DNA from: an uncultured Chloroflexia bacterium | GTDB taxonomy: Bacteria > Chloroflexota > Anaerolineae > B4-G1 > SLSP01 | DNA length: 24,000 nucleotides | Assembly: GCA_963700595.1 (NCBI GenBank) | Contig: CAVOYE010000022.1 | Span: 119,033 to 143,032, forward strand | Direction of reading: 5' to 3' | Shown here: positions 1 to 24,000 of the stretch, in pieces | Position numbering within the stretch: position 1 is the first letter of the stretch | Layout: each line of letters opens with the position of its first letter | Notes under the pieces: generated by a model | The model's database searches: none | What the model was told of the DNA's origin: nothing | Seen by the model: the letters and a program-made list of their open reading frames with translations, nothing else | Made by a program: the position numbers and the translations under genes

Positions 1-921
1 TTGGCTTCGCCCACAATCCAGGCCTCTGCTATGCATACATTGCGAAGAATTGGGGTTTTGTCCATTGATGCGCTGATAAGCGTTCTCAAAACCGATGAAC
101 GCGAAAATGTACGGACAGCTGCCGCAGATACACTTGCAGATATTGGGATGTTTGCCATTGAACCTTTAATCGCCACCCTTGTCCATCGATCACCCCAAGT
201 GCGGAGCACAGCGATCAAAAGCTTGATGGCTATAGGTCCATTGGCTGTGGAACCCTTGATCTCTCAATTAGCGGACAAAGACCATCCTGCTCAAGTCCGG
301 ATTGAAATCCTTAAAGCGCTTACGCAGTTTGGAACTCCGCAAGCGACTTCAGCATTGCTGGCAGCTGCCAAGAAAGACTCTGCACAGGAGGTACGCGAGT
401 ATGCAGCGCGTGCCCTGGGACGTCAGGATTTAATTGTGGAAAAGGTTGCCCCTCCCCGCCCTCCATCCGCCACGCAAATGCAGCGCGGTTTATCACGCTC
501 TTTCACTGACAAGGATGGACAGGACCAAGGAGAGGATACCGATAAGACGGGTAAAAAGGATGATGAAACAATTGAAGCAGAGGTTATCATTTACCGCTGG
601 TCCCGAGTATTCCAAGCGCTTCCGCGTTTACAGGTACTCCCTTTTGACGTTCTGCAGCGTTTGATACGGACGCAACCCGTCCAAAGGCGTCACTCGAAAC
701 CTTATGACGTCGTAGAAGATTTGGACACCGAGTTTACACAATATTCGCGCCTTAAAGATTCCGCTTTTGCCGATGTCTCTATCCGGTTAGTTTTTGACAA
801 TGAAATTAAGCAGGAGAGCCATGTGATGCCGGCTACCAGAGAGTTGGAAGTCATTATAGTCCGTCAAGAGTTACAGTATTATGTGTTTTTAAACGCGACT
901 TATACTGAACATTTCTGGTAG
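1..921 (+). CDS. HEAT-repeat protein, 5'-truncated by the window edge; the C-terminal ~120 aa has no recognisable fold
   Basis: The frame is open from base 1 to TAG at 919-921. The translation shows tandem ~31-aa HEAT/PBS-lyase-like units with the recurring V-R-x-x-A-x-x-x-L-x-x-x-G pattern (VRTAAADTLADIG, VRSTAIKSLMAIG, VRIEILKALTQFG, VREYAARALG). The first TTG is probably an internal codon rather than a start. Confidence 0.7.
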   Translation: MASPTIQASAMHTLRRIGVLSIDALISVLKTDERENVRTAAADTLADIGMFAIEPLIATLVHRSPQVRSTAIKSLMAIGPLAVEPLISQLADKDHPAQVRIEILKALTQFGTPQATSALLAAAKKDSAQEVREYAARALGRQDLIVEKVAPPRPPSATQMQRGLSRSFTDKDGQDQGEDTDKTGKKDDETIEAEVIIYRWSRVFQALPRLQVLPFDVLQRLIRTQPVQRRHSKPYDVVEDLDTEFTQYSRLKDSAFADVSIRLVFDNEIKQESHVMPATRELEVIIVRQELQYYVFLNATYTEHFW

Positions 922-944
922 ACGCTATAAACCGGGAAAACCTT

Positions 945-2981
945 ATGCGGTTGACCATCGCGCGAATCCTTATTGGCATCACTGTCCTGGTGTGGGTCAT
1001 CCTTTTTCCGCTTGCTGTGCTCCAAATACTTGTTCAAGTACCCAGCCTGTATCAACGCTGGATGCGCGATGGGGATGTTTATTATAAAACCGGGCAAGCT
1101 GTGTCTATAGCTGTTCTACGACGCATCCCCCAGGACGCCTGGTCACCCTGGATAAACAGGCATCCTATCGTCATTCATAATGTCTATAATCGTCTGGTCA
1201 GCCAACCCGCATTCGAAGCATCCATGGCTTCGGCACTGGAATGCTGGGTTGAATGGTGGTTAGGCGTCAAACAAAAACCTTGCTTGCTCGCACCTGAGCT
1301 GGAAGCTGCCATTGATCCCCCGCAGTGGGAGCGCGTCAGAGCCTATTTGTGGGAGACTTTGCCATCCTGTACCGAAGCATCAGCGCCGACATGTATACCT
1401 CTTGATCCCGCAGATTATGCAGCCCATGGTCAGTTGCAAAGTCTCTGGTGGGAAGGCTATAAAACTGAACTTGTGCAAGGATTAACGCAGGCAGAAGTCA
1501 CGACTATCGAGACATTATTCCAACCTCCTCCAAGAGCGTCTATTTTCAACTGGATTCTTGGTACAACATTATTCTTAACAATCCTGGCATTTCTTCTGAC
1601 CGCGTCCAGCCAGCGCGCGCTTTTTATGAGCAGTTTATTCTCTGCGATGGGAGGCAGCGCGCTGGGGGTAGGTATCGCGTTAATGTTGGGGTTGCTGCGC
1701 TATCCAACGCTTTTGTTGTGGCTGCATATCCAAACATTTGATGTCATTGATATCCTTCTCCCTCAGATTTGGCCTGCATTAGCCCAAGTGCTGGGCAAAA
1801 CGTTCATATTCACGGGCTGTATTACAATTGTCCCTGGGTTGTGCGGTTTTGCGATGGCAAGCTCCCGGCGCGTTATGCGCGTGAGTCTGCCCGTCAGTTC
1901 TGTGATTCTGCTGGTCTGTGCTTTCAATCTACTCCCTGAATCGGCTTTCACACGGGTGACCGTCTTACCACCAGCGGAACCCATAGCCACGCCTACCGCA
2001 TGGCCCACTTTTACCCCGACTCCGACCCCTACGCCAACCCCACCACCTACGCCACTGCCCCTCCTGGCAGGGACAGCTCTTCCGCAACCTGGAGGGACCT
2101 GGTGGGAGGCGCCGGACATTGTGCGGTGTATTTCTTTGGATAGAAGCCCCCTGGAAGCCATCCAATATAACGGAGATGCATTATCGATTATCCAGAATGG
2201 GCGGTATCTGCGGTTCACTTTTGCAGAGTCTGATTACATATCAGAGAAAAGGTTGCCCCGAACCTTCGACCTTATCGAAATATCCCCATCAGGGCGCTAT
2301 GCAGCTCTCACTGAAGGTAGAGACTTCTGGTTATATGCGCTTCCGGATTGGACACCTGTTGTTTGGAGCCGCATTTCCACACTCAGACCAATTACGTCAA
2401 TCTTATTTACACCAGATGAATCGCTTGTGATCATGGGCTTGCAAAGCGGGCATCTATGGGTCACGGATGTTCAGACTGGAGAACTGGTTACCCTGATGCC
2501 CGCGTTTCAATCAGCTGTTACTGCACTGGCGCCGCGCAGCGGGGATGGTGCCCTGTTTGCCGGCGCTGAAAACGGCATGGTGCAGATCTGGGATATCCAG
2601 AACCGGATTCTCGTCCGGACTTTATCCGGTCACACAGAATCAATCCAGATTATCGCGCCCTCATCGTCAGAGGATGTAATGATAGTGTTGGATGCAGCAA
2701 ACCGGTTTATATATTGGGAGGCATCAACAAGTAAAATGCTCCGTGAGCGGGGGCTTGCGGTTGATGTGACATCGAATCTGCTGTGGTTTGATGACCTGGA
2801 TAATGGTTTTGTGGTTGGTGGTACAATGGATGGGCAGGTTTTCCAACTCGACTCGCATTTTAATTATAAGAGATTGTTACAATTTGACAGTCAGATCACT
2901 GTTCTGGAAGCTGTGGGCGAGGATTATTTAATCGTTGGAACGGCGGACGGGCAATACTGTGTTGTGGGCAGCCCACTATAA
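945..2981 (+). CDS. Polytopic membrane protein with a Pro/Thr linker and a C-terminal WD40-like beta-propeller
   Basis: The ATG at 945 lies 23 nt after the upstream stop. There is an N-terminal hydrophobic helix (ILIGITVLVWVILFPLAVL) and a cluster of about 5 hydrophobic segments around aa 205-335. These are followed by a TPTPTPTPTPPPTP linker and then WD-like repeats (GHLWVTDVQTGELV; GMVQIWDIQNRILVRTLSGHTESI; GTMDGQVFQLD; GTADGQYCVV). No catalytic motif was recognised. Confidence 0.75.
   Translation: MRLTIARILIGITVLVWVILFPLAVLQILVQVPSLYQRWMRDGDVYYKTGQAVSIAVLRRIPQDAWSPWINRHPIVIHNVYNRLVSQPAFEASMASALECWVEWWLGVKQKPCLLAPELEAAIDPPQWERVRAYLWETLPSCTEASAPTCIPLDPADYAAHGQLQSLWWEGYKTELVQGLTQAEVTTIETLFQPPPRASIFNWILGTTLFLTILAFLLTASSQRALFMSSLFSAMGGSALGVGIALMLGLLRYPTLLLWLHIQTFDVIDILLPQIWPALAQVLGKTFIFTGCITIVPGLCGFAMASSRRVMRVSLPVSSVILLVCAFNLLPESAFTRVTVLPPAEPIATPTAWPTFTPTPTPTPTPPPTPLPLLAGTALPQPGGTWWEAPDIVRCISLDRSPLEAIQYNGDALSIIQNGRYLRFTFAESDYISEKRLPRTFDLIEISPSGRYAALTEGRDFWLYALPDWTPVVWSRISTLRPITSILFTPDESLVIMGLQSGHLWVTDVQTGELVTLMPAFQSAVTALAPRSGDGALFAGAENGMVQIWDIQNRILVRTLSGHTESIQIIAPSSSEDVMIVLDAANRFIYWEASTSKMLRERGLAVDVTSNLLWFDDLDNGFVVGGTMDGQVFQLDSHFNYKRLLQFDSQITVLEAVGEDYLIVGTADGQYCVVGSPL
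2013..2054 (+). repeat. Low-complexity (Thr-Pro)n coding repeat forming the linker inside the 945-2981 CDS
   Basis: The codons acc ccg act ccg acc cct acg cca acc cca cca cct acg cca encode TPTPTPTPTPPPTP. The antisense strand gives a spurious GVGVGVGV ORF (1763-2218). Confidence 0.8.
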
Positions 2982-3003
2982 ACGGTAAAGAAGGGAGTTT
3001 GAG

Positions 3004-4249
3004 ATGAAAGAACCGCTGCGGGTGCTCCATTTTGCGGATTTGCATATTGGTATGGAGAACTATGGGCGTCTGGATACAGCAACCGGACTCAACCAGCGCG
3101 TCATCGATTTTTTGACTCGCCTGGATATGGTTGTCGCTTATGCCAAGGATCACGATGCTGACATGGTGATTTTCGCGGGTGATGCGTTCCGCACGCGGAA
3201 TCCGCCGCCGACTTTCCAGAGAGAATTTGCCGCGAGAATCCGCCAGTTATCGGATGCCGCAATCCCCACGCTCTTGTTGGTGGGAAACCACGATGTGCCG
3301 GTGATCGCTAACAGGGCTTCCAGTGTGGAGATTTTCGCAACCCTGGGCATCCCTTATATCGTCGTTGCCTCCAAACCGGAACTGTTCAGAATCGAGACCA
3401 AACGGGGCATCCTGCAAGTCGCAGCGGTGCCCTATCCGGTCCGGCAGCGCTTGCTGTCAAGGGAAGAATACCGTCAATACAGCCAGGATGCCCTGGATCA
3501 GAAAGTGACAGAAATGGTGACAGCCATTATCCAGGATTTAGCGTCGCAGGTGGACCCCCAAAGCCCCGCCGTGCTGACATGCCATTTCTCTATCCAAAAT
3601 GCCCAATGGGGATCTGAGCGCAATATCATGATTGGACGGGATGTCGCCGTACCGCTTTCCGCGTTGACATCCCCGGTGTGGGATTATGTCGCCATGGGCC
3701 ATATCCACCAGCATCAAAACCTGAACCCGGATCGCGTATCCCCCGGTCGTCTATGCCGGGAGTCTGGAACGCGTCGACTTCGGCGAAGAGAAACAGGCGA
3801 AGGGCTTTTGCTGGGTGGAGATCGCGCGCAATAAGACCGAATGGCGGTACATCACGGTTCCCGCCCGGGCGTTCAAGACCATCCGGATTGATGTCAGAGA
3901 AGAACCTTTGCCCATGGATGCCGTCCAGGAGGCAATTGCAGCGACGCAGATCGCGGATGCGGTTGTGCGTCTGATCATTCAGATGCTGCCGGAACAGGAA
4001 CCCTTTCTCAGGGATGCGGATTTTATGCCAGCCCTTCAGGCAGCCTTTTTCACCCAGATTAACCGGGATGTGGACCGTGACATCCGGGACCGGCTAATGG
4101 GCATGGAACCGGATGATATGACCCCAGCCCACCTTCTGGGACGCTACCTGCTGGCGAAGGGAAAAACTGAGGAGGAAGCGGCAGAATTGGTCGCTGCTGC
4201 AGCCTCAATTTTTGCGGATGATGTCGATGAAGTTGAGGTCGTTGAGTAG
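3004..4249 (+). pseudogene. sbcD: SbcD/Mre11-family metallophosphoesterase nuclease, interrupted by a +1 frame change near 3725-3740
   Basis: Frame 1 (3004-3834) carries the calcineurin-like nuclease motifs LHFADLHIG, GDAFR, GNHDV and GHIHQHQ, then turns into Arg/Gly-rich nonsense and stops at 3832. Frame 2, from just after the TGA at 3722-3724, reads (A)YPPVVYAGSLERVDFGEEKQAKGFCWVEIARNKTEW. That is the normal continuation of SbcD, and it runs on into ORF 3815-4249. There is an SD (aagggag) upstream of the ATG at 3004. Confidence 0.8.
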
Positions 4250-4255
4250 GTGAGC

Positions 4256-4283
4256 TTGACAATTCTTCAAAAAACTCTATCAT
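4256..4283 (+). promoter_or_regulatory. Candidate sigma70-type promoter for the transglycosylase gene
   Basis: TTGACA at 4256-4261, a 16-nt spacer, then TATCAT at 4278-4283, in the ~100-nt gap after sbcD. Confidence 0.4.
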
Positions 4284-4348
4284 TTTTTCAATAAACATAG
4301 CATTGTTTCAGGGACGTGTCTTGATTGTTTGAACATTCTAACCAAAAA

Positions 4349-5563
4349 ATGATAGGGCGAAATATTGTGGCAGTCTTTCTGGCAACTGCCGGAATTCTGC
4401 TGCTCTTTTGTACACCGGCACCGGCTGTCGTCGCTGAATCCGATACAACGCTTTTTCCCCTTACTTTGTCCCGATATTGGCATGCCAAAGTTTTGCGTTG
4501 GGAACCCATGATCATTGAGGCTGCCAACGCGCGTTATCTTGACCCGGATTTCCTGGCTTCCCTGGTGTGGATGGAATCGCGCGGCGACGCCTATGCTGTG
4601 GGTCCTGTGGGGGCGGTTGGACTTATGCAAGTTATGCCGAAAGAAGCGGGATTCACCTGGCGACCATCTCACGAAGCGCTGATTGACCCCGGCATTAATC
4701 TTTTCTGGGGGACGCGCACGCTGGCGACAGTGATTCGACAGGGCAATGGGGACCTGTTTAACGCTCTGGCTGCCTATAACGGCGGCTGGGATCAAATAAC
4801 CTACCGGGGTCCTACGATATTCGCGACTACCATCCTGCGCGATTATGCCCACGCAGTGGCTTCACGGCAGGGGATCAAAGGTAACTGGATCGCTTTTTTT
4901 GCGCGCAAGGATATTCAGATCGCAGGCCCAATATGGGTGGCGGATTCTGACCGATCTGACGTCTATTATTATGGGAACGACAACGTTGTACCGGAGGGTA
5001 TGCCTTTGATTCCGAATGTATCACCTTCCTCGGTTGTCGCCTATTCCTATGATGAAAAGAGCGGACGCAGTTTTTATGTGGGGATATGGCTTTTTGACGT
5101 GGATAGCGATGCATGGATCTCCACGCCAATTTCCACCGATATCCTGTCCGAACTGGCGAAAAAGGCAGTTCCTACCGTTGCGCAACCGGTGATTACCGCG
5201 CCCGTGCCAGCGAAACCAGAGATTGCCAGCACCGTTGCAGCTACGCCGGAAGTGACCGAAACACCTGCTCCGGAGATTGCGTGCCCAGGCGGAGACTTTT
5301 GGATTCAAGCCTGGCCGCTGGAAAGCACGGTGCATTTACCGAGTTGGTCAGTCCGGATCTATGCTGAAGGGCATGGGGGTGACTGCCAGTACACGTATGC
5401 GTGGAATGAAGAGGATGATGTTAAAGGACAAGTCACCGGCGGTCCGATTACTTTTGTGATCGAGACACCGCACCGGGATGGGAATATAATTGGCACGGTG
5501 GTGGTCTCTTCTGCCGGTGAAACGCGCAGGGTGCAAATTTATGTACCTTCACCGAAAAAGTAG
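4349..5563 (+). CDS. Membrane-anchored lytic transglycosylase (SLT/GH23 domain) with an uncharacterised C-terminal half
   Basis: SLT motifs are present in order: catalytic WMESRGD, then GLMQVMP, then AAYNGGW. The N-terminal hydrophobic anchor is IVAVFLATAGILLLFC. The start is uncertain: ATG 4349 is preferred, and in-frame TTG 4325 and GTG 4367 are alternatives. Confidence 0.8.
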   Translation: MIGRNIVAVFLATAGILLLFCTPAPAVVAESDTTLFPLTLSRYWHAKVLRWEPMIIEAANARYLDPDFLASLVWMESRGDAYAVGPVGAVGLMQVMPKEAGFTWRPSHEALIDPGINLFWGTRTLATVIRQGNGDLFNALAAYNGGWDQITYRGPTIFATTILRDYAHAVASRQGIKGNWIAFFARKDIQIAGPIWVADSDRSDVYYYGNDNVVPEGMPLIPNVSPSSVVAYSYDEKSGRSFYVGIWLFDVDSDAWISTPISTDILSELAKKAVPTVAQPVITAPVPAKPEIASTVAATPEVTETPAPEIACPGGDFWIQAWPLESTVHLPSWSVRIYAEGHGGDCQYTYAWNEEDDVKGQVTGGPITFVIETPHRDGNIIGTVVVSSAGETRRVQIYVPSPKK

Positions 5564-5618
5564 GTCAGAGCCGGAATGAGATAATTCGTGTATTCAACTC
5601 TCGTTTGAATGTGGATTC

Positions 5619-5650
5619 AAGGGTCAGGGATGCAGTCCTGACCCTTTCGT
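5619..5650 (+). terminator. Hairpin after the transglycosylase gene; possible weak intrinsic terminator
   Basis: AAGGGTCAGG (5619-5628) pairs perfectly with CCTGACCCTT (5637-5646) around an 8-nt loop. The tail (TCGTGTCCTTTCC) is only moderately T-rich. Confidence 0.4.
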
Positions 5651-5730
5651 GTCCTTTCCAGGGCTTTTGAGTGTTGGTGGAGAAAGCCGCGGACAGCTAT
5701 AGTGTTTGAGATCTATCGGGAAACATTCAA

Positions 5731-6684
5731 TTGGAGGGGAGCCTTTGGTGGTGGAGAGCAGAACAGAAACTTTTGATCGTTGAAACCGCAGGAGAACGCC
5801 TGGACAGGTACGTTGTGGCATGTATCCCTGATTTATCACGGAGTACGGTCCAACGCCTGGTTCAAGAAGATCAGATCCAGGTCAACGGCGCGAGTAAACG
5901 GGTCAGTTATGTCGTCCATCCCGGCGATATCGTGACTGTAACGATACCCGCACCCATTCCAATGGAACTGCAGCCCGAGAATCTGCCCCTGGATATCGTT
6001 TATGAAGATAAAGATATCCTGGTTATCAACAAAGCTGCCGGCATGGTCGTTCATCCCGGTGCGGGTAACGCTACCGGGACAATGGTCAATGCCATTCTCG
6101 CGCACTGCCCGGACCTGGGCGGGGTGGGCGGGGTATTACGCCCGGGCATTGTGCACCGGCTCGATAAGCAGACTTCCGGCGTCATCGTTGTCGCGAAGGA
6201 TGACGGCGCAATCCATCATTTACAGCAGCAGTTCAAACAACGGACGGTCAAGAAACGCTACATCGCGCTGCTTGTCGGGCATCTGGCGCAATCCAATGGC
6301 CTTATTGAAGCGCCAATCGGGCGGCACAAGGTGCACCGGCAGCGCATGGCGGTCATTGGGAGCGGTAAAGAGGCGCGCACCCGTTGGGAGGTCAGCGCAA
6401 GGTACCGCGATGCGCAACACCGTCCTTATACGCTGGTGGATGTTGATTTATTGACCGGAAGGACGCATCAAATCAGGGTGCATTTCGCGTGGTTGGGTTA
6501 TCCTGTTGCCGGGGACCGCACCTATGGTCCGCGGGAAGGCGGATTAGCCATTCCGCGGCAGTTTTTGCACGCTGCCAGCTTGACGCTGAAGCATCCGCAG
6601 TCGGGTGAGGAAATGGTTTTTACGGTGCCACTGCCGGAGGATTTATCGCAGGTACTGCAGCAGCTGCACAGAGAGGATGCATAA
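5731..6684 (+). CDS. rluD: 23S rRNA pseudouridine synthase, RluA family, RluD type (S4 domain plus catalytic domain)
   Basis: The N-terminal S4-like segment is GERLDRYV...STVQRLVQEDQIQVNG. The catalytic motif is HRLDKQTSGVIVVAKD, followed by KRYIALLVG and GRTHQIRVH. The start is uncertain (TTG 5731 or TTG 5773). Confidence 0.9.
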   Translation: MEGSLWWWRAEQKLLIVETAGERLDRYVVACIPDLSRSTVQRLVQEDQIQVNGASKRVSYVVHPGDIVTVTIPAPIPMELQPENLPLDIVYEDKDILVINKAAGMVVHPGAGNATGTMVNAILAHCPDLGGVGGVLRPGIVHRLDKQTSGVIVVAKDDGAIHHLQQQFKQRTVKKRYIALLVGHLAQSNGLIEAPIGRHKVHRQRMAVIGSGKEARTRWEVSARYRDAQHRPYTLVDVDLLTGRTHQIRVHFAWLGYPVAGDRTYGPREGGLAIPRQFLHAASLTLKHPQSGEEMVFTVPLPEDLSQVLQQLHREDA

Positions 6685-6766
6685 GAGACCAGGTGAGGTG
6701 ATGATGCCACAGCTAAAGATTTTAGGAAATTTAGGCCTATAAAACATCATATCAAGCCTACAGACC

Positions 6767-6933
6767 GGTTTGAAGTAGTGACTTCGGCGCTGTAGTACAG
6801 CGCATCTATCTTCGTGCGGATAGCGGTTAAAACCTCTACTACGAACATGATAGTTAGCTTTGAGTGATGCCTTTTAATCCAGAAAATTCTTTACTTGATG
6901 CCTGTGGGGCGAATGATTATTCGCCCCTACAAT
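6767..6933 (+). repeat. Copy A of a conserved structured non-coding element (candidate small RNA or REP/MITE-like repeat)
   Basis: It aligns with 11305-11458 in the same orientation. Shared blocks are GTTTG-AGTAG, CTATC-n8-GATAGCG, CTACTACGAAC, and a hairpin GGGGCGAA-tgatta-TTCGCCCC at 6906-6927. There is no U tail and no conserved ORF. Confidence 0.5.
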
Positions 6934-7006
6934 ATTAAAAAAATGTGCTGCAGTCCTTTGCTTCCTGAAGGTTGACGAAACCGGCTCTTTCAGGTATCCT
7001 TCATCT

Positions 7007-7813
7007 GTGAAGAAACAACGGTTGGACTTATTCCTGGTCGACAAAGGCCTTGTTCAGAGCCGGACTTTAGCCCAGCGGATCATTGGCGCCGGTGAAGTGA
7101 CGGTCAATGGGGCGCTGGCCGATAAATCCGGCGCCATGGTAGCAGAGGATGCCACGGTTGAGATTAAGGCACAACCGCGATTTGTGAGCCGGGGGGGAGA
7201 AAAACTTGAGGCTGCCCTGGATGCGTTTGGATTGCGCATGGATGGGCTGGTCATCGCCGATATCGGCGCGTCCACCGGTGGATTCACTGATTGCCTTTTG
7301 CAGCGGGATGCAGCCAAAGTTTATGCGATAGATGTGGGATACGGGCAGTTAGCCTGGAAACTACGGCAGGACCCAAGAGTTGTGGTCATGGAACGTGAGA
7401 ACGCCCGATATCTTGAAACTTTGCCCGAGCAGGTGGATATGATTGTCTCTGATGTGAGCTTCATCTCCTTGAGGCTGGTCTATGCAACTGCTGTGCATTG
7501 GCTGAAACCGGCAGGAAAAGTTGTGAGTTTGATAAAGCCACAATTTGAGGCTGGGCGGACACTTGTCGGAAAGGGTGGGGTGGTCCGAGATCCGGCGATC
7601 CACCGGCAGGTGCTCTCGCAGATCATATCCGAAATGAAGGATTTGGACCTGCACCTTTCTGGCTTAACCGTATCACCGCTTAAAGGTCCGGCAGGGAACA
7701 TCGAGTTTCTGGGCTGGTGGGAACGCAAGCCTTCGCTCGGGACTCCTGACCTGGATGGGGCTGATGCAGACAGCCTGATTGATGAGGTTATGGAGCAAGC
7801 CGCGCGACTTTAG
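7007..7813 (+). CDS. tlyA: TlyA-family rRNA 2'-O-methyltransferase (S4 domain plus FtsJ-like methyltransferase)
   Basis: GTG start. The N-terminus MKKQRLDLFLVDKGLVQSRTLAQRIIGAGEVTVNG is the typical TlyA S4 domain. The SAM-binding motif is DIGASTGGFTDCLLQ, followed by DVGYGQLAWKLRQDPRV. Confidence 0.9.
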   Translation: MKKQRLDLFLVDKGLVQSRTLAQRIIGAGEVTVNGALADKSGAMVAEDATVEIKAQPRFVSRGGEKLEAALDAFGLRMDGLVIADIGASTGGFTDCLLQRDAAKVYAIDVGYGQLAWKLRQDPRVVVMERENARYLETLPEQVDMIVSDVSFISLRLVYATAVHWLKPAGKVVSLIKPQFEAGRTLVGKGGVVRDPAIHRQVLSQIISEMKDLDLHLSGLTVSPLKGPAGNIEFLGWWERKPSLGTPDLDGADADSLIDEVMEQAARL

Positions 7814-7875
7814 TTCGATCAATACGTAAATAATAGGTAAGTGCGTGTTAGTTAACACGGGACTTCAGGTGAGTT

Positions 7876-9687
7876 ATGGATACGAAACATATCAGGAATT
7901 TCAGTATTATTGCCCATATCGATCATGGGAAATCGACCCTGGCGGACAGGCTTCTGGAAGTCACCGGGACGGTTGAATCACGAAAATTCAGCGGTCAATC
8001 GCAATTGCTGGATACGATGGCGCTGGAACAGGAAAAAGGGGTCACAATCAAGGCTTCCGCGGTGAAGATGCAGTGGAAAGCTGCGGATGATGAGATCTAT
8101 GAGCTAAACTTAATTGACACACCCGGGCACGTTGACTTTGCTTATGAAGTCAGCCGGGCTCTGGCAGCATGTGAGGGTGCTATCCTGGTTGTTGACGCGA
8201 CGCAGGGCATTGAGGCGCAGACCCTGGCGAACCTTTATCTGGCTTTGGAAAACGACCTGGAAATTATCCCTGTGATCAACAAGATCGATCTGTCAACGGC
8301 GGAGGTTGAGCGTGTAACCGGCGAAATTGTTGATTTGTTGGGCGTGGCGCCCGAAGAGGTCATCGCTGTTTCCGCCAAGGAAGGCACCAATGTCGCTGCG
8401 GTTTTGCAGGCTATCGTGGACAAAGTTCCTTCACCCTCCACCGGGGATGCGGATGCCCCCTTACAGGCTTTGATCTTTGACTCCCATTATGATTCGTATA
8501 AGGGCGTCATCGCTTACGTCCGGGTTTTCCAGGGCACGGTGAGCATGGCGTCACAACTGTTGATGATGGCGACCGGCGCGAAGACAGAGCCGGTTGAAGT
8601 CGGGGTCTTTGCTCCGGAAATGACACCCATAGACCAACTCTCGGCAGGTGAAGTAGGGTACGTGGCTACCGGCTTAAAATCCGTGCGGGAAGCACATGTC
8701 GGCGATACGATCGCGGATGCCAGGAATCTTGTGAACACACCGCTGGTGGGCTATCGTCCGGCAAAACCCATGGTATTCGCCAGCCTTTATCCCTCCGATG
8801 CAGACGATTATGAAAACTTGCGGGATGCCCTGGAGAAACTGCAGTTGAATGACGCTTCACTTTCCTATGAGCCAGAAACGTCACAGGCCCTACAGTTTGG
8901 TTTCCGGTGCGGCTTCCTGGGATTGTTCCATATGGTGATTGTGCAAGAGCGCCTGGAGCGCGAATACTTCCAGGATTTGATTGTGACCGCACCCAGCGTT
9001 GCCTACCAAATCCTGCTAAACACCGGTGAGTTGATCGAAATACACAGACCCGCAGATTTGCCTGATCCCACGATGATCAAGGAGGTCCGCGAACCATGGA
9101 TGAAGGTGCAGATCATCACACCCAACACCTATATTGGCGCCATTGGCGAAATTATCCGCCGGAAGCGGGGAAACTTTATGCTTACCGAAACGTTGGACAG
9201 CACCCGGGTGATGCTGACTTTTGAGGTACCTCTGGCTGAAATGGTTATCGATCTGCACGACCGCATCAAATCCGCCACACGCGGTTACGCTTCGATGGAC
9301 TATGCATTCGATTCCTACCGCGCCGATGACCTGGTCAAAGTGGATATTATGGTCAACAAGGAACCGGTGGATGCCCTGGCGATCATTGTCCACAGTGACA
9401 AAACGTATGAAAAGGGTTCGCTGCTCATCCGCAAAATGAAAGACGCTATCCCCCGACAGCTTTTTGAAGTGCCGATCCAGGCAGCGGTTGGCGGAAAGGT
9501 TGTCGCCAGAGTGAATGTCCAGGCTTTACGCAAAGATGTCTTAGCGAAATGCTACGGCGGGGATGTGACGCGCAAAAGAAAGCTGCTTGAAAAGCAAAAG
9601 GAAGGTAAGAAGCGGATGAAACAGTTGGGAAATGTGATCATCCCGCAGGAAGCCTTTCTCGCGTTGTTGAAAATCGATGAGGATTGA
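7876..9687 (+). CDS. lepA: Translation elongation factor 4 (LepA)
   Basis: SD aggtga lies upstream of the ATG. The GTPase motifs are IRNFSIIAHIDHGKSTLADRLL (G1), DTPGHVDF (G3) and NKID (G4). The protein is 603 aa and ends with the characteristic LepA C-terminus (KRKLLEKQKEGKKRMKQLGNV.IPQEAF). Confidence 0.97.
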   Translation: MDTKHIRNFSIIAHIDHGKSTLADRLLEVTGTVESRKFSGQSQLLDTMALEQEKGVTIKASAVKMQWKAADDEIYELNLIDTPGHVDFAYEVSRALAACEGAILVVDATQGIEAQTLANLYLALENDLEIIPVINKIDLSTAEVERVTGEIVDLLGVAPEEVIAVSAKEGTNVAAVLQAIVDKVPSPSTGDADAPLQALIFDSHYDSYKGVIAYVRVFQGTVSMASQLLMMATGAKTEPVEVGVFAPEMTPIDQLSAGEVGYVATGLKSVREAHVGDTIADARNLVNTPLVGYRPAKPMVFASLYPSDADDYENLRDALEKLQLNDASLSYEPETSQALQFGFRCGFLGLFHMVIVQERLEREYFQDLIVTAPSVAYQILLNTGELIEIHRPADLPDPTMIKEVREPWMKVQIITPNTYIGAIGEIIRRKRGNFMLTETLDSTRVMLTFEVPLAEMVIDLHDRIKSATRGYASMDYAFDSYRADDLVKVDIMVNKEPVDALAIIVHSDKTYEKGSLLIRKMKDAIPRQLFEVPIQAAVGGKVVARVNVQALRKDVLAKCYGGDVTRKRKLLEKQKEGKKRMKQLGNVIIPQEAFLALLKIDED

Positions 9688-9702
9688 CACTATCAAGTAA
9701 CG

Positions 9703-10884
9703 GTGGGACCTGTGATGACATTTTGGAACAATTTGACCCCCCAACGCCGCAAGCGCTACATCCTCTGGATGGCAGCGAGTTTTATCATCCTATTGGTTTT
9801 ATTCCTGGCACGCAGGGTGCTGGGCTTGTATATTATTGGCGTTGTTTTAGCCTATATCCTGGCCCCGCTGGTCGACATTTTGCAGCGCGGACTGACGTGG
9901 GTTGGCGAACGTATCCGGTTCAAGTTTTTGCAGAGAAGCGCACGGGGCATCAGCATTCTGATCTCTTATATTGTGCTGGTAGGCATTATTGCCGGCTTTG
10001 TGTCGCTGGTAATGCCGGTGATTATCGGAGAAGCTACAGACCTCTGGACGCGCAGGGACGGCATCTGGACGGAAATAAGACGTGTTGCCGACAGTGTGTT
10101 TGAGCAGTACCAGCTTATGCCGGAGACCGTTCGCAAGCAAATCGAAGAAGTCTTTGCTGAAATAAACGCCTACATCGCAGAAGCCGTGCGTAAAGTATTA
10201 GAACAAGCTTTTACATTCACCGGCGTGGCGATCACCTATACTGCCAGTCTTGTCCTGGGTATCACCATTGTGCCGTTCTGGACCTTTTACCTTCTGCGAG
10301 ATTTCCCGCAGCTCAAGAACTCGGTTAATAATATGATCCCGTCTGCCATCCGTGCGGACTTAAAAAGTATGGCGCTGATGCTGGATAGAACAGTGGGCGC
10401 CTATTTCCGGGGTCAGATTCTTTTATCCGTGACGATCGGTGTGATGACTTTTGTGGTCATGACACTCCTTGGTCTGGACTACGCACTTTTGCTGGGGGTC
10501 GTTGCTGGCGCTTTAGAAATCGTGCCCAATATCGGTCCGACCATTGCCGCGATTCCCGCCATTCTCCTGGCTCTGACGATCAGTCCAATCCGGGCTCTGA
10601 TTACGGCGGTCGCATGCAATATGATACAGAACATTGAGAACTCCATGATCGTCCCCCGCATACTGGGACGCAGCCTGGGGTTGCATCCGGTGGTGATGAT
10701 GGTTATGCTGGTGGTGGGCACGGAGATAGCGGGATTCCCGGGACTGATTCTGGCGCCTATTCTGACTGCAGTGTCGCGTGATATCTACCGCTATCTGGGA
10801 TACAGGTTTGCCGAAGAGCCACTGGCGCCACGCGAGGCGCTGGACAAAGTGGTGAAGATGGGGGACTTCAACCAGGATTTGTAG
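9703..10884 (+). CDS. AI-2E family transporter (PerM/UPF0118-type permease)
   Basis: There are multiple hydrophobic helices, and the family-typical segment GVVAGALEIVPNIGPTIAAIPAILLAL is present. Length is ~390 aa. The start may be ATG 9715 rather than GTG 9703. Confidence 0.85.
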   Translation: MGPVMTFWNNLTPQRRKRYILWMAASFIILLVLFLARRVLGLYIIGVVLAYILAPLVDILQRGLTWVGERIRFKFLQRSARGISILISYIVLVGIIAGFVSLVMPVIIGEATDLWTRRDGIWTEIRRVADSVFEQYQLMPETVRKQIEEVFAEINAYIAEAVRKVLEQAFTFTGVAITYTASLVLGITIVPFWTFYLLRDFPQLKNSVNNMIPSAIRADLKSMALMLDRTVGAYFRGQILLSVTIGVMTFVVMTLLGLDYALLLGVVAGALEIVPNIGPTIAAIPAILLALTISPIRALITAVACNMIQNIENSMIVPRILGRSLGLHPVVMMVMLVVGTEIAGFPGLILAPILTAVSRDIYRYLGYRFAEEPLAPREALDKVVKMGDFNQDL

Positions 10885-10901
10885 GAAGCGTGTATTGCGT
10901 G

Positions 10902-10929
10902 TTGCGAAAATAATGGTTTAGGGTATAAT
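10902..10929 (+). promoter_or_regulatory. Sigma70-type promoter of tRNA-Pro
   Basis: TTGCGA at 10902-10907, a 16-nt spacer, then consensus TATAAT at 10924-10929. The mature tRNA 5' end lies 12 nt downstream. Confidence 0.6.
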
Positions 10930-10940
10930 GCACCTTGCTT

Positions 10941-11015
10941 CGGGGCGTGGCCCAGCTTGGCTAGGGCGCTACAATGGGGTTGTAGAGGTCGACGGTTCAA
11001 ATCCGTCCGCCCCGA
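10941..11015 (+). tRNA. tRNA-Pro: tRNA-Pro, anticodon GGG; CCA is not encoded
   Basis: The cloverleaf was folded by hand. The acceptor stem is CGGGGCG/CGCCCCG and the D stem is GCCC/GGGC. The anticodon stem is CTACA/TGTAG with loop A-T-GGG-G-T (U33 and G37 present). The variable loop is AGGTC. The T arm is GACGG-TTCAAAT-CCGTC, and the discriminator is A. Confidence 0.9.
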
Positions 11016-11019
11016 CTGA

Positions 11020-11080
11020 ATCGGGTACGGCAGTGGATTTTTGTAAGTTGAAAGTCAATTGCCGTACCCGATTTTTGTTT
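11020..11080 (+). terminator. Long hairpin with a T-tract downstream of tRNA-Pro; probable intrinsic terminator
   Basis: ATCGGGTACGGCA (11020-11032) pairs perfectly (13 bp) with TGCCGTACCCGAT (11060-11072) and is followed by TTTTGTTT. The 27-nt loop is unusually large. Confidence 0.55.
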
Positions 11081-11304
11081 GTGGGGAACGCGCTATATAC
11101 AGGTTGCCATAGCGATTAGAACTGTAAGTGTTAGTACTTCGAGCATTATTGAATGTATTTGAGAATTTGGAAGTTATTTAAATTATGGAGCCAATAAGGA
11201 AAATACCTTCCCGGAAGGTGGTGTTCGGCTTGGCTTGATGCGCGAAGGTGAATGGTTTTTCGTCACCTTAGGTATCAACTTACGTAATGATAGCACATTC
11301 AAAT

Positions 11305-11458
11305 CGTTTGTAGTAGAAACTTTAGTTTCTATCTGCGGGCGGATAGCGACTAAAGTCACTACTACGAACGGATCGGAAAACTTCACATGTCGTACTTTTG
11401 TGCTTATTTTCCTTAAGTTGCCGTGCAGAGGGCGAATGGGTGTTCGCCCCTAAGCAAT
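11305..11458 (+). repeat. Copy B of the conserved structured non-coding element
   Basis: A 12-bp closing helix forms between CGTTTGTAGTAG (11305-11316) and CTACTACGAACG (11359-11370). Inside it are the helix ACTTTA/TAAAGT and the hairpin CTATC-tgcgggcg-GATAG (11329-11346). The 3' hairpin is GGGCGAA-tgggtg-TTCGCCC (11430-11449). Confidence 0.5.
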
Positions 11459-11505
11459 GTGATGAGGGTTTACACTTTCATTATGATGCTCATATGTGTG
11501 GCGGT

Positions 11506-12810
11506 TTAATCGCCGGTATAGAAGACGCGGTAGATGTTCCCGCCGCCATCGTCTGAGATATACAGGCTGCCGTCCGGTCCGGTAATGACGTCGACCGGGC
11601 GACCCCATTGGGAGCCATCTCCACGCAGCCAACCGACAGCAAAATCTTCTACGACTCCGGGTTTTCCATCCTCAATAGAAACGCGTACGACTTTGTATCC
11701 AGTAGCGGGTGTGCGATTCCATGAACCGTGAAAGGCAACGAACAGATCCCCTTGAAAGGTTGCGGGAAACTGGTTGCCGGTGTAAAAGGTCAGTCCCAGC
11801 GGCGCAGAGTGCGCCTGCATTTCAACTTCTGGTTTCAGCACACCTTCACACGCGCCGGGTTTGCCAAAGTCGGGGTCGATAATCCGCCCGCTATGGCAGC
11901 GGGGCCAACCCGCATCATCCCCTTCCTGGATTTTATAGACTGTCTCGGGCGGCTGGTCATTGCCCAACCAGTCACGCCCGTTATTGGTCACCCAGAGTTC
12001 GTCAGTTCCCGGGCGGTACGTGATCCCCACAGCGTTGCGCAATCCCAACGTAAAGACTGTTTCATCACTGCCGTCAGGTTTGTAGCGGACGACCGTAGCA
12101 CGCCGGGCGTCTTCCTCAGTGCAGACATTGCACGAGGAGCCAATAGAAACGAATAAATAAGAGTTATCGGGGCTGAAGACAACGGTGCGGGTGCTGTGCC
12201 CTCCGCTGGGCAACCTGTCGATGACCACGTTTTTGTCCTGGAATACACCATCGCCATCCGGATCGCGCAGTTGAAGAATGCGTGTCGTCTCGCCAACATA
12301 CAGCGATCCGTCTTTGGCAAACGCGAGACTGCTGGGGGAGTTTAAGTCTGAGGCTACAACTTCAACCGCATCTGCCACGCCGTCACGGTCTCTGTCAGGC
12401 AGGCGGATGATGCGTCCGGCGCTTCTTTCTGCCACGTAGAGTTCGCCATCAGGCCCAAGTGCCATCATCCGCGGATCGCGCAGTTCCCCGATATAGACCG
12501 AGATGCCAAATCCGGGCGGCAGGTTAATGGTATCCTGCGGCGGAATGACACGCGTCGGTGCTGCCGGTGGATTCACATCCGGAACAGCAGTCTGCGTGAC
12601 TGTGGAATCCGGCGATGCGGGTGTGGCTGTTGGTTGCGGGGTGGGTGGGGGAGAACTTGGCGCAGATTCTTTGCGGGTTGGCAGGGGGATCGCCGTTGGC
12701 GCAGTGGTAGTTTCTACGTCATTTTGAAACATGTTCAGCGCGACCTGGCATCCCGTCAGCGTCAGGATAGCGAGGCTGAGCAGGATGAATAGTCTGTATT
12801 TACCTTTCAT
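11506..12810 (-). CDS. PQQ-dependent sugar (glucose/sorbosone-type) dehydrogenase family beta-propeller; lipoprotein
   Basis: The ATG at 12810 has a GGAGG SD 5 nt upstream; the track's longer start at 12828 lacks one. The signal peptide ends in the lipobox LTLTGC, followed by a Pro/Thr-rich linker. Family-typical repeats include GPDGELYVAE, GSLYVGE, GLRNAVGITYRPGTDELWVTNNGRDWLG, HSAPLGLTFY and GPDGSLYISDDGGGNIYRV. Confidence 0.85.
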   Translation of the reverse strand: MKGKYRLFILLSLAILTLTGCQVALNMFQNDVETTTAPTAIPLPTRKESAPSSPPPTPQPTATPASPDSTVTQTAVPDVNPPAAPTRVIPPQDTINLPPGFGISVYIGELRDPRMMALGPDGELYVAERSAGRIIRLPDRDRDGVADAVEVVASDLNSPSSLAFAKDGSLYVGETTRILQLRDPDGDGVFQDKNVVIDRLPSGGHSTRTVVFSPDNSYLFVSIGSSCNVCTEEDARRATVVRYKPDGSDETVFTLGLRNAVGITYRPGTDELWVTNNGRDWLGNDQPPETVYKIQEGDDAGWPRCHSGRIIDPDFGKPGACEGVLKPEVEMQAHSAPLGLTFYTGNQFPATFQGDLFVAFHGSWNRTPATGYKVVRVSIEDGKPGVVEDFAVGWLRGDGSQWGRPVDVITGPDGSLYISDDGGGNIYRVFYTGD

Positions 12811-13044
12811 TTGTACCTCCTGTGTCATAGAAACGCGTCATTGAAAACGTTTACAATTTTTGCAGATATGCGCGCGATATTCTATGATTTACTCTTAGCA
12901 TACACTATTTTGCATAAAAAATGTGAAATGACGCATTAAATAAACCGAAAAGTTCAACAAAGGGTGATAGAATGGAGGCATAGGATATCGACTATGTATA
13001 TGACGAAGGATTGAGTTATGCACATTCTATAAGGAGGACTACAT

Positions 13045-14799
13045 ATGGCAATTAGAAGAATAGATCCTGTCCCTTCGGATATAGAGATCGCGCAAGCCGC
13101 AGAAATTCGTCCAATTTTGGAAATCGCCAGGTCGGTTGGGCTGCAAGAAGATGATTTAGAGTTGTATGGGAGGCTGAAAGCCAAAGTGCATCTGGATGTC
13201 CGCGAGAAGCTCAATGATCGCCCTGATGCGAAATATATCGATGTGACAGCTATCACCCCTACACCCCTGGGTGAAGGGAAGACCACGACCGCTATCGGAT
13301 TAACGCAGGCGCTGGGCTTACTGGGATACAGGAGCACAGTCGCAATCCGCCAACCCAGTATGGGACCGACCTTCGGTATCAAAGGCGGTGCAGCGGGTGG
13401 TGGTTACAGCCAGATTGTACCGATGCAGGACGTTAATCTCCACCTTACCGGTGATATCCATGCCATCGGCGTAGCGCATAATCTGTGTGCTGCAGCGATA
13501 GATGCCCGAATTTACCATGAAAGCCGATGGAGCGAACAATTCTTCGAAAACCGGGGCATGCGCAAGCTGAATATCGATCCGTATTCTATCAGCTGGAACA
13601 GGGTTGTTGACGTGAATGATCGCGCCCTGCGCAATATCATCGTGGGGTTAGGCGCAATGGGCGATGGTCCTCCGCGTCAGGCGGCTTTCGATATCACCGT
13701 TGCCAGTGAACTGATGGCTATTCTAGCTCTCGCGACCAGTCTTGAGGATATGCGCGTTCGGATCGGGCGGATCGTGATTGGGACAGGCCCCAAACATTCT
13801 CCTGTAACCACTGAGGATTTGGGGGTTGCGGGTGCTATGACGGTTTTAATGAAAGATGCGATTATGCCCAACCTGTTACAGACGCTCGAAGAACAACCAG
13901 CTTTTGTCCATGCCGGACCTTTTGCCAATATCGCGCACGGTAATTCCTCCGTCATTGCTGATCTCCTGGGGATGAAGATGGGTGATTTCGTGGTGACCGA
14001 ATCCGGCTTTGGCGCTGACATGGGGATGGAAAAATTCATCAATATCAAATGCCGCGCTTCCGGTCTGATACCCAGTGCAGTGGTCCTGGTCGCCACAGTT
14101 CGTGCCTTGAAGATGCACGGCGGAGGACCCACGGTTGTCGCGGGACGCGCATTAAACAAAGCTTACATTGCGGAGAATCTGGACCTGCTGCAGCGCGGGG
14201 TGGGCAACCTTGAAGCCCATATCGGCATTGCTCGCAGATTTGGTATTCCGGTTGTGGTCGCCATCAATGCGTTTAATACCGATACCCAGGCTGAATGGGA
14301 TGTCATCCGCGAGGCGTCCCTGCGCGCGGGTGCTTTTGATGCGGTGGTCACCCAACATTGGGCTAACGGTGGTGAAGGCGCGGCCGCTTTAGCAGAAGCT
14401 GTGATTAAAGCTACCCTTGAACCTTCAGATTTCCGTTTCCTGTACGATGTAAACCAGCCCATTAAGGATAAGATTGAGATCATCGCCCGTGAGATATACG
14501 GCGCGGATGGGGTGAATTACACTCCGGAAACCGACGCGAAAATAAAACTATATACAGAACTGGGGTATGACAAGATCCCAATATGTATGGCAAAGACGCA
14601 TCTTTCGTTAAGCCATGATCCGGCATTGAAAGGTGTGCCCAAAGGTTATGTGTTCCCCATCAGTGATATCCGGGCGAGTGTTGGTGCAGGTTTCCTGTAT
14701 CCTTTAGCCGGCGCTATGCGCACGATGCCTGGTTTGTCCAGCCAACCATCCTTTATGGGCATTGATATCGTGGACGGCAAGATTGTCGGGTTGTCCTGA
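13045..14799 (+). CDS. fhs: Formate--tetrahydrofolate ligase
   Basis: SD aaggagg lies upstream of the ATG. The signature [15 protein letters not shown] is present, along with [15 protein letters not shown] and [13 protein letters not shown]. The 584-aa length is typical of Fhs. Confidence 0.97.
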
Positions 14800-14853
14800 A
14801 GGTGATTTGGCAAGCAGGTCTTTGGATCCAGACAGCAAACGCTATTTATACAC

Positions 14854-14880
14854 AAAAGGGGCGATAGCATCGCCCCTTTT
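14854..14880. terminator. Bidirectional intrinsic terminator between convergent fhs and the zinc-ribbon gene
   Basis: The sequence AAAAGGGGCGAT-agc-ATCGCCCCTTTT forms a perfect GC-rich stem. It is flanked by an A-tract on one side and a T-tract on the other, so it can terminate both strands. Confidence 0.7.
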
Positions 14881-14922
14881 GTGTTGGTGTGCAGCAATCA
14901 ATACTTGTGTTGGGAACTCAGA

Positions 14923-15186
14923 TTACTCAGGTGTGTTTTCTGTGCTCTGCGTTTTCTCAGAGGTGTCATCGGCTGCGCCATCCTCTCCCAACTGTTCGGT
15001 TTCAGCCGCATCTTCAAGGGTTTCCGGATCGTTCGGTTCTTCGCCGAGGCCTTCATCCAGGTCCAGCGAACCTGTCCAGATTGCGCCACAATGCGCACAT
15101 CGCCACTGCCCCATCTGGAATTTCATCCGCCGGGATTTCATCAGTGGTCTGCTACAATTTGGGCATATTTCACGCCTCACGTTCAT
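14923..15186 (-). CDS. Small zinc-ribbon protein (CxxC-n18-CxxC) with a highly acidic C-terminal tail
   Basis: The ATG at 15186 has an aaGGAGag SD 5 nt upstream; the track's start at 15234 has none. The sequence is MNVRREICPNCS...WRCAHCG followed by an Asp/Glu-rich tail. The terminator at 14854-14880 lies just downstream on this strand. Confidence 0.6.
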   Translation of the reverse strand: MNVRREICPNCSRPLMKSRRMKFQMGQWRCAHCGAIWTGSLDLDEGLGEEPNDPETLEDAAETEQLGEDGAADDTSEKTQSTENTPE

Positions 15187-15497
15187 GTGCTCTCCTTCTA
15201 CGACACGGCAAAAACAAGTTTGCGTGCCGATCAACTAAGTTACTGTTATTTCAACGGCTCATTCGAGCGTTAATCATTACCGACTATAACATAGCCGATT
15301 GAAAAGGCAACTGTGCGTATTTCAGCATGGGGGTAAACCTAAGAATATGTGACCCATATCAGAGGATGTGTCCTCTTTACCCATTCTGCCATACTCTCTG
15401 ACACTTTTCTTGTTATTCGTTATCGAAAAGCGTCCCTGTATTCCTGGTTCATCTCCTAAATAGCGATACAGCCCAGTTGACCCAGACTGCACTGAAT

Positions 15498-16580
15498 TTA
15501 CAACCCCAATTTAGAATATAACTTCACAAAATCCAGATATTCTTCCAGGAGGGCTTCGAATTTTTCCAATTTCTTGATCTGTCCCAACCGGGTTTTGCCC
15601 ATCACGGCATCGATAGCTTCAACGGTTTCCATGGTGTTGCTGCGAACCAGCAGGACAGGCACGCCGACTTCTTCAGCACGGTGCAAGACTTCCGGCACAG
15701 GGTGCATATTTCCGGTCAGAATCAGGCAGTGCATCGTTGTTTCCAGGGCAATCAATTGCATATCCGCACGATCTCCCCCTGTAATCAGCGCTTTCCGTCC
15801 AAGGACCCGGCGGATGTAGGGCAGGGCTTTTTCGACACTCATAGCGCCCACGATGATTTCCTCAATGAGGACATCCTTCTTATTCGGCAAGGTCAGGAAT
15901 TCCGCTTCCAGCAGGTCTGCTAATTCACCCACACTGATCGCCTGCAATTGTTCGCGATATGGTATAACGCCGAAAATGGGAATGCTTTGTTTTTCCAGGC
16001 AGGGCATACAGTCATCGGTCATGTATGAAAGCGCGTCATCGGTGACCAGGTTGATGACGGATCCTAACAAGCGGTCCCCAAGATCCTGTTTAGCAGAATA
16101 GCATGCATCTGCTGCGCTGACATAGTTACGGAACCGGACCATCGCTAATACCTGTAAATCGAGCGCCTTTGCAACCTGGATAGGTGAAAGATTGAGGCTC
16201 AAGCCTTCCCGCATGGACCCACCGCCCTCAACTACGACAAAGTCTTTGCCCTGGGCATAGGCATTATATGCGGTGACAATTTTGCCCATCAGGTCGCGCG
16301 TACTGCAACCACATCGCAAACTCATCACCAGCGAGGGGGTCAGGGAGACACCCACCAGGTTTTCCAGGGGTTCTGGAATTTCCAGCATGTTTTTTACGAA
16401 ATGCGCGTCATCGTCATAAACTTCACCTGGCATTGGTTCCCATGGTTCGGCTGAAACGGGTTTGAAATAGCCGACGTTATACCCTTCTTTTTTTAAACGG
16501 CGTGCCAACGCCAGCGAGAAGGCGGTCTTGCCTCCAAATCGATGCATAGATGTTACGTACAAAGCTTTCATTTTATTCAC
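15498..16580 (-). CDS. Stand-alone Pta-N-terminal-like protein (P-loop BioD/CobQ-like domain plus DRTGG domain); no PTA_PTB catalytic domain
   Basis: The N-terminus KALYVTSMHRFGGKTAFSLALARRLKKEGYNVGYFKP resembles the N-terminal domain of long phosphotransacetylases. The DRTGG-type motifs ITGGDRADMQLIAL and CLILTGNMHP are present. The protein ends at 360 aa without an acyltransferase domain. The start may be ATG 16571 instead of GTG 16580. Confidence 0.8.
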   Translation of the reverse strand: MNKMKALYVTSMHRFGGKTAFSLALARRLKKEGYNVGYFKPVSAEPWEPMPGEVYDDDAHFVKNMLEIPEPLENLVGVSLTPSLVMSLRCGCSTRDLMGKIVTAYNAYAQGKDFVVVEGGGSMREGLSLNLSPIQVAKALDLQVLAMVRFRNYVSAADACYSAKQDLGDRLLGSVINLVTDDALSYMTDDCMPCLEKQSIPIFGVIPYREQLQAISVGELADLLEAEFLTLPNKKDVLIEEIIVGAMSVEKALPYIRRVLGRKALITGGDRADMQLIALETTMHCLILTGNMHPVPEVLHRAEEVGVPVLLVRSNTMETVEAIDAVMGKTRLGQIKKLEKFEALLEEYLDFVKLYSKLGL

Positions 16581-16637
16581 TACCTTTCCATTGTTGTTGA
16601 GATGATTAGGCTGCCCTTCGTGTGTTTGTGCTTATGG

Positions 16638-18731
16638 TTATGAAGCCAATACAAGACGCATATCGATTGCCATGGCCCCTCGTTCTTTACCAAAGACCAT
16701 CAAGGGGTTGATATCCAATTCAACGATTTCCGGGAAATCAGTGACCAAACGGCTGATTAACAAGAGTGAATTCTCCAATGCCTCGAGGTCAACCGGTGGT
16801 TCACCTCTGATACCTTCAAGCAAGCGGTACGATCGAATTTCCCGGATCATTTCATGGGCTTCTTCACGGCTAAAGGGTGCGACCCTGAAAGACACATCTT
16901 TCAAAGCTTCCACATAAATACCCCCCAGCCCAAACGCAACCAGTGGCCCAAACTGCGGATCGCGACTCATGCCCAGCAGAATCTCACGTCCCCCGGTTAC
17001 CATCTCCTGCACCTGACAGCCCCAGATATGCGCCCCCGGGACATAGCGTCCAGCCCGGTATACCATTAAATCGAAGGCGTCCCGCACGTCACTGGCTGAA
17101 CGGATATTCAGTTTGACACCACCCACATCGGTTTTGTGCAAAATGTCGGGTGACGCAATTTTCATAACGACCGGATAGCCAATTTCTTCGGCTATCGTTA
17201 CAGCCTCGTCTGCGGTGGCTGCAAGCTGTGATTTCGGAACTCTAAAACCATAGGCATTCAAAACAGACCAGGCTTCGGAATCTCCGATGGACACCCGTCC
17301 CTCAGAGCGAACACGATTAAACAATTCCCGGACAGCGAGCATGCTTTCTGAGCGCGGTTCCGGCTTGAATATCGGTGTCAGTCGTTCCCGTCGATAGGCG
17401 CTCATAGCAGCGAAAGCCCCAGCTGCACGTTCGGGGAAGGGGTAGTTGGGTACGCTGTACTGCCAGAGCACATCGATACCCGCTTTTATTCGCGACTCGC
17501 CCATAAAGCATCCCAGGACCGGTTTGTCGGTTGTTTGCGCAATGCGCCCAACAGCATGAGCGGTTTTCTCAATCTCCGTCATTGCCTGGGGGGTCACAAT
17601 GACCATCAGACCATCGACCTGCGGGTCTTCAAGCACGACTTTTATGGCATATTCGTAACGGTCAGCAAAAGCATCCCCCAGAACATCCACCGGGTTGGCG
17701 GAACTGGCAGCCCCCGGTAATTGGGAATCCAGGGCTGCAGTGGTCTCGGGTGTTAAGTGGGTAATGGTCAGTCCGGCACGTTCAAGTGCATCCGTTGCCA
17801 GGATACCTGGACCACCGGCGTTGGTCACGATGGCTATCCGGTCGCCTTTGAGAAGCGGTTGATAGGCGAATGCCCGGGCGTTGTCAAATAAGGCTTCCAT
17901 GGATTCGACGCGAATAATACCTGCCTGCTTAAAAGCCGCCTTATATGCCGCTTCCGATCCGGCAAGACTGCCGGTATGCGATGACACGGCGCGCGAGCCA
18001 GATGCCGTCACACCAGATTTGATGGCGATGACCGGTTTCTCCCGGGTGACTTTACGGGCAACTTCCATGAATTTCTGCCCATCGGGTACACCTTCGACAT
18101 AAATCAGGATGACTTTGGAGTCCGGATCCTCGCCCCAAGCTTGCAAAAGGTCGATTTCACTGACGTCGGCTTTATTGCCCAGCGAGACGAATTTGGAAAA
18201 TCCAATGTGCCCTGCCATCGCGATATCCAGTACGGCAGTACCAAGAGCCCCGGACTGCGACATAAAGGCGATGGGACCACCGGGCGGCATACCTGCCGCA
18301 AATGTGGCGTTAAGCGGTGTGTTAGTGTCAATCACTCCCAGGCAGTTTGGTCCGATTACGCGTATATTGTAGTCTTTAGCAGTCTGGATCAGTTCAAGTT
18401 CCCGTTCGTAACCTTCACGTCCAGCTTCGCGGAAACCGGCGGAAATAATGACGACAGAAGGCACCCCTTTCTTTCCGCACTCGACCAATGCTCCGGGAAC
18501 AAATCGTTGGGGGATCACGATGACAGCCAAATCAATAGGATCAGGAACGTCAAGGACCGTGGGGTAGGATTGAAGATCTAATATATCACCCCCTTTTGGA
18601 TTAATGGGGTAGAGTGAGCCTTTGAAACCGGCTTGAATGATGTTATTCAGAACTGCGTAACCGAGTTTGTCTGGATCGCGTGAGGCACCAATAACAGCCA
18701 CGGATTGTGGAGAAAAGAACGTTTCTAGCAT
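16638..18731 (-). CDS. Acetate--CoA ligase (ADP-forming), fused alpha/beta type (NDP-forming acyl-CoA synthetase)
   Basis: The N-terminal CoA-binding fold is SVAVIGASRDPDKLGYAVLNNI. The ligase-CoA domain carries the phosphohistidine loop VSSHTGSLAGS. The C-terminal ATP-grasp domain contains GYPVVMKIASPDILHKTDVGGVKLNI. The protein is 697 aa and has no GNAT extension. Confidence 0.9.
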   Translation of the reverse strand: MLETFFSPQSVAVIGASRDPDKLGYAVLNNIIQAGFKGSLYPINPKGGDILDLQSYPTVLDVPDPIDLAVIVIPQRFVPGALVECGKKGVPSVVIISAGFREAGREGYERELELIQTAKDYNIRVIGPNCLGVIDTNTPLNATFAAGMPPGGPIAFMSQSGALGTAVLDIAMAGHIGFSKFVSLGNKADVSEIDLLQAWGEDPDSKVILIYVEGVPDGQKFMEVARKVTREKPVIAIKSGVTASGSRAVSSHTGSLAGSEAAYKAAFKQAGIIRVESMEALFDNARAFAYQPLLKGDRIAIVTNAGGPGILATDALERAGLTITHLTPETTAALDSQLPGAASSANPVDVLGDAFADRYEYAIKVVLEDPQVDGLMVIVTPQAMTEIEKTAHAVGRIAQTTDKPVLGCFMGESRIKAGIDVLWQYSVPNYPFPERAAGAFAAMSAYRRERLTPIFKPEPRSESMLAVRELFNRVRSEGRVSIGDSEAWSVLNAYGFRVPKSQLAATADEAVTIAEEIGYPVVMKIASPDILHKTDVGGVKLNIRSASDVRDAFDLMVYRAGRYVPGAHIWGCQVQEMVTGGREILLGMSRDPQFGPLVAFGLGGIYVEALKDVSFRVAPFSREEAHEMIREIRSYRLLEGIRGEPPVDLEALENSLLLISRLVTDFPEIVELDINPLMVFGKERGAMAIDMRLVLAS

Positions 18732-18764
18732 GCATTATCCCTTATCGTATCTATTTATCAAGCT

Positions 18765-18792
18765 AGTATAAAACCTTCCTTATAGCTGTCAA
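18765..18792 (-). promoter_or_regulatory. Candidate sigma70-type promoter for the acetyl-CoA synthetase operon
   Basis: On the minus strand, TTGACA (18792-18787) is followed by a 16-nt spacer and TATACT (18770-18765). This sits about 35 nt upstream of the ATG at 18731. Confidence 0.45.
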
Positions 18793-19175
18793 GGCATGAT
18801 TGTGGAAAAACTCAGGCGTTTTATCACTTTCGCAAACGCATCGAAATCCAGCAACAGAATCGGCATGTTGTATTGCCTATTCCTATTTCCTCCAATATAA
18901 TAGATGTATTGAACTCAACTTCCTTTCCTGATCCAATGACACCGTAATCCTGTCAGTGTAGACATTATTTCATCGACAAACGCCGCATCGGAGCCACACT
19001 ACTGGATACCTCTGTGCAGTCCAGGTAAGTATCGAATTTGTGTATTATGTGTAACCTATATGATTTATAGTCAGCCGTATGAAGCAAATAATCGCATCAT
19101 TCCTGGTAGAATAGACCGTGCGTTGACAACGATTGCTTCTGGTTCTATTTCCTTGCTATCAAAAAGGGAGGAATT

Positions 19176-20573
19176 GTGATCAGAAAAATTTTGGTTTCCA
19201 TACTAGCCTTGGTATGTGCAGGTAGTTGTCGCTCATTTGCATTCCCATCGGGGGCTGAAGGTATAGGAGACCCCTATTATCCGCAATTGGGCAACGGTGG
19301 TTATGATGTCTTGCACTATACACTTGAGTTGACTGTTGATCCACAGTCCAATATGCTCTCTGGTATCTGTTCTTTACAGGCTCGGACAACACAACCATTA
19401 AAGATTTTCAATCTGGATTTTTCGGGTTTAACCGTTGAGAAAATCACCGTCAACGATTTCCCGGGTAAATACAAGCGCGATGAACGTGAGTTAATAATTA
19501 CTTCATCCCAACCAATAAATGAAGGCGACATATTTACAGTTACTGTTTCATATAGTGGTTCACCGGAAACTACTCGTTCACTTGGCGGGTGGTTCCAAGC
19601 AGGATGGTTTCACAACACGGATGGCGAAATATACGTTTCCAGCGAATTTTCTGGAGCTTCAACGTGGTATCCGGTTAACGACCATCCACTTGATAAAGCA
19701 TCCTACAGTTTCCGCATTACGGTCCCTAAACCCTATGTGGTTGCTGCCAACGGCTTACTGCAAAATGAGGTGGATAACGGTAACACAGTGACCTATTTCT
19801 GGGAAGCTTCAGAACCTATGGCTAGTTACTTAACTACCCTTAATATCGCGGAATATGTAATAGAATCTGAACAGGGTCCGGATGGTATACTCATCCGCAA
19901 TTACTATCCACCTGATTTTCCTGAAACAGCAAAAAAGGGATTTAATCAGACGGCAGAAATGCTGGTTTTCTTCAGTGACCGTTTTGGACCTTATCCCTTC
20001 GCGGCTTATGGATCAATCATTGTTGATATACCTGAGTTTAGTTTTGGTGCAATGGAAACACAAACCCTTTCGCAGCATGGTCTACGGCACAATGCCATCG
20101 CGGAAACCATAGTTGCGCATGAATTAGCGCATTCGTGGTTTGGCAACAGCGTAAGCCTGGAAAGTTGGCAAGATAACTGGCTTAAGGAAGGGGCGGCAAC
20201 ATATGCTGAGTGGATCTGGGAAGAACAGAAAAAAGGTGTTGAAGCACTAGAAAAGACAGTTCGCGGCGTGTATCAGATTGAATCACGGGCTGAACAATCA
20301 CCTGGCAACCCTTCACCATCAAACTTAGTAATCGATTCTGTATACGACCGGGGTGCACTCACATTCCACGCTCTGAGATTACGTGTAGGAGATGAGATGT
20401 TTTTCCAGATCCTACGAACATACACGGATCGCTTTCGCTATAGCAATGCCAGTACTGCCGATTTTATTGCAATTGCTGAAGAGATCAGTCGTCAAGACCT
20501 GGATGATTTTTTCAACGCTTGGTTATATACGAAGGAGATCCCTGCTATACCAGAGATGGAATTGGTGCCTTAA
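19176..20573 (+). CDS. M1-family zinc metallopeptidase (aminopeptidase N-like), secreted
   Basis: SD aaagggagg lies upstream of GTG 19176, and the N-terminus is a hydrophobic signal segment. The exopeptidase motif is FGAMET. The zinc site is HELAHSWFGN-x13-E, which matches HExxH-x18-E. Confidence 0.9.
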   Translation: MIRKILVSILALVCAGSCRSFAFPSGAEGIGDPYYPQLGNGGYDVLHYTLELTVDPQSNMLSGICSLQARTTQPLKIFNLDFSGLTVEKITVNDFPGKYKRDERELIITSSQPINEGDIFTVTVSYSGSPETTRSLGGWFQAGWFHNTDGEIYVSSEFSGASTWYPVNDHPLDKASYSFRITVPKPYVVAANGLLQNEVDNGNTVTYFWEASEPMASYLTTLNIAEYVIESEQGPDGILIRNYYPPDFPETAKKGFNQTAEMLVFFSDRFGPYPFAAYGSIIVDIPEFSFGAMETQTLSQHGLRHNAIAETIVAHELAHSWFGNSVSLESWQDNWLKEGAATYAEWIWEEQKKGVEALEKTVRGVYQIESRAEQSPGNPSPSNLVIDSVYDRGALTFHALRLRVGDEMFFQILRTYTDRFRYSNASTADFIAIAEEISRQDLDDFFNAWLYTKEIPAIPEMELVP

Positions 20574-20845
20574 GCCAAAATATTCATCTCCCACAATCAA
20601 GGTTAATATTTCGGTTATACAATACCGTTCAGTATTATCCACAACTGCGAATGGAAAATCTTGCAAAAGAGCCGGGTGTGTTTTAATTTTAAGGCAAAAA
20701 GAAGCTTGGTGTCTTTTTAACGCGGGCCTGCATCCTGTGAGGATGTGGCGGCGGGGAAGCCAACATAGAAATTGAGAGCAGATTATTCCGCGCCTCACAA
20801 AGAAACTGTTTAAAATAGAAGCTGGCCCTTTCTTAAAACACCTTG

Positions 20846-20867
20846 CTTGACACGTATACTTGACAAG
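20846..20867. promoter_or_regulatory. 22-bp imperfect palindrome (candidate operator) overlapping the -35 box
   Basis: CTTGACACGTATACTTGACAAG is centred on GTATAC, and 9 of 11 positions are self-complementary. CGTATACT recurs at 20880-20887, overlapping the -10 box. Confidence 0.4.
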
Positions 20868-20887
20868 TTAATCTGATGTCGTATACT
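20860..20887 (+). promoter_or_regulatory. Strong sigma70-type promoter driving the small ORF and ABC exporter leader
   Basis: Consensus TTGACA at 20860-20865, a 16-nt spacer, then TATACT at 20882-20887. Confidence 0.6.
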
Positions 20888-20915
20888 GTAATTACCTTTG
20901 GAGAGACACATTCTT

Positions 20916-20999
20916 ATGATGAAAAATGCCGTTGTACTATTCCATGTTGTGCAAATACCAGATGCCAACATCATGACCTTAGGAGAGGTGCGTCTCTGA
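20916..20999 (+). CDS. 27-codon small ORF (MMKNAVVLFHVVQIPDANIMTLGEVRL); candidate leader peptide
   Basis: It is too short for the ORF track. GGAGAG lies 10 nt upstream of the ATG-ATG start, and the stop is TGA at 20997-20999. It sits between a strong promoter and a strong terminator, directly upstream of the ABC genes. The coding status is not proven. Confidence 0.35.
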   Translation: MMKNAVVLFHVVQIPDANIMTLGEVRL

Positions 21000-21027
21000 G
21001 CCAGTAGCAGGATTTAACAGTATTGTA

Positions 21028-21064
21028 AGCCGTGGACGTCACTGACGCTCACGGCTTTTTTTTT
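21028..21064 (+). terminator. Rho-independent terminator/attenuator 20 nt upstream of the ABC exporter start codon
   Basis: AGCCGTGGACGTC (21028-21040) pairs with GACGCTCACGGCT (21044-21056). This is a 13-position stem with one mismatch, one G-T pair and a 3-nt loop. It is followed by a run of 9 T ending at 21064. Confidence 0.75.
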
Positions 21065-21083
21065 GCCATAACAGGAAAACATC

Positions 21084-22895
21084 ATGAAAAAAACAATAAA
21101 CAGATATTGGAAATTACTCAAGACTTATGTCCAACCGCAATGGGTGCGCGTCGTTTGGCTCCTACTCCTATTGTTCGTCAATATTGCTTTAAGATTAACC
21201 AATCCGCAAATTATGCGGACTTTTATTGACGCTGCTGTGGCTGGAAAAGCTTTTGCGGAGCTAATGGAATTAGGTCTGGTATTTTTAGGTGTCGCACTAC
21301 TGACCCAAGCCTTAGCGATCATCAGCACTTATTTAAGCGAGATAGTGGCATGGACCGCAACCAATTCCCTGCGGCAGGAGATGCTCAAGCATTGTCTGGA
21401 GCTGGATCAGGCATTTCACAAAGCGCATAAGCCAGGCGAGTTAATTGAAAGAATTGATGGTGATGTGGATACGTTATCGAACTTTTTCTCTAAATTCATC
21501 ACCAATATTTTTGCTAACTTCATCCTCCTCCTGGGCATAATCATTCTGCTGTTCCTTGAAGATTGGCGGATTGGGGCAGCGTTGACCGGGTTTGCTGTTA
21601 TCGGGCTGGTTCTGATGGTTGCCACCCGTAAAATTGCGATTCCCTACTGGACAAAAGTCCGCAAAATACGGGCGGAGTTTTATGGTTTTTTGGGTGAGCA
21701 ACTTACCGGTACGGAAGAAATTCGGGCCAATGGTGCGAGTGGATACGTTATGTGGCGATTCTATAATACTTTGCGACAGTGGCTGCCCATCGACCTCAAA
21801 GCCAGCCTGGCAGGTTACTCAATGTGGATGACCAGCAGCGCGATTTTTACAGTTGGGACAGCAATTGCTTTCGCTGTTGGGTCGCTGTTGTGGTACCAGG
21901 GTGTGATGACGATTGGCGCGGTATATCTGGTTGTGCACTATACCGAATTACTGCGCGGTCCTATGTCTGAAATCAGAACCCAACTTGCTGACTTGCAACG
22001 CGCGGAGGCAAGTATGGGCAGGATTGAGAAACTTATGCAGCGCCTTCCACGGATTGTGGACGGTCCGGTGGAACAACTACCGGAGGGTCCATTAAGTGTG
22101 GCATTCGACAACTTGTCTTTTGCTTATGATGATGAAATGCCCGAGGCAGCATCTGAAGAGAAATCTGAAAAACCAGCGGAAGAAGCTGTAGTCCGTGAAA
22201 ATGAGCTCGTTTTACAGAATTTGTCTTTTAGCTTAGATCCGGGAAGAGTGTTAGGATTGCTGGGACGCACCGGCAGCGGTAAAACCACGCTAGCACGGCT
22301 TTTGCTCCGTATGCACGATCCTACGGAAGGTGAGATTCGGCTGGGTGATTACCGGTTACCTGATCTCAATGTCAGAGCCTTGCGGGAGAGGGTGGGGATA
22401 GTGACCCAGGAAGTGCAGTTGTTCCAGGCAAGTGTGCGCGACAACCTCACTTTTTTCGATGACACCATCCCTGACGATCGCTTGCACCAGGTATTTGATA
22501 CGCTGGGTTTAACCGAATGGTTGGCGCAGCAGCCACAGGGTTTGGAGACTCAACTGGAATCCGGGGGTGGGGGACTGTCTGCCGGACAGGCTCAACTCCT
22601 GGCTCTTGCCAGAATTTTCCTTTACGATCCGGGACTGGTCATTCTGGATGAAGCCTCATCGCGGCTTGATCCAATGACGGAATTTCTGATGGAGCGCGCT
22701 ATGGACAAACTCGTCCAAAACCGCACTGTGATTATCATCGCGCACCATCTGGGAACTGTAAATCGGGCGGATGACATCATGATTCTGGATCGGGGATCAA
22801 TCCTGGAGTATGGTAACCGGACCACACTGGCAGGTGACAGCAAAACGCAATTCTACGGACTATTGCAGTCCGGTATGGAAGAGATGCTGGTTTGA
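21084..22895 (+). CDS. ABC exporter half-transporter (N-terminal type-I TMD plus C-terminal NBD)
   Basis: The six-helix ABC membrane domain is followed by Walker A GRTGSGKTT, Q-loop VTQEVQLF and signature LSAGQAQLLALAR. Walker B is LVILDEASSRLD and the H-loop is IIIAHHL. An acidic insert (DDEMPEAASEEKSEKPAEEA) sits at the start of the NBD. Confidence 0.93.
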   Translation: MKKTINRYWKLLKTYVQPQWVRVVWLLLLLFVNIALRLTNPQIMRTFIDAAVAGKAFAELMELGLVFLGVALLTQALAIISTYLSEIVAWTATNSLRQEMLKHCLELDQAFHKAHKPGELIERIDGDVDTLSNFFSKFITNIFANFILLLGIIILLFLEDWRIGAALTGFAVIGLVLMVATRKIAIPYWTKVRKIRAEFYGFLGEQLTGTEEIRANGASGYVMWRFYNTLRQWLPIDLKASLAGYSMWMTSSAIFTVGTAIAFAVGSLLWYQGVMTIGAVYLVVHYTELLRGPMSEIRTQLADLQRAEASMGRIEKLMQRLPRIVDGPVEQLPEGPLSVAFDNLSFAYDDEMPEAASEEKSEKPAEEAVVRENELVLQNLSFSLDPGRVLGLLGRTGSGKTTLARLLLRMHDPTEGEIRLGDYRLPDLNVRALRERVGIVTQEVQLFQASVRDNLTFFDDTIPDDRLHQVFDTLGLTEWLAQQPQGLETQLESGGGGLSAGQAQLLALARIFLYDPGLVILDEASSRLDPMTEFLMERAMDKLVQNRTVIIIAHHLGTVNRADDIMILDRGSILEYGNRTTLAGDSKTQFYGLLQSGMEEMLV

Positions 22896-22932
22896 AACTC
22901 TTTCGCCTTAAATACGACCATTGAGGATCACT

Positions 22933-24000
22933 ATGAAAACTTATCAATATATGTGGCGATTGATGCGCTATCGCCCAATCCTGTATCTGTTCGACGTTCT
23001 GACATGGGTGATATTAACCCTTGTGGAACTCACCCCCGGTTTGCTGGCGAAATTGTTCTTTGATACATTAACGGGTGACCAACCCTATCGATTTGGGGTG
23101 ACGGGTGTCGTGATCTTATTGTTGGTATCAGAGCTTGTTCATTTAATATTGATTACCACAGGTGCACTGCTGGATACCCAGCACCGATTCCGCATGAGTG
23201 CGCTTGTCCGCAGAAATATGTTAGCGCACGTTCTGCAACGACCCGGTGCACGAGCCATTCCAGGTTCAACCGGTGAAGCCCTGAATACTTTCAGAGATGA
23301 CGGGCAAACCATTGAGGATATTCTGAGCTGGTTTGTTGACCAGGTGAGTATTGCCGGCTTTGCATTTGCCTCTCTGTTTATCATGCTGCGGATCAACACG
23401 CGCATTGCCCTGATTACAATTCTGCCTTTGCTTGCGGTTATTACCATTGCCCGTTTGATGGGAAGCCGGGTCAGCAAATTCAGGGAATTGAGCCGGCATG
23501 CTACAGAGCGCGTCACTGGCGCCCTGGGTGAAGCCCTCAATTCGGTACAGGCGATCCAGGTGGCGAATGCTGAGAAAAGTATCATGAAGCACCTGGAAGG
23601 TCTAAACACCACGCGCCGCAAACTGGTCATCAATGACCGTTTGTTGACGCAAATACTGGATTCAATCTACCGGAACGCAGGAGCTTTAGGTACAGGTATG
23701 ATTCTGGTACTTGTCGCAGAATCGATGAAAACGGAGCAATTCAGTATGGGTGATTTTGCCCTGTTTGTATATAACTTGAGCATTCTTACAGAGTTTTTCG
23801 CCAACTTCGGCGACTTTTTAGCTTATTACAAACAAGCCGGCGTCTCTTTCCAGCGCTTGACAGAATTTATTCAGGGAAAACCGCCGGATATATCGCATGA
23901 AAAGGCTGCTGACATTTTACTGCAATATAATTCACTGTATTTAAGGGAACAGGAACCTAAGAGACCTACGGGTGCGTCATTATCAGCAGCACCGCTGCAA
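22933..24000 (+). CDS. Second ABC exporter half-transporter, 3'-truncated by the window edge (TMD only in view)
   Basis: This ORF is absent from the supplied track. I read every codon from ATG 22933 (SD gagga 5 nt upstream) to base 24000 and found 356 sense codons with no stop. The translation (MKTYQYMWRLMRYRPILYLFDVLTWVILTLVEL...) has the helix pattern and loops (GEALNTFRDD, ERVTGALGEALNSVQAIQV) of an ABC type-I exporter TMD. It starts 37 nt after the first ABC gene. Confidence 0.88.
   Translation, partial: MKTYQYMWRLMRYRPILYLFDVLTWVILTLVELTPGLLAKLFFDTLTGDQPYRFGVTGVVILLLVSELVHLILITTGALLDTQHRFRMSALVRRNMLAHVLQRPGARAIPGSTGEALNTFRDDGQTIEDILSWFVDQVSIAGFAFASLFIMLRINTRIALITILPLLAVITIARLMGSRVSKFRELSRHATERVTGALGEALNSVQAIQVANAEKSIMKHLEGLNTTRRKLVINDRLLTQILDSIYRNAGALGTGMILVLVAESMKTEQFSMGDFALFVYNLSILTEFFANFGDFLAYYKQAGVSFQRLTEFIQGKPPDISHEKAADILLQYNSLYLREQEPKRPTGASLSAAPLQ

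Follow-up and report, generated by a model that had tools for sequence, protein, structure and literature searches.

GTAG-tagged REPs have been sorted into families GTAG-1 to GTAG-24 in a survey that names Chloroflexi among the host phyla (Di Nocera et al. 2013, PMC3733652); the sole Chloroflexi case that can be traced in its text is Thermomicrobium roseum, with GTAG-23 (PMC3733652). In E. coli, TnpArep binds the folded single-stranded REP and cuts at its GTAG head (cited in PMC3733652). A literature search found no paper linking REPs with Anaerolineae. To our knowledge, REPIN-RAYT studies have been conducted almost wholly in Proteobacteria. The BIMEs of E. coli are bound by IHF, gyrase and Pol I.

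The DNA analyzed here is a stretch of 24,000 nt (the window), which the homologues of its TlyA and dehydrogenase place in the Anaerolineales (Chloroflexota). The Anaerolineae are an abundant and poorly studied group of Chloroflexota found in sediments and digesters. The window contains two copies of an intergenic element, and we conclude that each is very probably a small cluster of REP-type DNA hairpins belonging to an Anaerolineae REP-RAYT system.

Position and anatomy of the two copies

Copy A (6768-6933, plus strand) lies between a gene for an RluA/RluD-family pseudouridine synthase (5731-6684) and tlyA (7007-7813), and copy B (11306-11458, plus strand) lies between tRNA-Pro(GGG) (10941-11016) and a convergent gene for a PQQ/sorbosone-type dehydrogenase (11506-12828, minus strand), whose 3' end faces it. 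Both are intergenic, in keeping with the extragenic location of REPs. A preliminary description had set the two segments at 6767-6933 and 11305-11458 in the same orientation, and their positions and strand are verified here. The blocks reported as shared are likewise present, with GCGGATAGCGnnTAAAnnCnCTACTACGAAC and GGGCGAATGnnTnTTCGCCCCTA having two exact occurrences each in the window and no matches in 100 shuffles. A repeat search returns a 42-nt block with 83% identity and a 23-nt block with 87% identity, and since the start-to-start offset is 4523 for both, the equal step of 61 nt (6846 to 6907 in copy A; 11369 to 11430 in copy B) is correct. The shuffles and the common offset together exclude chance, as the preliminary description had argued.

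Overlooked in that description are the inverted repeats within the element. The 5' block GTTTGNAGTAG is matched by CTACTACGAAC, the two forming the arms of an 11-bp inverted repeat, and CTATCT is matched by GGATAG. The core they delimit is a REP doublet (REPIN) composed of two units in inverted orientation with their heads outward, each having a head GTT[T/C]GTAG, a 6-7-bp stem and a TTTA loop. In copy B the core (11306..11369, plus strand, 64 nt) is a near-perfect hairpin whose 32-nt arms are 81% complementary and 2 nt apart, which is the long hairpin expected of a REPIN. Its 5' unit reads GTTTGTAG-TAGAAAC-TTTA-GTTTCTA and its 3' unit, on the minus strand, GTTCGTAG-TAGTGAC-TTTA-GTCGCTA, both with a TTTA loop and a 7-bp stem, within the ~5-13 bp of a short REP palindrome.

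The core of copy A (6768..6846, plus strand) is 79 nt in length. Ten of 11 positions pair between its outer arms, GTTTGAAGTAG (6768-6778) and CTACTACGAAC (6836-6846). Its 3' unit, read on the minus strand, is GTTCGTAG-TAGAGGT-TTTA-ACCGCTA; the 5' unit is degenerate, with outer arms as in copy B. An extra GC hairpin, GCGCTGTAGTACAGCGC (6787..6803, plus strand), is inserted in the 5' arm; it is missing from copy B, and copies C and D of the sister species (see below) have it in one orientation or the other. The inner stem CTATC(T)/(G)GATAG, with an 8-nt loop (6806..6823, plus strand), consists of the facing tails of the two REP units. All four arms in the window fit GTTTGTAGTAG with at most one mismatch each, and the head, GTTTGTAG or GTTCGTAG, is directly 5' of a stem TAGnnnn...nnnnCTA both in the window and in the family consensus, with the GTAG tetranucleotide outside the hairpin at one end as is characteristic of REPs. 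Two alternative folds are possible for the doublet, a single long hairpin and a cloverleaf made up of small hairpins.

Such folding might also be that of a new structured small RNA or 3'-UTR element of ~160 nt, transcribed from the plus strand and acting as RNA, with a cloverleaf or long-hairpin 5' domain, a fixed-length spacer and a 3' hairpin; we consider this improbable. The folds are stabler than those of shuffled sequences (z -3.7, -5.2 and -3.3, with the 168-nt segment of copy B at -63 kcal/mol and z -5.2), the outer and inner stems include U-G wobbles that pair on the plus strand only, and copies A, C and D are downstream of co-directional ORFs. The strand preference of the wobbles arises because the heads differ at one position (GTTTG versus GTTCG), and both variants are common across the repeat family. 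RNAalifold on three copies gives no covariation, as the conserved stems are invariant. There is no evident promoter or terminator for such an RNA, and a strong tRNA terminator precedes copy B. Rfam matches also fail to support it: at gathering thresholds the sole match in the whole window is tRNA-Pro, and at E<=10 the two regions return nothing but generic hairpin matches to miRNA models. The earlier remark that the element was not recognized as a known RNA family is borne out by the covariance-model search.

Following the core in each copy is a 59-nt linker (6847..6905 in copy A and 11370..11428 in copy B, both plus strand), with about 56-68% identity between copies. Next to the linker is a 3' hairpin, which is GGGGCGAATGATTATTCGCCCC followed by TACAAT in copy A (6906..6933, plus strand), and (A)GGGCGAATGGGTGTTCGCCCC followed by TAAGCAAT in copy B (11429..11458, plus strand), neither having a U tract. 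On the minus strand the copy A hairpin reads ATTGTAG-GGGCGAAT-AATC-ATTCGCCC, a GTAG-tagged REP-like unit. Copy D has the same form (GTGAGTAG-GGGCAAAT...), and the head is degenerate in copy B (TTAG, minus strand) and in copy C (GTAT). With a GTAG-like head in three of the five copies in all, the 3' hairpin is a candidate third REP unit.

The left flanks appear to mirror this arrangement. The copy A left flank (6704..6767, plus strand) contains a hairpin GATGATG...CATCAT and weakly matches the inverted first half of the linker (nhmmer E values of 0.14 in the window and 0.011 in the second strain, L013), and is probably the decayed left arm of a larger palindrome. In copy B a left module (11234..11283, plus strand), comprising CTTGAT, the hairpin AAGGTGA...TCACCTT and ATCAACTTA, mirrors the right-hand TTAAGTTG-hairpin module in inverted orientation, albeit with a different hairpin, giving a region of ~230 nt in all, and copy D has an inverted copy of the 3'-hairpin module on its left. 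Because the left modules mirror the right ones, the full structure is an imperfect palindrome of ~230-260 nt, of which the segment in the preliminary description forms the right two-thirds. As a whole, the element may be best viewed as a BIME-like mosaic of REP units.

The location of the 3' hairpin raises the question of an unusual transcription signal, either a U-less terminator or insulator serving rluD and the convergent dehydrogenase gene, or a promoter. The hairpin is 0-55 nt from the dehydrogenase stop codon (copies D and B), rluD is without another terminator, and in four copies a TTGAYG box is positioned 17 nt upstream of a TATTCG-like hexamer, this promoter-like TTGACG-N17-TATTCG spanning the 3' hairpin. 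However, the terminators of this genome are of the canonical U-tract type, as seen in the window at 11019-11080 (after tRNA-Pro) and 14850-14884 (after fhs), the -10-like hexamer is without the conserved final T and was missed by the promoter scan, and tlyA has its own conserved promoter downstream, making a transcription signal very unlikely. The element had previously been described as not a terminator, promoter or conserved ORF, and these assignments stand: the 3' hairpins end without a U tract, a promoter within the 3' hairpin was rejected for its poor -10 hexamer, and a small ORF was rejected because the frames are short and unconserved.

The tlyA promoter, TTGACG-N17-TATCCT (6972-7007), is conserved near base-for-base in contigs L004, L010 and L013, and stops 7 nt short of the GTG start codon, an arrangement that suggests the tlyA mRNA is leaderless. 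The tRNA-Pro(GGG) region (10902-11080) has its own promoter, TTGCGA-N16-TATAAT, together with a long-stem U-tract terminator that is ~90% identical in the sister species despite an unalignable surrounding spacer. Integron attC sites, retron msr/msd, CRISPR repeats or anti-repeats, guide-RNA scaffolds and rolling-circle origins were also considered and set aside, there being no partner gene in the window; their motif order also appears unlike that of the element.

The related repeat family and its RAYT genes

The first scans for related sequences used patterns tied too closely to the window's own sequence, and yielded no matches in metagenomes with the first pattern, no matches in the viral collection, and three matches in genome contigs, only one of which (L002, a GTDB Anaerolineae MAG) is plausibly related. 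In L002 (4190-4350, minus strand) two tandem units of ~57 nt, GTAGCGGCTAAAGGCCGTTACTGCGAG... and ATAGCGGGTAAAGGCCGCTACTACGAAC..., lie between convergent genes and are a diverged relative of the window's REP family. A scan of metagenomes with the doublet pattern GTTTGWAGTAG-N42-72-CTACTACRARC matched more than 120 contigs, with many of the matches palindromic on both strands. Units, counted as GTTTGTAGTAG with at most one mismatch, number 712 in 876 kb among the matches listed, compared to ~14 expected by chance, and the densest locus among them has 34 units in 14 kb. A match to a repeat family is what the preliminary description had named as evidence against novelty, and because the core has further copies on this scale its claim to be a new class is removed.

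These units have the properties of REPs. Among the matches listed, a hairpin of at least 4 bp is adjacent to the head in 595 of 707 units, with a TTTA loop in 336. Units in the TTTA register include 30 types of 4-bp stem, and 343 of 382 are fully paired (shuffle mean 82), showing that the stems covary. Also among the matches listed, the units are mostly extragenic: only 15% of unit heads fall within ORFs of at least 150 aa, although these ORFs account for 74% of the bases. Doublets with heads outward outnumber those with heads inward (143 and 24 among the matches listed), although the loci were picked by the doublet pattern and the arrangement statistics are therefore biased towards doublets; among the matches listed, the median length of the heads-outward doublets is 65 nt, compared to 64 and 79 nt for the two in the window. 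Arrays in tandem are frequent as well, and hairpin units of 27-30 nt occur singly too. Two loci (L031 615-690 and L023 2734-2860) have tandem arrays of the bare head (GTTTGTAGTAGTAAC five times) or of head plus hairpin, which point to slippage or to rounds of cutting and joining at the head.

The metagenome relatives correspond to the core and to no other part of the element. A covariance model built on three copies (R1) matched the core in the metagenome loci and never the linker or 3' hairpin, and neither this model nor an nhmmer profile of the right arm found a counterpart of the linker and 3' hairpin in ~900 kb of REP-bearing metagenome loci. By these searches, the linker and 3' hairpin are found only in the window's lineage.

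RAYT genes are present among the related contigs. A local phmmer search of the metagenome loci, using an approximate E. coli RAYT sequence as a heuristic query only, picked three ORFs of ~200 aa (in L040, L054 and L126), each with doublets on both sides. The L040 protein scores 89.8 bits with NCBIfam NF047646 'REP-associated tyrosine transposase' (curated cut-off 80) and 16.2 bits with the IS200 model (cut-off 55), and is just under threshold for Pfam Y1_Tnp. Among solved structures its best relative is TnpArep of E. coli (4ER8; E 5.6e-6), with which the HUH and Y-NPVKH motifs align. There are 691 homologues at E<=1e-20, and those that are named are almost all from Anaerolineae, Anaerolineaceae, Ardenticatenaceae or Chloroflexota. 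A homologue with 63% identity (P0339) is labelled as from a cyanobacterial MAG (Kamptonema sp.), reflecting contamination during binning or else a horizontal transfer of the system. Two NCBI Anaerolineae MAGs (L134 and L135) again have a RAYT gene between doublets, which are genome-specific variants such as GTTCGTAGTAACGAC-TTTA-GTCGT...ACCGC-TAAA-GCGGTTACTACAAAC, and REP-flanked RAYT genes are thus seen at five related loci. In one of these MAGs (GCA_016931835.1; L134 1182-19003) the RAYT gene and REP doublets are inside an apparent defence island, along with genes for a SNF2 helicase, DarT and a Macro domain (DarTG-like), DUF1156, HEPN_Swt1/DUF499 and CHAT-NACHT.

The arrangement in Anaerolineae is that described for Proteobacteria, and matching features are given in the survey of GTAG-tagged REPs (PMC3733652). 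The preliminary description had proposed either a folded RNA or a protein-recognised DNA element; the GTAG REP doublet at the core, and the RAYT genes flanked by such doublets in relatives, support the second of these options and not the first. They also bear on whether the element is a conventional MITE, a deletion derivative of a DDE-type IS with terminal inverted repeats and target-site duplications. Although a MITE would be palindromic, noncoding, multi-copy and intergenic, as this element is, and palindromic repeats of other kinds occupy this spacer in a more distant relative (L004), the gene found with the units in related contigs encodes a Y1/HUH RAYT and not a DDE transposase, and the 27-30-nt hairpin units also occur single and in tandem. 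Moreover, the core is without flanking direct repeats (..GACCG|GTTTG...CGAAC|ATGAT and ..AAATC|GTTTG...CGAAC|GGATC), and in none of copies A to D was a direct repeat indicative of a target-site duplication found around the core or around the element as a whole. We therefore regard a conventional MITE as highly improbable.

Orthologous loci, strains and inversions

The closest other species is represented by MAG GCA_004525435.1, with TlyA 87% and the dehydrogenase 83% identical to those of the window, and this sister species has the element at both orthologous sites. Copy C (L010:29-210) is upstream of tlyA, and copy D (L011 1329-1159, minus strand) abuts the dehydrogenase stop codon. The rest of the spacers cannot be aligned, with the exception of the tlyA promoter and the tRNA terminator. 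With only two copies in 24 kb, both on the same strand, the element could be seen as the relic of a local duplication, in which an intergenic segment was copied 4.5 kb away and has neither family nor function. This is refuted by the presence of copies at both loci in the sister species and by the metagenome family, with its hundreds of related units in other Anaerolineae contigs; nor is there any duplication outside the element. Such a relic is the least credible of the explanations considered.

In relatives at ~75% TlyA identity the element is absent and there are other palindromic repeats in the same spacer; covariance model R1 finds no further copy in the window or in the syntenic loci of these relatives. 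A more distant relative (L004) has far longer spacers at the same sites (6456-7504 and 8442-9116) with other repeats. There are 13-nt tandem arrays at 7079-7130 and at 7347-7396, a direct repeat of 39 nt is present at 8454 and 8558, and the two parts of an inverted repeat of 23 nt are separated by 411 nt (8607-9063). A hairpin with a GTAG head is located at 8678-8699 and recurs inverted at 6633-6654.

A small palindrome downstream of tRNA-Pro, ACCTTCC(C/G)GGAAGGT (11205-11219 in the window; L011 about 2105-2122, minus strand), is kept in both species within a spacer that is otherwise unalignable. There is also a synteny breakpoint after tRNA-Pro (L011 1543-1863; L005 4716-5183), where an additional ORF of 106 aa and ~600 nt are present in the sister species, and a fragment of a phage-integrase gene in a relative with 75% TlyA identity; these contents indicate that tRNA-Pro is probably an integration hot spot. 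The possibility that the element is itself a tRNA-linked integration scar was rejected, as the tRNA 3' end is not repeated.

A second strain of the window's species (L013) is 96% identical over 17.8 kb. Its copy B has no differences in the left module, core and linker, and two in the 3' hairpin. Locus A has a dense patch of change in which the inner stem-loop is altered, one small hairpin is changed from GGTT/AACC to GATT/AATC, and the linker is reduced from 59 to 34 nt, a loss of 25 nt. In the contig of this strain (L013 / L136; ENA contig_18940, 212 kb) many genes are split, among them argS, lepA and those for the AI-2E transporter and the WD40 protein, which is typical of uncorrected long-read frameshifts, and small differences from the window therefore need caution; the 25-nt linker deletion is too large for a long-read error. 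The identical spacing noted in the preliminary description thus applies to both copies in the window, where the step is 61 nt, and is not universal: the distance from the core end to GGGG is 59, 59, 60 and 59 nt in four copies and 34 nt at locus A of the conspecific strain. In the ~32.5 kb examined of the window's species there are two doublets only.

Parts of the element have also changed orientation. A 28-nt segment of the copy D core matches copy C at 27 of 28 positions as its reverse complement and at 13 of 28 directly, while the five outermost bases of the arms, like the 3' hairpin, are not inverted. Similarly, the inner-stem loop of copy D matches that of copy A at 7 of 8 positions as the reverse complement and at 2 of 8 directly. 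Flips between the arms, patchy divergence at locus A and the 25-nt loss are, as we read these alignments, the behavior of a population of DNA palindromes.

These comparisons bear most directly on whether the element acts as RNA. The paired change in the small hairpin between strains, the retention of the element at orthologous loci in the sister species, and the linker length kept in four of the five copies would all fit an RNA. But the core is part of a DNA repeat family that has a transposase of its own. Between copies C and D the core is flipped with respect to the 3' hairpin, and loops are inverted between copies A and D, such that loop sequences change and wobbles become mismatches; in one strain, moreover, the linker is shorter by 25 nt. 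The flips and the linker loss are hard to reconcile with an RNA that depends on its loops and spacing, and together with the lack of a visible promoter or terminator they weaken the new RNA family towards which the preliminary description had leaned.

Mechanism, significance and comparison with described systems

The mechanism we propose for the REP doublets is taken from the REP-RAYT family at large. At the replication fork, a single-copy RAYT, an HUH/Y1 enzyme related to IS200 TnpA, would bind the REP hairpin folded in single-stranded DNA and cut at or beside the GTAG head, and the cut doublet would then be either excised and re-inserted, or copied. Once in place, doublets may stay for long periods at fixed intergenic sites, where they would drift, recombine and flip. 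Effects on neighboring genes, such as protection of the 3' end of an upstream mRNA, are possible, and would be secondary and speculative.

The composite of doublet, 59-60-nt linker and GTAG-tagged GC hairpin is present at the same two loci in two species whose flanking spacers have diverged past alignment, with a mirror-image left module in copies B and D, and retention of the linker length (59, 59, 60 and 59 nt) at ~60% identity could hint at an added function. This lineage-specific composite may have been co-opted as a functional unit beyond its role as a transposase substrate, for example as a small RNA or as a bidirectional, U-less element acting on 3' ends or mRNA stability, but we think it rather unlikely.

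With the element identified as REP-type, a false lead towards a new class of RNA is eliminated and a concrete annotation takes its place. More broadly, the Anaerolineae have a widespread REP-RAYT system with the signature GTT[T/C]GTAGTAG plus a TTTA-loop hairpin. As a large and independent population in another phylum, it offers a second test bed for long-lived, vertically inherited intragenomic replicators. The signature can be used for repeat masking in ncRNA screens and as a source of strain-typing markers, and it explains contig breaks in Anaerolineae MAGs. What remains novel is the lineage-specific composite with its length-conserved linker.

Among described systems, the ERIC, Correia and RUP-type MITEs resemble the element in being palindromic and intergenic, with lengths of 100-260 nt and the possibility of co-transcription with neighboring genes. 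However, these MITEs have terminal inverted repeats and target duplications and no dedicated Y1 transposase, whereas the repeating unit in the window is a GTAG hairpin of 27-30 nt. The ends of IS200/IS605 elements and PATEs are similar in having sub-terminal hairpins for a Y1/HUH transposase acting on single-stranded DNA, with no need for terminal inverted repeats or target duplications, but the window element is without internal tnpA or tnpB and the enzyme in its relatives fits the RAYT model and not that of IS200. The E. coli BIMEs share with it several REP-like hairpins at fixed relative positions, length-conserved linkers, and a location at gene 3' ends and between convergent genes; the third hairpin and 59-nt linker in the window are lineage-specific, and unrelated in sequence to the E. 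coli linkers.

The closest correspondence is with GTAG REPs and REPIN-RAYT systems, such as REP/TnpArep of E. coli and those of Pseudomonas fluorescens SBW25. Like these, the Anaerolineae repeats have a GTAG head beside a short covarying hairpin, and are extragenic, clustered, and arranged as inverted doublets that form one long or two small hairpins. They are also alike in their persistence at orthologous sites and in the single flanked gene fitting the RAYT model, which is known here from related contigs. They differ in that the copy number in the window's species seems low (two doublets in ~32.5 kb), the RAYT being known from relatives, and are set apart from other GTAG REPs by a longer head (GTT[T/C]GTAGTAG), the TTTA loop, and an Anaerolineae host.

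Follow-up and report, generated by a model that had tools for sequence, protein, structure and literature searches.

What is the element that stands twice, as copies A and B, in the window (the whole 24,000-nt stretch of DNA from an uncultured Chloroflexia bacterium that we analyzed), and does its fold belong to an RNA gene or to repeat DNA? The copies align at 74% over ~270 nt and have in common a 42-nt block and a 23-nt block, both offset by 4523 nt. The initial annotation read the element as a closed multi-helix domain in which the differences between copies preserve the pairing, and offered two explanations, a trans-acting small RNA (sRNA) and a REP-like element recognized by a protein. 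Its argument that a riboswitch is unlikely at copy B, where the next gene is convergent, is sound. When we re-read the sequence, the individual helices were all recovered. In copy B, all 12 positions of 11305-11316 find a partner in 11359-11370, one of them as a T.G pair, and the equivalent strands of copy A, 6767-6778 (GGTTTGAAGTAG) and 6836-6847, pair at 10 of 12. Both copies contain the hairpin CTATC-n8-GATAG (11329-11346 in copy B), and the second arm is present as ACTTTA/TAAAGT in copy B (11319-11324 and 11351-11356) and as the separate hairpin GCGCTGT-agt-ACAGCGC in copy A (Table 1).

The core of the element is two inverted head-and-hairpin units

Sorting all occurrences of GTTTGTAG in the genome, together with all heads, revealed the unit to which these helices belong. 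A unit of this type, which we call family 1, consists of an 11-nt head, GTT[T/C]GTAGTA[G/A], and then an 8-bp hairpin whose loop is TT or TC. The hairpin is laid out as TA[G/A]-N4-T, the loop, and A-N4-[C/T]TA, usually with TC next, and the last three bases of the head pair into the unit stem. Units with at least 7 of 8 pairs number 36, compared to 6 of 561 control heads. The core of each copy is two units, heads outward, around a short spacer that is itself the CTATC...GATAG hairpin. What had been described as a 12-bp closing helix is the two inverted heads facing one another, and the inner helices are the two unit hairpins and the spacer hairpin. Full head-to-head doublets occur 17-19 times in the genome. 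The mini-hairpin module nested in copy A (GCGCTG-AGTA-CAGCGC) recurs in at least 10 other cores, in some copies in tandem, and GCGCTG-n3-5-CAGCGC is found at 29 sites genome-wide.

Table 1. Coordinates of the repeat features in the window and of Y1-type transposase genes elsewhere in the genome (prefixed by contig)
Feature	Position	Strand	Details
Copy A core, REPIN-like head-to-head doublet	6768..6846		left head GTTTGAAGTAG to right head CTACTACGAAC; nhmmer E = 6e-19
Copy A left head, GTTTGAAGTAG	6768..6778	+	one mismatch to GTTYGTAGTAG; own hairpin broken by nested mini-hairpin
Copy A nested mini-hairpin, GCGCTGT-AGT-ACAGCGC	6787..6803		module of longer ("type 2") cores
Copy A central spacer hairpin, CTATC-n8-GATAG	6806..6823		between the two REP units
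Copy A right REP unit	6821..6846	-	head GTTCGTAGTAG; hairpin TAGAGGTT-TT-AACCGCTA, 7/8 paired
Conserved linker ("arm")	6850..6901	-	nhmmer armA E = 3e-8; ~20-21 genome sites
Copy A family-2 REP	6906..6934	-	head (T)TGTAG at 6928-6934; 8-bp hairpin GGGGCGAAT/ATTCGCCCC at 6906-6927
Conserved promoter of tlyA-like gene, TTGACG-17-TATCCT	6972..7000	+	outside repeat; right edge of inserted DNA
Copy B core, head-to-head doublet	11306..11369		folds as one long hairpin; nhmmer E = 6e-17
Copy B left REP unit	11306..11331	+	head GTTTGTAGTAG; hairpin TAGAAACT-TT-AGTTTCTA, 8/8 paired
Copy B right REP unit	11344..11369	-	head GTTCGTAGTAG; hairpin TAGTGACT-TT-AGTCGCTA, 8/8 paired, one T.G
Copy B family-2 REP	11430..11455	-	decayed head CTTAG instead of GTAG; stem GGGCGAA/TTCGCCC; hairpin 11430-11449
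IS200-like gene	C4:106977		flanked by CCGG...ATTTAT...CCGG hairpins
RAYT gene	C3:112528-113037		NF047646, 99 bits (cut-off 80); intact; followed by eight 77-nt tandem units starting GTTTGTAG-CCTAGCCCC
RAYT gene	C3:218.9-219.7k		92 bits; flanked by GCCGCACTGGGGTGCGGC hairpins

Unit stems covary, and the outer helix does not

Both copies folded better than shuffled sequences. The 166-nt copy B fold had z = -5.6 and the 181-nt copy A fold z = -3.1, while the copy B core by itself reached z = -10.1 (+ strand) and -7.7 (- strand) as RNA, and -6.4 and -5.3 as DNA. The closed multi-helix domain was only partly recovered. Copy A can form a closed four-way junction, but as + strand RNA only and marginally so (z = -2.0; 8 of 200 shuffles were as good), and its best fold as DNA, or on the - strand, lacks the outer helix. 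Copy B is predicted to be a single rod-like hairpin of 28 bp in three coaxial segments, with no multi-helix junction. When one stem sequence is common to both units of a doublet, the whole core becomes a rod; copy B and C22:175920 are examples. Where the unit stems differ, as in copy A and at C22:786470, only local hairpins and the head-head stem are possible, which gives the junction shape.

Among 41 distinct units, 92.7% of stem cells were paired, compared to 70.5 +/- 1.5% in column shuffles, which retain the column make-up (maximum 74.7% in 1000 shuffles); the absolute value is inflated because units were chosen at 6 or more of 8 pairs. Slid registers of the same units were 23-36% paired. 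Double (compensatory) changes were present in seven of the eight stem pairs (among them G-C/A-T at pair 3 and C-G/A-T at pair 4). Thus, the proposal that copy differences preserve pairing holds for the two small unit hairpins, but not for the 12-bp outer helix, where the heads are nearly invariant among 19 doublets and show no covariation. Head position 4 is a T/C polymorphism that is independent in the two heads: across the 19 doublets, its pairs are T-A in 10, T.G in 4, C.A in 2, and C-G in 2. Since this variation is uncoordinated, the conserved T.G pair, which had been taken as weakly favoring a plus-strand transcript, is uninformative on the transcribed strand. The unit stems do carry a bias, as on the head-bearing strand G.T pairs outnumbered A.C pairs by 14 to 5 (P = 0.06), or by 10 to 2 with a stricter filter (P = 0.04), under a selection rule that treats G.T and A.C alike. 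This excess weakly supports folding of the head-bearing strand when it is single-stranded, with DNA and RNA not told apart.

The element is dispersed between genes

The genome that contains the window comprises 6.5 Mb on 22 contigs and is 93% complete. Using BLAST and three rounds of nhmmer, we found 33 core sites on nine contigs, in both orientations, with ~22 at full length and 11 truncated. A pattern search for one unit returned 34 head-plus-hairpin units, compared to 0-1 for the reversed control. At ~33 sites and ~40 units, the copy number is low for a REP family. All but one of the 33 core sites lie outside ORFs, although ORFs make up 84% of the genome (P ~1e-24). Placement of these 32 sites is uneven, with 17 in tandem, 10 in convergent, and 5 in divergent spacers, such that convergent spacers are enriched (10 of 32, compared to 13% genome-wide; P = 0.007).

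Copy A could be compared with orthologous DNA, as the gene order rluD-tlyA-lepA-AI-2E is kept across the genus. The rluD-tlyA spacer is 322 nt in this genome and 34-63 nt in six of nine congeners; in the other three congeners it is about 160, 274, and 377 nt, and the 377-nt spacer contains a different GC-rich repeat. The tlyA promoter (TTGACGAAACC...GGTATCCT) is retained nearly base for base in nine congeners, just 5' of the start codon. Judged by the short congener spacers and the retained promoter, the DNA of copy A is an addition, placed after the rluD-like stop codon and before the tlyA promoter, and the orthologous sites show the presence and absence that characterize mobile elements. That the element moves is suggested by congeners that are only ~70% identical rather than by strain-level empty sites, so the timing of insertion is coarse. 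Copy B lies after tRNA-Pro, where congener synteny breaks.

Two other features of these spacers deserve mention. In the congener G017 (L043:2032-2429), the rluD-tlyA spacer contains about four unrelated GC-rich repeats (GGGGCTGCCGCG...GACGCCCC...GCTGTAAGCG); within the genus, repeat insertion has a hot spot here. In the window, a 23-bp inverted repeat (11019-11073; 87% complementary, 9-nt loop) directly follows tRNA-Pro(GGG) and looks like the tRNA terminator.

Each copy joins two REP families

The family-1 core is connected by a linker of ~55-60 nt to a hairpin of a second family. Family 2, GGGCGAAT-n4-ATTCGCCC, has 37 sites in the genome, and at 21 of them a tag, xTAG (GTAG in 20), lies directly 5' of the stem in one orientation. 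The internal spacing of copies A and B is identical because two REP types in fixed orientation are joined by a conserved linker. Thus, each element of 155-170 nt is a mosaic like the BIMEs of E. coli, in which two REP types also stand in fixed relative orientation with a conserved linker between them, although the sequences are unrelated. Over 144 nt, copy A matches G000:C5:156149-156292 at 94% identity. A further mosaic module, CTTAACTTGATGCC-hairpin-CATCAAGTTAAG, gave 74 nhmmer matches, both strands counted. Hairpins of the form ATTCCC-n8-GGGAAT, which occur at 50 sites (e.g., C21:1940-1985 and C20:417690-417740) and are often joined to the CTTAACTTGATGCC linker, are another module of the same mosaic repeat network.

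On the - strand of contig C3 (G000:C3:122467-122748; L233:467-748), there is a 93-aa, N-terminally truncated RAYT-like ORF that starts MPNHVHF and contains WQ and YIQTNP. GTAG-GGGCGAAT...ATTCGCCC REPs, which are family 2, stand at its flanks, and the ORF is probably the decayed cognate gene of that family.

Units of the same class flank RAYT genes in other phyla

We scanned one genome per species for the doublet pattern GTTTGTAGTAG-N38-68-CTACTACRAAC. The pattern occurred at 119 or more loci, compared to ~4 expected by chance (by our own arithmetic), and the matches listed included Poribacteria (many), Chloroflexota/Anaerolineales, Ca. Parabeggiatoa, heterocystous cyanobacteria, Verrucomicrobiota, Lentisphaerae, and Abditibacterium. 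Units elsewhere follow the same plan, a head, a 5-7 bp stem of varied sequence (GGCAAT, GCGCT, GGCGAT, and others), and a TC or TT loop, with at least 40 distinct stems across phyla. A hairpin with 5 bp or more and a loop of TC or TT follows the head in 75 of 88, 38 of 44, and 28 of 41 units, compared to 13% of random positions. Heads outnumbered the reversed control by 2140 to 18 in Ca. Parabeggiatoa (8.5 Mb genome), 201 to 17 in Stigonema, 142 to 3 in an Anaerolineales MAG, 99 to 15 in Poribacteria, and 31 to 12 in this genome.

In three of these groups, the units surround RAYT genes. A 205-aa RAYT of Poribacteria (L091:2075-2692; NF047646, 90.5 bits) has family-1-class doublets within 50 nt upstream and 8 nt downstream, and the RAYT genes of the Anaerolineales MAG (L204) and Ca. 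Parabeggiatoa (L217) lie between arrays of family-1-class units. The three proteins are 47-58% identical to one another across phyla, compared to 20-33% to the RAYTs of this genome, and have NHYH, W[YH], and YIHYNP motifs, a proline-rich N-terminus, and a length of ~200 aa. By these motifs, rather than by profile or tree, the clade appears to match subclass 2.8 of the TnpA-REP proteins, which has the same motifs, proline-rich N-terminal region, length, and flanking GT[AG]G REPs (Quentin et al., 2018; PMC6006769). That study described eight cyanobacterial members with canonical GT[AG]G REPs at their flanks and mentioned relatives in other phyla without detail; the flanked genes found here are instead in Poribacteria, Ca. 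Parabeggiatoa, and Chloroflexota. The RAYTs of Stigonema and Verrucomicrobiota with the best family scores had no family-1 head at their flanks. The Ca. Parabeggiatoa RAYT (L217:856-2001, - strand) is fused to a C-terminal Uma2 domain (PF05685, a putative restriction endonuclease), for a total of 381 aa.

A sample of 120 genomes from the order of this genome contained 21 with a homologue of these RAYTs. For 9 of the 12 same-order homologues that we fetched, a head was present within 700 nt and mostly within 100 nt, and some of the flanks bear the very stem of this genome, CGACTTTAGTCG. We scored a genome as having head excess if it had 20 or more heads and no fewer than three times the control. 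Such an excess was found in 9 of 16 genomes with a strong RAYT homologue, compared to 14 of 105 without (Fisher P = 4e-4; the genomes are kin and not independent). That many MAGs of the order show the excess with no RAYT detected counts against the link.

We regard as evenly balanced the wider proposal that the GTTYGTAGTAG head, with a stem of free sequence and a TY loop, serves one RAYT clade (subclass 2.8-like) as its conserved substrate signature, that the clade and its REPs have spread among at least three phyla in which these REPs flank the genes (Poribacteria, Chloroflexota, and Gammaproteobacteria), and that many Anaerolineae-type genomes, including this one, keep orphan REPINs after loss of the gene. 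The REP signature alone extends to further groups, including cyanobacteria and Verrucomicrobiota. If true, the proposal would mean horizontal spread of a REPIN-RAYT pair, a pair usually described as vertically inherited.

Transposase genes in this genome

The initial annotation had suggested looking for a RAYT or IS200-type gene that could act on the hairpins. There are four Y1-type genes in the genome (three in Table 1, and the truncated ORF at C3:122467-122748), but none has family-1 units at its flanks. The REPs of the intact RAYT at C3:112528-113037 have the 8-nt head GTTTGTAG in common with family 1, while their hairpin is different. Related tandem REP arrays, with periods of 77 nt and ~102 nt and the sequence GTTTGTAG-[C/T]CTAGCCCCT[T/C]GTGGGCG, are at C3:113054-113700 (L032:1925-2570, directly after the RAYT), C21:28620-29133, C11:250697-250932, and C2:4929-5163.

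Using tblastn, we found no RAYT of the cognate, subclass-2.8-like clade in this assembly, the best match being an other-clade RAYT at 32% identity. Because of this, the linkage that defines a REP-RAYT pair, a RAYT flanked by the same REP, is absent here. Repeats are often left unassembled, and since the genome is only 93% complete, the gene may be among the missing sequence. In five REP-carrying congeners, whose contigs are short, no RAYT gene was flanked by a family-1 head. Head-carrying congeners without a subclass-2.8-like gene were G016, G003, and G005 in the 120-genome order sample, and G003 and G033 in the RAYT search.

The copies are best explained as REP mosaics, most likely orphaned

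We conclude that copies A and B are very probably BIME-like mosaics of two GTAG-tagged families of REPs (repetitive extragenic palindromes), in which the core is a REPIN, and that they are units of a kind that RAYTs would mobilize. Of the explanations first offered, the REP-like one has stood: these are dispersed extragenic palindromes with GTAG heads whose relatives adjoin RAYT genes. How such units could move is suggested by analogy with E. coli TnpA-REP and IS200/IS605. A RAYT (an HUH/Y1 REP-associated tyrosine transposase) would bind the folded unit in single-stranded DNA, contacting the bases of the GTAG head and recognizing the stem by its shape, and would then cut the unit and rejoin it nearby, with the doublet as the unit that gets copied. 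The mechanism is modeled on E. coli TnpA-REP and its relatives (PMC3479197, PMC8266576, PMC3116915), and the binding and cutting of folded single-stranded REPs were shown for other RAYT groups only (PMC8266576, PMC3479197). If RAYTs read the head and the shape of the hairpin, as we propose, this would be why the stem sequence drifts while the pairing stays.

Given ~33 partly decayed sites and no RAYT of the clade in the assembly, the likeliest reading is that the RAYT of these copies was lost or went unassembled, which makes them orphans, or that another RAYT moves them rarely. A small, partly truncated population without a cognate gene fits decay after RAYT loss. From the similarity of the heads, rare cross-mobilization by the RAYT at C3:112.5k may also occur, as its REPs have the same 8-nt head.

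Alternative explanations

A structured trans-acting sRNA gene, present in two or more paralogous copies, would be in keeping with the strong predicted folds, the compensatory changes between copies, and the preference for G.T over A.C on the head-bearing strand. However, neither region matched an RNA family: at both gathering and permissive thresholds, the only Rfam matches were tRNA-Pro(GGG) at 10941-11016 and chance miRNA-like matches. Neither copy is bracketed by its own promoter and terminator, and the 3' hairpin is without a T-run on both strands. Copy B folds nearly equally well on both strands, and the outer helix is without covariation. The number of sites (33, in both orientations, with 11 truncated) and the missing element in the orthologous spacer of 6 of 9 congeners also argue against such a gene, and we consider it exceedingly improbable that the copies are sRNAs. 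It is also very unlikely, on the evidence that follows, that the element, as a MITE ending in terminal inverted repeats of 11 bp, owes its movement to a DDE transposase such as one of the IS630 family, which is the mover of the MITE Nezha in cyanobacteria. Terminal inverted repeats do exist, and a DDE_3 gene (G000:C11:202384-203403; PF13358, 66 bits) lies between left and right heads. But this insert splits one REP hairpin exactly in its loop (CGACT/insert/TCAGTCG); therefore the IS sits in a REP and the heads are not its own, and we rejected an IS630-like parent element on this ground. Moreover, the C11 DDE gene is single copy, there is no target-site duplication at the core ends, and the units also occur singly and in tandem arrays. 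In three phyla, this REP class flanks RAYT genes and not DDE genes. As for the insert itself (G000:C11:202281-203420; L232:382-1521), it is a single-copy, IS630-like DDE_3 gene of 339 aa within a family-1 loop (GTTTGTAGTAGCGACT, insert, TCAGTCGCTATCC), with a reading frame that continues open into the REP and lacks an ATG where the insert begins on the left, and may be a REP-targeting IS or a truncated IS.

An explanation compatible with REP mosaics is that the REPs were co-opted, either as 3'-UTR RNA hairpins that would stabilize the mRNA upstream of them or block read-through, or as DNA to which nucleoid proteins bind. Such roles are reported for E. coli BIMEs. Placement agrees with such a role, as 27 of 32 sites are in tandem and convergent spacers, that is, after genes, with convergent spacers enriched, and copy A follows the rluD-like stop codon and precedes the tlyA promoter; the bias of G.T over A.C points the same way. 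The same features were noted for GTAG REPs by Di Nocera et al. (PMC3733652). Nonetheless, the hairpins are not T-run terminators, and purifying selection against insertions into genes and promoters would give the same placement. We view co-option as rather unlikely, and any RNA-level effect, such as that of hairpins in 3' UTRs, would be secondary to the identity of the copies as mosaics of two REP families.

Relation to known REP systems

Both families fit the description of GTAG-tagged REPs, short imperfect palindromes of 20-40 nt with GT[AG]G at the 5' foot, and family 1 also displays extragenic repetition and complementary stem changes. The resemblance to GTAG-tagged REPs (Di Nocera, De Gregorio and Rocco, 2013; PMC3733652) extends to a stem of 6-9 bp with the GTAG tag at its 5' foot, loops that are very short and fit TY, G.T pairs, sub-families whose stems differ by complementary changes, head-head dimers with 20-100 bp between them, placement in tandem and convergent spacers, and several families per genome. 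Family 1 differs in that its conserved head is 11 nt (GTTYGTAGTAG), with the last three bases in the stem. This string was not found in the text or supplements of PMC3733652 or in the text of PMC3116915, and may appear in their figures. A full-text literature search for the head returned unrelated primer sequences only.

The core consists of two inverted REPs and a short spacer and is predicted to form a single hairpin, as a REPIN does. It resembles the REPINs of Bertels and Rainey (2011; PMC3116915) in that the inverted doublet and its spacer make one long hairpin when DNA or RNA is single-stranded, in that the doublet is the most frequent arrangement, and in that the cognate RAYT is flanked by the same REPs, here in other genomes. 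Unlike that system, there is no cognate RAYT in this assembly and the population is small and partly truncated. Moreover, while REPIN-RAYT pairs are described as mainly vertically inherited (PMC3116915), the family-1 class is present in several phyla.

For the window, the reading as a multi-helix RNA domain was a false lead. Being a REP doublet, the element calls for annotation as repeat DNA rather than as an sRNA or riboswitch; it belongs to an ordinary bacterial repeat class and is no new RNA gene. While the biology of the element is ordinary, the wider REP-RAYT pattern is a modest side lead. To our knowledge, work on REPs and RAYTs has been almost confined to Proteobacteria. Our analysis adds a well-defined REP class for groups that have received little study (Anaerolineae-type Chloroflexota, Poribacteria, and large sulfur bacteria), and this class offers a simple searchable signature and a candidate cognate transposase clade. 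It also opens to test how a RAYT reads a long head together with a stem recognized by shape alone, and whether REPIN populations decay after their RAYT is lost.

Follow-up and report, generated by a model that had tools for sequence, protein, structure and literature searches.

Near its downstream end the window, the whole stretch of 24,000 nucleotides analysed, carries two ABC transporter genes preceded by a promoter, a short open reading frame (sORF) and an intrinsic terminator, and the question arises how transcription of this pair is controlled. Expression of this heterodimeric ABC exporter operon is probably gated by transcription attenuation of the ribosome-mediated (leader-peptide) kind. 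The elements and their conservation, the open frame, the covariation of P2, the complementarity in P1 and the terminator and the mutual exclusivity of the helices are shown by the sequences; translation of the sORF, use of the 2:3 helix, the direction of regulation and the inducer are inferred. The coordinates of the features are collected in Table 1.

The first gene, ABC1, codes for a complete half-transporter. Its Walker B motif reads ILDE, and the LSGGQ signature is absent (motif reading). The nucleotide-binding domain (NBD) of the partner, ABC2, lies outside the window, and its motifs were read in the full-length orthologue of locus L001, which has VFDD as Walker B together with LSGGQ (motif reading). 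Since ABC1 keeps the catalytic glutamate without a canonical signature, while the ABC2 orthologue has an aspartate instead, the pair holds one degenerate ATP site. Pfam domains, PDB relatives and motifs place it in the BmrCD/TM287-288 class, the heterodimeric ABC exporters in which one ATP site is degenerate. Among the bacterial PDB relatives of ABC1 are TM288, SAV1866, 7ocy_B (an unnamed ABC transporter chain), 6raf_A (a multidrug-resistance ABC transporter chain) and YheH (8t1p_D). Named homologues belong to Anaerolineae, Caldilineaceae and other Chloroflexota; a protein scan of genome contigs returned distant ABC proteins only, with 25-27% identity, and an exact look-up of the window's ABC1 gave no record. 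The neighbours in the window are ordinary chromosomal genes according to Pfam, namely lepA, FTHFS, an ADP-forming acetyl-CoA synthetase and a peptidase M1.

Table 1. Features of the leader and the exporter genes, in window positions.
Feature	Position	Strand	Basis or detail
Sigma-70-type promoter, TTGACA-16-TATACT	20860..20887	+	11/12 match; TTGACA 20860-20865, TATACT 20882-20887
Strand 1, 5' strand of P1 (anti-antiterminator), holds GGAGAG and AUG	20897..20918	+	RNAalifold, RNAduplex
SD-like GGAGAG of the sORF	20900-20905	+	window sequence
Leader sORF, 27 sense codons and UGA, ATG-ATG start	20916..20999	+	translation MMKNAVVLFHVVQIPDANIMTLGEVRL, then stop
P2, hairpin inside the sORF, AUGUUG-U-GCA / UGC-CAACAU	20944..20971	+	covariation
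Strand 2, last 6-7 codons, stop and GC	20978..21001	+	17/22 columns invariant
Strand 3, terminator 5' arm and loop	21027..21043	+	11/14 columns invariant, against 6/14 for the 3' arm
Intrinsic terminator, 13-bp stem (21027-21057) with one A.C mismatch, and T9 (21056-21064)	21027..21064	+	RNAfold
SD of ABC1, AGGA	21073-21076	+	sole feature in the 19-nt gap between T-run and ABC1 ATG
ABC1, half-transporter (TMD and NBD)	21084..22895	+	Pfam ABC_membrane and ABC_tran; Walker B catalytic Glu
ABC2, partner half-transporter, cut by the window end	22933..24000	+	Pfam ABC_membrane

Ten leaders were compared, that of the window and those of L001, L006, L008, L009, L010, L014, L015, L016 and L017. The orthologues comprise every ABC1 orthologue at least 67% identical with retrievable DNA, and they come from Anaerolineae metagenomes and MAGs. 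The ten leaders stem from at least nine different samples, and their sequences are fairly close. The first-pass annotation had described the layout as one of ribosome-mediated attenuation and had advised a search of related ABC pairs for a short ORF with a terminator. The whole unit of promoter, sORF and terminator was found at the same place upstream of 9/9 orthologous pairs, with all the listed elements conserved, which supports that description. All ten related loci keep the unit in this position, so the arrangement is beyond chance. The next relative, L007 (61% identity), lacks the leader unit. Flanking genes vary. Most loci have a divergent acetyl-CoA synthetase, a peptidase M1 is inserted in the window and in L015, and no conserved regulator gene adjoins the operon among the loci compared. 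The leader needs a promoter of its own, since the upstream gene is divergent in most relatives. In all ten leaders the end of the ORF carries the invariant block AGGAnnGGUGCGUCUCU(G/A)A, and ACAGGA stands before the ABC1 ATG. Rfam 15 gave no match at the gathering score, and a permissive search of 20560-21100 returned chance-level matches only (E >= 0.5). DNA-pattern scans for two invariant blocks yielded three chance matches in metagenomes, all in GC-rich coding sequence, and zero matches in viral DNA.

The near-consensus promoter that the first-pass annotation had read was recovered as the top promoter-like site within 19500-22000. Four promoter-like sites were found against 4.2 expected, so one match alone is not beyond chance. 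In 10/10 leaders, TTGACA is invariant, the spacer measures 16 or 17 nt and the -10 element is TATACT or TATAAT. Transcription presumably starts at about 20893-20895. Zero promoter-like sites lie in 20888-21084, and the intrinsic terminator stands between the leader ORF and ABC1. With no such site between the sORF promoter and ABC1, the exporter depends on read-through of the terminator, as had been claimed. The distance from the T-run to the ABC1 ATG, given earlier as 19 nt, is indeed 19 nt in the window and ranges from 19 to 30 nt in all ten loci.

The 27-codon ORF with its GGAGAG and ATG-ATG start was likewise confirmed, and its frame is open in 10/10 leaders. The AUGA at its start is invariant (10/10), and its length is 27 or 28 codons, with 30 in L008. 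Stops occur in 0/10 leaders in frame 0, in 9/10 in frame 1 and in 5/10 in frame 2; in a single sequence a frame would be open by chance with a probability of 0.25-0.42. Nucleotide identity from the AUG to the invariant block is only 0.38, with divergence to about 38% in the first half of the frame, yet the frame stays open in every leader. Two of the three indels are whole codons, and the sole substitution in the stop codon, UGA to UAA, leaves a stop. UGA is present in nine leaders and UAA in one, both being read by RF2. A Cys-rich alternative-frame ORF at 20876-21007 was rejected, as it has stops in 5/10 relatives. A conserved open short ORF near the transcription start is present, with suboptimal SD spacing. 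In the window the SD lies 10-12 nt from the AUG, against 4-7 nt at the other genes of the window. Across the family the distance from the SD-like GGAG/AGAG to the AUG is 10-14 nt, and the SD is nearly absent in L009. The conserved AGAGAC at the SD fits RNA pairing better than ribosome binding.

The N-terminal half of the sORF peptide is unconserved. The motif [HR][AV]V[QR]xPxA[NS]xxx[LV]G[EKG]VRL followed by the stop is common to 8/10 peptides. Conserved residues in mid-peptide change as pairs that keep base pairing (GUU/AAC, GCU/AGC, GCUA/UAGC; Val/Ala with Asn/Ser). The last codons, GUG CGU CUC, show zero synonymous changes in ten sequences. A 1-nt insertion in L008 alters the last six residues while the nucleotides are kept, and its ORF runs on to a stop 8 nt downstream in the -1 frame, which all ten leaders share. 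From these sequence patterns, selection seems to act on the act of translation and not on its product. The fallback that had been offered earlier, a small secreted peptide or a substrate of the exporter, is not supported, in view of the unconserved N-terminal half, the covariation of the conserved parts as RNA pairs and the L008 frameshift. A conserved run of codons for one amino acid was found in none of the ten leaders, so there is no evidence for amino-acid sensing.

RNAalifold, applied to six and to ten leaders, yielded three helices, P1, P2 and the terminator. In P1 the 5' UTR, SD and AUG pair with the last codons and the stop (20978-21000). P1 varies on the 5' strand only, with complementarity to strand 2 kept. 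L010 lacks AGAGAC; the nine bases before its AUG, CGCAUCUCU, are complementary at 9/9 positions to AGAGGUGCG of the ORF-end block. L016 has GGAGAU with wobble pairs. In 8/10 leaders P1 has an energy of -16 to -20 kcal/mol, a value that fewer than 10/300 shuffles reach in four of these. P2 shows compensatory double changes in 4/8 pairs. Its role is conjectural; it may be a pause hairpin, or a scaffold that brings strands 1 and 2 together. Covariation over the consensus structure amounts to 0.200, against 0.147 +/- 0.012 in shuffles, of which 0/500 reach the observed value, and it lies above all slid controls.

The terminator had been given as a 13-position stem with T9, and folding returned 13 pairs with one A.C mismatch. 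Its energy is -17.9 kcal/mol in the window and -13.8 to -23.7 kcal/mol across the family. A T-run of T6-T9 follows the hairpin in 10/10 leaders, and one pair of the stem shows compensatory G-C to A-U changes. A simple terminator scan missed the hairpin because of the internal mismatch; RNAfold found it. In the window the terminator lies 27 nt after the sORF stop, and the stop codon is 30 nt from the hairpin.

The first-pass annotation had proposed a search for mutually exclusive terminator and antiterminator folds overlapping the ORF. A candidate antiterminator overlapping the ORF end was found in 10/10 leaders, with zero covariation and a marginal energy. When the whole upstream leader was set against the terminator 5' arm in RNAduplex, strand 2 came out as the strongest partner in every one of the ten leaders. 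The window duplex joins 20987-21001 (GGUGCGUCU-c-UG-a-GC) to 21029-21043 (GC-CG-u-GGACG-u-CACU) with an energy of -14.2 kcal/mol, and across the family the duplex energy is -10.8 to -16.3 kcal/mol. Strand 2 is at the same time the 3' strand of P1. The window energies of the 1:2, 2:3 and 3:4 helices are about -17, -14 and -18 kcal/mol. In this folding model the leader would have the classical 1:2 / 2:3 / 3:4 design of mutually exclusive helices. Mean identity is 0.95 in strand 2 and 0.93 in strand 3, with 0.56 in strand 1 and 0.80 in strand 4, the terminator 3' arm. The higher conservation of strands 2 and 3 is expected if each of them has two partners. Conservation also extends past the stop to the non-coding GAGC. 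The terminator loop is pyrimidine-rich in every version (CACU, CUCU, CCUU and CCCU), and each version finds its complement in a register of GGAGAGGUG. In L001 the terminator base changes from GCCG/CGGC to ACCG/CGGU, and the post-stop sequence, which has become CCGGU, restores pairing with ACCG. This change and the uneven conservation of the strands support the candidate antiterminator indirectly.

Covariation in the 2:3 helix is zero because both strands are invariant, and the pattern scans yielded no further family members. The energy of the helix is not significantly better than that of shuffled partners, 0.05-0.25 of which do as well. Simple co-transcriptional MFE folds gave no consistent partner for the terminator 5' arm. 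Among the other candidates, the P2 strands and the linker showed no consistent pairing with this arm, and strand 2 with the terminator 3' arm was weaker and inconsistent. An apparent direct repeat, CGUCUCUGA at the ORF end and CGUCACUGA in the terminator, is due to the palindrome GACGUC and represents the same signal as 2:3.

The effect of ribosome position was modelled with transcripts cut before the terminator 3' arm, in which 30 nt were masked at successive codons. The antiterminator is part of the MFE structure in 10/10 leaders when the ribosome sits at codon 1, 3 or 5, and in none when it sits at codon 23 or later. Without a ribosome, P1 is dominant in about half of the leaders. The truncated window leader already holds the antiterminator in its MFE structure without a ribosome, so P1 and antiterminator are closely balanced in energy in the window. 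Computationally, the occupied codon selects P1, the antiterminator or neither. In full-length RNA the terminator always wins thermodynamically, and the attenuator model therefore depends on kinetics. The same dominance of the terminator is seen in other attenuators.

The following course is proposed. Transcription of the leader would start at about 20894. Without a ribosome, P1 would form, followed by the terminator, and transcription would stop at 21064. During normal translation, the ribosome at the stop would cover strand 2 while the terminator is made, again with termination as the outcome. A ribosome held at the start or the first codons would cover strand 1 and leave strand 2 free. Free strand 2 could then capture the terminator 5' arm before the 3' arm exists, and the polymerase would read into ABC1 and ABC2. 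The exporter would be switched on when ribosomes are slowed. By analogy, the likeliest holding signal would be translation inhibitors that trap ribosomes at or near start codons. In this model a finishing ribosome must mask strand 2, which accounts for an sORF that ends exactly at the 3' edge of strand 2 and is conserved in length. Two other routes were examined and rejected. A terminating ribosome does not occlude the hairpin, the stop codon being 30-32 nt upstream. Entry of a ribosome into the terminator after stop read-through is possible in 8/10 leaders, the exceptions being the window, where the next stop is at +18, and L016.

Comparable logic has been shown experimentally for bmrB-bmrCD and for vmlR (PMC4191407, PMC9226507). 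In the B. subtilis bmrBCD operon, lincomycin and other ribosome-targeting antibiotics induce read-through, which needs translation of the bmrB leader and the internal terminator (PMC4191407). This precedent, named by the first-pass annotation, is apt in logic and differs in anatomy. In both systems a promoter-proximal small ORF and an intrinsic terminator precede an ABC exporter that is a heterodimer and has one degenerate ATP site. For both, three helices are predicted, namely anti-antiterminator, antiterminator and terminator, and expression is by read-through, here as a prediction. However, bmrB measures 162 bp, has the terminator inside its coding region and ends 119 bp before bmrC (PMC4191407), whereas the present sORF comprises 84 nt, with the terminator downstream of its stop and a gap of 19 nt from the T-run to ABC1. 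Here the SD and start of the sORF itself serve as part of the anti-antiterminator. The host is a member of the Chloroflexota (Anaerolineae), and there is no evident sequence relation. Membership in the bmrB leader family was rejected, judged by anatomy alone (84-nt ORF, downstream terminator, 19-nt gap).

The logic of vmlR from B. subtilis is closer than that of bmrB. An initiating ribosome stalled at the uORF blocks the base of the anti-antiterminator hairpin, and the resulting antiterminator bypasses the intrinsic terminator; NusG-dependent pausing has been shown (PMC9226507). As predicted here, the uORF lies within the anti-antiterminator hairpin. The internal hairpin SL-2 of vmlR, a pause hairpin, is comparable to P2 in position and possibly in role. 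Unlike the present leader, vmlR has a uORF of three codons, regulates an ABC-F ribosome-protection factor instead of a membrane exporter and possesses a hairpin that sequesters the SD of the main gene. The best reading is that the leader is analogous, not homologous, to bmrB-bmrCD and vmlR.

E. coli trp-type attenuators (PMC4191407) share the four segments, a pause or 1:2 helix, a 2:3 helix weaker than 3:4 and the decisive position of the ribosome. Their leader stop also adjoins segment 2, so that the finishing ribosome masks it. They differ in that segment 1 is an internal ORF segment and not, as here, the ribosome-binding site, and in the conserved run of codons for a single amino acid, which has no counterpart here. 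The msrDL-msrD system likewise combines a leader peptide and an intrinsic terminator before a resistance gene of the ABC superfamily, but there the stalled ribosome itself covers the hairpin (PMC10314930). With the stop 30 nt from the hairpin, direct occlusion is impossible in the present leader and an RNA antiterminator is needed.

Another explanation would dispense with translation. P1 and P2 would sense a small molecule, a protein or an sRNA, which by stabilising or opening P1 would decide between terminator and antiterminator; the ORF would then be incidental. Several of the observations above agree with such a switch, as P1 and P2 are features at the RNA level, the amino acid exchanges within P2 (V/A with N/S) follow the base pairing, the codons GUG CGU CUC are free of synonymous change, the L008 insertion alters the C-terminal peptide with the nucleotides kept, and the SD spacing of the sORF is poor. 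However, the long junction of P1 and P2 (25 columns with 0.38 identity) does not resemble a ligand pocket, yet no stop interrupts it in 10/10 leaders. The ORF has kept both an invariant AUG and a stop codon. Neither an Rfam match nor a conserved regulator gene beside the operon was found, and stabilisation of P1 would turn the exporter off, an unusual logic. A translation-independent switch is unlikely on this balance.

Somewhat less credence is given to an independent small gene, coding for a peptide or an RNA of ~170 nt, with the exporter expressed by constitutive leaky read-through at a fixed ratio and nothing sensed. The strong promoter, the strong terminator and the statistically unconvincing antiterminator suit this idea, and trans-acting leader peptides and RNAs derived from attenuators are known (peTrpL, PMC7298713). 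Against it, the unit is always fused to the exporter in all ten loci while the flanking genes differ, and the N-terminal half of the peptide is unconserved. A plain terminator also gives no reason why the post-stop GAGC and the terminator 5' arm should be invariant when the 3' arm is not. It is a long shot that the leader does more than sense translation speed in a generic way. Its conserved peptide half with the RF2-read stop could be a new Chloroflexota arrest peptide for a drug or metabolite, and the abundant terminated transcript of ~170 nt, or its peptide, could act in trans like rnTrpL/peTrpL; in that case the conserved -1-frame stop would be a safeguard or part of a frameshift-sensitive device.

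Highly improbable is a sequence-specific arrest peptide of the TnaC/MsrDL type. From within the exit tunnel its conserved C-terminal half (..AVQxPxAS..LGEVRL-UGA) would recognise a particular drug or metabolite, with stalling at or near termination. The motif with its stop in 8/10 peptides, the stops, which RF2 reads in all ten leaders, and the stalling of MsrDL at termination (PMC10314930) speak for it, but once at the stop a ribosome masks strand 2 and still falls at least 16 nt short of the hairpin, which predicts termination and not read-through, the conserved residues coincide with RNA helices, L010 is without the VQxP part and L008 has a different C-terminus.

The proposed ribosome-mediated attenuator, a compact element of about 190 nt, reveals no new principle. 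The kind of regulator is well known, but the leaders make up a family that is new and unannotated, in a phylum that has been little studied. Attenuation by leader peptides is an established mechanism; new for it are the leader family and the phylum Chloroflexota, and among the papers listed by a full-text literature search none joins Chloroflexi with leader-attenuation terms. Most demonstrations that ribosome-sensing leaders inducibly control multidrug-type ABC exporters come from Firmicutes. A structurally independent leader family of like logic in uncultured Anaerolineae suggests that environmental bacteria have convergently come to use the ribosome as the sensor by which exporters are induced. 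By analogy, the exporter pair would probably respond to translation stress, which hints at the function of an ABCB-type transporter that is otherwise anonymous.

The next in-frame stop codon past the stop of the 27-codon sORF lies within or beyond the terminator in eight of the ten leaders, i.e. those of the window and its nine relatives. Hence, read-through of the sORF stop codon would bring ribosomes into the hairpin. The window and the relative L016 are exceptions, as read-through ribosomes would not enter the terminator hairpin there. A -1-frame stop codon (TAG or TAA), 8 nt past the sORF stop, is kept in 10 of 10 leaders, with its position unchanged from the window in each of the nine relatives. 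A 1-nt insertion ahead of the invariant block, the conserved nucleotides at the sORF 3′ end, yields a 30-codon ORF in the relative L008, ending at this conserved stop.

Positions of features in the window and related loci; + values are counted past the sORF stop
Feature	Locus	Position	Remark
tRNA gene	window	10941-11015	Rfam match
GC-rich stretch, hairpin GCATCCTGTGAGGATGTGGC	window	20690-20800	
GC-rich stretch	L015	2330-2450	near-identical
Possible tandem or duplicated promoter	window	20847-20887	
Additional TTGACA	window	20847	
Octamer CGTATACT	window	20853-60, 20880-87	two copies
Cys-rich ORF	window	20876-21007	43 codons
-1-frame stop	window	21005-21007	
21-nt unit TTTGAAATTCCTAGTGAAGGA	L007	1924-2032	five tandem copies
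True ATG, ABC1 orthologue	L007	2086	
Next in-frame stop	window	+18 (TAA)	short of terminator
Next in-frame stop	L016	+27	short of terminator
Next in-frame stop	L006, L009, L010, L017	+48	
Next in-frame stop	L015	+72	
Next in-frame stop	L001, L008, L014		none ahead of ABC1

A Cys-rich ORF (MSYTVITFGETHSYDEKCRCTIPCCANTRCQHH...) overlaps the leader in a different frame. It is probably not a gene, since its start falls within the leader promoter and stops break it in five of ten relatives. The only Rfam match at gathering score across the window was the tRNA gene. The second TTGACA and the duplicated octamer in the promoter region suggest a possible tandem or duplicated promoter; this arrangement is confined to the window, L014 and L015.

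In L007, the locus of the 61%-identity ABC1 orthologue, tandem repeats are located immediately upstream of this gene, and each copy can fold as a small UCCU/AGGA hairpin. The sORF/terminator leader is absent from this orthologue, so the repeats may represent a control region of another type.

The GC-rich hairpin stretch is flanked by the stop codon of the peptidase M1 gene on one side and by the leader promoter on the other. In L015 (ENA contig_18940), the peptidase M1 and both ABC genes are broken into several short called genes. Assembly indel errors are the most likely cause, and single-base differences at this locus are therefore to be read with care.

When window 19176-20573 is set against L001, L014 and L016, a peptidase M1 gene separates the leader from the acetyl-CoA synthetase gene in just two loci, the window and L015. 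In the other relatives, the divergent acetyl-CoA synthetase gene directly adjoins the leader. This gene order marks the leader-ABC unit as the conserved module.
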